From an uncultured Adlercreutzia sp. (GTDB lineage: Bacteria > Actinomycetota > Coriobacteriia > Coriobacteriales > Eggerthellaceae): a DNA stretch of 64,000 nucleotides. The first letter of the stretch is position 1, and every line of letters starts with the position of its first letter. Below, piece by piece: positions 1 through 64,000 of this stretch. The notes below the pieces were generated by a model, which had not been told where the DNA came from, searched no databases, and saw only the letters and a list, made by a program, of their open reading frames with translations. Location of the stretch: NCBI RefSeq assembly GCF_910589165.1, contig NZ_CAJUSP010000007.1. One strand, 5' to 3'. Made by a program: the position numbers and the translations under genes.

Positions 1-1344
1 GTCAGCCTTGCGATAGATGTTTGCAATATGCGTGCCGGCAGTGCCTTTCGAAATGGTCAGGCGCTCGGCCACCACCTTCAGGGTACGACCGCGGACGAGC
101 AGCTCCAGCACCTCGGTTTCCCGTTCCGTCAGGCCAAAGGCCGCCGCGAAAGCCACACAGCGCTCACGCCGGACATCGCCTTCGGCTTTTTCCTCCGCTG
201 ACAGGCGCAGTGACTCCTCAAAAAGACACACCTGGTCTTCCGGAAGCACCACCATCACAACCACTACGAGCACTACCACGCAAATCAAACCAAGAAATGC
301 CGCATGGCCAGCCGCATAGGGCAGCACGACCACGTTAACCAAACGTCCGACGAGCATAGCCGCATAGGTTGCGATCACATACAACCCGAAATAGCGCAGA
401 GGGCGCGCCGCCACAAGAGCCGCATAGGAAGTAAGAACCCAAGCGATGAGGTTGATGACCTCGAACCCAACGCCGATCAGGAGCACCGCGCCCGCCGAGG
501 TGGCGGCCAGGGCGTGGCCCGGGAGAGCCAGCAGCACGAAGCCAGCCCCCGAGCACGGCAGCGCCAGCCGGTAGAAAAACGCCAAGCTCCCCGGACGACG
601 CCCCTTTCGAAGGAGCGCCACCAGCACAATGGCGGCAACGATGTGACTGGCAAACAGAGAGACGCTGGAAACCGCCTGCCCGGTAAGACGCGCGCTCGAG
701 AACACGTCGCAGGTGCGGCACACCACGCCAAACAGGAAAACAGCTGCGAGAAGCCGCACGAACCGAGAGGATATCTTCTCGGAAGACGTGTCGGCTCCCT
801 TGATCGCGGGTCCAGTCACCTTCGACCCCTCTTGCATACGACGCAGAAAGACCGCCGACGCTAGGGGAAGGGCCACAAGGACGAGAGTCTGCACATAATC
901 TGGAAGAAGATCGCCCGCGAAGAAGGCACCGACAGCAACAAGGGACGCGACAACCGTAGTCCACGCGATAATAGGCGCGAACTCATCCTTGGAAAATGCG
1001 AGGGACGCCAGGCCGAACAGGCAGTGCAACGATCCGCAGAGAAAGCCGCATGCCAGGCAGGAAAGAAGGGCTAGAAGGGTGCTCGGGACGAAGTAGACCA
1101 CAAGCACCAGGCACACGGCCAGCACTAGCAGCCCGTCGGCCAGAGAGGCGAAGCGCTTTTCCTTTCCCTGGCCAATTGCGAAGAACACGGCGGCAGCTGC
1201 CATGCCGCCAACGAGCATAACCGCCGCCGATGCAAAAGATCCGGCAATGCCCAACGGAGCCGCACCGGTATAGGTGAGCAGGGCAATGAGCCAACCGTGA
1301 AACAGGCCGAAGCCCGCAATAAAGTGAATTTCCCGTGCTGTCAT
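1..1344 (-). CDS. LuxR-family transcriptional regulator with N-terminal multi-pass membrane domain (C-terminus cut by window edge)
   Basis: Absent from the ORF track because it runs off the window. My minus-strand translation from ATG at 1344 gives MTAREIHFIAGFGLFHGWL..., then many hydrophobic segments, ending ...LTERETEVLELLVRGRTLKVVAERLTISKGTAGTHIANIYRKAD, a LuxR/GerE-type HTH. Confidence 0.8.
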   Translation of the reverse strand, partial: MTAREIHFIAGFGLFHGWLIALLTYTGAAPLGIAGSFASAAVMLVGGMAAAAVFFAIGQGKEKRFASLADGLLVLAVCLVLVVYFVPSTLLALLSCLACGFLCGSLHCLFGLASLAFSKDEFAPIIAWTTVVASLVAVGAFFAGDLLPDYVQTLVLVALPLASAVFLRRMQEGSKVTGPAIKGADTSSEKISSRFVRLLAAVFLFGVVCRTCDVFSSARLTGQAVSSVSLFASHIVAAIVLVALLRKGRRPGSLAFFYRLALPCSGAGFVLLALPGHALAATSAGAVLLIGVGFEVINLIAWVLTSYAALVAARPLRYFGLYVIATYAAMLVGRLVNVVVLPYAAGHAAFLGLICVVVLVVVVMVVLPEDQVCLFEESLRLSAEEKAEGDVRRERCVAFAAAFGLTERETEVLELLVRGRTLKVVAERLTISKGTAGTHIANIYRKAD

Positions 1345-1488
1345 GGGCTTTGTTCCTCCCCCGAACGTGTCCGTCACGCCCCCTCGAGCGTCGCCAGCTC
1401 GTCCAGCGAGCGCAGTGAGGCGAACCTGCGGAAACGGACTCCCCAGCGCATTCCAGCAGAGGAGCCATTATAGCGCTTCCCCTTCGCT

Positions 1489-1941
1489 CTAGCTGCGGCT
1501 GCCTCGCATTGCGCCGAAGGCCGCTCCGATGCAGGCGCCCAGGGTGGCGCCGAGGGTGTCGGTGAGCCAGTCGAAGGGGTCGCAGAGGCGGCCGGGGACG
1601 AAGGACTGGTGGAACTCGTCGGTCACGCCGTAGAGGCTGGCGAGGGCGACGGCGGCCAGAACCAGCAGGACGCGGCGCTGGCCGGGCGCGGTGCGAAACA
1701 GGGCATGGAAGATCAGCGCGCCGAAGACGGTATATTCCAGGAAGTGGGCCGCCACGGAGACGATGTCGGTATCGGGGCCGAAAACAGGAGCAGCCGCGGC
1801 CACGAGCCAGCGCTTGATGCGCGCCACCAAGTCGGTGCCGTCATCCAAGTCGGCTCCCGTATGCGCTGACATAAAGAAGATGAAGGCCGCCCACAGGACG
1901 ACCAACACCCAAGATACTATGAGCTTCGTGCGTTGCGACAC
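1489..1941 (-). CDS. VanZ family membrane protein
   Basis: 150 aa, about 4 TM. AAHFLEYTVFGALIF and TDEFHQSFVPGR motifs are typical of the VanZ-like family. Confidence 0.8.
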   Translation of the reverse strand: MSQRTKLIVSWVLVVLWAAFIFFMSAHTGADLDDGTDLVARIKRWLVAAAAPVFGPDTDIVSVAAHFLEYTVFGALIFHALFRTAPGQRRVLLVLAAVALASLYGVTDEFHQSFVPGRLCDPFDWLTDTLGATLGACIGAAFGAMRGSRS

Positions 1942-2036
1942 CGATTCCCCGTCTCGCTTCGTTGCTTGCCAGCGACATTATGGCACGGTCTGCACTGCCC
2001 TGTCGGTAGAAACCCCAGACGCGCCGACGGGGCGGC

Positions 2037-2744
2037 CTAGGCCTCCGGTGCCAGGGCGAGGATTTGCTCAGTGGAGGTGGCTAGCACGTCGGGGTTCCAG
2101 CCGGATGTGGCGAAATCGGCCGGGTCGTGGTAGCCCCAACTTACGCCCACGGCGTAGGTGCCGGCGTTGCGGGCGGCGTGGATGTCTCCCGGCGAGTCGC
2201 CGATATAGACGGTGCGCGCCGGCGTGCTGCCGAGTTCTTCAATGGTAGCTAGCAGCCCCTCAGGCGCAGGCTTGCGGGGGAAGCGCTCGGGGCCGCCCTC
2301 GCCGTGGGCCACGTCCACCTGACCGTCGAGGCACTTCTTCACGATGAACTGCACACCGCCGTCGAACTTGTTCGAGAGAATGCCCAGCTTGCATCCTCGG
2401 CGGCGCAACTCGGCCAGCATCGTCTCGATACCCGGGTAAGGCTTGGTCAGGTCGTTCGGGAAGGTATCGTAGGCTTCCTTCCAGCGCGCGAGGCACGCGT
2501 CGGCCACCTCCTGCGGCGTGCCCTCAGGCACCGCCTGGTAGATGAGCGCCTGGGCGCCGTTGCCCACGTAGGAGTTGATTTCCTCACGGGTGTGCGGCGG
2601 CATATCGAACTCGGCCAGCACCTCGTTGGTGAGCACCATCAGGTCGTCGAGGGTATCGAGCAGGGTTCCATCCAAATCGAAGATAAACGTATCGAAAGGC
2701 GGCTCGGGCGTGGCGGCCGCCGTCAGCTCGCTTGCTTTGTCCAT
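2037..2744 (-). CDS. HAD-superfamily hydrolase (phosphoglycolate phosphatase-like)
   Basis: FIFDLDGTLLDT (HAD motif I), SNK (motif II/III region), YIGDSPGDIHAARNAG (motif IV). Confidence 0.85.
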   Translation of the reverse strand: MDKASELTAAATPEPPFDTFIFDLDGTLLDTLDDLMVLTNEVLAEFDMPPHTREEINSYVGNGAQALIYQAVPEGTPQEVADACLARWKEAYDTFPNDLTKPYPGIETMLAELRRRGCKLGILSNKFDGGVQFIVKKCLDGQVDVAHGEGGPERFPRKPAPEGLLATIEELGSTPARTVYIGDSPGDIHAARNAGTYAVGVSWGYHDPADFATSGWNPDVLATSTEQILALAPEA

Positions 2745-2986
2745 GGCATCAGACTCCTTAGGTTTGCGCTTTCGCGACCTTTCTAGGAAACCACGAAACG
2801 GGTCGCCTTTCCACCCGACGCGCCGAACTGTTAGCGGGCTTTCACATTTGCCGCGCGCTCGATGCCTTTGCGCCGCGCCTATCCGCGGCCCTCACGGGCT
2901 TGTAACGATTGGCAGGTGAACCGCGCGCGACAGCAAAGAAATTGCTATGGTTGAGCCGACACATTCTCTCGAGGAAGCAGGTTCCC

Positions 2987-3772
2987 ATGAGCACTTCTGC
3001 CGCCAAGCGCGTAGCCCTTATCACCGGCGCCTCTTCGGGCCTCGGGCGCGAATTCGCCCGCCAGCTCGACCAACGCCAAGTTGCCGACGAGCTGTGGCTT
3101 GTGGCGCGGCGTCGCGAGACCCTGGCCGAGCTGGCCGAAGAGCTGGACACCCCGGCGCGGGCCATTCCGGCCGACCTCACGCGGCCCGAGGACATTGACG
3201 CCCTGCGCGTGCTGCTGGAAGCGGAAGCGCCGCAGGTCACCTTCCTGGTGAACGCCGCCGGTTTCGGCAAGTTCGGCGACTGGCGCACTATCAGCGACGC
3301 CGATGCCGACGCGATGATCGACCTGAACTGTCGCGCCCTTGTGGATATCACGCGGGCGGCGCTGCCCCATATGGGCCGGGGCGGCCGCATCATCCAGGTG
3401 GCCTCGGCCGCCGGCTTCGCACCGCTGCCGCACTTGAATGTGTATGCGGCCTCCAAGGCTTTCGTGCTGCGCTACACCCGCGCGTTGCGCTGGGAACTCC
3501 ACGGGACGGGCATTACCGCCACGGCCCTGTGCCCCACCTGGGTAAAGACCGGCTTCGAAGCGGTGGCCCGCGAAAGCGCCGGCGGCAGCGACGTGGGGCA
3601 CCTGATGGGCGAGCAGACGCCCGAAGTAGTGGTGCGGCGCGCGCTTAACGCCAACAAGGCCCATTTCGCCGTGGCCTGCGCCAGCCCCCAGGCAGCAGCT
3701 TTGCGCGTCGTGGGCAAGGTCCTGCCCTCCTGCGTGACCATGGCCGGCTGGAATATTCTCAGGAAACTGTAG
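2987..3772 (+). CDS. SDR family oxidoreductase
   Basis: ALITGASSGLGREFA Rossmann motif and YAASKAF catalytic YxxxK. Start moved to ATG 2987, which follows GAGGAAG. The ORF-track start 2909 is an upstream extension. Confidence 0.9.
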   Translation: MSTSAAKRVALITGASSGLGREFARQLDQRQVADELWLVARRRETLAELAEELDTPARAIPADLTRPEDIDALRVLLEAEAPQVTFLVNAAGFGKFGDWRTISDADADAMIDLNCRALVDITRAALPHMGRGGRIIQVASAAGFAPLPHLNVYAASKAFVLRYTRALRWELHGTGITATALCPTWVKTGFEAVARESAGGSDVGHLMGEQTPEVVVRRALNANKAHFAVACASPQAAALRVVGKVLPSCVTMAGWNILRKL

Positions 3773-3875
3773 GGGATAATTGGCTGCACGCCAGCTCGAC
3801 GCTTCCTCTCGCGAGGACATCTTGCACCTGGCACGTGCGACTCGACCGAGCGCCTAGGGCTATGCCCGTGGCATC

Positions 3876-5219
3876 CTAGCTGGCAAGCCAGAGAATCACA
3901 TTGATGACCTGGGGGAACAGGGCCAGTACGGCGATAAGGCGGACGATTTGCAAAAGGACGACGTTCGTGTTGCGTATGCCCAAGTCCTCCAGCACGAGCG
4001 CAATGTCGGCGGCGCCGGCAGGCACCGCGATGAGGCGGCCCTCGGTTTTCGTGAAGCCGAAGAGGCGCTGCATGAGGGCGCCCAAGGCGAAGAAGCTCGC
4101 CGTGTAGGCCAAAAGCACGATGGCCGCGGGCCCCACCAGCCCGGCGATGCCCGCCAAGTCGCTTGCCACCACCTGGGTACCCAGGTAGGTGCCGGCCGTG
4201 TACTGCACGAGGCGCTTCAGCCACTTCGGCATGAACGTGAACCCCGTGGCCAGGTTGAATGCCAGGGTAACGGCAATGGCGGCGGTGAACGTCATGCCGG
4301 GAATGCCCGTGGCGTAACCGGCCAGGCCGCCAACCGTGGCCACGGCAAGCGTTGCGAGCAGCTGCAGGGTAAGGCGCAGGCGCGTTGGCTTGGGCATCGT
4401 TGGGTCGGGGCGGTCGATATCCGAGGCCTCGGGACCCATCTCGGGAATAAGGCCGCTACGGGGGCGCGAGGGCTCTTCCGCAGCGACCGCTGCGTCGGCT
4501 CCGCGGGCGGCAACGCCTTCCCCGGCGGGGCGCACGGGGGCGGCCTCCGTTACGATCGCCGCGTTATCAGCCAGCACGGCTGTCTCGTCAATCTTGCGCC
4601 GCAGCCTCTTCCCGCGCTGTTTGTCCGGCTTGCGCCCTTCCGCCCGGTTCCCCGCTTTCGCTGCCACATACAGAAGCGTCATGCCCAGAACAAGGCGCGC
4701 CAACTGCAGCAGCGTCACATCGGGAGTGCTCGCGCCCATGCCGGCCGCCACAATGGGAACATCGGAAATGCCGCCCGGCACGCAGCTCATAAGTGCCGTC
4801 GGCAGCGAGAGCGGCGTGACCGCATACAGCAAAAACCCCAGGCCGAGCACGAACAGCAGGTACCACCCCAGCATGAGCAGCGCCGGCTTCGCCACGTGCT
4901 TCAGCGCACCCAGCTCGTCGCGCTGGATGGAGCAGCCGACGAAGGCACCGGCCACAATCTGCACGACGATGCGCGTCTCGGAGGGCAGCCACGCAAGCCC
5001 GGTGAGCACCGAGAAGGCCGCCACGGCGAAGAACGGCCCAATGAGACCGCCGGCCGGCACGCCAAGGCGCCGCACCACGAACCCGGCCACAAAGCCGAGC
5101 ACCACCGTTGCCGCTATGCCCAAAACCGCTGCGTCCACCACTGTCCTTCGTTTGCCGTCGTGTCTCGGCCAGTTTAGCCCAGCGAGCCCGCAGCCAACGT
5201 CGCGCGGCCCAGTTGTCAT
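3876..5219 (-). CDS. AbrB-family membrane protein (duplicated PF05145-type transporter-like protein, not the DNA-binding AbrB)
   Basis: Two homologous multi-TM halves (GVPAGGLIGPFF... and GIPGMTFTAAIAV...) joined by a charged low-complexity linker. Start uncertain: ATG 5219, or GTG around 5138-5141. Confidence 0.7.
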   Translation of the reverse strand: MTTGPRDVGCGLAGLNWPRHDGKRRTVVDAAVLGIAATVVLGFVAGFVVRRLGVPAGGLIGPFFAVAAFSVLTGLAWLPSETRIVVQIVAGAFVGCSIQRDELGALKHVAKPALLMLGWYLLFVLGLGFLLYAVTPLSLPTALMSCVPGGISDVPIVAAGMGASTPDVTLLQLARLVLGMTLLYVAAKAGNRAEGRKPDKQRGKRLRRKIDETAVLADNAAIVTEAAPVRPAGEGVAARGADAAVAAEEPSRPRSGLIPEMGPEASDIDRPDPTMPKPTRLRLTLQLLATLAVATVGGLAGYATGIPGMTFTAAIAVTLAFNLATGFTFMPKWLKRLVQYTAGTYLGTQVVASDLAGIAGLVGPAAIVLLAYTASFFALGALMQRLFGFTKTEGRLIAVPAGAADIALVLEDLGIRNTNVVLLQIVRLIAVLALFPQVINVILWLAS

Positions 5220-5286
5220 CAGCCTGGGAAGCAGGCGCAGCGATTTCCGCATCGGGACGGACGCGCGCTGTGCTACTATCGCGAGC

Positions 5287-5961
5287 ATGTGTGGACGCTG
5301 CGTCATACTTACTTTCGACGAGGTGCTGGGGGTTATCCGGCAGATCGTCAGCCATGCCCCGGTGGGCACCGAGCCCGATTGGCCGGCGCGCTACCCCATC
5401 GCCTACCCGAAGGCGATGGCGCCGCTTATCGTGCCGACGTTCGACACGGCTCTCGGCGCACCTGAAGGCATCCCCTTCACGCCCGAAAGCCTTGAGGCTC
5501 GCGAGCTTGCCTGGGGCTTCGAAGAGCCGTGGAAGCCGGGGCAGGTGGTGTTCAACACGCGCATCGAAAGCGCCGACAAGCCGCTGTGGCGCGAGGCCAT
5601 GGCCCACCGGCGCTGCATCATTCCCGTCACGCGCTTCTTCGAGACCCACGCCACCGAAACCCGCCCCTCTGCGAAAACCGGGCGCCCCGTGAAGCGCGCC
5701 TACGAGTTCTCGGTGCCAGGGCAGAGCATCATGCTCATCGGCGGAGTATGGAGCGAGGGGCGCTTCTCGATGGTCACCACCGAGGCCAACGCCGCCATGG
5801 CCCCCATCCACCCGCGCATGCCGCTTGTGCTGCGCCAAAACGAGCTGGCCTGCTGGCTAGGGCCGCACTACCGCCAACTAGCCGATCGCTCGAGCATCCC
5901 CCTTATCGCCGAGCCGACCAATAAGGGCGCCGACGCCGCCGGCACCCTGCCGCTGTTTTAA
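5287..5961 (+). CDS. SOS response-associated peptidase (SRAP / YedK-like, abasic-site processing)
   Basis: Begins MCGRC (catalytic Cys2 right after Met), ...FNTRIES..., ...RRCIIPVTRFFE. Only the last 224 codons of track ORF 4336..5961 are real. Confidence 0.85.
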   Translation: MCGRCVILTFDEVLGVIRQIVSHAPVGTEPDWPARYPIAYPKAMAPLIVPTFDTALGAPEGIPFTPESLEARELAWGFEEPWKPGQVVFNTRIESADKPLWREAMAHRRCIIPVTRFFETHATETRPSAKTGRPVKRAYEFSVPGQSIMLIGGVWSEGRFSMVTTEANAAMAPIHPRMPLVLRQNELACWLGPHYRQLADRSSIPLIAEPTNKGADAAGTLPLF

Positions 5962-6069
5962 GGACACCCCGGTAACAGCCGCGCCTAATACGGCGCAGGC
6001 AAGCGCCCGATGCCAGCATACCTTACGGCTTCTCGCTGAGCCGAGCCGCCAAGTGAAGATATGTGTTTC

Positions 6070-6098
6070 TTCTCGGGGTGGGGAAGTTGGGGTATAAT
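6070..6098 (+). promoter_or_regulatory. Putative promoter of tRNA-Gly
   Basis: Perfect TATAAT at 6093-6098, 14 nt before the tRNA 5' end. Weak -35 (TTCTCG) at 17-nt spacing. Confidence 0.4.
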
Positions 6099-6111
6099 TC
6101 CCCGTGCACTT

Positions 6112-6186
6112 GCGGGCGTCGCCAAGTGGTAAGGCCCAAGCTTCCCAAGCTTGTATTCGCGGGTTCGAGTCCCGTCGCCCGCTCCA
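6112..6186 (+). tRNA. tRNA-Gly (anticodon CCC)
   Basis: GCGGGCG...CGCCCGC acceptor stem, anticodon arm CAAGC-TTCCCAA-GCTTG, GGTTCGAGTCC T-arm, encoded CCA. Confidence 0.9.
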
Positions 6187-6264
6187 TGAACTGCCGCGGC
6201 CCCTTCTCGGGGCCGCTTTTTGTTGGAGGCTCTTTAGCGGAACATACGGAAGGAGGTGCTGACG

Positions 6265-7347
6265 GTGTACCAGTTGATGAACAAAGATGTGGTGGTGGCC
6301 ACTTATGAGGAAGAGAAGCGTCTCGATGACTTCAAGTATTGCCTCGTTCGGCAAGAGGACGCATACCTTCCCTACGGCTTCACCGACATCAACGACTGGA
6401 TCGATGGGCGGCAGATCGCTAAGCACCGCCTTGCCATCGAGAAGCTCATGCGCGAGCTGGGGCTCACCACGCGCCACGACTTCATCGCCATGGCCCGCTG
6501 CCTTTCCCTTACCGACACCTTCTGGATGAAACGGGCCGACGAGGACATCTCGTGGGACGACGTCTCGCTGTACCGCAACCCCTTCGACGACGTTATCGCC
6601 CGTATTGCCTTCGACGGCACTGGCATGTACGGGCGCCGGAACTCCCCCACTTCGCCGGAGTTCGCCACCTCGGGTTCGTTCGCCAAATGCTGGATACGCG
6701 AGGGCGACGAGATTTCCCTGCTGAAGCGCGGGTCCACCGGCTACGCCAATGCCGGGTTCGAGCCATATTCCGAGGTGCTGGCGGCCCAGCTGCTCGATGC
6801 CGCTGGCATTGCCCACGTGCCCTACTCGCTTGTGAACTACCATGGGCAGCTTGCCAGCAAGTGCCCCTTGTTCACCTCGGAGAAGGTGGGCTTCGTTTCG
6901 GCGCACCGCTTCTTCGAGGGGCCTTTTGATGTTGAAGATGTGCTCGGGTTCTGCGAGCGCCACGGAGGTCAAGAGCCGTTTCGCGAGATGGTGGTCATGG
7001 ATGCGGTTATGGCCAACATCGACCGCCACGCCGGCAACTACGGGTTCCTCGTGAGCAACGACACGGGCGAGATCCTCGGCATGGCCCCGCTGTTCGATCA
7101 GAACATGGCCGTGCTGCCCATGATGATGGAATCCGACGACTTCAACACGTATCTAGGCATGATCGGGCCGAAGATCGGCACCGACTTCGTGGCCATCGCC
7201 CGCGCGCTTATCACCTCGGATATCCGCGCGAAGCTCGTGGGGCTCAAGGACTTCCGCTACAACGACCCGGGCATGGGATATCCCGCCTGGAAGCTGGAAG
7301 CGGCCAACCGCCTAACCGTCACCATGATCGACCGCATTCTGGCCTAG
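6265..7347 (+). CDS. HipA-like serine/threonine kinase domain protein (orphan, no adjacent HipB-type HTH)
   Basis: C-terminal MDAVMANIDRHAGNYGFL...APLFDQN matches the HipA_C catalytic loop and Mg-binding region. AGGAGG at 6251-6256 favours GTG 6265 as the start. Confidence 0.75.
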   Translation: MYQLMNKDVVVATYEEEKRLDDFKYCLVRQEDAYLPYGFTDINDWIDGRQIAKHRLAIEKLMRELGLTTRHDFIAMARCLSLTDTFWMKRADEDISWDDVSLYRNPFDDVIARIAFDGTGMYGRRNSPTSPEFATSGSFAKCWIREGDEISLLKRGSTGYANAGFEPYSEVLAAQLLDAAGIAHVPYSLVNYHGQLASKCPLFTSEKVGFVSAHRFFEGPFDVEDVLGFCERHGGQEPFREMVVMDAVMANIDRHAGNYGFLVSNDTGEILGMAPLFDQNMAVLPMMMESDDFNTYLGMIGPKIGTDFVAIARALITSDIRAKLVGLKDFRYNDPGMGYPAWKLEAANRLTVTMIDRILA

Positions 7348-7419
7348 GCCGCGGAAATGCGAAGAAGCCACCGCCGCCGTGGCCGACCGCACCATCACCG
7401 TCGAACATTACCGCGTAAG

Positions 7420-7562
7420 CTAAGCCAACGCGAACCATCCCGCCACGGCCTCGGGTCGCTCGCGCGCGCCGTCGGCGAGCTACAGGCGGTAGACGCGGCT
7501 CGGGCCGCCCTCTATGATGCGCGCGAGTTCTCGTTTGTCCATACCGCCTTCTCGATTACCGT
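7420..7562 (-). pseudogene. Internal-deletion remnant of an AlbA_2-type gene (first 11 codons fused to last 9 codons, plus flanks)
   Basis: Minus strand 7542->7480 reads MDKRELARIIE|GGPSRVYRL*. Its RBS/start region and 3' flank align by eye with 8525-8580 and 9895-9990 of the intact gene at 8547..9926. Confidence 0.6.
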
Positions 7563-7624
7563 CGGAACGATTTGACAAGAAGGGGATCGAAAAAATGGTG
7601 GATCTTGACGTAAGACTTTCTGAG

Positions 7625-7640
7625 TGTTATACGTATAACA
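7625..7640. promoter_or_regulatory. Perfect 16-bp palindrome TGTTATACGTATAACA, candidate operator of the RelB/PIN operon
   Basis: Read directly from the sequence. Lies 17 nt upstream of ATG 7657, just before GGAGGAAAC. Confidence 0.4.
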
Positions 7641-7656
7641 GCAGATTGGAGGAAAC

Positions 7657-7956
7657 ATGGCTACCGATGTTTTAGTGAGCGCCCGCATTGCCCAAGGGAA
7701 GAAAGACGCCACGAAAAGCGTGCTGGCCGCCTTGGGGGCGACGACGAGCGACCTCATCAACAGCGCCTTCGACTACGTCCTCGAGAAAAGGGCGCTTCCC
7801 GGAGCCACCGCCCAAGGACGGCCGACCATGGACGAGTTCGTCACGTTTGTAGCCGGCTCGTCGCTGGCAGTCGATTGGGGCGGCAACGCTCCCGACGGCG
7901 ACTATCGCACGTTGTTGCGCGAGGGAAAACGTGAGGCCTATGAATCTCTTGCTTGA
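7657..7956 (+). CDS. RelB/DinJ-family type II antitoxin
   Basis: N-terminus VSARIAQGKKDATKSVLAALGATTSDLINSAFDYV resembles the DinJ/RelB ribbon-helix-helix. Overlaps the downstream PIN gene. Confidence 0.7.
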   Translation: MATDVLVSARIAQGKKDATKSVLAALGATTSDLINSAFDYVLEKRALPGATAQGRPTMDEFVTFVAGSSLAVDWGGNAPDGDYRTLLREGKREAYESLA

Positions 7957-8386
7957 TACCAACGTCTTCATAGACTATCTGGGACGCAAGGAGCCGTTTT
8001 TCCCGCCGGCCCAGAAAATCGTCATGGCGGCCTTTTTCGGCGACGTGAAGCTGTGGGTTCCAGCTCAGTCAGCCGTGGATGCCTTCTACGTTCTGAGCCG
8101 CTACGTCGATACGGAACCGCTGCAGAAGGCCATCCTCAAAGCGCTCGAGCTCATCACCCCGGTGGACCTCACGGCGGCTGACCTTGAACGGGCAGCCCGC
8201 CTGTCGTGGCCCGATCTGGAGGACTGCCTCATCGCCCTGGCGGCTGACAAGGCCCAGGCCGACTACCTTGTTACGCGCGACGCGAAGGGGTTCGCCCGCT
8301 CCCTCGTTCCTCCCGTGTCCCCTGCCGAATGGCTCGAAATCATGCGTAGGGAAAGGGGCCTCGTGTACGAGGAAGCGAAATTCTAG
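7940..8386 (+). CDS. vapC: PIN-domain ribonuclease toxin (VapC-like)
   Basis: MNLLLDTNVFIDYL... with later acidic residues (PDLEDCLIALAA, LVTRDAKGF). Start ATG 7940 overlaps the antitoxin stop by 17 nt. Confidence 0.85.
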   Translation: MNLLLDTNVFIDYLGRKEPFFPPAQKIVMAAFFGDVKLWVPAQSAVDAFYVLSRYVDTEPLQKAILKALELITPVDLTAADLERAARLSWPDLEDCLIALAADKAQADYLVTRDAKGFARSLVPPVSPAEWLEIMRRERGLVYEEAKF

Positions 8387-8407
8387 CCAGCACGACCGCG
8401 TGAGCCT

Positions 8408-8535
8408 GCGCCATAATCGCGCCAATCGCGCCATAATCGCGCCAATCGCGCCATAATCGCGCCAATCGCGGCATAATCGCGCCAATCGCGGCATAATCGC
8501 GCCATAATCGCGCCATAATCGCGCCAGCGGCAATC
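8408..8535. repeat. Tandem array of alternating 11-mer GCGCCATAATC and 9-mer GCGCCAATC units (about 20-bp period, then 11-bp period)
   Basis: Read directly: A B A B A B A' B A' A A, with A' = GCGGCATAATC. Fills the whole space between the vapC stop and the RBS of the AlbA_2 gene. Confidence 0.9.
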
Positions 8536-8546
8536 GAGGAGGCGGC

Positions 8547-9926
8547 ATGGACAAACGAGAACTCGCTCGCATCATCGAGCACGGCGAAACCGATCGCATT
8601 GAATTCAAGCGCTGCGGCAACCAGCCGGGCGGCGATCTCTTCGAAACCCTCTGCGCTTTCGCCAACAGCTTCGGAGGCGATGTCTTCCTTGGCGTGGACG
8701 ATGACGGTACGATCATCGGCCTACGGGAAGACCAGGTGCTGCCCGTCACCAGAAACATCCTCAACGTGCTGAACAATCCCAACGCCTTCGACATTCCCGT
8801 CCCCGTCGACTTCGAGCAGATCGACATCGATGGACGCAGCATCGTCAAGCTCGCCGTGCCCAACAGCCCGCAGATGCACAGCTACAAAGGCAGCGTGTAC
8901 GAACGCCGCGGCGATTCGGATATGGTTGTGCGCGGAAGCGCTCCTCTGGCCGAGCTGTGCATTCGCAAGCAGGGAATCTTTACCGAGCAGAGAGTATTCG
9001 AGAACGTCGCGCTCGACGACCTGCGAGACGACCTTATCGATCGAGCTCGCACCATGGCAACGGCGAAGCGCAAGGATCATCCCTGGGGTAACATGACCAA
9101 CCGGCAGCTTGTTGAGTCTGCCGGGTTCTATGGGAAGGATTTCACCACCGGCAAAACGGGCTTCAACCTGGCCGCCGTGGTGACGCTCGGAAAAGACGAA
9201 GTTATTCGCTCGCTTTGCCCAACCTACAAAACCGATGCCCTTGTTCGCGTGGAAGACACCGAGCGCTACGATGACAGGCTGACGGTGGCGACCAACCTTC
9301 TGGACGCCTATCAGCTTCTTGCCGAATTCGGGCGCAAGCATCTTCCCGATCGGTTTCTTCTAAGCGGAGACTTCGCAACGAGCCCGCGCGATGTGATCAT
9401 TCGCGAGCTGGTCGTGAACTGCCTTATCCATCGCGAGTTTACGAGCCCTTTTGTGGCGAAGATGATTGTCGACCGGAAGGCGCTTCGCACCGAGAATGCA
9501 AGCCGCGCCTCATTTGAAGGGCCCCTCGATCCCGATTCCTTCAATCCTCTTCCCAAGAACCCTCTTATTGCATCGTTTTTCTCCCACGTTGGCCTTGCGG
9601 AAGAGCTCGGCAGCGGCACGCGGGAGTTGTTCCGGAACTCGCGCCTTTACACTGGACGAGACCCCGAGCTGGAAGAAGGCGTGATCTTCCGGGCGACCGT
9701 GCCCTTGGAGGCCCCCTCCACGATGGAGTATCACGTCATATCGCTTCCCAAAGACATTGAGGCAGCCGCCTTGCAGTTGGCGGCTCGTGAAGAAGGACTG
9801 CGAACCTCCGACTTGGTAGAGGCCGGCCATTCTCGGCGCACCGCCCAGCGGGCCATTCGCGATTTGGTGGACGCCGGCAAGCTCGCTTCCGAGGGTAACG
9901 GCCCGAGTCGCGTGTACCGCGTGTAG
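8547..9926 (+). CDS. AlbA_2 (Schlafen-like) + HATPase_c_4 + C-terminal wHTH protein (often annotated ATP-binding protein / RecG-like putative regulator)
   Basis: N-terminus ETDRIEFKR...LCAFANSFGGDVFLGVDDDGTIIGL (AlbA_2). Middle IRELVVNCLIHREF...GSGTRELF (HATPase_c_4-like). C-terminus RRTAQRAIRDLVDAGKL (wHTH). Confidence 0.85.
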   Translation: MDKRELARIIEHGETDRIEFKRCGNQPGGDLFETLCAFANSFGGDVFLGVDDDGTIIGLREDQVLPVTRNILNVLNNPNAFDIPVPVDFEQIDIDGRSIVKLAVPNSPQMHSYKGSVYERRGDSDMVVRGSAPLAELCIRKQGIFTEQRVFENVALDDLRDDLIDRARTMATAKRKDHPWGNMTNRQLVESAGFYGKDFTTGKTGFNLAAVVTLGKDEVIRSLCPTYKTDALVRVEDTERYDDRLTVATNLLDAYQLLAEFGRKHLPDRFLLSGDFATSPRDVIIRELVVNCLIHREFTSPFVAKMIVDRKALRTENASRASFEGPLDPDSFNPLPKNPLIASFFSHVGLAEELGSGTRELFRNSRLYTGRDPELEEGVIFRATVPLEAPSTMEYHVISLPKDIEAAALQLAAREEGLRTSDLVEAGHSRRTAQRAIRDLVDAGKLASEGNGPSRVYRV

Positions 9927-10129
9927 CTCGCCGACGGAGCTTGCGAGAAATCTGGGGCCATAGCGGGGTGGTTCGCGGCGCTGGCGTAGGCCCTCGCGGG
10001 ACTTCTTTCACGCTTCAGCCGAAATAACGGTTGCACGGGCGGCCGTTAGGGGGACAATGGGTGCGAGAGTATTTCCAGCAGGCACCGGCGGCCGGCGCAA
10101 GGCGCTGGCGCAACACGAGCGGAGGAACC

Positions 10130-11335
10130 ATGGCCGAGACCACGTTTGAGACAAGCGAGCTTCTATCCGAGGGCATCACGAATACGCCCCCCTCGTTCGT
10201 GCGCGCCATCCTGAAGGCAGCCAGCGACCCGAACGTCATCTCGTTCGCCGGCGGCCTGCCGAACCCCATCTCGTTCCCCCAGGAGAAGCTGCTGGAATCC
10301 ATGGAGCGCGTGGTGGCCGAGCGCGGCGCCGACGCCTTCCAGTACTCCGCCACCGCCGGCGTCGAGGAGCTGCGCGGCTGGATCGCCGACCGCTACAACA
10401 AGCGCTTCGGCACCGACTACGTGGCCGACGACGTGCTCATCACCACCGGCAGCCAGCAGGTGCTCGACCTTTTGGGCAAGGCGCTGCTGGACAAGGGCGA
10501 CGGCGTCATCGTGGAGAAGCCCACCTACCTGGCCGCTATCCAGGCCTTCGCCATGCAGCAGCCCGTTTTCCGCGAGGTGGAGCTTACCGAGGACGGCCTG
10601 AACATCGACGAGCTGAACGAGGCGCTCGATGCCGGCGCGAAGATGATCTACCTCATTCCGAACTTCCAGAACCCCACCGGCCTCACCTATACCGAGGAGG
10701 GCCGCCGCCAGGTGCGCGAGGCGCTGGCCGACCGCAACATCGTGGTGGTGGAGGACGACCCCTACGGCGAACTGCGCTTCCAGGGCGACTCGCTGCCCTA
10801 CATCGGCGGCGTGAACCACCCCCACGGCGTCATCATGGGCTCGTTCTCGAAGACGGTCACCCCGGGCTTCCGCATGGGCTACCTGCTGACGAAGGACCAC
10901 GACCTGCTGAAGGCCCTGAACACCGCCAAGGAGGCAGCCGACCTGCACACCAACGTGTTCTCGCAGTACGTGGTGTACGACTACCTGACTCACAACGACC
11001 TGGACGAGCACCTGGTGAAGATCCGCGATTTGTACGGCAAGCAGGCCACCGCCATGGTCGACGCCATGGGCGAGTACTTCCCCGAGAACGTTAGCTTCAC
11101 CACACCGGAGGGCGGCATGTTCCTGTGGGTGACGCTGCCCGAGGGCATCTCCACCATGGACATGTTCGACAAGGCCCTTGAGCGCAACGTGGCCTTCGTG
11201 CCCGGCGACCCGTTCTACGCCGAGCCCGGCCGCCACAACACCATGCGCCTGAACTTCACCAACGCCGACGAGGACACCATCCGCGACGGCATCCGCCGCC
11301 TCGGCGAGGTCATCGAACAGACACTCGCGAAGTAG
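10130..11335 (+). CDS. PLP-dependent aminotransferase (class I/II, 2-aminoadipate/aromatic aminotransferase-like)
   Basis: ISFAGGLPNP, YLIPNFQNPTG and SFSKTVTPGFRMGY (PLP lysine region). Start ATG 10130 follows GGAGGAACC. Confidence 0.9.
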   Translation: MAETTFETSELLSEGITNTPPSFVRAILKAASDPNVISFAGGLPNPISFPQEKLLESMERVVAERGADAFQYSATAGVEELRGWIADRYNKRFGTDYVADDVLITTGSQQVLDLLGKALLDKGDGVIVEKPTYLAAIQAFAMQQPVFREVELTEDGLNIDELNEALDAGAKMIYLIPNFQNPTGLTYTEEGRRQVREALADRNIVVVEDDPYGELRFQGDSLPYIGGVNHPHGVIMGSFSKTVTPGFRMGYLLTKDHDLLKALNTAKEAADLHTNVFSQYVVYDYLTHNDLDEHLVKIRDLYGKQATAMVDAMGEYFPENVSFTTPEGGMFLWVTLPEGISTMDMFDKALERNVAFVPGDPFYAEPGRHNTMRLNFTNADEDTIRDGIRRLGEVIEQTLAK

Positions 11336-11367
11336 TACGAAGAAACCAAGCGACCCCAGCCACCGCA

Positions 11368-11400
11368 ATCCCCGGACGCCTCGGCGCCCGGGGATTTTTA
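11368..11400 (+). terminator. Rho-independent terminator after the aminotransferase
   Basis: ATCCCCGG-loop-CCGGGGAT followed by TTTTA. Confidence 0.6.
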
Positions 11401-11455
11401 CTTCTCCCGCGGAAGCCTTGCTTTCGTCGGTTCGACGTTTCGGAGAGTGTGCTAT

Positions 11456-11480
11456 AATTCTGGCTAAGTTAGCCAGAATT
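11456..11480. promoter_or_regulatory. 25-bp palindrome AATTCTGGCTAA-G-TTAGCCAGAATT overlapping a TATAAT box, candidate Phd/VapC operator
   Basis: TATAAT at 11453-11458. The palindrome ends 1 nt before GGAGG and 10 nt before ATG 11491. Confidence 0.5.
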
Positions 11481-11490
11481 GGAGGCTGTC

Positions 11491-11733
11491 ATGCTTCAAG
11501 CAAATGTGCTGGAAACGAAGAACGGGCTTTCCGGGTTTCTGCGCCTGCTGGAAAGCGGGCAGGAAGACTGCGTGATCATCGCGCGCCATAACAAGCCCGT
11601 GGCCAAAATCGTGCCCTTCCGCAGCGACGACGCCAGCAGCCGCATCGGCATCGCGCGAGGCCAGGCGCTGTTCACCGACAACTGGGACGACGAGAGCATC
11701 AACGTCGAAGTGGCCGAGCTGTTCGGGGCCTAG
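11491..11733 (+). CDS. Phd/YefM-family type II antitoxin
   Basis: MLQANVLETKNGLSGFLRLLESGQEDCVIIARHNKPVAKIVPF is a typical Phd/YefM N-terminal fold signature. Abuts the PIN gene. Confidence 0.8.
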   Translation: MLQANVLETKNGLSGFLRLLESGQEDCVIIARHNKPVAKIVPFRSDDASSRIGIARGQALFTDNWDDESINVEVAELFGA

Positions 11734-11735
11734 CG

Positions 11736-12140
11736 ATGCGCGTCCTCCTCGACACCCACATCCTCCTCTGGGCCTTAACCGACGATGTTCGGCTCTCGCC
11801 CGCAGCGCGGTCTATCATCGCAGACGGATCCAACGCCGTCTTCTACAGCGTCGCGTCGCTCTGGGAGGTGTCCATCAAGCACGCCGCCCACCCCGACCGC
11901 ATGATGATGGATGCGGGCCAGCTCTCTCGCTTCTGCCGCGACGCCGGCTTCGACCCTCTTTCGATCTCCGAGCGGCACGTGCTAACCCTGGACACGCTCA
12001 GCCGCCCCGCAGAGGCGCCTCCCCACAACGACCCCTTCGATCGCATCATGCTGGCACAGGCCAAAGCCGACAACCTGGTTTTCCTCACCCACGACTCACT
12101 GATCCCCCACTACAACGAACCCTGCATCCTGGCGGTTTAA
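11736..12140 (+). CDS. vapC: PIN-domain toxin (VapC-like)
   Basis: MRVLLDTHILLWAL...ASLWEVSIK...DPFDRIMLAQA...FLTHD, the four conserved acidic PIN positions. Confidence 0.9.
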   Translation: MRVLLDTHILLWALTDDVRLSPAARSIIADGSNAVFYSVASLWEVSIKHAAHPDRMMMDAGQLSRFCRDAGFDPLSISERHVLTLDTLSRPAEAPPHNDPFDRIMLAQAKADNLVFLTHDSLIPHYNEPCILAV

Positions 12141-12168
12141 GCCGGGCTTTGAGGCAAAGGAGGCTCTT

Positions 12169-12504
12169 ATGGCTGACTCGCTTTTTCGCAATCTGGACAA
12201 CTCAGCCCATCCGCTGCAGTGGGAGGGAGCGCACCCTCAAGAGCAATCGCAACAGCACGAGGCCCAAGCCGCTCTCGTATCGTCCTCTCGTGTCTGCGAT
12301 AACGACTGGGTAGCGCGGCTTCACGACGTCGGCGCATCGACAGGCGGCATCGAACTGGATGAGCCTGTCCGCCACTATGCGCGAAAGATTGATTAAGTGG
12401 GTGCGCACGAGATACATCTCTAGCGCAACGAGGCCATCTTGTGCACTCGCAACACGAAGGACTTCGATTACCTGGACCTCGATTGCGTGAACCCCTTCGA
12501 GTAA
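12169..12504 (+). pseudogene. Probable degraded PIN-domain gene
   Basis: A single reading frame with in-frame stops at 12394-12396 and 12421-12423. The tail reads RNEAILCTRNTKDFDYLDLDCVNPFE*, a typical PIN C-terminus. The N-terminal part is unrecognisable. Confidence 0.4.
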
Positions 12505-12519
12505 CCCTTCGAGGCGCAG

Positions 12520-13626
12520 CTACTCGTCTTTCGTGAAAGTGCTCACGGCTATGGCGGCTACGGCGCACAGAAGGCCGCCGAAGGCCCAGGCGAGCCAGAA
12601 GTAATCGGTGCACCAGGCGGGCACGAACAGCAGCGCAAGCCCCACGATGGTGGCGCCGATCATGATGATGGCGCACAAGCCGCCAGTCAGCTTGCCCTTA
12701 CGGTGCCTGCGGGCCAAACGGGCGCGGGCTCGATCGATTTCCTCGTCGCTGGCATCGGGCACGCCGAGCATGAGGCAGATCTGCTCGTCGGTATAGGTGC
12801 TGCGCAGCGTGGCGGCATCCATGGACTGCACGCCTTCCCACAGCTCGCCTTCGGCGAGCGCCTGCTCGCGCGCCTCGTTGTAGTTCGCCACATTCAGACG
12901 GCCCAGCATCATAGAGCCATAGACGATAAGCCCCGCTGCCGCCGCGATGCACGCCATCATGACCGCCGCCAGTTCCATCTGAACAAACTCCGGGGCGCTG
13001 TCGCCGAGAGCCATGATCACAATGCCCACGAAGACGAGGGCGATGCCCGCCACCAGCGTGACCGAGAACAGGCGCTGGGCTCGATGCCGATCTTCGGTGG
13101 TGTAGAAGTCCTGGATATAGGGGTGAGAGCGCTGGAATTCCGTATGCCGCATAGCTCCCACGAGAATGAATGCAACCCCTGCCGCAATGCCGACGAACAA
13201 AGGCACGAGAGCGATAGCCTCGAAGGCAGGGGCCTGGGTCTCGGCCCAGCCCGTTACCGCCATGAACAACGCCACCCCCAACATGATGGCGCTCACACCT
13301 GCGGCAATATTCCGCGCGAAAAGGCGCATGTGGTCGTCGTAGCCGCACACGTCTTGGGGCGGCACGCCGGCATTGGCGCGCAGGGCAGCGGCTTTGGCCT
13401 GGGCAGTCGGGCTCACGGGCTGCTGCGTGACGTCGCCTTGCACGAGGTCATCGAGGGTCACGTCGAAGATTTGACAGAGCTTCAGCAGCTTGTCCATTTC
13501 CGGATAGGATTTCTCGGCCTCCCACTTGGTAACCGACTGGCGGCTCACCCCCAACAGCATGGCCAGCTGCTCTTGGGTCATCGATTGGGAAGCCCGCAGG
13601 TATTGAAGGTTGTCACGGAAACTCAT
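12520..13626 (-). CDS. XRE-family HTH regulator fused to a multi-TM C-terminal domain
   Basis: MSFRDNLQYLRASQSMTQEQLAMLLGVSRQSVTKWEAEKSYPEMDKLLKLCQIF (HTH_3), followed by about 6 hydrophobic helices. Confidence 0.85.
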   Translation of the reverse strand: MSFRDNLQYLRASQSMTQEQLAMLLGVSRQSVTKWEAEKSYPEMDKLLKLCQIFDVTLDDLVQGDVTQQPVSPTAQAKAAALRANAGVPPQDVCGYDDHMRLFARNIAAGVSAIMLGVALFMAVTGWAETQAPAFEAIALVPLFVGIAAGVAFILVGAMRHTEFQRSHPYIQDFYTTEDRHRAQRLFSVTLVAGIALVFVGIVIMALGDSAPEFVQMELAAVMMACIAAAAGLIVYGSMMLGRLNVANYNEAREQALAEGELWEGVQSMDAATLRSTYTDEQICLMLGVPDASDEEIDRARARLARRHRKGKLTGGLCAIIMIGATIVGLALLFVPAWCTDYFWLAWAFGGLLCAVAAIAVSTFTKDE

Positions 13627-13800
13627 GGCTCGTCTTTCTCGTCGTAGCGGCTGTGAGACAGTGCCCACTTTAGCTTTCGCCTTGGGCGCAGGCTACCAAC
13701 TTTCGGCATCTTTTTCCGCAACTTTCGGGCGCCTTGCGGTTGCAAAGCGCAGGTCAGTAGCAGAGAGCGATCTCTTGTCCCCCGAAGAGACACGGGCAGC

Positions 13801-14424
13801 CTAGCAAGCGAGCAGCACTGCCAGCCCGGCGGCACACAAGCCTGCCACGGTGCCGCAAAAGGCGCCGGCGATGACATCGCGCGGGTAATGGACGCCGGCG
13901 AACACGCGAAGGACGGCAAGCAGGCAGGCGCAAACAAGCAGAGCGACAGCCACCGCCGGGCACAGCGCCCACCAGCAGCTGGCAATGGCGAAGGCCGAGA
14001 ACGCATGGCGGCTGGGAAACGATCGGCCCGAGCCATCGCGAGGAACGAGCGGCACCACGCCATCGCGCTCGTAGGGACGCGGCGCGTTAAGGCGCGCCCG
14101 CACCGCCGAAAGCAGCGCGAACGCCGCACCGGGTACAAACGTCAGCGCGGCCATGGCAGCGAGGCGCGCGGCAATCGGCGTAGCGCTCCACAGCGCGAGA
14201 CCTTCCACATCGCCGGCGCCCGATTCGGCCGACGCAACGCCGTCAAGAGGGGCTCCCAGCGCCACCAATACCAGCAATGCTCCATAGGCTCCGTAGAACA
14301 GCCAGACGATGAGACGGTTCGCCACGCCCAAGGCGCGCACGGCCCGCGGCCTTCCCCGAAACGGCAACGCCCAGCGCTCATAGCGCCGGGCGTACCGAGT
14401 TTCAGTATGTTGCCGTTGGCTCAT
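13801..14424 (-). CDS. PAP2-family phosphatase
   Basis: SFPSRHAFSAF and GVHYPRDVIAGA, PAP2 motifs C2/C3. Confidence 0.85.
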   Translation of the reverse strand: MSQRQHTETRYARRYERWALPFRGRPRAVRALGVANRLIVWLFYGAYGALLVLVALGAPLDGVASAESGAGDVEGLALWSATPIAARLAAMAALTFVPGAAFALLSAVRARLNAPRPYERDGVVPLVPRDGSGRSFPSRHAFSAFAIASCWWALCPAVAVALLVCACLLAVLRVFAGVHYPRDVIAGAFCGTVAGLCAAGLAVLLAC

Positions 14425-14431
14425 AGGGCCA

Positions 14432-15577
14432 TTATAAGGCTCGCAACTCCTTAGAGGCACGGCGGCGGGCGAAGGCGACCGCAGCGCCGGACGCTGCCGC
14501 CAAAGCCCCCAGGGCTACGGCTGTCGCCGCCGTGGCGTCACCGGTCTGGGGAATGAGCAGCACACGCTTTTCGCCATCAGCCATCGGCGTTGCATCGTCG
14601 ATGATCTGCGTCGTCGGCTCATCGCTTGTGGAATCCTCCGCCGCTTCTTCGCGGTCGGACGGGCTCGCGTCATTGTCCGCCGAAGGCTTGTCGCCCTCCC
14701 CACCGTTCGCGTCACCCACAGAATCAGCGCCCGCGAAGATGTCATCGGGGAGCGTGGCCACATCGTCTTCAACGGGCACGCCATCGGGCAGATTCACCGC
14801 ATCGTCTTCCACGTAGACGTCGTCGGGAAGGTTCGCCGCGTCGTCCTCGGTGTAGGCGTCGTCGGGCAGGTGGGCGGCCGTGCCGTAGACGAGGTTGATC
14901 TCGTTCTTGGCCGGATCCAACTTCACCGACACCTCCTCAGGCCAGCTGCCGGCGTACTGCAGACCATCGATGGCCGGAGCCAGCTCGTCGCCGGTCAGCA
15001 CATCGGCGAAAAGCTCGCCCTCACGCACCTCGCTGCCCAACTTCGTGAACTGCACGGGTACGTCGCTCACCGAAACCACCGGCGCGTCGTCGCTCTGCTT
15101 GTCCTGGGGGACCGCCGGTTCGCTCAACACCGCGGCGTGGTAGTAGTTCACCGTCACCGCGCTCGTGTTGCGGAAGTAGTTCAGCTGCACGGCGTTGGCG
15201 GCCGGGTTGTCGGACACCACAATCTCGCGCGGCCACGCGTCGAAGAAGGTGAAGCCGGGCTGGGTGCCCACGTAATCCCATGTGTTCAGGCGGTCGCCGA
15301 CCTTCAATCCGTCCACGGTCTGCGTGCCAATGAGCCGCAGGTTAGTCAGCTCCGGCGCCTCGGGCTGCACGAAGGACGGGTCGTCGTAGAACATCATCTC
15401 GAAGTGGTAGAACGTCACCGAGTAGGTAGCCTCGTCGTCGACGACAGCTTCAGTCGACTTAACAGCAGAAAGAACCTCGTCCGCCGCCTCGGCGGCTAAG
15501 GCCGCCACCGGAGACAGCACAAGGGAGGCCGTCAGCGCACCCGACAGCAGCAGGGTCTTCAAAGAAATAGTTTTCAA
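14432..15577 (-). CDS. Secreted cell-wall-anchored surface protein (LPXTG-type sorting signal IPQTG)
   Basis: N-terminal signal peptide MKTISLKTLLLSGALTASLVLSPVAALA. C-terminus LLIPQTGD + hydrophobic helix + RRRASK. Confidence 0.8.
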   Translation of the reverse strand: MKTISLKTLLLSGALTASLVLSPVAALAAEAADEVLSAVKSTEAVVDDEATYSVTFYHFEMMFYDDPSFVQPEAPELTNLRLIGTQTVDGLKVGDRLNTWDYVGTQPGFTFFDAWPREIVVSDNPAANAVQLNYFRNTSAVTVNYYHAAVLSEPAVPQDKQSDDAPVVSVSDVPVQFTKLGSEVREGELFADVLTGDELAPAIDGLQYAGSWPEEVSVKLDPAKNEINLVYGTAAHLPDDAYTEDDAANLPDDVYVEDDAVNLPDGVPVEDDVATLPDDIFAGADSVGDANGGEGDKPSADNDASPSDREEAAEDSTSDEPTTQIIDDATPMADGEKRVLLIPQTGDATAATAVALGALAAASGAAVAFARRRASKELRAL

Positions 15578-15691
15578 GTAAGTCTCACAATCTTGGGATG
15601 GGCCGCCCGCAGCGGCCCGAGGGCCATTGTCTAGTCATCTACTAGAATTTGTTGTGATATTTGTACCAAAATTGGGACACTACTTCAAGAG

Positions 15692-15738
15692 GGAGAATAG
15701 AGAAAGCCCCGTGTATCAACGAAATACACGGGGCTTTC
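15692..15738 (-). terminator. Hairpin terminator downstream of the PNPOx-family gene
   Basis: GAAAGCCCCGTGTAT-7nt-ATACACGGGGCTTTC (15-bp stem), followed on the minus strand by a T-rich run. Confidence 0.55.
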
Positions 15739-15760
15739 ACAAATGCCTTTTAACGATGCT

Positions 15761-16219
15761 CTAAGCTAAGCGAGCCTTCCCCGTCACTTCGGTCGGGGAA
15801 ATCTTCCACACCGCGGTGCGTTTGAGCTCGTCATCGATGGCCGCTTGGAATCCGGCGAGATTCTCGGCCGCGTAATGCTCCACGATGGCGCGCAGGGCCG
15901 CAATCTTCTCGGCTTCGTCGGTCACTTCGGACACCGGGCCGCGAAAGACGCCGCTCGCATATTCCGTGGCGTACTCCTCAGGCAGCGGCACCACATCATC
16001 CACCACCACCAGGCACGCCGGGGCGCCACCGGCCATCAGCTTCGCCTTCGCGCCGTGCTTGGCCGCATGGAAGTACACCGCCCCGTCAAGCGCCGCCGGT
16101 GACACCGGCACCGCATAGGGCAGCCCATCATCGTCCACCAGCGAGAGCACCCCGTACGGGCAGCGCGCCAGCACGTCCCAGGCGAATTCCGCCGTCTGCT
16201 CCCGATCCTTCCGCCGCAT
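15761..16219 (-). CDS. Pyridoxamine 5'-phosphate oxidase family protein (NimA-like flavin-binding split-barrel)
   Basis: MRRKDREQT..., CPYGVLSLVDDDGLPYAVPVS, VYFHAAKHGAK are typical of the PNPOx-like / 5-nitroimidazole-reductase-like family. Confidence 0.85.
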   Translation of the reverse strand: MRRKDREQTAEFAWDVLARCPYGVLSLVDDDGLPYAVPVSPAALDGAVYFHAAKHGAKAKLMAGGAPACLVVVDDVVPLPEEYATEYASGVFRGPVSEVTDEAEKIAALRAIVEHYAAENLAGFQAAIDDELKRTAVWKISPTEVTGKARLA

Positions 16220-16321
16220 AGAAATTCCCTTCTCTCAGTGAGACAGCACCCGGGGCGCCGTCTTGACCACCTTGCACGAGCGGCAAGGGCATGGCCCTTG
16301 CCCTACGAAATCATCCCTCTC

Positions 16322-16435
16322 GAGAGTGAGACACTGCCCCGGAGGGGTGTCTCATCTTCGGGGGCCCATGCGGCGCTTCGCGCAGAACGTCTCAGCGAAG
16401 CATGAGGCACCCCTCCGGGGCAGTGTCTCACTCTC
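16322..16435. repeat. Long nested inverted repeat (about 34-bp arms with 1 mismatch; each arm is itself palindromic around CCCCGGAGGGG)
   Basis: Left arm GAGAGTGAGACACTGCCCCGGAGGGGTGTCTCAT. The right arm is its reverse complement with one mismatch. Related copies at about 16231-16265 and 34570-34599. Confidence 0.85.
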
Positions 16436-16451
16436 GCGCCGATGCGACAAG

Positions 16452-17396
16452 CTAGCTGAGGGTGTAGAAGGCGTAGCTGGCCTCGCCCTGGGCGAAGTCG
16501 GCGTCCACCTCGTAAGCGTAGCCTGGCTCCATGGTGAACGTCACCGTGCCGTCGGACTGCAGCGTGGCGGCGATAGGCTCGTCTTCCGCATTCGGATCTA
16601 CCGCCGGCTTGTCGGTGCTCACGAGCGGCGTGCGCTCGACCACTACATTAGTCGGCGCTACGGAAAAGCCGATCAGCGCGTCAACCGGTGCGGCAATGCG
16701 CGCGTCGGCAACGCCCTCCACCAGCACGCCCTGGGCATCGTCGAAGTCGCCATCGAGCTCGCGCTTATCGGCGTTGGCATTGCCATCGCCCGGCACCACC
16801 CAGTCGTAGTCGTAGGCCTGAAGCATCACCGACGTCTGGGCCAGGTCGGTGGTGTACTCCACATAGGCCGAAGGCACCTCGGCCGGGTCGGGCGCCACAA
16901 CTACCTGCTCGATAAGCTCGGCATACTGGTCGGCATCGGCAGGCGTTCCCTGCTCGATAACCTCAACCTTGGTGATGCCCGGGTACTGTCCCGGATAGCT
17001 CTCCAGCATAATGCCATTGCCCGTCACCTGTACGATGTTGCCCACCGCCAGCTCGTCGGCATCGATATCGTCGCCGTTCAAGCCGAAGACCACGTCATCG
17101 CCTTCGCCAATAAGGGTCGGGTAGTAAAGGCTGCCGGTGTCCTGATCGACGAACAGCACCGTGCCGCCATCGTTGTACACCACCATGGCCGTGCTGACCA
17201 CGTCGCCGGCCGCCGGATTCGCGTCCGAAGCCGACGCATCCGCCGACGCCTCGGCCGCGCGGTTCCCCACCGCCTCAGGCTTGCCCGGATTGCCCGAGCC
17301 CCCCGTACAGCCAGCGAGCGCCACCGCAGCCCCCAAAGCCAAAACCAAAGCCACCGCCGAAAGAGCCACGCGGCGAGAAAGCAAGTTGATACTCAT
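16452..17396 (-). CDS. Lipoprotein of unknown function
   Basis: MSINLLSRRVALSAVALVLALGAAVALAGC, a signal peptide with lipobox. Start moved to ATG 17396. Confidence 0.7.
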   Translation of the reverse strand: MSINLLSRRVALSAVALVLALGAAVALAGCTGGSGNPGKPEAVGNRAAEASADASASDANPAAGDVVSTAMVVYNDGGTVLFVDQDTGSLYYPTLIGEGDDVVFGLNGDDIDADELAVGNIVQVTGNGIMLESYPGQYPGITKVEVIEQGTPADADQYAELIEQVVVAPDPAEVPSAYVEYTTDLAQTSVMLQAYDYDWVVPGDGNANADKRELDGDFDDAQGVLVEGVADARIAAPVDALIGFSVAPTNVVVERTPLVSTDKPAVDPNAEDEPIAATLQSDGTVTFTMEPGYAYEVDADFAQGEASYAFYTLS

Positions 17397-17686
17397 AACG
17401 AAGACCTTTCTCTTCGACAATCGCATTGCCCCATAGTACCCCTCTTTTCCCAAGCCCAATCCAACAGTAGCAAAACCGTAGGCCCCCAGACAGCACATCT
17501 ACACCACTCAGCAAAGGAAGAATAGGCTCCGGCACAGGGGGAGGGGGTGCCGCGCGCAGTTCATTGAAGTGCGCGAGAAGAGCCCCGAAGCCCTCTCGAT
17601 GCGGCCGCACTTCAATGCTGTCTGAGCACGGCACCTCCTCCCCCTGCGCCGGAGCCGGACGGACAGACGGACTGACAGCCAGAATC

Positions 17687-18511
17687 CTACAGCGACTGAG
17701 CCTTAGCCACGCAAGCCGAAACCGCATTCATAACCGAGGCGCGGAACGCCCCCTCCTCCAGCGCGCGCACCCCTTCAATAGTGGTGCCCGCGGGCGAGCA
17801 CACCATGTCCTTCAAATCGCCCGGATGCCGCCCCGTCTGCAGCACCAGCTGGGCCGAACCCGCCACGGCACCAGCGGCGAACTCATAGGCCTGGGCGCGC
17901 GGCATACCGGCCGCCACGGCCCCATCGGCCAGCGCCTCAATGAACATGAACACGAAAGCCGGCGAAGATCCCGCCACCGCGCTGGCCGCATCCATCAGCC
18001 GCTCGGGAACGACAATAGCCTCCCCAAAGCTGCGCACCAGACTGAGGCACACGGCCTCATCAGCCTCGGTAGCGCCCGAGCCCAGGCACACGGCCGTCGT
18101 GCCCGCGTTCACCAGCGCGGGCGTGTTGGGCATGCAGCGAATGAGCCGCATGGCACCCTCGTCGCGCCCGAACAGCTCGGCGATACGGGCAAGGGAAAGC
18201 CCCGCGGCAATGGAAATGACAAGCTTGTCGCCAACAACGTCGCGAATCTCGGCAATCACCTCGGGGAAGAACTGCGGCTTCACCGCCAGCACCGCCACGT
18301 CGGCCGCCTCTGCCACCTCGCGGTTGGAGGCCGTCACCGCCAGCCCGAACTCCTCGGCCCGCGCCGTGCGGGTGGCCTCGGTCTTCGCCGAGCCAATGAG
18401 GTCGGCCGCCGTGACGGGCGCCTCGCCAGCCGCAAGAACCGTGCCCTCGCGCAGCATGCCCCCGATGATGGCCGAAGCCATGTTCCCCAACCCGATGAAC
18501 CCGATTTTCAT
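17687..18511 (-). CDS. proC: Pyrroline-5-carboxylate reductase
   Basis: MKIGFIGLGNMASAIIGG Rossmann start, ...RCMPNTPALV..., ...SPAGTTIEG (P5CR signature). Confidence 0.9.
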   Translation of the reverse strand: MKIGFIGLGNMASAIIGGMLREGTVLAAGEAPVTAADLIGSAKTEATRTARAEEFGLAVTASNREVAEAADVAVLAVKPQFFPEVIAEIRDVVGDKLVISIAAGLSLARIAELFGRDEGAMRLIRCMPNTPALVNAGTTAVCLGSGATEADEAVCLSLVRSFGEAIVVPERLMDAASAVAGSSPAFVFMFIEALADGAVAAGMPRAQAYEFAAGAVAGSAQLVLQTGRHPGDLKDMVCSPAGTTIEGVRALEEGAFRASVMNAVSACVAKAQSL

Positions 18512-18681
18512 GTTGTTGCCCTCTTTCTCGAGATCGAATGCATCATATCGACCGTTTTTCGGCAGAGCGATTTTTGCACCAATTATCAGGCATTTCTTGA
18601 GGTTTTCCCTGACAGATGGCCATGTCAAAAACCAGCGAGATAATGCATTGCGTTTCCGCACGCGCCGATTAGCACTCCCAG

Positions 18682-18716
18682 TATACAAGAAGGGCTCCCG
18701 CATCTGGGAGCCCTTC
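18682..18716 (-). terminator. Hairpin terminator downstream of the permease
   Basis: GAAGGGCTCCC-6nt-GGGAGCCCTTC (11-bp stem), then TTGTAT on the minus strand. Confidence 0.5.
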
Positions 18717-18745
18717 GCACCGTCGTTCGCGTAAACGTCCGCCAG

Positions 18746-20152
18746 TTACACGTCCAGGTTCTTGAAGGCCTCGGGCACTTCCTTGAAGCCCTTCGACTTC
18801 ACTGCGCAAATGATGAAGCCGATGACGAACCACGACACGCCCAGAGCGTAGGTCATGATATCGAAGCCCGTAAACACATAGCCCAGGATGATGATACCGA
18901 GCCACGGGCACACGACGAACTTCACCCAGTCGCCCACGGTGCGGCGCTGCTTCTCGCGCACGAAGAAGAACCAGAACACCGCGAAGTTCAGCATGATGAA
19001 CGAGGCCAGAGCGCCGAAGTTCACCAGCGTGGCCAGGTCGGCCATGGTGAGGATGAGCGACAGCACGAGCGCCACGGCGCCGATGAAGATGGCGCCGACC
19101 CAGGGGGTCTGGTACTTGGGATGCACCTTGCCGAAGATGGCGGGAATCACCTTGTCGCGGCCCATGGAGTACAGAAGGCGCGAGGCGGCCAGCTGGGCGT
19201 TCATGATGTTGGCGATGCCGATAGCCACGATGTTGATGATAAGCATGATGTTCATGAACAGGTCGCCGCCGATCATCTGGCAGCCGTAGAACCAGGCGTT
19301 CTCGGCGTGCTCGGGCGTCCAGCTTGCCCAGTCGGGCTGCACCAGCGAGGCGATGTAGGTCTGCGCCACGAAGCACACGATGATGATGCCCAGGGCGATG
19401 AGAATGCCGCGGCCGATGTTCTTCTCGGGGCGGTTGGTTTCCTCGGCCAGGGTGGAAATGCCGTCGAAGCCCAGGAAGTTCAAGGCCGCGATGGAAATGC
19501 CCGCCGCCAGGAAGTGGGCGTCAACCTTGCCCGGCTGCCACAGCGGGTCGGCGTTGAACTCACCGGCACCGCCGCCGCCCAGGATGAAGTTCGTGCCCAG
19601 AGCGATGAACGCGATAACGGCCAGAATCTCAATGATGAAGATGACGAGATCGATGCCGCGGGTCATGGAAATGCCGCGAATGTTCACGAAGGTGTTGAAC
19701 AGCACGAACACGATGACCCACAGATACCACGGGCTGCCCGGCACGAGCATGGTGCCCCAGTTCGCCACCATGACGTACAGCAGAGCCGGGGTAATGCAGT
19801 AATCCAGCAGGATAAGCCAGCCGGAGATGAAGCCCACGTGCGGGTTAATACCGCGCTGCACGTAGGAGTACACCGAGCCGGCAATGGGGAAACGGTTGCT
19901 CATGCGCACATAGCTGAGCGCCGTGAAGAAAATGGCCACGAAGCCCACAATGTACACGAGCGTGGACATGCCCAGCGAGTCTTGCTGCACCAGGCCCCAA
20001 ATAGAATGCGGTGCGATGATCACCATGAACAGAACGCCGTAGAGCACGACGTCCCACAAGCCCAAGCCGCGGCGCAGCTCCTGCTTGTAGCCGAACTTCT
20101 CGAGGGACTTGCTGTCCGCCGAAAGGCTCGACGATTGAGCGGGATTCGACAT
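18746..20152 (-). CDS. APC-superfamily amino acid/polyamine permease
   Basis: 468 aa, about 12 TM. N-terminal FGYKQELRRGLGLWDVVLYGVLFMV is typical of APC permeases. Confidence 0.9.
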   Translation of the reverse strand: MSNPAQSSSLSADSKSLEKFGYKQELRRGLGLWDVVLYGVLFMVIIAPHSIWGLVQQDSLGMSTLVYIVGFVAIFFTALSYVRMSNRFPIAGSVYSYVQRGINPHVGFISGWLILLDYCITPALLYVMVANWGTMLVPGSPWYLWVIVFVLFNTFVNIRGISMTRGIDLVIFIIEILAVIAFIALGTNFILGGGGAGEFNADPLWQPGKVDAHFLAAGISIAALNFLGFDGISTLAEETNRPEKNIGRGILIALGIIIVCFVAQTYIASLVQPDWASWTPEHAENAWFYGCQMIGGDLFMNIMLIINIVAIGIANIMNAQLAASRLLYSMGRDKVIPAIFGKVHPKYQTPWVGAIFIGAVALVLSLILTMADLATLVNFGALASFIMLNFAVFWFFFVREKQRRTVGDWVKFVVCPWLGIIILGYVFTGFDIMTYALGVSWFVIGFIICAVKSKGFKEVPEAFKNLDV

Positions 20153-20350
20153 CTCGTCTCCTTCCTCCTCGCACGGGCCAGCCCTGCCGCCCGCGCTTCC
20201 AATGAGTACGCCGACCTTCCCCCGGCCGGCCGCAACCCATCGCCGTTACGCGAAACTGCGGCGCTTCCCCGGCATCGCAGCGTCGCACAGCGCCGATGTT
20301 GCGCAAATTATGCGCCCTGCTAAATATTGCCCATGCACACGGGAAACTCT

Positions 20351-21256
20351 TTATCCCACTAAAGGAGCAAATTCAGGCAGTTTCGGCGTGCCGATACGCA
20401 GGGAAAGCTGCACTTCGCAGGGCTTGCATCCCTGGCTGATTTCCACGTCGGACTGCACCGACATGTACATGTAGGTATCGGTGGCATCCCAGTCGGTCAC
20501 GCGCATGAGCAGGCGCTGCATTTCCTTCGCGGCGCACACGAGGGCCTCGTTGTATTCCTGGGCGCTCGCGTTCACGTACCACTTGCCCGACGGGCCGAAG
20601 GTCTCCAGCACCGGCCAGTGCAGCTCGAAGCTCTTGATAAGGCCCACGCGCACAGTGATTTCGGCGGCAATCTCAATGCCCGTGCCGCACAGCTCGGCGT
20701 CGCCCATGGTGGCGTGCACGTCGCCCATCTGCAACAGAGCGCCCGGCACACGCACCGGGAAGTACAGGCGGGTGCCCTTGGTAATGAGCTTGTTGTCCAT
20801 GTTGCCGCCGTAGCTGCCCACGAACCCGTCAGCGGGCGCGCCTTCCGCCGGCGCCGTGCCAATGACGCCGATCATGGGGTTAATGGGGAAACGGATGTCG
20901 TTGAAGTGCGCCATGCCGTCGCGCACGGGAATCTTCTTCGTGCGGTAAGGCGTGCCCTCGAACAGCGGCCCGCAATGATCGTCGGTGGCGATGGTGCCCT
21001 CGTCGGCCACCTGGATGTCGTAGATATCCACCACGAGCACGTCGCCTACCTCGGCGCCCTCCACGTACACCGGGCCCGCGGCGGGATTCGTGATGTTGTA
21101 GGAGAAATCCATGTCGCGCATGGTGACCGACTCGTCGGTCAAGCGGCCCGAAAAGCAATCGAGCGACTTGAATACGAGCACCTCGCCGGGCTCGGCCGTG
21201 GCGCAGGGCGGGTTGTCCTTCGAGAACGTGTAGACCTTCTCTTCGATGACTTGCAT
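20351..21256 (-). CDS. Acetamidase/formamidase family protein
   Basis: MQVIEEKVYTFSK..., NPAAGPVYVEGAEVGDVLVVDI, GGNMDNK, GDVHATMGDAELCGTGIE, FmdA_AmdA-family signatures. Confidence 0.85.
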   Translation of the reverse strand: MQVIEEKVYTFSKDNPPCATAEPGEVLVFKSLDCFSGRLTDESVTMRDMDFSYNITNPAAGPVYVEGAEVGDVLVVDIYDIQVADEGTIATDDHCGPLFEGTPYRTKKIPVRDGMAHFNDIRFPINPMIGVIGTAPAEGAPADGFVGSYGGNMDNKLITKGTRLYFPVRVPGALLQMGDVHATMGDAELCGTGIEIAAEITVRVGLIKSFELHWPVLETFGPSGKWYVNASAQEYNEALVCAAKEMQRLLMRVTDWDATDTYMYMSVQSDVEISQGCKPCEVQLSLRIGTPKLPEFAPLVG

Positions 21257-21460
21257 GGGACCTCCTTCGCGTTGGAACCGCACGGCATCGCGCACTCGCG
21301 CACGGCCGCGCTCTCGTGGAGACCATGATACGCCTCATCAGCGTTCAACAGTGCGCAAGCAACGCAATTTTGTCCACCCGAAAAAACAGGGTTTTACCTG
21401 GTGTTATTTCGCATTTTACCTGGTCAGATCGCTGGACAAGATGGCGTTGATTGCGCACCT

Positions 21461-22807
21461 TTACTCGAGCACACGCAAGGTGGCGCGCGACTTGCCGGCG
21501 CGCTTGGCCACGTAGAGCGCCTCGTCAGCCACCTGGTACAGCTCGTCGAAGGTCACGGGAGATCGCGTCGTGGACGCGGCGCCCACGGTAATGGAAGGCT
21601 GCAGGTCGGCCGGCATGTCCTCGGGCCGCTCGCTGCGGGCGTAAATGCCGCCGGACAACGCCGCCAGCACGCGGTCGAGGGCCGGCCCCGGCGCGAGCCC
21701 CGCTGCGAATACGGCGAACTCGTCGCCGCCGAGGCGGGCCACCACGTCGTCTTTACGCATGTTGCGCGAGAGGAACTTCGCGATTTCCTGCAGCACGCGG
21801 TCGCCCTCGGGGTGGCCGAACCCGTCGTTCACCTGCTTGAAGTTGTCTACGTCGATAAGGAACAGGCTGCAACCGCCGGCACATTCCTCGCCGGTCAGGG
21901 CCAAATCGATGCGCTGCATGGCCGCCTCGCGGTTGAAGATGCCCGTAAGCCCGTCGAGCTCCGCCCGGCGGCGCAGCGACGCCTCGCGCATGACCATCTC
22001 GTGCGTGTCCAGCAGGCGCCCCACATGGCGCAGCGGGCACCCCTTCTCGTCGAACAGCACGAAGGACTGGTAGCGGCACCAGATAGACTCGTCATCGGCG
22101 CTCTTCAGGGCCGTTTCCATATCGACGAAGCTGCCCCGCTCGACCACAGATCGCAGCGGGTCAATATCGTGAACCGTCAGATCGATGGAGCATTCTCTGT
22201 CGCAGCGCTTCCGCAGAATGAGGTCCTCGGACACCGGAGGCCGGCCGAAACGGGCGTCGAAGTCGCCGAACACCTCGCCGGTCTGATCTTGGCAGTCGAT
22301 GTCGAACATCACGTCGTGGCTGAGCACCGTAAGGATTTCCAAGCGCTCGTTGGCCCGCTCGAGGCTCTTCTGGTAGCGCATCTTCTCCGTCACGTCGATG
22401 ACGGTAACGTAGAACCAGGCTGCGCCGTCATCGTCCACCACATAGCGGCCGCGGTCGTCCACCCACAGCTCTTCGCCGTCGGGGCGGTTGAGCCGGTAGG
22501 TGACCGCGTCGGTATTGCCATGGGATATCTGCTCGCTGATCTCGCGAATGATGCGCTCGCGGTCGTCGGGGTGCACCATGCCGGGAAACACGTTGCCCGT
22601 GGCGGCGCAGAACTCCTCGTAGGTGGAGCAGCCGAACAGGGTGAGCACATCGCGGCTCACGTAGTCGATGGTTCCCGCGTCGTCGGCACGGTAGCGGAAC
22701 AAGCCGCCGGGGATGCGATCGAGGAACTCCTGGGAAACCTCGTCCTCGATAACGCAGCCGTCGTGACTGCCCAGTTTGCCCTCGGTCACTCGGTGAAACG
22801 TGGTCAT
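21461..22807 (-). CDS. PAS-domain diguanylate cyclase (GGDEF, with RxxD I-site)
   Basis: LTGIFNREA..., FLIDVDNFKQVNDGFGHPEGD, RKDDVVARLGGDEFAVF (RxxD five residues before GGDEF). Two PAS-like segments lie upstream. Confidence 0.9.
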   Translation of the reverse strand: MTTFHRVTEGKLGSHDGCVIEDEVSQEFLDRIPGGLFRYRADDAGTIDYVSRDVLTLFGCSTYEEFCAATGNVFPGMVHPDDRERIIREISEQISHGNTDAVTYRLNRPDGEELWVDDRGRYVVDDDGAAWFYVTVIDVTEKMRYQKSLERANERLEILTVLSHDVMFDIDCQDQTGEVFGDFDARFGRPPVSEDLILRKRCDRECSIDLTVHDIDPLRSVVERGSFVDMETALKSADDESIWCRYQSFVLFDEKGCPLRHVGRLLDTHEMVMREASLRRRAELDGLTGIFNREAAMQRIDLALTGEECAGGCSLFLIDVDNFKQVNDGFGHPEGDRVLQEIAKFLSRNMRKDDVVARLGGDEFAVFAAGLAPGPALDRVLAALSGGIYARSERPEDMPADLQPSITVGAASTTRSPVTFDELYQVADEALYVAKRAGKSRATLRVLE

Positions 22808-22968
22808 GGCCAGCCCTTTCGCTTGTCCTCTAGTTAATCCCCTCGTGGATGATACCACCACTTGCGCCGCACCCCTCTGACGTTCCGTCAATTCCCTTGG
22901 GGCCGGAAACGCAAGGCGGGGCCCGCTTGGGGCCCCGCCTCGTTGAAAGGTTTCTGCGGCGCCGTGCG

Positions 22969-24402
22969 CTACAGGATGTTCTTCAAGATGATGGACTTGG
23001 TGTGGGTCATCTCGTCGAAGGTGCTCATGACGCCCTCGGTGCCAATGCCAGAGTACTTGTAGCCGCCGAAGGGCTGCTCGAAGGAGCGGTAGAAGCTGGC
23101 GCCGTTAATGACCACGCCGCCGCACTCCAGCTGGCAGGCCACGCGGGCGCACAGCTTCTGGTCGCGGGAGAAGACGCAGCCGGAAAGGCCGAACATGGAG
23201 GCATTGGCGATCTCGATGGCCTCGGCCTCGTCCTTGAACTTGATGATGGGCACCACGGGACCGAAGATCTCCATGTCGATAGCCACATCGGCCGTCTTCG
23301 GCACGTCCACGATCACCGTCGGCTCGATGAAGGCGCCGTCGCGGCCGCCGCCGAGCACGATCTTGCCGCCCTGCTGCACGGTCAGCTGAATCTGCTCCTC
23401 GACCTTCTTCGCGGCCTTCTCGGAAATCAGGCAGCCCAGCTCGGTGGAGTCCTCGGAGGGCATGCCGGTCTTGATCTTGCTCACGCGGTCGACCACCTTC
23501 TGCGCGAACTCGTCGGCCACCGACTCCTGCACAAGGAAGCGCTTGGAGGCGCAGCACACCTGGCCGGTGTTGTACATGCGGCCCCACAGCACCTCGTCGG
23601 CCGCCAGATCGAGGTCGGCGTCGTCCATGACGATGAAGGCGTCGTTGCCGCCCAGCTCCAGCGCCGTGTGAGTGAGGGTCTTCGCGCACACCTCGGCGGT
23701 CTCGATGCCCACCTCGGTGGAGCCGGTCAGGGTGACCAGGTCCACATCGGGGTTGCTGGTCAGCTCGTGGCCCACCACCGAGCCGCGGCCGGTAACGATC
23801 TGGGCCGCGCCGGGGGTCACGCCGGCCTCGCCCAGCAGGGCGGTCAGCATGCACAGCGTCAGCGGATTGTCCGTAGAGGGCTTCACGATGACGGCGTTGC
23901 CGGCCAGCAGGGCCGGAGCCACCTTCTGGTCGAACAGGTCGCAGGGAAAGTTGAATGGGATGACCGCGGCCACCACGCCCAAGGGCTCGCGGCGGGTGAT
24001 GAGCAGGTTCGTGTCCTGGCCCTGCTCGATGCCGGCGGGAATCACCTCGTCGTACAGGTGCTTCGCGCGCTCGGAAAACGCCTTGAACGCGATGGGAATG
24101 TTGCCGATTTCGGCGCGGGCCTCGGTGATGGGCTTGCCGGTTTCGTCGGAAAGCGTGCGAGCCAGCTTCTCCTTGTCGCGCTCCACCAAATCCAGGAAGG
24201 CCATCATGTACTCGGCGCGCTTCCACACCGGCACCTTGTTCCACTCCACCTGGGCGGCCTTGGCGCACTGCACGGCGCGAGCCACGTCCTCGGCCGTCGC
24301 AGCAGGAACGGTGTCCACCAATTCGCCCGTAGCCGGATTGGTCACGTCGATAGTAGCCCCGTCCGAAGAATCAACCGCCTTGCCATCAATAAACATCTTC
24401 AT
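22969..24402 (-). CDS. NAD(P)+-dependent aldehyde dehydrogenase
   Basis: ELGGNDAFIV (catalytic Glu region) and GQVCCASKRF (catalytic Cys). 477 aa. Confidence 0.95.
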   Translation of the reverse strand: MKMFIDGKAVDSSDGATIDVTNPATGELVDTVPAATAEDVARAVQCAKAAQVEWNKVPVWKRAEYMMAFLDLVERDKEKLARTLSDETGKPITEARAEIGNIPIAFKAFSERAKHLYDEVIPAGIEQGQDTNLLITRREPLGVVAAVIPFNFPCDLFDQKVAPALLAGNAVIVKPSTDNPLTLCMLTALLGEAGVTPGAAQIVTGRGSVVGHELTSNPDVDLVTLTGSTEVGIETAEVCAKTLTHTALELGGNDAFIVMDDADLDLAADEVLWGRMYNTGQVCCASKRFLVQESVADEFAQKVVDRVSKIKTGMPSEDSTELGCLISEKAAKKVEEQIQLTVQQGGKIVLGGGRDGAFIEPTVIVDVPKTADVAIDMEIFGPVVPIIKFKDEAEAIEIANASMFGLSGCVFSRDQKLCARVACQLECGGVVINGASFYRSFEQPFGGYKYSGIGTEGVMSTFDEMTHTKSIILKNIL

Positions 24403-24429
24403 AAGCAGTAACTCCTTAGTCAGTTTCTC

Positions 24430-25605
24430 TTACGCGCTAAAACCCGTGAAGGACAGCATCAAACCGCCACACGTGTTATTGTTGTCATCCTCGAAGCCGT
24501 ACTCGCCGAAGGTGAACTCCATGAGGTAGGGTACATCGCCGCACACCTCGGCCACAGCGTCGGCCACTTCCCCAATGCGGGCATCAATGCCGGCGCGACG
24601 GCCGCCGCAATGCACCAGATGGAAAGCCACCGGGTCGCCGGGCATGCGGTCGATAAGCTCGCGCAGGGTATCGGGCACCGACTGAATGAGCTCGTCCACC
24701 GTGGCCTCCATGCGAATGACGCAGGTCTTCTCGGCCAGGTTGTTGCCCACGTTGATGGAGAAGTCGTCGTTGCCGTTCATGGGATGGCGAATGGCGATGA
24801 GGTCGCCCAGGCGATCCTTCACGCCCAGCGGCGAGCACACGGTATAGGCCAGCAGGTTGCCGCCGGCGATGTCCTCGTCAGAGCAGCCGGTCCACTCCTG
24901 GAACTTCTTCGCCGCCGGCACGCCGTCGATCTCGACCAGGGTGCGGTTGCCGTCGATCTTGGTGATGACGCCGAAGTCCTCGGTCTCGCGATAGGCGCCG
25001 GTGAACACGTTGGTCATGTCGGGCGCGTTCCAGAAGAAAGCTGCCACGCAGCCGTCGGCGAAGGACTCGCCGGTGGTGTACAGCTTCCACTCGCCGGCAA
25101 TGGAGTTGTCGGCAGCCGAGCCGCCGAAGAACGGGATGCGGCCCACCACCGAGGAAATGCCCTTCAGGTAGAACTCCTCTTCAGCCGGAGAAGCGGCCAT
25201 ATAGAAGAAGTCGGGGGCATCGGTGCGCTCGGCGGCCTCCATGGCAGCCGTGGCCAGCGCGGCGCCAGCGGCAACCGGGTCGCTGTTCTCGGAGCGGTCG
25301 GCCGCGGCCACGCCCACGGTCATGTCGGGGTCGGACAGGGCCATCACACCCACAAACGGGGTGTCGCCGCCCACATAGCCGGCGCCGGAAACAACCACGC
25401 CGGTGAAAGAAGTGTTGCCGAGAACGGGAACGTCGGGAAGCGCCTCGCCCACGCCGGCGACTACTTCGTCGACATCGTAATCACAGCTGCAGTACACCAA
25501 GGCCACTTCAGTGGCATCGAGGCCGGCGGCTGCCTGAGCGGCAGCTTCCTTGCCCGCAGCGCGAGCGTCGGCAGCAGTGCTGGAACCTACGTTAGCTTTG
25601 AACAT
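24430..25605 (-). CDS. FIST-domain (FIST_N + FIST_C) sensory protein with no output domain
   Basis: 391 aa. ALVYCSCDYDVDEVVAGVGEALPDVPVLGNTSFTGVV resembles the FIST N-domain. 27 nt upstream of the ALDH on the same strand. Confidence 0.75.
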   Translation of the reverse strand: MFKANVGSSTAADARAAGKEAAAQAAAGLDATEVALVYCSCDYDVDEVVAGVGEALPDVPVLGNTSFTGVVVSGAGYVGGDTPFVGVMALSDPDMTVGVAAADRSENSDPVAAGAALATAAMEAAERTDAPDFFYMAASPAEEEFYLKGISSVVGRIPFFGGSAADNSIAGEWKLYTTGESFADGCVAAFFWNAPDMTNVFTGAYRETEDFGVITKIDGNRTLVEIDGVPAAKKFQEWTGCSDEDIAGGNLLAYTVCSPLGVKDRLGDLIAIRHPMNGNDDFSINVGNNLAEKTCVIRMEATVDELIQSVPDTLRELIDRMPGDPVAFHLVHCGGRRAGIDARIGEVADAVAEVCGDVPYLMEFTFGEYGFEDDNNNTCGGLMLSFTGFSA

Positions 25606-25865
25606 GGTTTCCTCCTATTCGATTCGGGGCAGGATAGCCCCAAGGAGTCACGGTACCACTTCCGCCGCCCAACACACCTCCCATTGCGACCGTTTTTCGA
25701 GATTTCCATACCTTTGGGAGATTTCTAAACGATGATTTATTGACTCATGTTCAGCAAGAAGGTAATGGAGCGCTCTCTCGTCCCTCTTGCTCAGCCGCAA
25801 CCCTTCATTTATAGGGTCATTTTTTTGAGACCTCGCCCACGAAGTTCTGGAAATGAATTGGGAAA

Positions 25866-25897
25866 CAAAAAAGCCAGCACGCTGATTGGTGCTGGCT
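25866..25897 (-). terminator. Rho-independent terminator after tRNA-Met
   Basis: AGCCAGCAC-8nt-GTGCTGGCT, followed on the minus strand by TTTTTT. Confidence 0.7.
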
Positions 25898-25907
25898 TTA
25901 AAATTCA

Positions 25908-25985
25908 TGGTCGCGGGGGCCGGATTTGAACCGACGACCTTCGGGTTATGAGCCCGACGAGCTGACCAGACTGCTCCACCCCGCA
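25908..25985 (-). tRNA. tRNA-Met (CAT), probably initiator type
   Basis: Anticodon arm TCGGG-CTCATAA-CCCGA has three consecutive G:C pairs as in tRNA-fMet. Position 1:72 is a weak U:G rather than a Watson-Crick pair. CCA is encoded. Confidence 0.9.
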
Positions 25986-26200
25986 ATGGGTTGCCTCAAA
26001 GGGCAAGGATATATATTACGCCCTTGAGCGAACTTTGCAAGTCTTGGAGCCTCCTTCACCCCAAGGAGCACAATTCCTGCACATCTTCCAAGGTGCCCAC
26101 CACGAATCGCACCGGGCGTCGAGAACCGCAAGAGGCGCCGCAAATCAACGAAACGCTGGGGGCTGTACGGCAGGCGCGAACATGCTATGATGCTCCGACG

Positions 26201-27187
26201 ATGTTTTCCCACTTCAAACATAACGGGTTGCCCCTATGGGCCTTCAAGGCGGCGCTGCTTTTGGCGGCGGCCATTTGGGGCATGGGCACGGTGGTCATCA
26301 AGTCGACGGTCGACGAGTTCCCGCCGTCGTGGCTCGTGGGCGTGCGCTTTCTGGGCGCGGGCATCATCCTCGGCATTGCCACCGCCCCGCGTATCGCGGC
26401 CCGCTGGCGCGAGAACCCGCGCGGGCACCTGCGCGACGGCGCAGTGCTCGGCGTGATGCTGTTCCTTTCCTATTGGGCGAATTCCACGGGGCTTACCGAC
26501 ACCACTGCTTCTAACAGCTCGTTTCTCACCACGCTCTACGTGGTCATCATCCCGTTTCTGGGGTGGGCCATCATTCGGAAGAAGCCGACGCGGTTCAACC
26601 TTGCGGCGGCCTTCGTGTGCGTGGCCGGCGTGGCCTGCGTGGCCTACGGCGGAGCGGAGGGCTTCTCGCTGCGCTTCGGCGACCTGATTACGCTGCTGTC
26701 GGCGCTGTTCCTCAGCTTCCACGTGCTGTACACAGCGAAGTACGCGCCCGGGCGATCGATGACGCTGCTGACGGTCATCCAGTTCGTGGTGGCCGGCGTG
26801 TTGGGCTTCATCGTAGGCGGCCTTACCGAGCCCGTTCCCGATTTCGCGCATCTCTCCCCCGAGACCTGGGTGAGCCTTATCTACTTGACGGTGTTCGCCT
26901 CGTGCGTGGCCTTAGGGCTGCAGAACGCCGCCGTGGCGCGGGTAGACCCGGCCCAAGCGGCGCTGTTCCTTGCTACAGAATCGGTCTTCGGCGTAACGTT
27001 TTCCATCCTGCTGCTGGGCGAAGCGCTGACCGTTTCGTCCTTCGCCGGCTTCGCCCTCATCTTCGCCGGCATCGTCATCAGCGAATACCTGCCCTTACGG
27101 GCCGAGAAAAAGGAGCAGGAGCAAGCCGCCCTCGCCGCCGAAACCGAAGCCGCCGACATGGAAGAAGCCGACGCCTTCATGCGCTAG
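26201..27187 (+). CDS. EamA/DMT-family transporter
   Basis: 10 TM arranged as two EamA halves. Start moved to ATG 26201 (MFSHFKHNGLPLWAFKAALLL). Confidence 0.85.
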   Translation: MFSHFKHNGLPLWAFKAALLLAAAIWGMGTVVIKSTVDEFPPSWLVGVRFLGAGIILGIATAPRIAARWRENPRGHLRDGAVLGVMLFLSYWANSTGLTDTTASNSSFLTTLYVVIIPFLGWAIIRKKPTRFNLAAAFVCVAGVACVAYGGAEGFSLRFGDLITLLSALFLSFHVLYTAKYAPGRSMTLLTVIQFVVAGVLGFIVGGLTEPVPDFAHLSPETWVSLIYLTVFASCVALGLQNAAVARVDPAQAALFLATESVFGVTFSILLLGEALTVSSFAGFALIFAGIVISEYLPLRAEKKEQEQAALAAETEAADMEEADAFMR

Positions 27188-27245
27188 GCAAGTATGCGGG
27201 ACAGCGCCCCGGAGGAACTGTAAGAATTTTTATCAGCTATTCCGA

Positions 27246-27272
27246 AAATCTGTAAGAATTTGTTACAGATTT
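27246..27272. terminator. AT-rich hairpin between convergent genes
   Basis: AAATCTGTAA-7nt-TTACAGATTT. CTGTAAGAATTT also occurs twice, at 27219 and 27249. Confidence 0.5.
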
Positions 27273-28695
27273 ACTCGCGGCCGTCCCAGCAGTAGGTGCA
27301 CACCTTGGCGGGGTCGATGCCGATGGCTTCCAGCATGCCCTGCAGGCTCTGGTAGCTCAAGCTATCGAAGCCCATGTCCTCGCAGATGGTGCGCAGCAGG
27401 CACTGGCCGCGCTCGGTGGTGGCGTCGGCGTACTCGTCCAGATGGTCGAGGCCCGCGTCGCCTTCCAGCTGGTCGACCACGCGGCGGGCGATAAGGTCCA
27501 TGTCGGACTTGCCCGACGAGAAGCTCAGGTACTTGCAGCTGTACATGATGGGCGGGCAGGCGCTGCGCATGTGCACCTCGGCGGCGCCGGAATCGTACAG
27601 GAAGTTCACCGTCTCGCGCAGCTGGGTGCCGCGCACAATGGAGTCGTCCACGAACAGCAGCTTCTTGTCGCGAATAAGCTCGGGCACCGGCACCTGCTTC
27701 ATGTTGGCAATTTTGTTGCGCAGGTCCTGGTTGGCCGGCATGAACGAGCGCGGCCAGGTGGGCGTGTACTTGATGAACGGGCGCCCGAAGGGCATCTTGG
27801 ATTCCGTAGCATAGCCAATGGCGTGGGGAATGCCGGAATCGGGCACGCCGGCCACGTAATCGACCTCGGGGCAGGCGCCGCGGGCCGCCTCGTCGCGGGC
27901 CATGATGGCGCCGTTGCGGTAGCGCATCACTTCCACGTTCATGCCCTCGTAGTTGGAATTGGGGTAGCCGTAGTACACCCACATGAAGGCGCACATCTTC
28001 ATCTCGTCGCGGGCCGGAGACAGCACCTCGATGGCATCCGGCGTGAGCCGCACGATTTCGGCGGGACCCAGCTCGTAGACGTCGTGATAGCCCAGCTTGT
28101 GGTAGGCGAAGCTCTCGAAGGCCACGCAATGGCCGTTCTCGTCCGCGCCCACAAGCACGGGCAAGCGTCCCATGAAGTCGCGGGCCGCAATGATGTCGCC
28201 GTCGGCCGTCATCACCAACAGTGTGAGCGAGCCGTCGATCTTCGACTGCGCGTACTGGATGCCGGACACCAAGTCGTCCTTTTGGTTGATGAGCGCCGCC
28301 GCCAGCTCGGTGGCGTTCACCGCGCCCGAGCTGAGCGCCATGAACTGGGTGTTGCGGCCGGAGAAGTACTCCTCGACCAGCTCCTCGGCGTTGTTGATGG
28401 CGCCGATGGTGGTAATGGCGAAGGTGCCCAAATGCGAGCGCACAAGCAGCGGTTGCGGGTCGGCGTCGCTGATGCAGCCGACGGCACTCGTGCCGTGGAA
28501 GGTGACGATGTCGTTTTCGAACTTCGTGCGGAAGGGCGTGTTCTCGATGGAGTGAATTTGGCGCTGGAAGCCGCTTTCCCGATCGAGCACGATCATGCCG
28601 GCGCGGCGTGTGCCCAGATGGGAGTGGTAATCGACCCCAAAGAACACATCATGCACCACATCGCGCTTGGAAACTGCCCCGAAAAAGCCGCCCAT
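27271..28695 (-). CDS. Amidophosphoribosyltransferase-like protein (PurF paralogue lacking the N-terminal Cys nucleophile)
   Basis: PRPP-binding loop LLFVDDSIVRGTQL and overall PurF-like length. The N-terminus is MGGFFGAV, not MCG. Confidence 0.8.
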   Translation of the reverse strand: MGGFFGAVSKRDVVHDVFFGVDYHSHLGTRRAGMIVLDRESGFQRQIHSIENTPFRTKFENDIVTFHGTSAVGCISDADPQPLLVRSHLGTFAITTIGAINNAEELVEEYFSGRNTQFMALSSGAVNATELAAALINQKDDLVSGIQYAQSKIDGSLTLLVMTADGDIIAARDFMGRLPVLVGADENGHCVAFESFAYHKLGYHDVYELGPAEIVRLTPDAIEVLSPARDEMKMCAFMWVYYGYPNSNYEGMNVEVMRYRNGAIMARDEAARGACPEVDYVAGVPDSGIPHAIGYATESKMPFGRPFIKYTPTWPRSFMPANQDLRNKIANMKQVPVPELIRDKKLLFVDDSIVRGTQLRETVNFLYDSGAAEVHMRSACPPIMYSCKYLSFSSGKSDMDLIARRVVDQLEGDAGLDHLDEYADATTERGQCLLRTICEDMGFDSLSYQSLQGMLEAIGIDPAKVCTYCWDGRE

Positions 28696-28809
28696 GGAAA
28701 ATCCTCCGTCTCAGAAAGATCAACAACGGAGCACAGTATAAATGGTGCGGATGCGTCATTGTTGCCCGCTTGTTAAAAGGCTCGAAAGATTCTGCGGCGG
28801 GCGGCGGGC

Positions 28810-31530
28810 CTATTCCACCACGTAGCGGTGCAGGCGCGCCTTGGTAAGCGCGGGCACCACCAGCGAGCAGCCGATGCCGTAGTCGTGGCCCGGAGCGTTC
28901 AGCGTGATGATGCCATCGGGGGCCTCGTAGGCCGGCGCGGTGAGGTTCACATCGAAGTACCGGCTCGTGGCACCCAAATCGCCGGGAATGACCACGCCGG
29001 GCAGCGTTTGGAAGGCAGCGTGGGCGAAGCGCGACACGCCGGTGTCGTACATGCCGCTCATGCACACCTCGCGGCCCTCGCACAGGGCGCGGTGCACGAA
29101 TTCCAGCGACGCCTGAATGCCGCCGAACTTCCCCACCTTCACCATGGCGCAGCGCAGCTCGGGATGGTCGAACAGGCGCGCGGCCTCCTCGGCGTTCACG
29201 AAGGACTCGTCCACGCAGATGGGCATGGCCAGCGTGTGCTGGAACGAGGCCAGCCGCGAGAACGGGTCCTCGAAGGCGCGCATGCCCGAAGCCGACAGAT
29301 TCAGCGGCTCTTCTATCCAGCCGATGTTCATCTCGTCGTAGGCGCGCAGCTCGGCCATGTTGTGCAGCCCGAAGCTCTGGTTCGCATCCAGCGTGATAAG
29401 CAGGTTGGGGAAGGCCCGGCGCACGGCGCGCACCGCCGGCAGCCCGCGGCCCGGCGCCACCTTCAGCTTCACGCGCTGGTAGCCCGCCTCCACGCATTCG
29501 CGCACCTCGGCCACGGTTTGGGCCGGCGTGCCCAGGCCCACCACGGCCCCGCTGTACACCCGGCGCTTGTGGCGGCGCGAGGGTCGGTCGAGGGCCCTGC
29601 CCACCGGGGCATCGACGCCGGCGGCCTCGGCGATATCGGTCAGACGGTCGAACTCCTCGCCCATGAGCGCCCACAGGGGCTGCTCGGTTATCTTGCCATA
29701 CAGGTCCCAGCAGGCCATTTCCAGCGCACTGCGGGCCATGGGGAACGCCTCGGCCTCGGGCAGCGCGGCGAAGTCGGCGGCCACCTCGCGCGGGTGCAGG
29801 TAGGTGCCGGCAATGAGCCGCGGCGCCAGCACCTCGCGCATGACGCGCACGTCGTCTTCCAGCACCTCGGGCAGGTACCAGTCGGTGTCGAAGGCGGTGC
29901 ACTCGCCCAGGCCCACGCGGCCCTTGCGGTCCTGCACCTCGACGATCACCGAGTCGCGGTAAGTAAGCGTTTCCTTCGGCGTTTTGAAGGGCTTCGTGAA
30001 GGGCAGCCGCACGTGGTGCAGTACCACCCGCTTCACGGCGATGTTCTGGCTGAACAGCTCCTCGCAGGCGGCGCGGTCGATTTTGCCGATGCCCGTGCGG
30101 GGCATCTCGCGCACAATGCAGATGTGCTCGGGCACGTACAGCTTCGAGAGGCGGCGCGCCAAGGCATCCTGGATGGCCTTCGTGCCCATGGGCGGCGCGT
30201 CAGGCGTGAGTTCCACCACGGCGGCCGGGCGGCGCCCCCACTGGGCGTCGCGCATGCCGAACACATAGGCGTCGGCCACGCCGGGCACGCGCACAAGCGC
30301 GTCGACGATTTCGGCCGGGTACACGTTCTCGCCCCCCGACACGAACATGTCGGAGGTACGCTCGCGCACGTAGAGGCAGCCCTCGTGCAGCGCCGCCGTG
30401 TCGCCGGTGAGGAAGAAGCCGTCCACGGTGAAGGGGGCCCGGGCGTTCGCGTAGCCGCCGAACACGCCGGGGCCGCGCAGGGCCAGACGGCCGAAGCCGC
30501 GCTCGTCGGGCTCCACGATGCGGGCGGAATAGCCGGGCAGCAGCCGCATGCCGCCGGTGAAGTGCGCCGTAATGGGGGAATTGGCCACCTGGCTAGAGGT
30601 TTCGGTCATGCCGTAGCTGGCGTACAGCCGCGCCTTGGCCGCCAGCGCCCGCTGCACCGTCTTCGCGTTCAGCGCGCCGCCGCCGATGAGCACGCACTCG
30701 TACTGCGCCAGGGCGCTGGCCCGGGCGTTCAGCATGTCCTGCAGCATTTTGTCCACCACGGAAATATGGGTCGCGTGGCACTGCTCGGCGTCGCGCAGCA
30801 CGCGCAGGGCGTCGAAGCGCTCGTAAATGCGCAGGGGCCAGCGGCTGCACACGCTGCGCACGAGCACCTGGAAGCCGCCCACGTGGAAGAACGGCAGCAC
30901 CGCCTGCCACAGGCCGCGCCCGCGCACCCGGCCCGACAGCACGCGGTCGGAGGCCTTCGACGCCTCCACCAGGTTCGACCAGGTAAGCTCAGCGGCCTTC
31001 GGTTTGCCCGTGGTGCCCGAGGTGAACATGATAAGCGCGCGCTGCGCCGAGTCGAAGGTGTGGGCCGCCCGCTCGGCGAAGTGGATGGCGTCTTCCACCG
31101 AGCCGCCGAGGGAGTCGTCCACGCGGCCCAGATGGTCGTCGTTGCGCAGCAGCGAGGTCGTCACGGCGTCGAACAGGCGCGGGCCCGTTTCCTCGTCGAT
31201 GCGCTGGGCCACGCGCAGCCCCGCCCGCTCCAGCTCCAGCAGGCGCGTGAGCTTCTCGGCGTCGGTAAGCCGGTGGTTGAGCGCCACCAGGCCGAAGCTG
31301 CCGTAGGCAGCCGCCAGGGCCGTGAACACGTACAGCGGGCTGTTTGGCAGATCTACCGCCACCAAGTCGCCGGGGTACACCCCCTTCTCGCGCAAACGCC
31401 GCGCCAGCTGAGCTGCCAGAAGTCGCGTCTGCCGATAGGTAAACACCTGCTCTTTCCCCTGCTTGTCGACATAGCTGAAGAACACCGCATCGGGGCGCAA
31501 AGAAGCCGTGCTTTCAAAAATGTCGATCAT
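28810..31530 (-). CDS. Fused o-succinylbenzoate-CoA ligase (MenE, N-terminal) and o-succinylbenzoate synthase (MenC, C-terminal)
   Basis: N-terminal half has AMP-binding motifs IMFTSGTTGKPK and GDTAALHEGCLYVRERTSD. C-terminal half is enolase-superfamily: KLKVAPG, ITLDANQSF, WIEEPL, ICVDES. Confidence 0.85.
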   Translation of the reverse strand: MIDIFESTASLRPDAVFFSYVDKQGKEQVFTYRQTRLLAAQLARRLREKGVYPGDLVAVDLPNSPLYVFTALAAAYGSFGLVALNHRLTDAEKLTRLLELERAGLRVAQRIDEETGPRLFDAVTTSLLRNDDHLGRVDDSLGGSVEDAIHFAERAAHTFDSAQRALIMFTSGTTGKPKAAELTWSNLVEASKASDRVLSGRVRGRGLWQAVLPFFHVGGFQVLVRSVCSRWPLRIYERFDALRVLRDAEQCHATHISVVDKMLQDMLNARASALAQYECVLIGGGALNAKTVQRALAAKARLYASYGMTETSSQVANSPITAHFTGGMRLLPGYSARIVEPDERGFGRLALRGPGVFGGYANARAPFTVDGFFLTGDTAALHEGCLYVRERTSDMFVSGGENVYPAEIVDALVRVPGVADAYVFGMRDAQWGRRPAAVVELTPDAPPMGTKAIQDALARRLSKLYVPEHICIVREMPRTGIGKIDRAACEELFSQNIAVKRVVLHHVRLPFTKPFKTPKETLTYRDSVIVEVQDRKGRVGLGECTAFDTDWYLPEVLEDDVRVMREVLAPRLIAGTYLHPREVAADFAALPEAEAFPMARSALEMACWDLYGKITEQPLWALMGEEFDRLTDIAEAAGVDAPVGRALDRPSRRHKRRVYSGAVVGLGTPAQTVAEVRECVEAGYQRVKLKVAPGRGLPAVRAVRRAFPNLLITLDANQSFGLHNMAELRAYDEMNIGWIEEPLNLSASGMRAFEDPFSRLASFQHTLAMPICVDESFVNAEEAARLFDHPELRCAMVKVGKFGGIQASLEFVHRALCEGREVCMSGMYDTGVSRFAHAAFQTLPGVVIPGDLGATSRYFDVNLTAPAYEAPDGIITLNAPGHDYGIGCSLVVPALTKARLHRYVVE

Positions 31531-31554
31531 GGGCAGCGTTAGGGCGAACGGAAC

Positions 31555-32403
31555 TTACGGGAACTTGGGGTACTGGGTGAAGTCGGGGGCGCGGTGCTCC
31601 TTGAAGGCGTCGCGGCCCTCTTTCGCCTCGTCGGTGGTGTAGTACAGCAGCGTGGCATCGCCGGCCAGCTGCTGAATGCCCGCCAGGCCATCGGTGGCCG
31701 CGTTGAACGAGGCCTTCATGAAGCGCAGGGCCGTGGGAGAGAACTGCATCATCTCGGCCGCCCAGGCCATGCACTCGTCCTCCAGCTCGTCGAAGGGCAC
31801 CACCTTGTTCACGAGCCCCATTTCCAGCGCCTCGGCCGCGGTGTACTGACGGCAGAGATACCAAATCTCGCGCGCCTTCTTCTGGCCCACGATGGCGGCC
31901 AAGTAGCCCGCGCCGTAGCCGGCATCGAAAGAGCCCACCTTCGGCCCCGTCTGACCGAACTTCGCCGTATCGGCGGCAATGGTAAGGTCGCACAGAATGG
32001 AGAGCACATGCCCGCCGCCGATGGCATAGCCGTTCACCATGGCAATGACCGGCTTGGGCACCACGCGAATGAGCCGCTGCAAATCCAGCACGTTCAGGCG
32101 CGGAATGCTGTCCTCGCCCACGTAGCCGCCGTTGCCGCGGATCTTCTGGTCGCCGCCGGAGCAGAACGCCTCGTCCTCATGGCGGCCGCCATGGTTCACG
32201 CCCGTGAGGATGATGACCCCCACCGACGCGTCGTCGCGCGCCTCGTTGAAGGCGTCGTACATCTCCATGACGGTGCGCGGCGTGAACGCATTGCGCCGCT
32301 CGGGCCGGTTGATGGAAATCTTCGCCACGCCGTCGCACAGCTCATAGCGAATTTCCTGGTAAGCCTTCCCCGTCTTCCATTCGTAGGTGCTCACAAATGC
32401 CAC
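31555..32403 (-). CDS. menB: 1,4-dihydroxy-2-naphthoyl-CoA synthase
   Basis: [33 protein letters not shown], crotonase fold. Highly typical of MenB. Confidence 0.95.
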
Positions 32404-32486
32404 CTTTCGCCTCGATTTTTCCTAACCTCGCATGATACCGCAGATGACAGGGGCGCCGGGGCAGAAAAGCCGAGCTGGCGGCGACG

Positions 32487-33272
32487 TTACTCGCCAATGA
32501 AGCGCATGGCGTTTTTCCAGGTGAGCAATGCGAACTCTTCCTCGGTGAAGGGCATGGCCGCCAGCATGTTGTACTCGTTGACCGGGTTCCACATGGGAAA
32601 GTCGCTGCCGAACATAACGCGCTCCACCCCGTAGGCGCGCACCAGCTCCACCGTGCGGCGGGGGCCGAGGAACTCAAGGGCACTCGAGGTGTCCACGTAG
32701 CAGCGCTCGTCTTCCAGGTATTCCAGGGCGTAATCGAAGATGGACCAGCCGCCGAAATGGGCCGCGTCCACCACAAGGTTCGGGAAGGTGCGCAGGATTT
32801 TCTTCAGCTTCGCAGGGTGCGAGTAGTCGTAGCGATAGTCACCCGTGTGAATGACGATGGGCAGCCGCCCCTCGATAATCTCGTAGAGGCACATGAGGCG
32901 CGGGTCGTCCATGTTCACTTTCTGCGTGTCTGGGTGAATTTTCACGCCTCTCAGGCCCAATTCTATGGCGCGCTCAATTTCGCCTTCCATGTCTTCATAG
33001 TCTTGGTGCATGGTGGCAAACCCGATGAAGTTGTCGTGGGCCCGGCACTGCTCGGCGATGAAATCGTTGATGGTTTCCACCTGGGCCGGCGTGGTAGCCA
33101 CGGAATGTACCAGGTGATGGGTGATGGGCGAGCCAGCGCAGGCCTCAAGCAGTGCCGAGGCCGAGGCGACGGGAGCCGCCATGCGCGCCGTGTAGAAGTC
33201 GCCCACAGCAGCCGAGGCCTTGCGGGCAATTTTGTCGGGATAAATGTGGGAATGAGCATCGATGACAGGCAT
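32487..33272 (-). CDS. Amidohydrolase-2 family (TIM-barrel metal-dependent hydrolase)
   Basis: MPVIDAHSHIYPD..., IVIHTG, VMFGSDFPM. Confidence 0.8.
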   Translation of the reverse strand: MPVIDAHSHIYPDKIARKASAAVGDFYTARMAAPVASASALLEACAGSPITHHLVHSVATTPAQVETINDFIAEQCRAHDNFIGFATMHQDYEDMEGEIERAIELGLRGVKIHPDTQKVNMDDPRLMCLYEIIEGRLPIVIHTGDYRYDYSHPAKLKKILRTFPNLVVDAAHFGGWSIFDYALEYLEDERCYVDTSSALEFLGPRRTVELVRAYGVERVMFGSDFPMWNPVNEYNMLAAMPFTEEEFALLTWKNAMRFIGE

Positions 33273-33481
33273 GGGGCGTCCTTCGTAAAGCGTACCGGGG
33301 TGCCGCGGGGCCCTGGCGGCCTTTCGCGACGCCCCTATTGTAGAGAAGGTTCCGCGAGGAAAATACGGTCAAACCGCCCATTGGTGAGAGAAGGGGCCTT
33401 ACACGAAAAAACTTCTTGAGACCCGTGGCGGCGTGCGTTATACTTCTTAGACGCTTCGCTTCGGCGAGGCTTACGCTATGC

Positions 33482-33573
33482 GGAGAGATGTCCGAGCTGG
33501 CCGAAGGAGCACGATTGGAAATCGTGTATGCCCCAAAAGGGTATCTGGGGTTCGAATCCCCATCTCTCCGCCA
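33482..33573 (+). tRNA. tRNA-Ser (GGA)
   Basis: GGAGAGA/TCTCTCC acceptor stem, anticodon arm CACGA-TTGGAAA-TCGTG, long variable arm, CCA encoded. Confidence 0.9.
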
Positions 33574-33636
33574 GATTTTCCCGCGAGCCGTAAGGCTCGC
33601 TTGCATATAACGCCCCGTGTGGGCTTCACCCCAAGC

Positions 33637-33729
33637 GGAGGGGTGGCAGAGTGGTTGAATGCGGCGGTCTCGAAAACCGTTTCACCGGTAACCCCGGTGA
33701 CGAGGGTTCGAATCCCTCCTCCTCCGCCA
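33637..33729 (+). tRNA. tRNA-Ser (CGA)
   Basis: GGAGGGG/CTCCTCC acceptor stem (one G:U), anticodon arm GCGGT-CTCGAAA-ACCGT, long variable arm, CCA encoded. Confidence 0.9.
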
Positions 33730-33783
33730 TTTGAACAAAGCTCCCTGCAAGGGGAGTTTTTTCGTTTCTGGGGCTGCGCTCCC

Positions 33784-34611
33784 TTACGAGGCGGACGCGA
33801 TGCGGTAGCGATCTCCGTCGAGGGCGGTTTTCAGGGGGACTTCGAACAGGTCGCTTAGGGCGGCGCCGGTGAGCAGGCTGGCCTTCGGGCCGTCGGCGAC
33901 TAAGCGGCCGTCCTTCATAAGCAGCACGCGGTTGATCTGAGGGCCAATGTCCTCGGGGTAGTGCGTGACCAGCAGCACCGAGCGGCCGGCGCGGGCGAGC
34001 TCGTCCATGGCGCGGCGCACGTGGTACATGCCCGCCGGGTCAAGGCCGGTGCAGGGCTCGTCGAAAATAAGCACGTCGGGGTCGTGCACGAGCGCCCGGG
34101 CAATAAGCACGCGGCGCGCCTGGCCGGTCGATAGGGTCATGATGTCGCGTCCTGCCAGCTCGGCGATACCCAGCTCGGCCATGGCGGCCCGAGCCTGGGC
34201 GCGCTGCTCGTCGCTGACCGTGCGGCGCTGGGGCACGCCGAGCGAACCGAACAGGCCGCCGGCCACAATGTCTTCCGCGGGCACGTGCACGCGGATTTGA
34301 TCCTGCATGCTGGAAGACACGACTCCCATGGCTCGCTTGATCTCGGCCAAGGTGGCGCGGTCACTGCCACGGAAGCGCACCGGCGGCTCATCTCGGTGCA
34401 GTGGGTGCACCTCGCGGGTGATCAGCTGAATGAAGGTAGACTTCCCCGAGCCGTTGGGCCCAAGCAACGCCACCGATTCGCCCTCGGCCAAATGGAATTC
34501 GTCGACAGCGAGAATTTCCTTCCCCGCCCGGCGCACGTGGGCATCGCGCAGCTCCACCAGCGGCACCTCGTGAGACGGGGCCCCGGAGGGGTGTCTCACC
34601 GCATCTTCCAT
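33784..34611 (-). CDS. ABC transporter ATP-binding protein (no adjacent permease)
   Basis: Walker A GPNGSGKST, signature LSTGQARRV, Walker B VLIFDEP. Start ATG 34611 preferred. Confidence 0.85.
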   Translation of the reverse strand: MEDAVRHPSGAPSHEVPLVELRDAHVRRAGKEILAVDEFHLAEGESVALLGPNGSGKSTFIQLITREVHPLHRDEPPVRFRGSDRATLAEIKRAMGVVSSSMQDQIRVHVPAEDIVAGGLFGSLGVPQRRTVSDEQRAQARAAMAELGIAELAGRDIMTLSTGQARRVLIARALVHDPDVLIFDEPCTGLDPAGMYHVRRAMDELARAGRSVLLVTHYPEDIGPQINRVLLMKDGRLVADGPKASLLTGAALSDLFEVPLKTALDGDRYRIASAS

Positions 34612-34695
34612 AGCCTGTCCCTTCATGCGGAAGCGCCCGCACAACGGCGGGCGCTTCCTTCTCTCTCCACACGCGAGAAACCCTCGCGGCGTTAC

Positions 34696-36042
34696 CTACT
34701 CAGCGGGCTGCTCCGCAGGCTGGTCGCCCTCGGCAGCACCTTCGGCGCCGTCGCCCTCGGCAGCAGCGTCAGCCGCTTCGCCTTCCAGTTCGTCGGCCGC
34801 ATCGGCAGCCTCGCCCTCGGCACCTTCGGCACCCTCCTCGACGCCCTCGGCTACCGGCTCATCGGCGCTTTCGCCCTCGGCAGCCTCGGCCGCAGCGGCC
34901 AAGTCTTCCTCGGTGATGGGGTTGCCCTCGGCATCGAGCATGGTCACGTCCTCGCTGGAGGCGGTAGTATCGCCCTCTTCATCAGACGTCTCGTAGTTCG
35001 CCATGTCCACGTAGTAGGGCAGTCCCTCGGGCATGTCGTTGATAACAATGTCAGCACCCTCGCGCTGCTCCTCGAGCCAGGTGTAGTAAGCCTGCGACTC
35101 GTTGGAAGACTGCAGCGTGGCGCGAATGGCATCCTGGAACTCGGTGGGCAGCTCGTCGAGGCTCGTCAGCTCGGTAGGAGCCGCGAACTCGTCGGTGCAC
35201 TCGATGATGTGAATGCCGTAGGTGCTGGTCACCAGGCCGCTCACCTCGCCCGGCTCAAGCTCGGCCAGGGCCGTGGTGTACTCGGTGACAAAGTTGGAAA
35301 GACGATCCCAGCCTACGTTGCCGCCGTCCTCGGCGCTGCCGGTGTCCTTGGAATAGGACTGCGCGGCCGTGGCGAAATCGAGCTCGCCGGCGTTAATCTT
35401 GTCGAGCACTTCCTGGGCCTGGGCCTCGTCGGACGCCTCGAACAGAATATGGGACGACTTCTTGGCCCCGTCGTAGGACGACACGTAGGTCTGCGCGGCC
35501 TCGAGCAGCTCCTCGTCGGTGGGCTCGGTGGCATCGGCGGCCACCTGGTTGCGCAGCTGCTCGGAAATGAGCGACAGCTCGATGTTCTCGCGGTACTCGT
35601 CCTCGGTGAGTCCCACGGCCTCGAGTGCCGTGGCCCACGCCTCGTCGGAGTCGTAGTGGCCGCGCATGGTTTCCACGTACTGGTTCACTTCGTCGGAGTC
35701 GGGCTGAATGCCAAGCGCCTCGCCGCCCTGCTTCACCAGCTCCTGGTCGATGTAGGAGTTCAGAATCTCCTCGCGCACCGTTTCGGGCGTGTAGTCGTTG
35801 GTGGCAAGCCACTCGCCCCACGCCTCCTCCTCGGTGAGGGCCATCTGCGCGCGGATGTCCTGAATGGCCTGGGTAACGGTGTCTTCCTGAATTTCCACGC
35901 CGTTAACCGTGGCAGCCACGCCTCCGGTGTACTTGGGAGCCTCGCTTCCCGAGGTGCCCTCGGAGCATCCGACGATGCCCAGGGCGCACACGGCAGCCAG
36001 TCCCACGGAAGCCAGCGATTTCGCGAGAGAGAGCTTCTTCAT
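34696..36042 (-). CDS. PrsA/SurA-like parvulin-type peptidyl-prolyl isomerase lipoprotein with acidic C-terminal tail
   Basis: Lipobox LGIVGC. Rotamase region SSHILF...DGGNVGW...YGIHIIEC. C-terminal E/A/G-rich low-complexity tail. Confidence 0.85.
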   Translation of the reverse strand: MKKLSLAKSLASVGLAAVCALGIVGCSEGTSGSEAPKYTGGVAATVNGVEIQEDTVTQAIQDIRAQMALTEEEAWGEWLATNDYTPETVREEILNSYIDQELVKQGGEALGIQPDSDEVNQYVETMRGHYDSDEAWATALEAVGLTEDEYRENIELSLISEQLRNQVAADATEPTDEELLEAAQTYVSSYDGAKKSSHILFEASDEAQAQEVLDKINAGELDFATAAQSYSKDTGSAEDGGNVGWDRLSNFVTEYTTALAELEPGEVSGLVTSTYGIHIIECTDEFAAPTELTSLDELPTEFQDAIRATLQSSNESQAYYTWLEEQREGADIVINDMPEGLPYYVDMANYETSDEEGDTTASSEDVTMLDAEGNPITEEDLAAAAEAAEGESADEPVAEGVEEGAEGAEGEAADAADELEGEAADAAAEGDGAEGAAEGDQPAEQPAE

Positions 36043-36198
36043 ACGTACCTTTCCTCACAGATGACGGGCCTGGCTCGTCTCGGTTTGTCGTGCGTTTTTG
36101 AGACAGGTCCCGATGATTTCGTAAGGCATTTTCGCACGGTCAACGGCACGGTAACAGCCATCGCACAATTTGCCCACTTTAGAATCACACTCTGTCAA

Positions 36199-36249
36199 TG
36201 AGAAAAGAAAGAAACCCCACGTCAACGCTGAGTAATTGACGCAGGGTTT
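36199..36249 (-). terminator. Rho-independent terminator after typA
   Basis: Minus-strand AAACCCUGCGUCAA-10nt-UUGACGUGGGGUUU, followed by CUUUCUUUUCU. Confidence 0.55.
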
Positions 36250-36256
36250 GTGCTAG

Positions 36257-38068
36257 TTACTTCTTGGCGGCCTTCTTGCGGTCGGTGGCGGAAAGCAGGC
36301 GCTTGCGCAGGCGAATGGACTGCGGGGTCACCTCTACCAGCTCGTCGTCCTCGATGTACTCGAGCGCCTCTTCCAAGGTGAACGTGATGGGCGGCGTCAG
36401 CTGGATGGCCTTGTCCGCCGAGCTGGAACGCTGGTTGCCCAGGTTCTTCGTCTTCTCGACGTTCACCACCATGTCGCCTTCCTTGGCCGACTCGCCAACG
36501 ATCATGCCCTCGTAGCACTCGTCGCCCGGGCCCACGAACAAGCGCCCACGCTCCTGCAGCGTATCGAGCGCATAGGCCACCGCCTTGCCGGTGGACATGG
36601 CAATCATGCCGCCGTTCTTGCGCCCGGCCATCTCGCCGGAATAGGGGCCGTACTCCTTGAAGTGGTGGAACAGCACCGCCTCGCCGTGGGTGGCGTTCAG
36701 GATGCGGGTCTTCAGCCCCATGGTGCCGCGCGACGGGATGCGGAACGTCAGGTGCGTCATGGTCTCGTCGGACGCCATGTCCTCCATGATGCCGCCAGCG
36801 GTGCCCATGACCTCGATGGCCTTGCCCGCGTAGTCGTTGGGCACGTCCACCGTGGCTTCCTCGATGGGTTCCAGCTTGCTGCCATCGGCAGCCTTCTTGT
36901 ACACCACGCGCGGGCGGCCCACCTGGAACTCGAAGCCCTCGCGTCGCATCGTCTCCATGAGCACGCTCAGATGCAGCACGCCGCGACCGGCCACCTCGAT
37001 GCCGCTCTTGTCCTCAAGCTCGTTGATGCGCATGGAGATGTTGCTCTCCTTCTCGCGCAGCAGGCGCTCCTTCAGCTGGCGACCGCCGACGATTTCGCCC
37101 TCGCGGCCCACGAGCGGGCTCGTGGAAGCTTCGAACACGACGGCCATGGTGGGCTCTTCCACCTTGATGGCGGCCATTTCCACAGGGTTTTCCGGGTCGG
37201 TGATGATGTCGCCGATGTCGGCGTCCTCGATGCCGATGACGGCCACAATGTCGCCGGCGTCGGCGGCGGTCACCTCGGCCTTGCCCAGGTTCTCGAAGGT
37301 GTACACCTTGCGAATCTGCGCGCGGCGCTCGGTGCCGTCGGGCTTCACCACGAGCACCTGCTCCTTCTCGTGCAGCGTGCCCGACGACAGGCGCCCGACG
37401 CCGATGCGGCCCTCGTAGGAGCTATGGTCCACGGTGCACACCTGCAGGGCCACCGGGCCGTCGATGTCCACCTCGGGGGCGGGAATTTCAGAGAGAATGG
37501 TGTCCAGCAGCGGCACCATGTCCATGTTGCCGTCGTCCGGCGTCATGCGCGCGTAGCCGTTCACAGCCGACGCGTACACCACGGGGAAATCGAGCTGCTC
37601 GTCGGAGGCGCCCAGCTCCACCATGAGGTCGAACACCTTGTCCACGGCACCCTCGGGGTCGGCGTTGGGGCGGTCGATCTTGTTCACCACCACCACAATG
37701 CGCAGTCCGCGCTCGAGCGCGTGGGACAGCACGAAGCGGGTCTGGGGCTTGGGGCCCTCGTAGGCGTCCACAATGAGCAGGGCGCCGTCGGCCATGTTCA
37801 GCACGCGTTCCACCTCGCCGCCGAAGTCGGCGTGGCCCGGGGTGTCGATGACGTTGATCTTCACGCCCTTGTAGGTGATGGAAATGTTCTTGGAAAGAAT
37901 GGTGATGCCGCGCTCGCGCTCCTGGTCGTTGGAATCGAGCACGCGCTCTTCCACCTGCTGGTTCTCGCGGAACACGTGGGACGACCACAGAAGGCGGTCC
38001 ACCAGGGTGGTCTTGCCGTGGTCGACGTGGGCAATAATGGCAACGTTGCGAATGTTCTCTTGCTTCAT
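36257..38068 (-). CDS. typA: Translational GTPase TypA/BipA
   Basis: [36 protein letters not shown]. 603 aa. Confidence 0.97.
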
Positions 38069-38262
38069 GATCTTCTTTCGTTGTACCTCGGTCGGCTGTC
38101 TTCGCGCCTCGCACTACCCTCCGCGGGCGCCGCCGTGCTTCCTCAAGTAAGTTGAGCGCAGCAATTATAGCGTTCGCGCGCGCCGTTCACGGGGAATCCG
38201 CAGGGGCGTTCCCCAAGTGGCAACCATTTATTTGTGGAAGAGGGGCCGCGCGCGGGCGGGCG

Positions 38263-38886
38263 CTACTCGTCGAGCAGGGCCTCGTACTCGCGGCGCTCTT
38301 CCGTGAGCTTCGCGAGATGGGCGTTCAACGTGTTCAGGTTCTTCTGCGCGCCGATGGCCTGCAGCACGCCCCAGATAGTGGCCGGCACGGCGATGGCGGC
38401 AATGAAGCCGAAGATGCCGAAGGGACGCCGGATGGTGAAGAGAGTGGCCACCGCGCCGATGCCGGCCATGGCCAGGCCGTTGCGGCGCTCGTCGGCCACG
38501 GTGTCGCGCTGGGCCACCAGCTGGGTGCGGGCGGCGGCGATGCCGGCCAGACGGGCCTTTATCTCGGCCTCGGTGAGGTATTCCACCTCGACGCCGTCTT
38601 CCACTTCCGTCCAGGAACGGGCGGCGCGGCCCGAGGAGGCTCCCGACGAAGTGCGGGATGCGCGGCCCCCCGACGAGCGACCGCCGCGACCGCCGCCCGA
38701 GTTCAGCAGCTCGTAGGCCTCTTGCAGGCGCTTGAACTGCTCGGTGGCGCGGTTCTGCAGCTTGTCATTGCCCGCGAACTTGTCAGGGTGCAGAATCTGC
38801 ACCGTCTCGCGGTAGGCGATTTTAATGTCGTCGGCCGTGGCATCGTCGTCCAGGCCGAGGATATGCAAGGCTTCACTTCTGTTCAT
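38263..38886 (-). CDS. J-domain (DnaJ-like) membrane protein
   Basis: ALHILGLDDDATADDIKIAYRETVQILHPDK (HPD motif), with a C-terminal 2-TM region. Confidence 0.85.
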   Translation of the reverse strand: MNRSEALHILGLDDDATADDIKIAYRETVQILHPDKFAGNDKLQNRATEQFKRLQEAYELLNSGGGRGGRSSGGRASRTSSGASSGRAARSWTEVEDGVEVEYLTEAEIKARLAGIAAARTQLVAQRDTVADERRNGLAMAGIGAVATLFTIRRPFGIFGFIAAIAVPATIWGVLQAIGAQKNLNTLNAHLAKLTEERREYEALLDE

Positions 38887-39460
38887 GGGGCCATCCTAGC
38901 ATGAGCGCACGAGCGCAGGGCACCGCCGCCGCAAAAAGCAGAACTGTCGTCACAAGCAGAAGGGGCACGTCTTGCGGGTTGCCGGTCAGGTACGTGGCGG
39001 GGAGAGCTCCGGTAGTCATAACTGCGGGAGCCAGGTACGCCATGTCGAAGGCGAAATGCGCGGCGATGGGGACACCCAGGGCCAGGTATCGGCGCGGGCC
39101 TGGCTGCCAAAAGCGTGGGCTGCGCATCGCAAGCATGGCCATAAGCAGACCGAACGATGTTCCCTGAACTACCTTGAGCGCCGCCTGGGCCAGCACCAAG
39201 CCGCTCACATCGGGCGGCAGCGGAGAGGAGACCACGTGCATGAGCCCGAAGACGAAGGAGCTTCCCATGGCCGCCGCGAACGCCGGCCGCTTCGCCCCAC
39301 GCTCGCGCGCCACGTGCAGACACAGCACCAGCAGTAACCCGCGGAACACCACTTCTTCCACCACCGCCGCCTCCGCCGAAGCCGCCAGCAGCACCCCGAG
39401 CCGCTCCATCAGGATGGCCGCTCCTCCGTCAATCAAAGCAATCACCATCCTTCCCTTCAT
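38873..39460 (-). CDS. CPBP-family intramembrane glutamic protease (CAAX/Abi-like)
   Basis: EEVVFRGLL and FGLMH motifs. Overlaps the J-domain gene by 14 nt. Confidence 0.75.
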   Translation of the reverse strand: MKGRMVIALIDGGAAILMERLGVLLAASAEAAVVEEVVFRGLLLVLCLHVARERGAKRPAFAAAMGSSFVFGLMHVVSSPLPPDVSGLVLAQAALKVVQGTSFGLLMAMLAMRSPRFWQPGPRRYLALGVPIAAHFAFDMAYLAPAVMTTGALPATYLTGNPQDVPLLLVTTVLLFAAAVPCARALMLGWPHEQK

Positions 39461-39518
39461 CGGTCGAGGGGCGAAAACACCAGTAGGCAGCCCCTATAAA
39501 TCCTGCTATAATGCAAAG

Positions 39519-39600
39519 CGATGGATGCCCCGTCTGGCCGGGCAGCATCAGTTACTTGATTAAGCCGGGACTACTTGGACGGTGGCCCGGCTTCTTCTTT
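39519..39600 (+). ncRNA. Speculative small RNA convergent with the small toxin-like ORF
   Basis: TAGGCA-17nt-TATAAT (39484-39512) and a downstream hairpin AGCCGGG...CCCGGCT + TCTTCTTTT (39563-39600). No homology support. Confidence 0.2.
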
Positions 39601-39615
39601 TGCCAACACTGTCCG

Positions 39616-39702
39616 TCACTCCTTCCTCACCAGCGCTAGGCCGATGATTCCGATGACCACAAGCATCATGTCGCACAGGGCAATCACGGTTTGGGTATCC
39701 AT
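39616..39702 (-). CDS. 28-aa hydrophobic peptide resembling holin-like/type I toxin peptides
   Basis: Not in the ORF track (too short). AAAGGAG, 7 nt, then ATG, encoding MDTQTVIALCDMMLVVIGIIGLALVRKE*: one TM and a charged C-terminus. Confidence 0.45.
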   Translation of the reverse strand: MDTQTVIALCDMMLVVIGIIGLALVRKE

Positions 39703-39812
39703 AAGCAGCTCCTTTCGCGAAGCTGCCCGGGGGTGACGGGGCACCTTGCCGTATTGTACTACACTATAATGGGCTTCATCGGTGTCCTTTCTCGTTTTCT
39801 GAAGAGGTTCGC

Positions 39813-40691
39813 GTGAGCTTGCGCCCGTCCATATCGTCGTTTGCGCTGAAAGTGGCCGCTATTGCGGGCATGACGTGTAACCACGTGGCCAACGTCTTCG
39901 CCTTCGCGCTGCCGGGGTGGGCGACGGCGCTGCTGTGCACTTTCGGTGGCCTCACCTTCCCCGTCATGGCGTTTCTGCTGTGCGAGGGGTATCGGCACAC
40001 GTCGAACGTGGGCCGCTATGCGATGCGGCTTGCAGCTTTTGCCGTGGTGGCCCAGGTGCCGTACTCGCTTCTGTGGGGGGCGACGGCCAACGTGCTGGTG
40101 ACGCTGCTCATGGGCCTGGGGCTTCTGTGGGCCGACGAGCACCTGCGCAACCGCGGGCTGTTCGCGCTGATTGTTGTAGCAGGCGTGGCGGCCAGCTGGT
40201 TCTGCGACTGGGGCGTTATCGGCCCGGTAATGGTGCTGCTGTTTTGGAAACTGCGCGAGCGACCGCGCGGCGTTGCGCTCGTTATGCTGGTATCGCTTTT
40301 GGCCTTCGGCCTGCCGGCGCTTTCTCTGGTTGCCGACGAATACGCTGCAGCGGAAACTCCCGGGGCCTCCCCCGCCGTCGAGCAGCTCTTCGGCACGACG
40401 GCCCCCTCTGCCACGGCGGTTGAGGAACTCGCGGTGGAGTCACCGAACGCCGTAAGCAAGGGCTTGGAAGTCGCAGGGCAAACGACCGCGCATCCCACGT
40501 TCACCGTAACGGACGGGGCGCCCCTGGCCGCCGCTTTGGGAACCCTCGGCTACGCGACCGTGGGGTTCGGCCTGGCCGCGCTGCTCATGCTGAAATACAA
40601 CGGGCGCCGTGGGCGCCCGTTGAAGTGGTTCTTCTACTTATATTACCCCGCGCACCTTCTCGTGCTGTGGGGCCTCGCCCAACTCTTGTGA
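39813..40691 (+). CDS. TraX-family membrane protein
   Basis: FALKVAAIAGMTCNHVANVF..., multi-TM, ...FFYLYYPAHLLVLW is a typical TraX C-terminus. GTG start. Confidence 0.75.
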   Translation: MSLRPSISSFALKVAAIAGMTCNHVANVFAFALPGWATALLCTFGGLTFPVMAFLLCEGYRHTSNVGRYAMRLAAFAVVAQVPYSLLWGATANVLVTLLMGLGLLWADEHLRNRGLFALIVVAGVAASWFCDWGVIGPVMVLLFWKLRERPRGVALVMLVSLLAFGLPALSLVADEYAAAETPGASPAVEQLFGTTAPSATAVEELAVESPNAVSKGLEVAGQTTAHPTFTVTDGAPLAAALGTLGYATVGFGLAALLMLKYNGRRGRPLKWFFYLYYPAHLLVLWGLAQLL

Positions 40692-40707
40692 GCTTACGCC
40701 AAGTTCT

Positions 40708-42075
40708 TTAGTACAGCTGGCGACTCGCGCCAGGCACGGCTGCCGTTGTCTCGGCGGGCGCAGTCACGCCCAGCACCTCGGCCTCGAAGGAGGCCAGCTT
40801 GTGCGACATCAGCAGGCGGCGGCGCACGGCGATAACGCCCCACAGCGCCGTACCGATGGCACCGAGCCCTGCCACCCACGGAGCCGGGTCGACCGGCGCG
40901 TCGAAGGCGCCCATGGGCACTTCCTCATCGGCGATGGGCACGCCCGAGCAGTCGGCCAAGGGAGTCTTCTCGGCAGCGCGAGCGGCCATAGGCACCGCGT
41001 CGTCGAGCACTTCCTCGGTAACGGCCTCGTCGGTCGTTGCTGCTTCCGTCGTATCCGCGGGCGCAGAAACCGTCGTGCGCTCGCCAGACGAGAAGCCATT
41101 CGAACGCGGCGAAGACGCCGTATTCGCAGAGCTCAGGTTAGCCTGCGGGCGCGTGGCCTGAGGTGCGGTAAACGAGATTGCGGGAATCTCCGGCGTGGAG
41201 GCGTCGGCCTTCGGGACGCTCGGCTGCTCGGGGTTCGCGGGCTGGTTCGGCTCGGCCGGATCCTCGGGCTCTACGACGGGCGGGTTCGGCTCTTCGCCAT
41301 TGCCGTCGTCGCCCTCGCCCGGGTTCGTCGTCGCGCCGCCGCCCGGCTCGCCCTCATCGGAACCGTCGTCCTTCGGGGCGGTCAGCTCCAGCGTGCCATC
41401 CAGATGCCAGGCCGGCGTGCCGTTCTCAACGTAATCGGTGGCACCGTCATCCACTTTGAGAGCCGTCCACTCGGCCTCGGCCACCAGCTCGGCCAGCGCC
41501 GCGTTCGGTTCGTGAGAATCAAGGTTCTTCAGTGCCTCCCGAATAGCCGGCAGCACATCGCTTACGTTCACAACCTTCGCGTCCGCCATGAGCGGAAGCT
41601 CCAGCTTGACAACACCCACCGTGCACCAGCCGTCGGCGTTGCTCACCGTGAGTCCCAGCGACTCGGCGACTTCTTCCACATCACCCGTCAGCCGCAGGTA
41701 CACGTACACGTTCTGAGCCTCAAGAGCCGACTCTACCTTTTCGGCGGGTTTCTCGGAGGGCTCGCCTTCGGAAGGCTCGGTCGTACCAGTCTCGCCAGCC
41801 GCATCCAGCGTGTCAGTCGTACTGGTCGAATCCGCCAAGGCTTCGCCATCCAATGGCTCCTCAGCCGCAACCGCCAGCTCCGTCGCCGTCGTCGGGTCGA
41901 CCAAGGCCGCCCCATCGATCTCCTCGGCAAGCGCCACGCCCGCCGACATGCTCGCGCACAGCACCGCAGCAGCAGCGGCAAGCGCGCCCGCACAGACCTT
42001 CCCGAAGGGTTCATTCTTAAGAGAAACAAGTTGCGTGATGGGCCCCATGAGCACCGCCCGCTTCCTCTCGTCCAT
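40708..42075 (-). CDS. Secreted surface protein with C-terminal PMGAFD-TM-RRRL anchor module
   Basis: Signal peptide ...AAAAVLCASMSAGVALAEE, acidic/P-rich body. C-terminus VPMGAFDAPVDPAPWVAGLGAIGTALWGVIAVRRRLLM. Confidence 0.7.
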   Translation of the reverse strand: MDERKRAVLMGPITQLVSLKNEPFGKVCAGALAAAAAVLCASMSAGVALAEEIDGAALVDPTTATELAVAAEEPLDGEALADSTSTTDTLDAAGETGTTEPSEGEPSEKPAEKVESALEAQNVYVYLRLTGDVEEVAESLGLTVSNADGWCTVGVVKLELPLMADAKVVNVSDVLPAIREALKNLDSHEPNAALAELVAEAEWTALKVDDGATDYVENGTPAWHLDGTLELTAPKDDGSDEGEPGGGATTNPGEGDDGNGEEPNPPVVEPEDPAEPNQPANPEQPSVPKADASTPEIPAISFTAPQATRPQANLSSANTASSPRSNGFSSGERTTVSAPADTTEAATTDEAVTEEVLDDAVPMAARAAEKTPLADCSGVPIADEEVPMGAFDAPVDPAPWVAGLGAIGTALWGVIAVRRRLLMSHKLASFEAEVLGVTAPAETTAAVPGASRQLY

Positions 42076-42195
42076 AGCGATAGTTACAGATGCTGCTATT
42101 CTACCAAAACCCTGGGTTTATGTCAGCTTGTCAACAAAAAGCCCCAAGGCGAACGCGCGCCTCGGGGCTTCGGTGGTTGGGGGCTCGGGCCGTTG

Positions 42196-42879
42196 CTACT
42201 CCAGGCCCATTTCCTTCTTCAGGCGGGCGAGGTCGTCGTCTACGGCGGCGGTGACGCCGGCTTGCTCGTACTTCTTCTCGAGCTCGGCCGTGGGGTCGGC
42301 CGGCTTCTCGGACAGCTCGGCGACGGCGTTGGCGCGGTCGAGCATCTCGTCGGCCTTGGCCTCCATGCGGTCGAACGCGCTGCGGGCGCCCTCGGCGCGA
42401 TCGCCGGCCGAGGTCATGTCGTTCACCTTGGCCTGGGTCTTCGCCACGGCGGCCTTGGCCTTGATGGTGGCCTTGCGAGCGTTCAGCTCCTCGATGTCTT
42501 TCACCAGCTTGTCGTGCATCAGGCGCATCTTGTCGGCGTTGGCTTTCGCGCCCTCGTAGGCGATGGTCAGGCCCTCGGTGCGGCCAGCCAGCTCCTGCTT
42601 CTTCGCCAGGAACGTGCGGGCATCGCCCTCGTTGCCGGCGGCGAGCGCCTTCTTCGCCAGATCCTCGTACTTGGCCATTTCGGCCATGTTGTCGTCCACC
42701 AGTTTCTTCGTGCGCTTTTCCTCGGCCATGACGCCGGCGGTGGCCTCGCGCACCTCGGCGAGCGACTCGGTCATCTCGCGCAGGTACTGGTCGACCATCT
42801 TCTCGGGGTCTTCCGCCTTGTCCAAAAGCTCGTTGATGTTCGCCTTCACGATGGAGGTGAAGCGGTCCAGAATACCCAT
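42196..42879 (-). CDS. pspA: PspA/IM30 family protein
   Basis: MGILDRFTSIVKANINELLDKAEDPEKMVDQYLREM is the canonical PspA N-terminus. Start ATG 42879 follows AGGAG. Confidence 0.9.
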   Translation of the reverse strand: MGILDRFTSIVKANINELLDKAEDPEKMVDQYLREMTESLAEVREATAGVMAEEKRTKKLVDDNMAEMAKYEDLAKKALAAGNEGDARTFLAKKQELAGRTEGLTIAYEGAKANADKMRLMHDKLVKDIEELNARKATIKAKAAVAKTQAKVNDMTSAGDRAEGARSAFDRMEAKADEMLDRANAVAELSEKPADPTAELEKKYEQAGVTAAVDDDLARLKKEMGLE

Positions 42880-42973
42880 GAGGTACTCCTCTCTGGCCTG
42901 ATCGGCCGGGTTCGTGGCCCTTGCGAGCCGGGGCAACTTCGCTGGCGCGAAGGTGGTTCCTACAGGCGCGCCG

Positions 42974-44137
42974 CTAGCGCTGGATGGGATCGTCGGAAAT
43001 CGGCTTCGACGAGGTAACCGGCGGCGCGGACGAGGCGTCGGCGTACTTCTTCTCGAGGTCGTCAAGCGCCGAGTCCTCGAAGGTTTCCAGCGGCGTGTTC
43101 AAAATCTGCTCCATCCGCTCAGCCTCGCGCTGCTTGGCCTGCTGACGGCGGCGAACCAGAACGAACACCACGACGGCGACGATTATGACAGCCGCGCACC
43201 CCGCCACAATCGGCCAAGGCGAAGGCGTTACCGACATGATGCGGTCAGCCGTGTCCGCAAACGCGTTGGAGAAAACTTCCTCCTCGGAAATGTTGTAGTC
43301 CTGGTAGTGCTTCCACAAATAGTCGGCCAACACCTCGGCCGCTTCGTCGTCCATCACCGTGCGCGCCGACGAACCCGCCCAATACCCCGCGTTGAAACCG
43401 CCTTGGTTGTTGTCGCAGAACACCAGCAGGAAATGGGTATCGTCGCTGAACAGCTGGGTGTAAAGCTGCTGAGCCATGTCGGTCAGCTGCGAGGTGGAGG
43501 TGACGCTGCCGTTGGGCAGGATATACACATAGGGCCACACGCCCGTTTCCTCATAGAAGTGGCGCATACCCTTTTGCAGCACTGCGGTGTTGTGAACCCA
43601 GTCACCATCTTCATCGGTAAAGTAGCCCGTTTCCTGGGCCTGTCCGGGAGCAAGCGCCGTGCGTTCCACGGTAGAAGCTGCCACGGAGCTCGTCGTGCAG
43701 CCTCCACTGCCCAAGGCCATGAAAAGGAACACAACGAGGAAGAAAGCCGCAACGATGATGAAGATGGTGCCGCAGCCGCTGTTCGGCGATTTCCCTTGAG
43801 GCGCACCGGGCTGCTGGCCGTTGCCCGAACCGGGCTGCTGGGGCCCTTGCGGCATTTGCGGGGGCACGCCACCGCCGCTGGAACCGCCGCTACGACTCGA
43901 CCCCATGAGGCCGCCGAGGAAACCGCCCCAGAAGCTGCTGCCCCCGAAGCCTCCTCCGTAGTAGCCACCAGGGTATCCACCGAAACTAGGGCCCGACGAG
44001 CGACCGCCCCCGAAGCTGGAACCGCCGGATCGGCCCCCGGAACGAGGCCCGCGGGAGAACCCGCCGCCTCCGCCGAAGCCGCCCGAGAAACCGCCGCCTC
44101 CGCCGCCGAAGCTTCCTCCCCCGCCTGATCTACCCAT
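42974..44137 (-). CDS. Membrane protein with Gly/Ser/Arg-rich N-terminus, two TM segments and a TPM-like domain (uncertain)
   Basis: N-terminus MGRSGGGGSFGGGGGGFSGGFGGGGG.... The central WPYVYILPNG...FLLVFCDNNQGGFNAGYWAG resembles TPM-phosphatase-type domains. Confidence 0.6.
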   Translation of the reverse strand: MGRSGGGGSFGGGGGGFSGGFGGGGGFSRGPRSGGRSGGSSFGGGRSSGPSFGGYPGGYYGGGFGGSSFWGGFLGGLMGSSRSGGSSGGGVPPQMPQGPQQPGSGNGQQPGAPQGKSPNSGCGTIFIIVAAFFLVVFLFMALGSGGCTTSSVAASTVERTALAPGQAQETGYFTDEDGDWVHNTAVLQKGMRHFYEETGVWPYVYILPNGSVTSTSQLTDMAQQLYTQLFSDDTHFLLVFCDNNQGGFNAGYWAGSSARTVMDDEAAEVLADYLWKHYQDYNISEEEVFSNAFADTADRIMSVTPSPWPIVAGCAAVIIVAVVVFVLVRRRQQAKQREAERMEQILNTPLETFEDSALDDLEKKYADASSAPPVTSSKPISDDPIQR

Positions 44138-44214
44138 AGTTCCTTCTTTCAGCTCTTATCAATTCGCAGGTTCGCCCAAGGAAGTCAGCGAGGTTCCGAC
44201 CCATGCGAACGAAT

Positions 44215-44685
44215 CTACTTCACAATCAGGACAGGCACGTTGGTCTTGTGCAGCACCGAATAGCAGACGCTGCCGAGCATGCCGCGCACGGCGCCCAGGC
44301 CGCGATGGCCCATGACGATGCAGTCGTAGCCGCCCTCGCTGGCGTACGCCGTAATGGAGTCGTGGGGCGACCCGTTCACCACCGCGATGCCCACGCCGGC
44401 GCGATCGCCCACGATAGGCGCAATGTTCTCGGCGATGGCGTCGGTGTCGGCCTTGATGGCCTCGTTCTCCACCTCGGAGATGACGTCCATGTCCATGGTG
44501 TCGCCCATGACGCCGGACATGCGCGAGGCAATCTTGAAGGTTTCCGCATTGAAATCGTGCCAGTCGACCACCGACAGCACGGTGATTTCCGCATCGGGCA
44601 CGCCCGCCGCCAAATCGAGCGCCGCGTTCAGGGCGTTCTGGGCCGGTTCGGACTTGTCGTAGGGAACGAGAATCTTCTTATACAT
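44215..44685 (-). CDS. Universal stress protein (UspA family)
   Basis: MYKKILVPYDKSE... and IVMGHRGLGAVRGMLGSV...PVLIVK. Confidence 0.9.
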   Translation of the reverse strand: MYKKILVPYDKSEPAQNALNAALDLAAGVPDAEITVLSVVDWHDFNAETFKIASRMSGVMGDTMDMDVISEVENEAIKADTDAIAENIAPIVGDRAGVGIAVVNGSPHDSITAYASEGGYDCIVMGHRGLGAVRGMLGSVCYSVLHKTNVPVLIVK

Positions 44686-44806
44686 GAGGAAACCTCCTAT
44701 TCCTAAGCAGCTGCATCATTTTAACACTGCGCACGAGCCCCCTCTCATACTGTAAATCCCACGTAACATCAGGGATGCGCCCAAGGAAGCCGGGGCGAAC
44801 GGAACA

Positions 44807-46459
44807 CTATCGTGGCTCTTCGTTGTTCAGCAGCCGGTGGCGCGAGGCCATGATGCGCACGATGGTGTACACCCCCAACACGAAGGCGCCCAAATATCCC
44901 AGCACGCCCAGGAGGGGAACGCCCAGGAACTGCGGCTGCATGTTAGTGGTGCACAGGATGGAAGAGCCCAAAAACAGCCCCGCCGACAGCAGCGCCAGCG
45001 ACAGGCGCCCCACCGAGGCGTACACCGTGGCCAGCACCCGCGACGTCACATCGACGCTGCCGTTCACCTTGATCTGCCCGCGATCGATCATTTCCAGCGT
45101 GTGGGAAAGCTGCGTCGGCAGCTTCGCCATGGCCTCGGCCGACTCCGTGCCGGCAATGGCCAGGTTCACCAGACGCTGGGCGACGTTCTTCGGGTCGCCC
45201 TGCTGGGCGATCACGTGCTTCGACACAATTTCAATCACGCTAATATCGGGCGCGATCTGCGCAATGACCCCTTCGATGGTTACGAATCCGCGGGCGAGCA
45301 TCGTCACCGACGAGTTCGCCACCATGTTCTGGCTGCGCAGAAGCTCGATCACTTCGGTGAGCACGGCGCCCACGTTGATGTCGCGCAGCTCGGCGGTGCT
45401 GTATTCGGAAAGCAGGCGGGAAAGGTCGTCGAGCAACGCCCCGTGGTCAACCGGGCCCACTACGTGAACAAGCCCCGTCAGGGCCTCCATCAGCAGATAG
45501 GCACTGTTCGTGGCCACCGCCGTGAACGCCTTGCCCACGAGCATCCGCTCGGAGGCGGTAAGGCTGCCCACCATGCCCAGGTCAATCCACACGACGTCCC
45601 CGTCGCGCACGAGAATATTGCCCGGGTGCGGATCGGCGTGGAAGAACCCGTTGTCGAGCACCTGGGTCACGTAGCTTTGGCAGACGCGCCGCGCCAGCGC
45701 GGACACGTCCACGTCCTCAGCGCGCAGCTTGGCGGTGTCGGAGATTTCCACCCCCTGCACGAATTCCATGACGAGCACGGAATCGGTGGAGTACTGCGGA
45801 TAGGGCACCGGGGAGGTGACGCCCTGCTCATCGGCGATTTCCTTATGGAAGCGCACGAGGTTGGAAAGCTCGATGGTGAAGTTCACCTCGTTGGCCGTGG
45901 TGCGTTCGATTTCCTCCACGAAGCCCTCGAGGGACAGCAGAATGTCGCGGTGGGCGTTGCTCACGAGCTCGCCGGTGGCAATGAGGTGCTTCATGAGCAT
46001 GATGTCTTCGGCCATAGACTCGGCCACGCCCGGGCGGCGCACCTTCACAGCCACCACGGTGCCGTCGAGCAGCGTGGCCTTGTGCACCTGGGCGATAGAG
46101 GCGGCGCCGAGCGGTACGGGGTCGATAGAGGCGAACACCGTATGCCACGAGGCACCATAGGCTTTGTCGATCTGCTCGACCACCGTGGGGAACGGCATAG
46201 GGTCGGCGTCGTCGCGCAGCTTCTCGAAGGCGTCGCAGTAGGCCTTGGGCAAAAGGTCGGACCGGTTCGAGGCCAGCTGGCCGATTTTCACGTAGGTGGG
46301 GCCGAGGGCCTGCAGCACCTCCACGGCGCGTTCCGGCGTAAGGCCAGACAGCACGTGGTACTCGTGCATAATGTGCAGGATCTGGTTCATGCGCTTGTGC
46401 GATGTCTTGTCCTGCACGCTGATTTTCGCCAGCTTCATGAAGTCTTGGAACGTAGCCAT
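44807..46459 (-). CDS. ABC1/UbiB-family atypical kinase with C-terminal TM helices
   Basis: LGPTYVKIGQLASNRSDLLP, AAASIAQVHKA, FFHADPHPGNILV. Start ATG 46459. Confidence 0.9.
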   Translation of the reverse strand: MATFQDFMKLAKISVQDKTSHKRMNQILHIMHEYHVLSGLTPERAVEVLQALGPTYVKIGQLASNRSDLLPKAYCDAFEKLRDDADPMPFPTVVEQIDKAYGASWHTVFASIDPVPLGAASIAQVHKATLLDGTVVAVKVRRPGVAESMAEDIMLMKHLIATGELVSNAHRDILLSLEGFVEEIERTTANEVNFTIELSNLVRFHKEIADEQGVTSPVPYPQYSTDSVLVMEFVQGVEISDTAKLRAEDVDVSALARRVCQSYVTQVLDNGFFHADPHPGNILVRDGDVVWIDLGMVGSLTASERMLVGKAFTAVATNSAYLLMEALTGLVHVVGPVDHGALLDDLSRLLSEYSTAELRDINVGAVLTEVIELLRSQNMVANSSVTMLARGFVTIEGVIAQIAPDISVIEIVSKHVIAQQGDPKNVAQRLVNLAIAGTESAEAMAKLPTQLSHTLEMIDRGQIKVNGSVDVTSRVLATVYASVGRLSLALLSAGLFLGSSILCTTNMQPQFLGVPLLGVLGYLGAFVLGVYTIVRIMASRHRLLNNEEPR

Positions 46460-46816
46460 GGGGCGCGTCTCCTCTCGTCTCGCCCCATGGTACCGTGGGC
46501 AACGCCAAGGCGCCCCATCATCAATTGACCTGCCATCAACCCGTTTAACGGGCACCGTCCCACCACGCGCGTTCCCCTTGGCGCGCTGGGCGCAAGGCGC
46601 TGTGACGATTGCGTAAGGTTGGGGGCTTGTTGACTTTTGGGCACAACGTTTATGGCAAAATATGCGGATGTGCATTTGAACGAAGCTCGGCTAGCGGGCC
46701 TTCTGCGGCGCGCCGGCGGCACGGGAAAGCAAGCCCGGCCTCGGCAGCGAACGCAGGCAGCCGCAAGCCAGGCACACGGAAACGCAGCTTAAACACGCAA
46801 GAACAAGGAGAAGCAC

Positions 46817-47668
46817 ATGGGACTCCTCTCAAAATTCGAAGGCAAGATGGAAGACACCGTGGAGGGCGCCGCTGATCGCATGGGCGCCGTGCCGCTGTCT
46901 CCCGTGCAAATTGCCAAGAAGGCCGAGAAGCAGATGCGCCGCGAGAAAATGGTCGGCGCAGGCAAGCAGTACGCCCCCACGCTTTACACCGTGCTCGTAA
47001 ACGCCGACGACGACCGGCGCCTTTTGGGCTACTACCCCACGCTGGCCGGCGAAACCGAAACCTACCTGTCCGCGAAGGCCGCCGAGCAGGGGCTCGTCAT
47101 GGATGGCCAGCCGCTCGTGCGCTTCATCGTCGACGACGACCTGCGCCACGGCAAGTTCGACGTCATCGCCGAAATGGTGGCCTCGCCGCTCGTCGAGCAG
47201 CTGCGCCAGGAGGAATACGCCCGCTACGGCATCATGAACCCCGCCGGCTCGCGCATGGCGCCCGCGCCTGCTCCCGCGGCCGGCTACGGCTACGCGGCCC
47301 CCGCCCCGGCCCCGGCCGCCGCGCCCGGCTACGACATGGCCGACGAGTACGTGGAAGACGACTACTACGCCGACGACGAGCCGCGCCAGGCCTACATTTA
47401 CGACATCACCAACGACCGCGCCTTCACGCTGCCCGGCCAGGCCGAGACCATCGGGCGCGAGTCGAAGAACGACATCGTCATCCCCGACATCAACGTGTCC
47501 CGCGTCCACGCGGAAATCCGCCAAGACGAATCGGGCGCCTGGATCCTCACCGACCTGGGCTCCACCAACGGGACCTTCGTGAACGGCCGCCAGATTAAGT
47601 CGACGGCCCTGCACGACGCCGACCGCATCATCGTCGGCACCACCAACCTCGAGTTCCAGCTCATTTAG
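46817..47668 (+). CDS. fhaA: FhaA (DUF3662 + FHA domain)
   Basis: MGLLSKFEGKMEDTVEGA..., YAPTLYTVLV, C-terminal FHA (IGRESKNDIVIPDINVSRVHAEI...STNGTFVNG). Confidence 0.9.
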   Translation: MGLLSKFEGKMEDTVEGAADRMGAVPLSPVQIAKKAEKQMRREKMVGAGKQYAPTLYTVLVNADDDRRLLGYYPTLAGETETYLSAKAAEQGLVMDGQPLVRFIVDDDLRHGKFDVIAEMVASPLVEQLRQEEYARYGIMNPAGSRMAPAPAPAAGYGYAAPAPAPAAAPGYDMADEYVEDDYYADDEPRQAYIYDITNDRAFTLPGQAETIGRESKNDIVIPDINVSRVHAEIRQDESGAWILTDLGSTNGTFVNGRQIKSTALHDADRIIVGTTNLEFQLI

Positions 47669-47701
47669 CGCGCCCGCGCACCCGAGCTCTAGGAGGACAC
47701 G

Positions 47702-48115
47702 GTGATCGACCTCGTTCTGCTTATCGCGCGCCTGCTGTTTGTGGCGCTGCTGTATCTGTTTCTGTTCGCCATCATGCGCACGGGCATCGGCATGGTCAAA
47801 GGCTCCCGCAAGAAGGAGCGCGGCTGGACCGTGTCGGTGGAACGCGGCCCGAAAGAGCTGCGCGGCGTGTCCATTGCCGTGCACGGGCCGGTTATCGTGG
47901 GGCGCTCGCCGGGGGCTGACATTGTCATCGGCGCCGGCTACGTGTCGGGGCGCCACGCCCGCTTCCAGCTGATGGGCCAGAACCTGTTCGTGGAAGATTT
48001 GGGCTCGAAGAACGGCACCGCCGTGAACGGGCGCCCGGTCACCGAGCCGGTGGCGCTGCGCAATAAGGATCTCGTCACCATCGGCGACGTGGATATTCGA
48101 GTGAGGAACCAGTAA
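47702..48115 (+). CDS. fhaB: FhaB/FipA-like FHA-domain membrane protein
   Basis: N-terminal TM, C-terminal FHA (VGRSPGADIVIGAGYVSGRHARF...SKNGTAVNG). GTG start. Confidence 0.85.
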   Translation: MIDLVLLIARLLFVALLYLFLFAIMRTGIGMVKGSRKKERGWTVSVERGPKELRGVSIAVHGPVIVGRSPGADIVIGAGYVSGRHARFQLMGQNLFVEDLGSKNGTAVNGRPVTEPVALRNKDLVTIGDVDIRVRNQ

Positions 48116-49389
48116 TGGCGCGGGCAGGACGCAAGCGCTCGGGCGCCACCTTCGGCAGCCGCACCGATGTGGGCTGCGTGCGCGAGCACAATGAAGACTC
48201 GCTGGCCGTGGCGCCGCCGCTGTACGTGGTGTGCGACGGCATGGGCGGCCACGCGGCCGGGGAAGTGGCCTCGGAAATTGCTGTGAACGTTATCACCGAG
48301 CGGGCGCCGGACCACCCCGACGCCGCTGCGCTCGGCCAGGCGGTGGAAGAGGCGAACTTAGCCATCATCCGCGCCGCCAACGAGGGCGTGGGGCGCGCCG
48401 GCATGGGCTGCACCTGCACCGCCGCGCTGCTCGAGAAGGAGCGCCTGGTGCTGGCCCAGGTGGGCGATTCCCGAGCCTACCTGCTGCACAACGGCGAGAT
48501 GCAGCAACTCACCCGCGACCATTCCCTGGTGGCCGACCTTATTGAAGCTGGCCAGATCACCGAGGCCGAGGCCCGCGTGCATCCCCAGCGGTCGGTTATC
48601 ACCCGCGCCCTGGGATCTGACCCGCGCACCCAGCCCGATCTGTTCGAAATCAACGTGGAAACGGGCGATCGCCTGCTGCTGTGCTCCGACGGACTTTCCA
48701 CCATGCTGGAAGACGACCAAATCGCCAAAATCCTCGCCAGCAACCCGGACCCGCAGCGCTGCGCCGCCCAGCTGGTGAACGAGGCCGTGGCCCGCGGCGG
48801 CTACGACAACGTCACCGTCATCGTGGTGGACGTGACCGGCCTGGCCGTGGAACGCCAGCGCAAGATGACCCGCAAGAGCATTGCCACCGCCATCATGCTG
48901 GTGCTGCTGCTGGCGGCCATTCTGGCGGCCTGCGCCTACGGGTTCACCTACCTGTCGTCGAATTCCGCCTACCTGGTGGAACAAGACGGGAAGGTGGCCA
49001 TTTACCAGGGCGTTCCCGGCGATGTGTTCGGGCTTTCCGCCAACGAGCTGGTACGCGTCACCGACGTGGCGACCGACGACCTACAGCCCGGCACGGCGAA
49101 CCGCCTGCGCGACGAGGGCATTAAGGTAGAAGGCGTGGAAGCGGCCGAGAACCTGGTGGCTGAATACGAGAACGAAATTGCCGAGCGCAAGGCGGCCGAA
49201 GCCGAGGCCGCCGCGGCGGCTGCCGAAGCGAACAAGCCGGCCGACGAGGGCTCCGATAAGAACGCCACAACCCAGCCCGACGCCGGCGCGCCAAAGGATA
49301 CCGGCACCGCGACGAAGGATTCCTCTGCGGAAGGCTCCGCTGACGCAGCGGGCGCCGGACGCTCCACGGCCAACGACACGACGAGGTGA
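48115..49389 (+). CDS. pstP: PP2C-family Ser/Thr phosphatase with TM and extracytoplasmic tail
   Basis: RTDVGCVREHNEDS, VCDGMGGHAAGEVAS, LCSDGL, GGYDNVTVIVVD. TAATG overlap with fhaB. Confidence 0.9.
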   Translation: MARAGRKRSGATFGSRTDVGCVREHNEDSLAVAPPLYVVCDGMGGHAAGEVASEIAVNVITERAPDHPDAAALGQAVEEANLAIIRAANEGVGRAGMGCTCTAALLEKERLVLAQVGDSRAYLLHNGEMQQLTRDHSLVADLIEAGQITEAEARVHPQRSVITRALGSDPRTQPDLFEINVETGDRLLLCSDGLSTMLEDDQIAKILASNPDPQRCAAQLVNEAVARGGYDNVTVIVVDVTGLAVERQRKMTRKSIATAIMLVLLLAAILAACAYGFTYLSSNSAYLVEQDGKVAIYQGVPGDVFGLSANELVRVTDVATDDLQPGTANRLRDEGIKVEGVEAAENLVAEYENEIAERKAAEAEAAAAAAEANKPADEGSDKNATTQPDAGAPKDTGTATKDSSAEGSADAAGAGRSTANDTTR

Positions 49390-49393
49390 CCCG

Positions 49394-52192
49394 ATGACTC
49401 GGCGCAACATCGAGCTGCTGCTTCTGGTTATTGCCTCGCCCATTGTCATCGTGCTGTTCGCGATGTTGGTGGTTACCGGCGGCCAAGAGCTATCGTTTAC
49501 CACCCTGGGCGTGCCCCTGGGCATTTTCGCGGCGTTCATCGCGGCCCATATCGCCGTGCGTTTTCTGGCGCCAGCGGCCGACCCGGCCATTCTGCCCATC
49601 ACCTTCGCGCTTTCGGGCATTGGCATCGCGTTCGTCACGCGCATTCTGCCCGATAAGGCGGTCAACCAGCTGATCTGGCTGTTCTTGGCCGTGGGCGTCA
49701 TGATTGTGGTGCTGGCCGTGGTGCGCAACCTCGACAAGCTGGCGAACTACAAGTACACCCTCATGGTGCTGGGCATTCTGCTGCTGCTGGCGCCTATGCT
49801 GCCCGTCATCGGCTACGAATCCGGCGGCGGCCAGCTGTGGCTGAAGTTCGGCAGCTTCACTTTCCAGCCGGGCGAAATTGCGAAGATCCTCATTGTGTTC
49901 TTCATTGCGGCGTACCTGGCGGCCAACCGCGAAATGCTATCGGTGTTCACGTGGAAGGTGGGGCCTCTGTGGCTGCCGAGCCCGGCCACGCTGCTGCCCC
50001 TTATTGTCATGTGGGCGCTGGCCTTCGTAGTGGTCGTGCTGGAGAAGGACCTGGGCCTGGCCCTTGTGCTGTTCTCGGTGTTCGTCATCATGCTGTACGT
50101 GGCCACGGGCAAGAAGCTGTACCTGGTGGTGTCCATCGGGCTGGCGGCCATCGCGGCCGTGGCGCTCTACGGCATGATGGGCCACGTGCAGGCCCGCGTA
50201 GCCATTTGGCTCGACCCCTTCGCCGACGCCCAGGGGGCGGGCTTCCAGCTGGTGCAGTCCATCTACTCCATTGCCGACGGCGACCTGTTCGGCCAGGGCA
50301 TCGGGCGCGGCATGGGCGGCAACCCCATCGCCGAAGGCGGCATTCCCGTTGCGGAAAGCGACTTCATCTTCCCGGTTATCGCCGAGGAGACGGGCCTGCT
50401 CGGCGCGGCCGGCGTGCTGCTGCTGTACCTGTGCTTCGCCATTCGCGGCGTGGTGACGGCGGCACGGGCGAAATCCGACGTCAGCTCGTTCACCGCCGTA
50501 GGCCTGACCTCGATCATCGTGCTGCAGGCGTTCATCATCGTCGGCGGCGTGACGCGGCTCATTCCGCTGACGGGCATCACCCTGCCCTTCATCAGCCAGG
50601 GCGGTTCGTCGCTCATTGCCAGCTTCATTATCGTCGGCTGCCTGCTGCGCTGCGGCGACGAGGGCACCGGCGTCGGTTCGGAAATGCGCCAGACCGGGGC
50701 CATCGGCGCCCACGGGGCCCACGGCGCAACCGATTCCGTACTCGGGCGCGTGGCGCTGGGCCGTCGCCTGACGGGCACCATGATGATTTACTCCGTGCTG
50801 TTCGCGGTGCTGGTGGCGAACCTCACCTACCTTATGATCATCAAGGCACCGGAGTACCAGAACATGCCGGCCAACAACCACACCATGGTGCGCGAGGCCA
50901 AGATGGAACGGGGCACCATCTCCACCGTCGACGGCACGGTGCTCGCCCAGTCGGTGCGCCAAGACGACGGCTCCTACGTGCGCGAATACCCCGCCGGCAC
51001 CCTGGCGGCCCACGTGGTGGGCTACGCCTCCGAGCGCTTCGGTACCGCTGGCATCGAGGCGGCCTACAACGACACCCTGCGCGGCGAGCAGAACTTCGCC
51101 AGCTTCACCGACGTGGTGAATTCGCTGGCAGGCATTCAGGTGAAGGGCAACGACGTGGTGCTCACCATCGATTCCCGCATTCAGGAGGCGGCACAGAACG
51201 CGCTGGCCGGCCAGGTGGGCGCCGTGGTGGCCATGAACCCGGAAACCGGCGCCGTGTACGCCCTGGCCTCGTCGCCCACCTACGACGCCGCCGACTACGA
51301 GGCGCTGCTGACGGCGGCGGCCGAGGGCAATTCCGGCGACTCCTCCGAGCTGTTCAACCGCGCTACCCAGGCCCTGTACGCGCCGGGCTCCACCTTCAAG
51401 ATGGTCACCCTGGCCGCCGCGCTGCAGGACGGCATCGCCAAGGCCGATTCGGAATACGACTCGCCCGGCGAGATGGACATCGGCAACGCGCCGGTGACCA
51501 ACGTGAAGAAGCGCGACTACGGGAAAATTACGCTGGAGCAGGCCCTGTGGTACTCGTCGAACACGGTGTTCGGCCAGGTGGGCGTGCAGCTGGGGGCCGA
51601 TTTGCTGGTGAACATGGCCTGCAGTTTCGGCTTCAACGAGCAGCTTTCCTTCGACCTGCCGCTGGCCATGTCGCTTATGCCCGACCCCGCGGAAATGACC
51701 GAGTGGGAAACCGCTTGGGCCGCCTGCGGCGAGCCGGTGGGCGAGCACGAGAGCCCGGCCGGCCCCCAGGCCACGGTCATGCAGATGGCGCTTGTGGGCT
51801 GCGCTATCGCCAACGAGGGCGCGCTCATGCAGCCCTACCTGGTGGACGGCATTTACAACGCCAACGGCGAGCGCGGCTTCTCGCCCATTCCCGTGAAGCT
51901 GAAGCAGGCCATCGACGCGGCCACGGCCCAAGAGGAAATTGAGATCATGAAGGGCGTGGTCACCGAAGGCACCGGCGGGAAGGCCGCCATCGACGGCGTG
52001 GCTGTAGCCGGCAAGACCGGCACCCACGAGCGCGGCGACGGCGACGACGACAGCTGGTTCGTGGGCCTGGCGCCTGCCGACGACCCGAAGGTGGTGGTGG
52101 CCGTGGCCATCGAGCGCGGCGAATCGGGCGCGGGTGCCGCTGCCGCCCACGACGTTCTGGAAACAGCCCTCGAAGTGACTGGGGCGCTGTAG
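49394..52192 (+). CDS. Single-polypeptide fusion of a SEDS glycosyltransferase (RodA/FtsW) and a class B penicillin-binding protein (PbpA-like transpeptidase)
   Basis: N-terminal half: 10-TM SEDS with ESDFIFPVIAEE and PFISQGGSS. A linker and an extra TM follow. C-terminal half: PGSTFK (SxxK), YSSN (SxN), GKTGTH (KTG). No stop between the halves. Confidence 0.9.
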   Translation: MTRRNIELLLLVIASPIVIVLFAMLVVTGGQELSFTTLGVPLGIFAAFIAAHIAVRFLAPAADPAILPITFALSGIGIAFVTRILPDKAVNQLIWLFLAVGVMIVVLAVVRNLDKLANYKYTLMVLGILLLLAPMLPVIGYESGGGQLWLKFGSFTFQPGEIAKILIVFFIAAYLAANREMLSVFTWKVGPLWLPSPATLLPLIVMWALAFVVVVLEKDLGLALVLFSVFVIMLYVATGKKLYLVVSIGLAAIAAVALYGMMGHVQARVAIWLDPFADAQGAGFQLVQSIYSIADGDLFGQGIGRGMGGNPIAEGGIPVAESDFIFPVIAEETGLLGAAGVLLLYLCFAIRGVVTAARAKSDVSSFTAVGLTSIIVLQAFIIVGGVTRLIPLTGITLPFISQGGSSLIASFIIVGCLLRCGDEGTGVGSEMRQTGAIGAHGAHGATDSVLGRVALGRRLTGTMMIYSVLFAVLVANLTYLMIIKAPEYQNMPANNHTMVREAKMERGTISTVDGTVLAQSVRQDDGSYVREYPAGTLAAHVVGYASERFGTAGIEAAYNDTLRGEQNFASFTDVVNSLAGIQVKGNDVVLTIDSRIQEAAQNALAGQVGAVVAMNPETGAVYALASSPTYDAADYEALLTAAAEGNSGDSSELFNRATQALYAPGSTFKMVTLAAALQDGIAKADSEYDSPGEMDIGNAPVTNVKKRDYGKITLEQALWYSSNTVFGQVGVQLGADLLVNMACSFGFNEQLSFDLPLAMSLMPDPAEMTEWETAWAACGEPVGEHESPAGPQATVMQMALVGCAIANEGALMQPYLVDGIYNANGERGFSPIPVKLKQAIDAATAQEEIEIMKGVVTEGTGGKAAIDGVAVAGKTGTHERGDGDDDSWFVGLAPADDPKVVVAVAIERGESGAGAAAAHDVLETALEVTGAL

Positions 52193-52273
52193 TACAATGG
52201 CAAGACTCACGAGAGTTCGCAAAGAAACGAAACCGCAAACGCACTCGAACGCGGAACTTTAAGGAGTATCAAC

Positions 52274-54211
52274 GTGACCGGACAGGGAACTATGCAAGGC
52301 AAGACCTTCGGCGATCGCTACGAGATTAAAGATCGCATCGGCATCGGCGGCATGGCCGAGGTGTACCGCGCCCAGGACAACACGCTGGGCCGCGTGGTGG
52401 CCGTGAAGGTGATGCTGCCGCAATTCGCGGCCGATCCGCAGTTCACCCAGCGTTTCCGCCAGGAGGCGGCGGCTGCGGCGAACCTGCAGAGCCCCTACAT
52501 CGTGAACGTGTACGACTGGGGTCACGACGACGATACCTACTATATAGTGATGGAATTCGTGCGCGGGTCCGATTTGAAGACCGCCATCCAGCAGCGCGGC
52601 GCCATCAACCAGCGCAAGGCCGCGGAAATCGGCTCGCAGGTGTGCCAGGCGCTTACCGTGGCCCACAACCAGGACATCATCCACCGCGACATCAAGCCGC
52701 AGAACATCATGGTGCAGCCCGACGGCAACGTGAAGGTGATGGACTTCGGCATCGCCCGGGCGAAGAACTCCGTGAACGACAAGACGTCGGCCGTGCTGGG
52801 CACCGCGCACTACATTTCGCCGGAACAGGCCCAGGGCAAGGACCTTACGGCCGCCAGCGACATTTACTCGCTCGGCGTGGTGCTGTACGAGGCCACCACC
52901 GGCAAGCTGCCCTTCGACGGGCCCGACGCGGTGTCGGTGGCCATGCAGCAGGTGAAGGACGATCCGGTGCCGCCTTCGGCCATCAACCCGTCCATCGACC
53001 CCGACCTTGAGGACATCATCATGGTGGCCCTCGCGAAGGATCCGGCGGCCCGCTTCGCCACGGCCAACGACATGCGCGTGGCCCTTATGGACTACCTGGC
53101 CGGGCGCCCCGTGACGCTGCCCGCCGGGGTTATGGGCTCGTCGTTCACCGAGGCGCAGACCCGCATGATGGGCGCCGTGGGCGCGCCGGGGCAGACGCCG
53201 GGCATCGCCAGCACCCAGGTGATGCCGACGGTGGCCGGTGCGGGCATGGGCGCCGTGTCGCCGGGCGCCACGGGCACCTTCCAGCCCACCGACTTCCGCG
53301 CGGCGAACACGAAGAAGAGCAAGAAACCCGTTATTGTGGCCCTGGTGGCCGTGCTGTGCGTGGCGCTTATTGCCGGCATCGCCTTCGCGGTGGTGGGCGG
53401 CATGGGCGCGGGCGCGGCCGACGACGAGCCCATCGATGTGCCCAGCGTAGTGGGCCAGACCCAGGAAGAGGCATCGTTCACCCTGGAGCAAGCTGGTTTC
53501 AAGGTAACCGTGGTCACCGAGGAAAGCGATTCCGAGGAAGAAGGCACGGTTCTCAGCCAGGACCCGGCCGGCGGTACCAAGCAGCCCAAGGGCACCAGCA
53601 TCACGCTGACCGTGGCCGTGGGGCCCGACACTGTGGAGGTGCCGAACTTCAAGAACATGACCCTTGACGAGGCGAAGAGCGAGGCCGCGGGGCTGGGTCT
53701 GAAGGTGGTGGAGTCCGAAAGCAAGTACTCGGAAGACGTGGATGCCGGCAAGATTCTCTCGCAGAACTACCAGGCCGGCGAGGCCGTAGCGCCCGGCACC
53801 ACCATCGAGGTGGTTACCTCGCGCGGCAGCGAGACCACGACGGTGCCCAATGTCATCGGCATGACCGAGGACGAGGCCTACGACGCGCTGCAGGAGGCCG
53901 GCTTCGGCGTGAACGTGAAGGCCCGCGAGTACAGCGACAAGCAGAAGGAAGGCCGCGTCATTCGCCAGGACCCGCTGAACGACAAGGTGAAGCCGGGCTC
54001 CACGGTGGACATCACCATTTCGAAGGGCCCCGAGCCTGAGCCCGAGCCGGAAGAGCCGGAAGAGCCCACCAATCCGGGCACGACGAACCCCGGCACTACC
54101 AACCCGGGCACGACTGACCCGGGCACCGGCGGCGACGGCTCGACCACCGACCCGGGCACGACCGACCCCGGCACCGGCGACGGCGGCGACACCACGACCC
54201 AGGCGGCCTAA
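52274..54211 (+). CDS. pknB: Ser/Thr protein kinase PknB with three PASTA domains and a PGTT(N/D) repeat tail
   Basis: GIGGMAEVYRA, HRDIKPQN, DFGIA, one TM, three PASTA repeats. GTG 52274 follows AAGGAG. Confidence 0.95.
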   Translation: MTGQGTMQGKTFGDRYEIKDRIGIGGMAEVYRAQDNTLGRVVAVKVMLPQFAADPQFTQRFRQEAAAAANLQSPYIVNVYDWGHDDDTYYIVMEFVRGSDLKTAIQQRGAINQRKAAEIGSQVCQALTVAHNQDIIHRDIKPQNIMVQPDGNVKVMDFGIARAKNSVNDKTSAVLGTAHYISPEQAQGKDLTAASDIYSLGVVLYEATTGKLPFDGPDAVSVAMQQVKDDPVPPSAINPSIDPDLEDIIMVALAKDPAARFATANDMRVALMDYLAGRPVTLPAGVMGSSFTEAQTRMMGAVGAPGQTPGIASTQVMPTVAGAGMGAVSPGATGTFQPTDFRAANTKKSKKPVIVALVAVLCVALIAGIAFAVVGGMGAGAADDEPIDVPSVVGQTQEEASFTLEQAGFKVTVVTEESDSEEEGTVLSQDPAGGTKQPKGTSITLTVAVGPDTVEVPNFKNMTLDEAKSEAAGLGLKVVESESKYSEDVDAGKILSQNYQAGEAVAPGTTIEVVTSRGSETTTVPNVIGMTEDEAYDALQEAGFGVNVKAREYSDKQKEGRVIRQDPLNDKVKPGSTVDITISKGPEPEPEPEEPEEPTNPGTTNPGTTNPGTTDPGTGGDGSTTDPGTTDPGTGDGGDTTTQAA

Positions 54212-54327
54212 CCCTCAACCACGCAGCGCGAGACAGTGCCGAGTCACCTTCTCACCCTTCTGCAACAATCCCGTGAAGACGGGCGGCTCCCTCCCCTGCG
54301 GGCGGGAGCCGCTTCTATAATGGGGGC

Positions 54328-55218
54328 ATGCCCAACCTCTTCGACATATTCGACAAGTTCGTGCACGCCGACTGGTTCAACACCTTCCTCGGCGTTGTTA
54401 TCATCTGCGCCATCACCTTCGTGATCTGCCGCATCGCGGTCACGTTTATGCGCCGCATCCTGAACAAGACCACGCTACTGCCGACGAGCTCCATCTTCAT
54501 CAACCTCGTGCGCGCCATTGTGTGGATCATCGGCATCTGCGCTGTGCTGGCCATCTGCTTCAACGTGAACATTAACGGCATGATCGCTGGCCTGGGCGTT
54601 GTTGGTATCGCCGTGTCGCTGGGCTTTCAGGACACGCTTTCAAATTTGCTGGGCGGCCTGCAGGTAAGCCTGTCGCGCAGCGTGGAGCCGGGCGACAACA
54701 TCAAAATGGGCTCGAGCGGCGTCACCGGCGTGGTGCAGGACGTCACCTGGCGCTATACCGAAATCATCGACAGCTCGGGCAACCACATTACCATCCCGAA
54801 CTCGCTTATGACCTCGACGGCCGTGATGAAGCTGTCGCCGCTGAACAGCATCTCTATCCCCCTGGTGGTGACCACCAACAGCGAGCGGCTCACCACCACC
54901 GCGCACCACATTGAAGACGCCGCCGAGAAGGCCGTGTCACGCGTAAGCAAGCTGAAGAAGCACCCGTCGGTGTCGTTCAGCTCCATCGGCGAGCACGGCT
55001 TCCAAGGCTCCCTGAGCTTCACCATAGCCGATGCCGACAAGGCCTCAAGCGCCGTAGATGCCGCCATCCGCGCCGTGGCCCCCTACGTGCACAACCACCT
55101 GGTGGAAGAAGAAATGAGCAACCTGAGCGAAGGCCAGCTGCCCGCCCTCTCCCCCGACACCACCGGCACCCTCATCCCCGTTCCCGAAAAAGAAAGCGAG
55201 CCCGAGAAATCCGCCTAA
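54328..55218 (+). CDS. MscS-family mechanosensitive channel
   Basis: 3 TM, then GVVGIAVSLGFQDTLSNLLGGLQVSL...GDNIKMGSSGVTGVVQDVTWRYTEI. Confidence 0.85.
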   Translation: MPNLFDIFDKFVHADWFNTFLGVVIICAITFVICRIAVTFMRRILNKTTLLPTSSIFINLVRAIVWIIGICAVLAICFNVNINGMIAGLGVVGIAVSLGFQDTLSNLLGGLQVSLSRSVEPGDNIKMGSSGVTGVVQDVTWRYTEIIDSSGNHITIPNSLMTSTAVMKLSPLNSISIPLVVTTNSERLTTTAHHIEDAAEKAVSRVSKLKKHPSVSFSSIGEHGFQGSLSFTIADADKASSAVDAAIRAVAPYVHNHLVEEEMSNLSEGQLPALSPDTTGTLIPVPEKESEPEKSA

Positions 55219-55232
55219 CTTCTTGGAGGTGA

Positions 55233-55269
55233 ACGAGGGCGGCGGCCGGCGGCCGGCGGCCGCCCTCGT
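55233..55269. terminator. GC-rich hairpin between convergent mscS and antitoxin genes
   Basis: ACGAGGGCGGC...GCCGCCCTCGT. Confidence 0.6.
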
Positions 55270-55288
55270 CAGCGCTTGCGGAAACAAT

Positions 55289-55561
55289 CTATGCTGAGGC
55301 CAAATCCCTGGCAACCAGCAACCTAAGATAGTCAGAGCGCGTGGCGCCAAGCTGCGCCGCTCGTGCATCGATCGCTGCTATGACGGCGGGGGTCTCCTTG
55401 AAGGTGATAGGACGCATGGGCTCGTCGAAAAGGGCTGGGCGGCCTATTCGAGGACGTCCGTACTCTTCGCGATTCCAACGTCCCTCCTCGAAAGAGGCAG
55501 CCAGCTCTTCGACCTGCTCTTCGGTCATTCCAAGCAGCTCGTTCATCTTCTCGCGGTTCAC
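55289..55561 (-). CDS. Ribbon-helix-helix (CopG-like) antitoxin-like protein
   Basis: C-terminus ITFKETPAVIAAIDARAAQLGATRSDYLRLLVARDLA is an RHH signature. Start is GTG 55561 (after GGAAGAGG) or ATG 55546. Confidence 0.6.
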   Translation of the reverse strand: MNREKMNELLGMTEEQVEELAASFEEGRWNREEYGRPRIGRPALFDEPMRPITFKETPAVIAAIDARAAQLGATRSDYLRLLVARDLASA

Positions 55562-55565
55562 AATT

Positions 55566-55835
55566 CTACCTCTTCCCCAGTCCAAGCTCCGCAAGCGTCT
55601 TCCGCGTCGGCGGCGTCATCGCATGAAAGATAACCCACGTACCAAGCGTCACCTTTTGCCCCACCATCTCAACAAGCCTACCGTGCATATCGGCTCCAAT
55701 GGCGATATAACGTACAGGATCCGTCCCAAGGCGCGGCAAGAAAACGATTGCGTTCTCCCAGGCAGCTAGAACATCGCTCTCACTGAGGTCGGGGTGTCGC
55801 TCCGTAATTCGCGGATGAACATACAAGCGATCCAT
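55566..55835 (-). CDS. Small uncharacterised protein, putative toxin partner of the RHH protein
   Basis: 89 aa, placed immediately upstream of and tightly coupled to the RHH gene. TTGACC-17nt-TACGAT promoter-like and AAGGAGG upstream. I do not recognise the family. Confidence 0.45.
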   Translation of the reverse strand: MDRLYVHPRITERHPDLSESDVLAAWENAIVFLPRLGTDPVRYIAIGADMHGRLVEMVGQKVTLGTWVIFHAMTPPTRKTLAELGLGKR

Positions 55836-55968
55836 GCCGCCTCCTTGCTAGCTAATATCGTATTACTAAAATAATATATGGTCAAGTTGCATTTTCTGGA
55901 AATTGATGAGCCGTAAGACAGCCGCAAATCGTATCGGCTATCAAACCCAAAAAGAGCTTACTCGCACA

Positions 55969-56099
55969 GAACCGTCAAAACGTCGGGGGGATTTCCCGTT
56001 TGCGGCCGCCCGCAAACCGTGACGCGGCCGCATTTTTGCTGCCTGCAAACCGTGACGGCGCCGCACCGCCGCCCCTCCCGCAACCGTCACAGAGCCGCA
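55969..56099. repeat. Repeat element A, copy 1 (131 bp, internally three sub-repeats of about 33 bp)
   Basis: Aligns by eye with 57352-57482. Contains GCAAACCGTGACG at 56012 and 56045 and the variant GCAACCGTCACAG at 56080. Confidence 0.85.
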
Positions 56100-56114
56100 A
56101 AGCAGCGAGAAAAC

Positions 56115-56148
56115 GCTGGAGGGCGGCACATCAGTGCCGCCCTCCAGC
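56115..56148 (-). terminator. GC-rich hairpin H1
   Basis: GCTGGAGGGCGGCAC-ATCA-GTGCCGCCCTCCAGC, directly downstream of the Rpn-like fragment. Confidence 0.6.
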
Positions 56149-56187
56149 TCGGTTGTCTAAGCCTTGACCGGCAGAACGCCCGGCGGA

Positions 56188-56571
56188 CTAAGCGCGTTCC
56201 TTGCTGAGCATCCGCTCGCGGAAGGCGACATCCTCGGCGGCGCGGGCGGCCTCCTCGACGCGCCCTTCCTTGAGCAAGCGAGCCATGAGCGCGGCCATCT
56301 CGCCCGCTCCCTCCTCGCGGCCCTCGGCGCGCTCGCGGCGGCAGCGCATGGCTATGTCCTCCTCCAGCATCATGACCCTGCTCACCCACTTCCGGTCGCT
56401 GTTGTACTCGTCGACGAGGGAGTCTATCTCGCGCGAGAGCTCGCCTCCCGCGCTGTCCTCGCGGAGGTATCTTAACAGATCGCAGAGGTCGGGGTCGGCG
56501 GCGTCGGCCCATGCGCGGGCGTTGGATGGCGCCGCGCCGCCGCCTCTCCCGCAGGCGTTGCACAACCGCAT
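56188..56571 (-). pseudogene. Probable 3' fragment of an Rpn/YhgA-like (PD-(D/E)XK putative transposase) gene, or a small standalone homologue of its C-terminal region
   Basis: DPDLCDLLRYL...NSDRKWVSRVMMLEEDIAMRCRRERAEGREEGAGEMAALMARLLKEGRVEEAARAAED resembles the C-terminal E-G-R-repeat region of that family. The first 22 or so codons are encoded by repeat A'. Confidence 0.35.
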
Positions 56572-56750
56572 TCCGGCGCAGAACGTTTGCCGGAGTCCGT
56601 GCGGCAGTATTGACCTGGATCAGAGCACCGATACCGCAAGTCGAAGGTGCGCGGAACGAGGAAACAATCGGAGAACAATGCGCAGAGAGCCTGTCGCTCA
56701 GACCGCACAAGAAGGGGAGGGGCGCTAGCCCCTCCCCTTGGTCTTCTCCG
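56505..56750. repeat. Partial repeat A (3' half) plus repeat B copy 1, including hairpin H2 (56712-56739)
   Basis: Aligns by eye with 57425-57668. Hairpin AAGGGGAGGGGC-GCTA-GCCCCTCCCCTT lies directly downstream of brnA. Confidence 0.8.
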
Positions 56751-56768
56751 GGACAAGCGGGAACCCGG

Positions 56769-57026
56769 CTAGCGTCCGGCTGCCGCCTTCCGCCGCTTCA
56801 GCCCCTCGTCAACGATCATCTTGATCACCGCCTGGCGGCTGATGGCCAGCCTGTCGGCCTCTTCGTCGAGATCGGCGATCATCCAATGGGGAAAGTCCAC
56901 ATTCACCCGCCGCGTTTCGTTGCGGCCGTCGACCATGACCCCGTTGTCCAAATCCACGTACTCGGAGATATCCGCGCCCTCGTCAAAGAGACGATCGAAC
57001 TCCTCAGCCGTTATAGTATCTGTCAT
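56769..57026 (-). CDS. brnA: BrnA-type antitoxin (CopG/RHH)
   Basis: EEFDRLFDEGADISEYVDL...RRVNVDFPHWMIADLDEEADRLAISRQAVIKMIV is typical of BrnA. Overlaps brnT by 23 nt. Confidence 0.8.
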   Translation of the reverse strand: MTDTITAEEFDRLFDEGADISEYVDLDNGVMVDGRNETRRVNVDFPHWMIADLDEEADRLAISRQAVIKMIVDEGLKRRKAAAGR

Positions 57027-57276
57027 AAGCGCTACGCTCCTTTCCCGTTGCGCGACGCACCGATATGATTCTCATACTGGCTCCTCGCCACGTTGTCACC
57101 GCCGTCCAGTACTCTCCCTCAATCCGGCCGACAACGATTTCCCTCTCCTCGCCTGTTACCTTTGCCACACTGACAACGAAATGCGGTGCATCCCAAAGAG
57201 CCTGGGCCTCCTCGAAGTTTATCCCGTGCTTTTCCTGATTGCTGATACTCTTATTTACATCATATTCAAACTCCAT
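57004..57276 (-). CDS. brnT: BrnT-family (DUF497) toxin
   Basis: MEFEYDVNKSISNQEKHGINFEEAQALWD...RIISVRRATGKERSAY is the canonical BrnT pattern. Start ATG 57276. Confidence 0.85.
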   Translation of the reverse strand: MEFEYDVNKSISNQEKHGINFEEAQALWDAPHFVVSVAKVTGEEREIVVGRIEGEYWTAVTTWRGASMRIISVRRATGKERSAYDRYYNG

Positions 57277-57351
57277 AGATATCCCCTTTTGGTATATACA
57301 GTATACCTTTTGAGTAATCCTCACTTGCTAATTTCAGAGCCTATCAAAACC

Positions 57352-57668
57352 GAACCGTCAAAACGTCGGGGGGATTTCCCGTTTGCAGTCGCCCGCAAAC
57401 CGTCGCGCAGCCGCATTTCCGCCGCCCGCAAACCGCGACGGCGCCGCATCGCCGCCCCTCCCGCAGCCGTCACAGAGCCGCATTCCCGCACGGAATCGCG
57501 CACAAAGCCCGTGCGGCAGTATCGGCTTGGATCGGGATCCCCGATACCGCAAGTCGAAGGTTAATCGAAGGCGCGCTGAACGAAGAAGCAATCGCAGAAT
57601 GAGGCACAGAGAGTCTGACTCAGACCGCACAAGAAGGGGAGGGGCGTTAGCCCCTCCCCTGGTCTTTC
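57352..57668. repeat. Contiguous repeat A copy 2 + repeat B copy 2, including hairpin H3 (57635-57660)
   Basis: A2 is 57352-57482 and B2 is 57478-57668. Hairpin AGGGGAGGGGC-GTTA-GCCCCTCCCCT. Confidence 0.85.
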
Positions 57669-58028
57669 CTATGTCGCGGCCCCCATCGGGCCGCCTGCCG
57701 CCCTCGGGCCTATGCGGCCAGCAGGGCCGCCAGATCCTCTCGGCTGGCGAACGGGCGCGGCTCGGCGTCGGGCTCGTGGGCGGGCACTACCTCGCCCTCC
57801 CAGACGTCGCCGCCCTTGTCGAACTTGCGCGAGCGCACCACCCAGCGAAACGCCGGGCGCGCCTTCTCGTCCAGCTCGGCCACCTCGTCGGGGAACGTCA
57901 TCCCCGCGAGCGTCCGCTCGAGCGCCGACAGCTCGTTCTCGCCGCGGTCGGGGGTCACAAGCCCGCTCTCCGGGTTGTACACCACGCCCTCGCCGACGAA
58001 CGCCAGGCGCATCTTCTCGCGGCGCTTG
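57669..58028. repeat. W-repeat copy 1 (360 bp)
   Basis: Essentially identical by eye to 60434-60793 and 62043-62402. One synonymous difference was seen, at the last Ala codon. Confidence 0.9.
57710..58012 (-). pseudogene. 5'-truncated copy of the W gene (C-terminal 100 codons only)
   Basis: Encodes MRLAFVGEGVVYNPESGLVTPDRGENELSALERTL...LAALLAA, identical to residues 65-164 of the full copy. Both TM helices are missing. Confidence 0.5.
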
Positions 58029-58032
58029 TCGA

Positions 58033-58068
58033 TTTTATCCCCCCATTTATCCCCCCATTTATCCCCCC
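58033..58068. repeat. Tandem 12-mer (T/A)TTTATCCCCCC x3
   Basis: Read directly from the sequence. Starts 5 nt after the W-repeat breakpoint and ends 36 nt before the start of the second AlbA_2 gene. Confidence 0.9.
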
Positions 58069-58104
58069 ACGTGCTTATGCCATAATGGCCACCAGGAGGA
58101 GCCT

Positions 58105-59487
58105 ATGAAGACCCTGGAAGAAATAGTCGAAGAACTTGCCGCTAGACCGTGTGAAGAAGAGTGGTTCGAATTCAAGACCAACTGCCACGAGGCAAACGTA
58201 ATTGGAGAGTACATCTCAGCGCTGTCCAACGCAGCCGCCCTTAAGGCCGCTGATGAAGGGTACCTACTTTGGGGAATCCACGACAAGACCCATGAAGTTG
58301 TCGGTACGGACTTCGACTACAGGGCCACAGTAAAAGGTGAGCCACTTGAACATTTTCTCGCTCGGCAATTGACTCCCGACACCGCCTTCTCCTTTGAGGA
58401 GGGACTCGTTGACCACAAACGCGTCGTAGTCATGAGAACGCCTCCGGCACGTCAGGTTCCTACCGCCTTCAACGGAAAGCGCTTTCTCCGCATCGGCTCC
58501 AGCAAAGTTAATCTCTCGCGGTTCCCCGAGAGGGAGGCGGCGCTCTTCAGAGCTCTCCTTCAAGATCCTCCGACCATGGAAAACACCCCTGCTGTAAGCC
58601 AGGAGATGAGTTTTACGAAACTCTTCACGCATTACGCAAACAGAGGCATTGAGCTGCGGCGGGACACTTTTGAAAAGAACCTGGGCCTGCTGACACCCGA
58701 CGGTGACAGAAATCTGCTTGCACAGCTGCTAAGCGACGACAGTAAAATACCAGTGAGGGTTTCGGTATTTCGGGGAAAAGACAAGACGACCCCTCTTGTA
58801 TCGGTTAGAGAGTTCGGCAACACCTGCCTCCTCTCGACTCTGGAGAAGATCTTGGAATACGGCGACGTGATAAACCTCATCCAGGCGGACGAGAGAAATC
58901 GAACCGTCGCAAGAGAAGAGTCCCCACTCTTCAATTCCGACGTATTCCGCGAAGCTGTTGTCAACGCTTTCGTCCACAATAAATGGGTCGACGGCAACGC
59001 CCCAATGGTCACCGTTTATTCCGATCGACTGGAGATAGTCTCCCGGGGTAAGCTCGGTTCAAGCCAAACTACTGAGGGCTTCTTCCGCGGGGAATCGATT
59101 CCCGTAAATCGAAGACTGTCCGATATCTTCCTTCAGCTTCACATAAGCGAGCGATCGGGGCGCGGCGTCCCCACTATCGTCGATGCGTACGGGCGCGACA
59201 CCTACGAGTTTAGGGAAAACTCGATCGCACTAACAATACCCTTCGCCTGGATACAGGAGCCCTATAGCCCAAGTGAAGCAATCTGCGAGGAGCCCCCTAG
59301 CCTTACACCTATCCAAGCCGATGTATACAATGCAATCAAAGCCAATCCGCATATTACCCAGCCACAACTGGTTGAGCTCCTCGGCAGCAGCCGGAACACC
59401 GTCCAACGCGCAGTATCCTCCTTGCGCGAAGCGGGCCTCATAGAGCGTGTCGGATCAAACAAAACCGGATACTGGGAGGTTCACTAG
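58105..59487 (+). CDS. AlbA_2 (Schlafen-like) + HATPase_c_4 + wHTH protein, second and divergent paralogue
   Basis: EEEWFEFKTN...ALSNAAALKAADEGYLLWGIHDKTHEVVGT (AlbA_2), VVNAFVHNKW...ERSGRGVPTI (HATPase_c_4-like), SRNTVQRAVSSLREAGLIERV (wHTH). AGGAGGA RBS. GC visibly lower than the flanks. Confidence 0.85.
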   Translation: MKTLEEIVEELAARPCEEEWFEFKTNCHEANVIGEYISALSNAAALKAADEGYLLWGIHDKTHEVVGTDFDYRATVKGEPLEHFLARQLTPDTAFSFEEGLVDHKRVVVMRTPPARQVPTAFNGKRFLRIGSSKVNLSRFPEREAALFRALLQDPPTMENTPAVSQEMSFTKLFTHYANRGIELRRDTFEKNLGLLTPDGDRNLLAQLLSDDSKIPVRVSVFRGKDKTTPLVSVREFGNTCLLSTLEKILEYGDVINLIQADERNRTVAREESPLFNSDVFREAVVNAFVHNKWVDGNAPMVTVYSDRLEIVSRGKLGSSQTTEGFFRGESIPVNRRLSDIFLQLHISERSGRGVPTIVDAYGRDTYEFRENSIALTIPFAWIQEPYSPSEAICEEPPSLTPIQADVYNAIKANPHITQPQLVELLGSSRNTVQRAVSSLREAGLIERVGSNKTGYWEVH

Positions 59488-59596
59488 CTGCTTATCACGA
59501 ACCAGTTAGAGAGAAGCTCCCGACCCTGGCCTGAGGGGCGCACCTACTTCTTCTTCTGGAAGCCGTGCAAGGCTACCAGCTGGAATCCGTCGTCTC

Positions 59597-60373
59597 TCAC
59601 TGCCCAAGAACACGCATATCTAGCTTCATCATGCAGTTTCCGGAGGCATCATTATTCTTTTCATAGTGGATTACCTCGAATCGGATCTCGGTTCTATCCG
59701 TGAAGACCTGTCCAACTACGCTGCGTCTGGAGATATCGACCTCTATGCTTGGCATTTCTATCTCCCTAAAAGCACGTGATACATCTACTCCATTCTCAGC
59801 ATATGGTAATTCGTTAAAACAGAAGAACGCTAGCGCCTCTAGGTAAACCGCAGGAAATGTAATACGTTGATCTTCCTCTTCCTGAATGAAGGCTAGGTAC
59901 TCTGTTTCGTCCATAGAATAATTCATGCCCTCAGAACCCACGACCAGCCTTACTTCGATACTGCCGTCTTGAAAGGGCTCGCTTACAGATGACGTTATAC
60001 GCGTTAGCCTCGCAAGAGAATCGAGATTGGCTGCCACCCGCCAGTCAAGCTCAACATCAAGAGCAGCTCCCTTGCCCACGTTTGCTAGGACAACACTCGG
60101 GATTGTAAGCGTATCGCTATGCTCCTTGCTAGCGTCTAAATCGGAGGAGTAGTTCGCAGCGTCTATTAACATGCCGCTTTGATTCCACGCTATGGAAACA
60201 TAGGAGCTGCTCAGTCTTATCTCAGACCGAGTCTCTATCTCGTTCGCATCACGTGTCAACTGCATCGTAGAAAATGATACTATCATTGCCAATATAGAAA
60301 CAACGACTGCAATTATAGAAACCACTGTCTCGACCCCACGTCGCCATTTGGACGATTGTTTCGCGTGCTTCAT
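59597..60373 (-). CDS. AT-rich gene V2: single-pass membrane-anchored protein of unknown family
   Basis: MKHAKQSSKWRRGVETVVSIIAVVVSILAMIVSF, then about 220 aa of soluble domain. Only the last 259 codons of track ORF 59597..60910 are credible. Confidence 0.65.
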   Translation of the reverse strand: MKHAKQSSKWRRGVETVVSIIAVVVSILAMIVSFSTMQLTRDANEIETRSEIRLSSSYVSIAWNQSGMLIDAANYSSDLDASKEHSDTLTIPSVVLANVGKGAALDVELDWRVAANLDSLARLTRITSSVSEPFQDGSIEVRLVVGSEGMNYSMDETEYLAFIQEEEDQRITFPAVYLEALAFFCFNELPYAENGVDVSRAFREIEMPSIEVDISRRSVVGQVFTDRTEIRFEVIHYEKNNDASGNCMMKLDMRVLGQ

Positions 60374-60385
60374 TGCTTTCCCCTT

Positions 60386-60933
60386 TGCAGCAAAGGGGAG
60401 GCGGCGCGTAAGCGCCGCCTCCCCTCTTGGTTGGCTATGTCGCGGCCCCATCAGACCGCTTGTCGCCCTCGGGCCTACGCGGCCAGCAGGGCCGCCAGAT
60501 CCTCTCGGCTGGCGAACGGGCGCGGCTCGGCGTCGGGCTCGTGGGCGGGCACTACCTCGCCCTCCCAGACGTCGCCGCCCTTGTCGAACTTGCGCGAGCG
60601 CACCACCCAGCGAAACGCCGGGCGCGCCTTCTCGTCCAGCTCGGCCACCTCGTCGGGGAACGTCATCCCCGCGAGCGTCCGCTCGAGCGCCGACAGCTCG
60701 TTCTCGCCGCGGTCGGGGGTCACAAGCCCGCTCTCCGGGTTGTACACCACGCCCTCGCCGACGAACGCCAGGCGCATCTTCTCGCGGCGCTTGGACTCGG
60801 CCCAGTAGATGCCGCCGATCACGGCGGCCACCACGGCCCACCAGGCCACGGCGACGATCAGGTCCAGCGGGTCGTCCACGTGGTTGAAGCCCAGGGCGAA
60901 CCACACCCACAGCAGCACCCCCGCAGCGACGGC
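60386..60933. repeat. W-repeat copy 2 (548 bp), including hairpin H4 (60394-60425)
   Basis: Matches 61991-62542. Within the coding part I saw a single synonymous difference (GAT/GAC). Confidence 0.9.
60475..60918 (-). pseudogene. N-terminally truncated W gene copy (lacks the first 12 codons)
   Basis: An in-frame TAA (60934-60936) sits exactly at the homology breakpoint. Only a GTG at 60918 could restart translation. Confidence 0.45.
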
Positions 60934-60976
60934 TTAGAGAAGCAGCGGATACTCCGAAATACTCCGAAGCAAGAAC

Positions 60977-61885
60977 CTACGCCTCCGCTACCACACATGA
61001 TGCTTCAGCATCTTTCTCGTCCAAACAGACGAGAGCGTCCTCTGGATTCATTTCAAGTACCTCTATGTCGTGACATAAAATGGCTATTCCGTACGGAGAC
61101 ATTTTTCTCCAAGAAAGCCTCGATTGCATATCGAGGAAGGCGCTGACAGAAAAGCCCATGACGACCGCTATGACTACTAACACTATAGTCAGTGCGAGAG
61201 TTTCCGCAACGTTATCGGGGCTTTTTTCCAAGCTGTTCAATAAATACGGGATCAATGCACCAGTTATCAAAGCGATAACTACAGTAGTAATCCGATCTTT
61301 GCTCCTTTTTTCTTCCTCGCCTGTCTTTCTATATTTTTCGTTTGTTATTTTTATAAAATTTTTATAATTCTCTTTTGTTATATAACCATTCTTTACCATG
61401 TTCGAGAACGTATCTAGTGCTGCGCGGGACTGATAACCCTTCCTAATCTCACCGTAGCTTGAAGATTCTATTCGGTCAACAACCGCAGCAACGGCCAATG
61501 CGATGAACACCACAACAAGCAGCACTTCAGGAAGTGCTTTTAGAATTATCAGAAGTTCTAACACCAACGCAACGATGAGTAAGCACAGCACTGCAAGGAA
61601 AAATCCACGACTACTCCTTGAGTCTATCCTTTTGGCCATCTTTGTAACACGTCCGTCCATCGTAGGATTTACTGAGGCATAGGAATCGAGCCACTTTACT
61701 CTCTCTTCCAGCCAGACTTTAGCGCACTTTTCGTACGTGAGAGGAGACTCTGGGGCATGGCAACCTCGAACATGGATCGTCTCCCCGCTAAGCTCGCTGT
61801 CTTCGACGGTTATTCGAGGCACCTTAGCAGTATGACACAGCGAATCTATGTCACTTCTAACAATAATGTCTATACTTACTGGCAT
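60977..61885 (-). CDS. AT-rich gene V1: 4-TM membrane protein with a ~95-aa N-terminal soluble domain, unknown family
   Basis: 302 aa. Hydrophobic pairs GFFLAVLCLLIVALVLELLIIL/VLLVVVFIALAVAAVV and ITTVVIALITGALIPYLL/LALTIVLVVIAVVMGFSV are separated by a K/E-rich segment. Sampled 60-nt lines have 17-40% GC. Confidence 0.65.
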   Translation of the reverse strand: MPVSIDIIVRSDIDSLCHTAKVPRITVEDSELSGETIHVRGCHAPESPLTYEKCAKVWLEERVKWLDSYASVNPTMDGRVTKMAKRIDSRSSRGFFLAVLCLLIVALVLELLIILKALPEVLLVVVFIALAVAAVVDRIESSSYGEIRKGYQSRAALDTFSNMVKNGYITKENYKNFIKITNEKYRKTGEEEKRSKDRITTVVIALITGALIPYLLNSLEKSPDNVAETLALTIVLVVIAVVMGFSVSAFLDMQSRLSWRKMSPYGIAILCHDIEVLEMNPEDALVCLDEKDAEASCVVAEA

Positions 61886-61990
61886 GCCTTATAAGCCTTT
61901 CTTAAACTATAATTTCTTTAATTATATCATCTCTCATACTGTTAGTTCCAGTCTGTGCTCTCTTGACAATCTCATCCGACCTGAGATTAC

Positions 61991-62542
61991 TGCAGCAACA
62001 AAGGAGAGGCGGCGCGTAAGCGCCGCCTCTCCTCTTGGTTGGCTATGTCGCGGCCCCCATCGGGCCGCCTGTCGCCCTCGGGCCTACGCGGCCAGCAGGG
62101 CCGCCAGGTCCTCTCGGCTGGCGAACGGGCGCGGCTCGGCGTCGGGCTCGTGGGCGGGCACTACCTCGCCCTCCCAGACGTCGCCGCCCTTGTCGAACTT
62201 GCGCGAGCGCACCACCCAGCGAAACGCCGGGCGCGCCTTCTCGTCCAGCTCGGCCACCTCGTCGGGGAACGTCATCCCCGCGAGCGTCCGCTCGAGCGCC
62301 GACAGCTCGTTCTCGCCGCGGTCGGGGGTCACAAGCCCGCTCTCCGGGTTGTACACCACGCCCTCGCCGACGAACGCCAGGCGCATCTTCTCGCGGCGCT
62401 TGGACTCGGCCCAGTAGATGCCGCCGATCACGGCGGCCACCACGGCCCACCAGGCCACGGCGACGATCAGGTCCAGCGGGTCGTCCACGTGGTTGAAGCC
62501 CAGGGCGAACCACACCCACAGCAGCACCCCCGCAGCGACGGC
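61991..62542. repeat. W-repeat copy 3 (552 bp), including hairpin H5 (62002-62033)
   Basis: See copies 1 and 2. This copy is embedded in the only full-length W gene. Confidence 0.9.
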
Positions 62543-62578
62543 CGCGATGGCAGTTACCAGCCAGTTGCTCTTTCTCAT
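62084..62578 (-). CDS. W: small 2-TM protein with a ~100-aa C-terminal soluble domain, unknown family (full-length copy)
   Basis: MRKSNWLVTAIAAVAAGVLLWVWFALGF...LIVAVAWWAVVAAVIGGIYWAESKRREKMRLAF.... GGAGAAC-type RBS (AAGGAGAACTAAG) before the ATG. Confidence 0.6.
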   Translation of the reverse strand: MRKSNWLVTAIAAVAAGVLLWVWFALGFNHVDDPLDLIVAVAWWAVVAAVIGGIYWAESKRREKMRLAFVGEGVVYNPESGLVTPDRGENELSALERTLAGMTFPDEVAELDEKARPAFRWVVRSRKFDKGGDVWEGEVVPAHEPDAEPRPFASREDLAALLAA

Positions 62579-62638
62579 CTTAGTTCTCCTTCCTGAGAAG
62601 AGGGGGCGCGGGTTTCCCGCCCGCGCCCTCGCGGTCGC

Positions 62639-64000
62639 TTACAGGGTCTGGCTCCCGGACAGGGGCACGTAGGCCGGCTCGGCCTCGTCCTCGATGCCCA
62701 GAACCTTCTTCTCGTAGTCGTCTACGTCGTCGGCCATGTGCAGGCGGCGGCGGACAACGACCAGCCCGTAGGCGGAGGTCAGCAGGATGCCAATCAGCAT
62801 CACCCAGTGCACCCAGCAGTGCGGCTCGTCGAAGGCGCCCATCGGGGTGCCGTCGTCCTCGATCTGCTGAGCAGCCGGGGCCTCGTCCTGAGCCGTCGGG
62901 GCGGCAGCCTGAGGCGTGGCATCGTCGTCGATGGTCTCACCAGCCGGAGCCGGGGCCGCAGCCGCAGGAGCCGCGGGAGCAGCAGGCGCAGCCGGAGCCG
63001 GAACCGCAGGCGTCACCGCAGCCGGGGTAGCCGGCGTAGGCGTCGGGGTCGGCGTAGGTGCAGGCGCAGGCGTCGGAGTCGGCGTCGGGGTCGGCACAGG
63101 TAGCGGCGCGGGCGCAGTGATCGAGAAGCTTCCCGGAACCACCGTCACAACATAGTTGGGGTTCGAAGTGTACTCTGCGCGAAGAACATCACGGTAATCG
63201 CCAATAGCTTGGTTGGATCCAATGCGAACATAGCGGACAATCCCCAGATCATTCTCATCCACAAGAGAACCATCAGTGATACGGCCCGTGAACGCCGGAT
63301 CGGCCGTACCGAACACCTTAGTCGCATCATCAACCGTAATAGTCACCGGACGCTGGGTAATCAGAACAGTAGCGGTTTGGATTCCAGTGTCGGTGTAGTT
63401 GTCGAGCGACGCATAGGCCTGGACGGTATGGCGACCAACCGTCGTGAAAGAGGGCACTTCGGTCGTCCACTCTCCGCCGTCAACGGAATAGTAAATCGTA
63501 GAGCCTTCCATGGCAGCGGCCTCAGCAGTCACCGGGCGGCCGTCATAAACCTTGGTAAGTCCGGCGATGTCTACAAACTGAACAAGATTGCCAGAAGCTG
63601 CCACAATTTCGAAGTTGCCTTTCTTGATCTCGGCAACCTCGTAGTTTTTGTTTACGCTTTCACTGTCGTAAACCGCATCCAGAACGCCGTAGTAAACACC
63701 TTCATCTTCGTCAGTGTTCTCGCGAACAACATCAACCTTGCCAAATTCGTCAGAGAGAAGCAAACCATCGATCTCAACACCGTTGTATCCCTCGGGGTCG
63801 AGAGTGTTGAAGTATTTGCTTGCATCATGAACAGTAATGGTCAGCGGTGCAGGATGGATAGTAACAGTGCCTTCCCCAGACCAAATAACCTGGTTAACCT
63901 CGTTAGCAATGCCAATCTTTATAGTAGGCACATCGTCACCCTCAACGGCGTTCTTGTAGAGAGCTTCGCTAGGAACACCGTTCGAAGCATCAATCCATTT
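62639..64000 (-). CDS. Large surface protein with MBG-type repeats, PT/PA-rich stalk and PMGAFD-TM-RRRL C-terminal module (N-terminus outside the window)
   Basis: The frame stays open to position 64000; the track start 63931 is only an internal GTG. KVYDGRPVT and KVFGTADPAFTG...GDYRDVL...NPNYVVTVVPGSFSIT are MBG-domain-like. Confidence 0.8.
   Translation of the reverse strand, partial: KWIDASNGVPSEALYKNAVEGDDVPTIKIGIANEVNQVIWSGEGTVTIHPAPLTITVHDASKYFNTLDPEGYNGVEIDGLLLSDEFGKVDVVRENTDEDEGVYYGVLDAVYDSESVNKNYEVAEIKKGNFEIVAASGNLVQFVDIAGLTKVYDGRPVTAEAAAMEGSTIYYSVDGGEWTTEVPSFTTVGRHTVQAYASLDNYTDTGIQTATVLITQRPVTITVDDATKVFGTADPAFTGRITDGSLVDENDLGIVRYVRIGSNQAIGDYRDVLRAEYTSNPNYVVTVVPGSFSITAPAPLPVPTPTPTPTPAPAPTPTPTPTPATPAAVTPAVPAPAAPAAPAAPAAAAPAPAGETIDDDATPQAAAPTAQDEAPAAQQIEDDGTPMGAFDEPHCWVHWVMLIGILLTSAYGLVVVRRRLHMADDVDDYEKKVLGIEDEAEPAYVPLSGSQTL

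Follow-up and report, generated by a model that had tools for sequence, protein, structure and literature searches.

Partial copies of a host membrane-protein gene as probable recombination handles in a strain-variable cassette array of Adlercreutzia

In the Adlercreutzia DNA analysed here (the window, 64,000 nucleotides), the region at ~55.2-62.1 kb, between a gene that we call W and the mscS-pknB core cluster, is probably a strain-variable array of defence/toxin-antitoxin-type cassettes that is reshuffled via the copies of W. The partial W copies are best read as duplicated homology that comes from recombination and is re-used in it, not as working genes. Since related strains carry differing cassette sets and orders, the W copies appear to serve as recombination handles.

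The intact W is copy C (62084..62578, minus strand). It encodes a 164-aa protein with two TM helices and a small alpha/beta domain, for which Pfam, a PDB sequence search and Foldseek returned no match, and it belongs to no known family, as the sequence-only reading had stated. That reading had also described three direct, near-identical copies, and the repeat finder, BLASTN self-comparison and MAFFT confirmed them at 57669-58028 (copy A, 360 nt), 60387-60933 (copy B, 548 nt) and 61995-62542 (copy C, within the region of the full gene). Copies B and C are 98.5% identical over 548 nt, and copy A is 98-99% identical to both over 360 nt. Within the coding sequence, a single base separates copy C from copy B (W nt 471) and two separate it from copy A (nt 471 and nt 492). 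Both sites are third positions of codons and leave the translation unchanged, which bears out the single synonymous differences reported before. The proposed truncation series was also found. W' (copy B; 60475..60933, minus strand) covers W codons 13-164 and is left without a start codon and half of TM1; an in-frame TAA (60934-60936) immediately precedes its first codon, codon 13, and its ORF is 147 aa long. W'' (copy A; 57710..58028, minus strand) covers W nt 177-495, so that its homology opens at about codon 60, and its ORF has 100 codons counted from the first ATG, with both TM helices gone.

These two ORFs, together with further full-length copies in GCA_948478205.1 and in a related species (L104), could be taken to mean that the extra copies are functional paralogues kept by selection, e.g. 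soluble or shortened regulators or immunity partners of the cassettes. We consider this very improbable. The breakpoints are scattered and cut into the TM helices, the W' junction has neither a promoter nor a start codon and carries the TAA, and the AbiE and BrnTA cargo systems are self-contained. Moreover, in related genomes many of the W fragments carry a frameshift or an internal deletion or measure just 40-200 nt.

The 3' UTR of copy C (61995..62083, minus strand) contains a small hairpin, the GACATAGCCAACC motif and a strong, terminator-like GC hairpin, hpC (MFE -61 kcal/mol, z = -5.8), and the cassette boundary lies ~10 nt past the hpC stem. In the 3' UTR of copy B (60387..60474, minus strand) the corresponding hairpin, hpB, differs from hpC by one compensatory pair, and the RBS and ATG of the gene c258 begin 13 nt after this UTR. 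The 3' UTR of copy A (57336..57709, minus strand) consists of hairpin hpA (57635-57660) and the repeat elements D5 and D3. Thus, of the hairpins said to be the same behind each copy, the small first one is common to all three, while the large terminator of copy A differs in sequence. Similarly, AT-rich DNA does follow copies C and B, whereas copy A is followed first by a repeat element of 63% GC and then by a BrnT/BrnA pair of 54% GC. The W copies (71-72% GC) bracket two low-GC cassettes, cassette 1 with 43.5% and cassette 2 with 51.6% GC.

Upstream of W lies the 3' part of a surface-protein gene (62639..63931, minus strand; called as 600 aa on the full contig) with an MBG domain (Pfam MBG_2), a Pro/Ala/Thr linker and a TM anchor. 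The final ~100 aa of this protein are kept across the genus, always just ahead of W (adjacency seen in L001-L010). Cassette 1 (60934..61994, minus strand) holds a single gene, c302 (60977..61885, minus strand), a 4-TM ORFan with sub-threshold similarity to SLATT/DUF4231. The c302 gene was found in this species only, and also alone on ~1.2-kb contigs ending in the W repeat, one of them present in at least 20 samples. Cassette 2 (58029..60386) combines c258 (59597..60373, minus strand), a 1-TM ORFan, with a convergent gene encoding Schlafen/AlbA_2, HATPase_c_4 and winged-HTH domains (58105..59487, plus strand), and its right end carries a perfect 12-nt repeat three times (58034-58069). PADLOC found nothing in the two cassettes beyond one weak PDC-S50 match; a defence role of these two ORFan cassettes is putative. 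Next comes the BrnT/BrnA-type toxin-antitoxin cassette (56769..57324, minus strand; Pfam BrnT_toxin 4e-22), in which the BrnA side matches CopG_antitoxin below threshold (E 3e-4, 21.9 bits; gathering cut-off 28). A second D5/D3 copy (55953..56749, minus strand) is interrupted by o127 (56188..56571, minus strand), the C-terminal remnant of an Rpn-family PD-(D/E)xK nuclease gene with a terminator hairpin after it (56115-56148). The final unit (55289..55835, minus strand) is a TA-like cassette of two small overlapping genes, coding for 89 aa and for 101 aa with a VapB/RHH-like C-terminus, before the MscS gene (54328..55218, plus strand) that is convergent to the array.

Within the species, for which the evidence consists throughout of short-read MAGs or metagenome contigs, we observed an empty site with the order surface protein-W-hpA-D5-D3 and no cassette, on contigs from at least six samples with an identical W protein. 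The hpA-D5-D3 stretch that lies at 57336..57709 in the window directly follows the single W in these strains. GCA_948478205.1 has two full W copies with other cargo: one W is followed by a 269-aa gene, and separately there is a DUF3800-like gene-W-Rpn-BrnTA arrangement. The homology of the second W copy opens 107 nt upstream of W. In GCA_948615815.1 the order is W-cas2-W''-[gap]-cas1-W' (cas1 and cas2 being cassettes 1 and 2), opposite to the window; this alternative order depends on scaffolding across a gap of 100 Ns that lies within a W copy. The hairpin type and the W breakpoint stay with each unit there, and nt 207 carries a copy-specific SNP.

The genome L104, of a related species, carries W eight times within 13 kb, as copies or fragments that all lie on one strand and have 77-98% protein identity to W and 86-97% DNA identity to each other. 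They separate PBECR3, DUF3800, AbiE, CdiA_C-like and PDC-S02 cassettes. Other strains hold subsets of the L104 set, a pattern that fits deletions and insertions between W copies. The same cassette is found with the same W fragment in different genomes: DUF3800a with W16-81/88 in L104 and L001, PBECR3 with W2-50 in L104 and L043-46 (W18-50 in L040), and 376-208-204 with W54-86 in L104 and L024. Some events in L104 need extra illegitimate joints, such as a 799-nt duplication of PBECR3 and W whose left end is away from any W copy. Among isolates, A. shanghongiae R25 has the order W-Rpn-W(nt 399-558), and A. rubneri keeps a 41-nt W remnant behind a cassette. Overall, W copy number ranges from 1 to 8 across conspecific and congeneric genomes, and cargo and cassette order vary too. 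This is what was expected of a polymorphic locus with a conserved gene end and variable cargo, in which the copies are substrates for recombination; because of the variation in cargo, the three-copy arrangement is not a fixed one.

The window is 100% identical to contig CARJMA010000004.1 of GCA_949001925.1, a short-read MAG of Adlercreutzia, which is why the near-identity within the repeat and the cassette order are open to the influence of repeat collapse. The three copies might not lie on one chromosome in the order given here, with cassettes 1 and 2 existing as circles or in separate sub-strains and threaded through one collapsed repeat. The repeat core (~430 nt identical) is longer than the reads, many contigs end inside the repeat, and one MAG has the opposite order, across its N gap. 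In a second MAG, all three copies share the same two SNPs. The sequence-only reading had proposed very recent duplication or ongoing gene conversion, and the shared SNPs fit concerted evolution; a collapsed short-read repeat node would give the same result. Nevertheless, we regard such an artefact or strain mixture as improbable. Every junction between repeat and unique DNA is a unique sequence, including cassette 1 to W nt 37 and cassette 2 to W nt 177. Therefore, at least two cassette-adjacent, 5'-truncated W copies exist, whatever their order. The order agrees in three contiguous assemblies, namely the window and the MAG assemblies GCA_948702735.1 and GCA_948511665.1, and in the split assembly GCA_948895695.1. 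Copy-specific SNPs are kept at nt 471 and nt 492, and L012 keeps one at nt 207. Furthermore, isolate genomes and a contig of 674 kb show the same architecture, with copies that are diverged and therefore unambiguously assembled. The W copies in one genome are closer to each other (1-2 differences) than W is among most conspecific strains (3-15 differences); thus, either the imported units were homogenised, or the donors were near-identical, or the similarity is an assembly artefact.

The two cassette boundaries behave differently. The left one is constant, ~8-10 nt past the terminator stem, and the W 5' breakpoints that form the right one are scattered (-114, -107, 1, 37, ~45, ~160, 177, ~290, 399, 472). 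A constant left boundary beside the GACATAGCCAACC motif, which is conserved across species, would also fit a site-specific process. In that case small CIME/IME-like elements, whose attachment region includes a W-like segment, would have accreted in tandem at W's end or at its terminator, mobilised by a recombinase of the tyrosine or serine type that is encoded elsewhere or has since been lost. The intact target gene at one end, the displaced 3' fragments downstream and the direct orientation throughout agree with such accretion, which the sequence-only reading had considered. However, integrase and transposase Pfam families were absent within 10 kb on either side of the annotated arrays (window contig, L021/L022 and L104), as that reading had noted for an integrase and also for a toxin scaffold. 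The repeats are 160-690 nt long with many 5' ends instead of a single core, the units measure a mere 1-2.4 kb with one or two genes, and the motif is shared by an array-free species (L105 group). A search of the array gave no tRNA, Rfam match or attC-like site, and W was not found in viral contigs. Accretion of integrative elements is for these reasons unlikely, if slightly less so than an assembly artefact.

Another explanation involves the Rpn-family (YhgA-like, PD-(D/E)xK) nucleases, which would drive RecA-independent capture through breaks and illegitimate joints beside W, so that cassettes would preferentially land at W and its terminator. A full Rpn gene that reaches the TIGR01784 cut-off (61 bits; 273 aa in L022) lies 3' of W in a conspecific strain. 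Rpn was found ≤6 kb downstream of W at 9 of 11 loci with extra W fragments and at 11 of 51 without them (Fisher p = 3e-4, uncorrected for relatedness), and its stop codon lies 12-18 nt from the W 5' breakpoint at two or more independent junctions (L005; L104/L024; also the fusion ORF P0094). RpnA of E. coli is reported to promote RecA-independent recombination (PMC5350276). Still, the window holds only the nuclease-less remnant and the association is confounded by phylogeny; neither defined ends nor a target motif were found for this route. Since Rpn proteins are reported to act in antiphage defence as toxins whose antitoxins are intragenic (PMC10400941), Rpn may be mere cargo. We find its role as a driver about as improbable as the assembly artefact.

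Under the preferred reading, recombination between W copies, a unit would consist of a terminator variant, the cargo and a 5'-truncated W. Each unit would have been founded once, by an illegitimate joint of the end of foreign DNA to a point within or just upstream of W, and would thereafter act as a translocatable unit. It would be looped out or deleted when two W copies cross over, and inserted when its W fragment crosses over with any resident W, either as a circle by a Campbell-type single crossover or as linear DNA with two W arms by a double crossover. Insertion would leave an intact W in front and a truncated W after the cargo. The direct-repeat anatomy of the window, intact W, then W from codon 13 and then W from about codon 60, is the expected product of single crossovers within W. 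We infer circular or linear intermediates, reliance on host homologous recombination and an illegitimate origin of each joint.

The array resembles IS26 translocatable units, minus the transposase. In IS26 arrays resistance cargo lies between directly oriented IS26 copies, the movable unit is one repeat with its cargo and inserts beside an existing copy, and homologous recombination between copies excises or incorporates units (PMC4196232, PMC4676283). Both have cargo between same-direction repeats, with content and order that differ by strain. Here, however, an ordinary gene of the host, for a membrane protein of 164 aa, forms the repeat together with its terminator and shows varied 5' truncations, transposase and inverted repeats are absent, and nothing points to a conservative reaction catalysed by an enzyme. 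The 3'-conserved segment of complex class 1 integrons (ISCR1 regions) is duplicated as well, with the second copy variably 5'-truncated and acquired genes alongside, and the accepted model is that a circle with a fragment of the conserved segment integrates by homologous recombination. The W array has a like duplication, with variable 5' truncation and acquired genes alongside, but it lacks an ISCR/HUH circle-maker and is chromosomal, in a Gram-positive gut actinobacterium.

Like the orphan modules of rhs and cdiA-CT/cdiI (PMC4927057), the array is a direct-orientation truncation series downstream of an intact gene, in which each fragment precedes different conflict-related cargo and is usable as recombination homology. 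The analogy, drawn before, fails in the strict sense, because W is no toxin scaffold, its C-terminus does not vary and the cargo is unfused, past the stop codon and terminator and often on the opposite strand; the same facts rule out W as a polymorphic toxin. ICE/IME/CIME accretions also have an intact target gene at one end and 3'-end repeats between elements, and some accreted units, CIMEs, lack an integrase (PMC5704250). Their repeats are a short fixed core, unlike the long and varied ones here, and ICEs and IMEs are far larger than W units. Core-gene-flanked defence hotspots (cDHS) of Pseudomonas aeruginosa likewise place strain-specific defence/TA genes at a fixed chromosomal position (PMC10250203), and integron arrays have compact cassettes, but in the W array the flanking gene itself recurs between cassettes, and IntI and attC sites are absent.

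Across the arrays, the conflict-system cargo comprises BrnTA, AbiEi/AbiEii, PDC-S02, Rpn nuclease, PBECR3, CdiA_C-like and Schlafen/AlbA_2 genes. The cargo is foreign by composition, and the cassettes are gained, lost and re-ordered across the population while each retains its own W breakpoint.

Three direct copies of the 164-aa W gene were found at 61995-62542 (copy C), 60387-60933 (copy B) and 57669-58028 (copy A) with a repeat finder, ungapped register comparison, MAFFT and BLASTN self-comparison. The sequence-only reading had described three near-identical direct copies around low-GC cassettes; the repeat finder, MAFFT and BLASTN confirmed this with minor corrections, and the self-BLASTN of the window, which it had proposed as a check, recovers all three. 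Copy C lies within and just 3' of the intact W (62084..62578, minus strand). B and C share 98.5% identity over 548 nt, and A is 98-99% identical to both over 360 nt. In the coding part, a single base (W nt 471) separates C from B and two bases (nt 471 and 492) separate it from A; these changes fall in third-codon positions and leave the ORF translations identical. Copy B (W') starts exactly at codon 13, after an in-frame TAA (60934-60936), and copy A (W'') at W nt 177, about codon 60. Since the TM helices of W span residues 3-25 and 34-62 in the AF2 model, copy A is left without both.

Each copy had also been said to carry the same downstream hairpins. This holds for a small first hairpin common to A, B and C, but not for the large GC hairpin, which is the same in B and C save one compensatory pair and has a different sequence in A. 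In all copies the hairpins fold much more stably than shuffled controls and resemble intrinsic terminators. Gene copies of 360-550 nt separate the cassettes, and their ends are terminator-like, with perfect GC-rich stems, 4-nt loops and a short T tail. The GC content is 71-72% in W, 43.5% in the cassette between C and B (cas1), 51.6% in that between B and A (cas2) and 63% in the whole window. The repeat finder detected no inverted repeats of at least 30 nt in 55-64 kb.

The only gene of cas1, c302, encodes four predicted TM segments and has sub-threshold SLATT/DUF4231 similarity. In cas2, c258 (one TM segment) is convergent with a gene combining Schlafen/AlbA_2, HATPase_c_4 and winged-HTH domains. 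Among 5.8 billion proteins, c302 and c258 gave only self matches and no homologue outside this species. A phage origin was rejected because viral contigs contain no relatives of W, c302 or c258; on plasmids, the Schlafen-like protein has only about 30% relatives. The content of cas1 and cas2 is ORFans and the Schlafen/AlbA_2-wHTH protein, and their sole defence match, to PDC-S50, is weak. Recognised defence and toxin-antitoxin systems (AbiEi/ii, PDC-S02, Rpn and BrnTA) were found in related arrays and, within the window, in the distal part of the array. The Schlafen/AlbA_2-wHTH gene has, between its start and the W'' breakpoint, three perfect TTTATCCCCCCA repeats in tandem (58034-58069), possibly an operator for the HTH domain of its own product.

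The array goes on past copy A with a second punctuation, in which two copies of a hairpin followed by the repeat elements D5 and D3 flank a BrnT/BrnA pair. The hairpin/D5 copies lie at 56682-56738 and 57604-57660, and the D3 copies, with 33-nt tandem sub-repeats inside, at 55953-56116 and 57336-57499. Copies of this repeat family are 78-90% identical and stand before each distal cassette (Rpn, BrnTA and a small TA-like pair). The family is specific to this species, and many short contigs stop within D3. The second hairpin, D5 and D3 copy is interrupted by o127 (56188-56571, minus strand), in which the last 120 residues of an Rpn-family nuclease are joined to a partial D3. A conspecific strain has a full 273-aa Rpn gene, above the TIGR01784 cut-off, between W and BrnT; o127 is 87.5% identical to aa 152-271 of the full Rpn, and the short repeat region differs. 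The ORF may be the remnant of an orphan RpnS-like antitoxin. Two overlapping small genes at 55289-55835 resemble a toxin-antitoxin pair of no classified type; one encodes 89 aa without a family, the other 101 aa whose C-terminus is VapB/RHH-like. This pair, followed by a convergent mscS and the pknB-pbp cluster, forms the far end of the array. The PknB-like kinase has a Thr/Pro/Gly-rich low-complexity tail with TNPGTT repeats after its PASTA domains (54100-54211).

The same-species evidence is entirely from short-read assemblies, and short reads do not span the repeat core of about 430 identical bases. Several assemblies break within the repeat, among them one compared locus (L013) and cas1-only contigs of about 1.2 kb, one of which occurs in at least 20 samples. 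The window itself is 100% identical to contig CARJMA010000004.1 of the metagenome-assembled Adlercreutzia genome GCA_949001925.1. Its contiguous order is also present in two other MAGs, GCA_948702735.1 and GCA_948511665.1, and GCA_948895695.1 is split in W' but consistent with it. GCA_948702735.1 shows only six differences from the window over 14.9 kb; these are two SNPs (W nt 285 and 310) repeated in each of the three W copies, a pattern due either to concerted evolution or to an assembly that passed three times through a single collapsed graph node. The junctions of cas1 with W nt 37 and of cas2 with W nt 177 are unique sequences, so the truncated W copies beside cas1 and cas2 exist, whatever their true order.

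Conspecific contigs bore out the proposal of a conserved gene end with variable downstream cargo, as they contain an empty site, other cargo and other orders. The empty site, surface protein-W-hpA-D5-D3 with nothing in between (hpA being the large hairpin type of copy A), was found in contigs from at least six samples that encode the identical W protein. GCA_948478205.1 has two full-length W copies one base apart. Behind one of them comes an unrelated 269-aa gene. The other has a DUF3800-like gene before it, with homology from 107 nt upstream of W, and Rpn-BrnTA after it. In GCA_948615815.1 the order is W-hpB-cas2-W''-[100 N]-hpC-cas1-W'. Both units are present in reverse order, each with its own hairpin type and W breakpoint; this order swap within the species of the window depends on a scaffold with a gap. 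At W nt 207 of that genome, the first copy and W' share a SNP that W'' lacks. The flanks, on the surface-protein-W side and on the mscS-pknB side, are conserved, and the content between them varies among strains.

The feature is real and genus-wide, reaching up to eight copies, and is broader than the first reading of the window indicated. More than one W segment was present in 14 of the first 103 loci compared. The segments of multi-W loci lie on one strand; the only inverted W piece seen, in L024 (833-930), comprises W aa 124-156 on the opposite strand directly after full W. A related 674-kb contig (L104) carries eight W copies or fragments within 13 kb, with 77-98% protein identity to W and 86-97% DNA identity to one another. 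Its cargo consists of PBECR3, DUF3800, AbiEii/AbiEi, a 376-DUF3800-Rpn block, a 406-PBECR3 block, a CdiA_C-like gene and a PDC-S02 (DUF1016) nuclease; the PBECR3, CdiA_C and AbiE cassettes are oriented opposite to W. The same cassettes recur in other strains at 95-100% protein identity in different subsets and orders, and several arrangements equal L104 minus the interval between two W copies. The right-hand W fragment stays with its unit (DUF3800a with W16-81/88, PBECR3 with W2-50 and 376-208-204 with W54-86). Among isolates, A. shanghongiae R25 has W-Rpn-W(nt 399-558), and A. rubneri keeps a 41-nt W remnant beside decayed Schlafen and PBECR3 genes. One species with an LRR/VWA gene after W has a single W and no array. 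In the arrays examined the first copy is always a full-length W, the target gene being intact. A full-text literature search (defence island, genomic island, hypervariable) returned no paper on such arrays in Adlercreutzia or Eggerthellaceae.

The W family comprises about 280 clusters at 50% identity with a typical size of about 165 aa, and all named or titled matches are from Adlercreutzia or other Eggerthellaceae. Each protein combines two conserved TM helices with a small alpha/beta domain. The impression that W belongs to no known family was upheld: nothing significant was found in Pfam, NCBIfam, PADLOC, a PDB sequence profile search or Foldseek (AF2 model, pLDDT 74). A surface-protein gene, in the window at 62639-63931 and continuing past its end, lies directly upstream of W in 10 of 10 reference genomes. 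The last ~100 residues of the surface protein (TM anchor and tail) are conserved, and the ectodomain is hypervariable, with MBG in the window and LRR/VWA elsewhere. Next to genes for the identical W protein, the upstream gene is 495 or 600 aa long where its call is complete, and up to 978 aa in partial calls. Because anchor tail and W are conserved while the ectodomain and the downstream content vary, the block of anchor tail, W and terminator is a conserved island with a hypervariable region on either side. There may be a functional link between W and these tail-anchored surface proteins.

The array can be compared with several known systems. The rhs/cdiA orphan arrays show a truncation series like that of W (PMC4927057), and a likeness to orphan modules had been suggested. 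Rhs, CdiA and MafB are large secreted scaffolds with a variable C-terminal toxin, whereas W has 164 aa, two TM helices and a C-terminus that is conserved in 31 homologues, and matches neither a toxin family nor Rhs/CdiA. Database proteins that seemed to be chimeras of a W N-terminus and a new C-terminus are explained by low-complexity inserts or frameshifts and not by polymorphic C-termini. In orphans a body fragment is fused in frame to a new CT and followed by an immunity gene; W fragments end with the normal W stop and terminator, and their cargo consists of separate, unfused genes. In the strict sense, the orphan-module likeness is therefore not supported.

The sequence-only reading had also pointed to tandem accretion of integrative elements and had recognised no integrase. 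The latter agrees with our result: precomputed Pfam tables of called genes in the annotated arrays, together with a Pfam scan of the window ORFs, revealed no integrase or transposase family within 10 kb either side of W. The locus does resemble tandem accretion with CIMEs (PMC5704250), and, as in ICE/IME/CIME accretion, the target gene is intact afterwards, with full-length W first. Such elements, however, have a recombinase in the element or its neighbour and short att cores with one fixed crossover at both ends. In the W array no recombinase was found, and only the left boundary is fixed, at 8-10 nt past the terminator stem in independent cassettes; the right boundaries (5' ends of W fragments) vary widely between -114 and +472, counted from the W start. 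These two observations speak against accretion. A tRNA target was discarded, as there is no tRNA within 24 kb of the window locus. The motif GACATAGCCAACC lies between the two hairpins 3' of W (62036-62048 and 60428-60440) and is conserved in W 3' UTRs across Adlercreutzia species (L001, L003, L005, L104 and others) despite differing stems; it is also present in the array-less species.

Integrons, apart from CALINs, which lack it by definition, have an IntI-type recombinase beside the array, and the W array has none within 10 kb. Their attC sites are imperfect palindromes in which R''/L''-L'/R' boxes are combined with extrahelical bases; the W cassettes are separated by gene copies with terminator-like ends. 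A structured RNA or attC-like element found no support in Rfam, which gave no family and only one sub-threshold match, outside the repeats. Integron cassettes are mostly single promoterless ORFs in one orientation; cas2 has two convergent genes, and some cassettes in W arrays are opposite to W. The closest functional analogue is provided by IS26 translocatable units and IS26-punctuated arrays (PMC4196232, PMC4676283). Both have direct copies among the cargo and units (copy plus cargo) in different contexts and orders. IS26 is a DDE transposase gene between inverted repeats, whereas W is a host membrane-protein gene without transposase similarity. A further close parallel is the partial duplication of the 3'-CS in complex class 1 integrons. 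With its conserved flanks and strain-varying content, the locus fits a core-flanked hotspot (PMC10250203). It is best classed as an accessory cassette array, probably driven by recombination, in which copies of a flanking host gene stand between the cassettes.

The anatomy of the array matches a single homologous crossover between the resident W and a circle carrying a W fragment, terminator and cargo. The product would be an intact W, the terminator, the cargo and then a W truncated at the joint of the circle; linear DNA with W on both arms would give the same product by double crossover. Later crossovers between W copies would delete, duplicate or re-insert units, while the first capture of low-GC foreign DNA and each joint would have to be illegitimate events. 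This model agrees with the empty site, the subsets, the duplication of a PBECR3+W block and the probable swap of order in which the junctions are kept. The same illegitimate joints are unlikely to have been re-created independently in two orders, which favours the movement of pre-formed units.

Rpn is beside W in 9 of 11 loci with extra W fragments and in 11 of 51 without (Fisher p = 3e-4, kinship ignored), and at two or more independent junctions an Rpn-family gene is adjacent to a W breakpoint. According to one study, RpnA promotes RecA-independent recombination (PMC5350276). Rpn may also be mere cargo, since Rpn proteins are described as toxic antiphage proteins with intragenic antitoxins (PMC10400941). 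A bolder reading, which we regard as improbable, is that Eggerthellaceae acquire cassettes free of an integrase, with surface-protein tail, W and terminator as a dedicated landing pad, joints made by Rpn-family proteins and units borne by W. Array-resident Rpn-family nucleases would then make RecA-independent joints that capture foreign DNA, and by means of the repeated W copies whole units would pass from strain to strain as translocatable units.

If true, this would be a functional analogue of the integron made from a host gene and a PD-(D/E)xK nuclease. The main reading, recombination between W copies, would place a recombination-only route beside integrons, integrative elements and IS26-type units in the building of defence islands. 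It would also single out a type of locus that is systematically broken or put in the wrong order when MAGs are assembled from short reads. The locus is a natural setting for asking whether the 'recombination-promoting' Rpn nucleases aid gene capture. Should the main reading hold, gut Actinobacteria would build and exchange small defence and TA cassettes at a fixed chromosomal site without a dedicated integrase, copies of a neighbouring host gene serving as portable homology, and this would account for strain-level variation in a common, little-studied gut genus.
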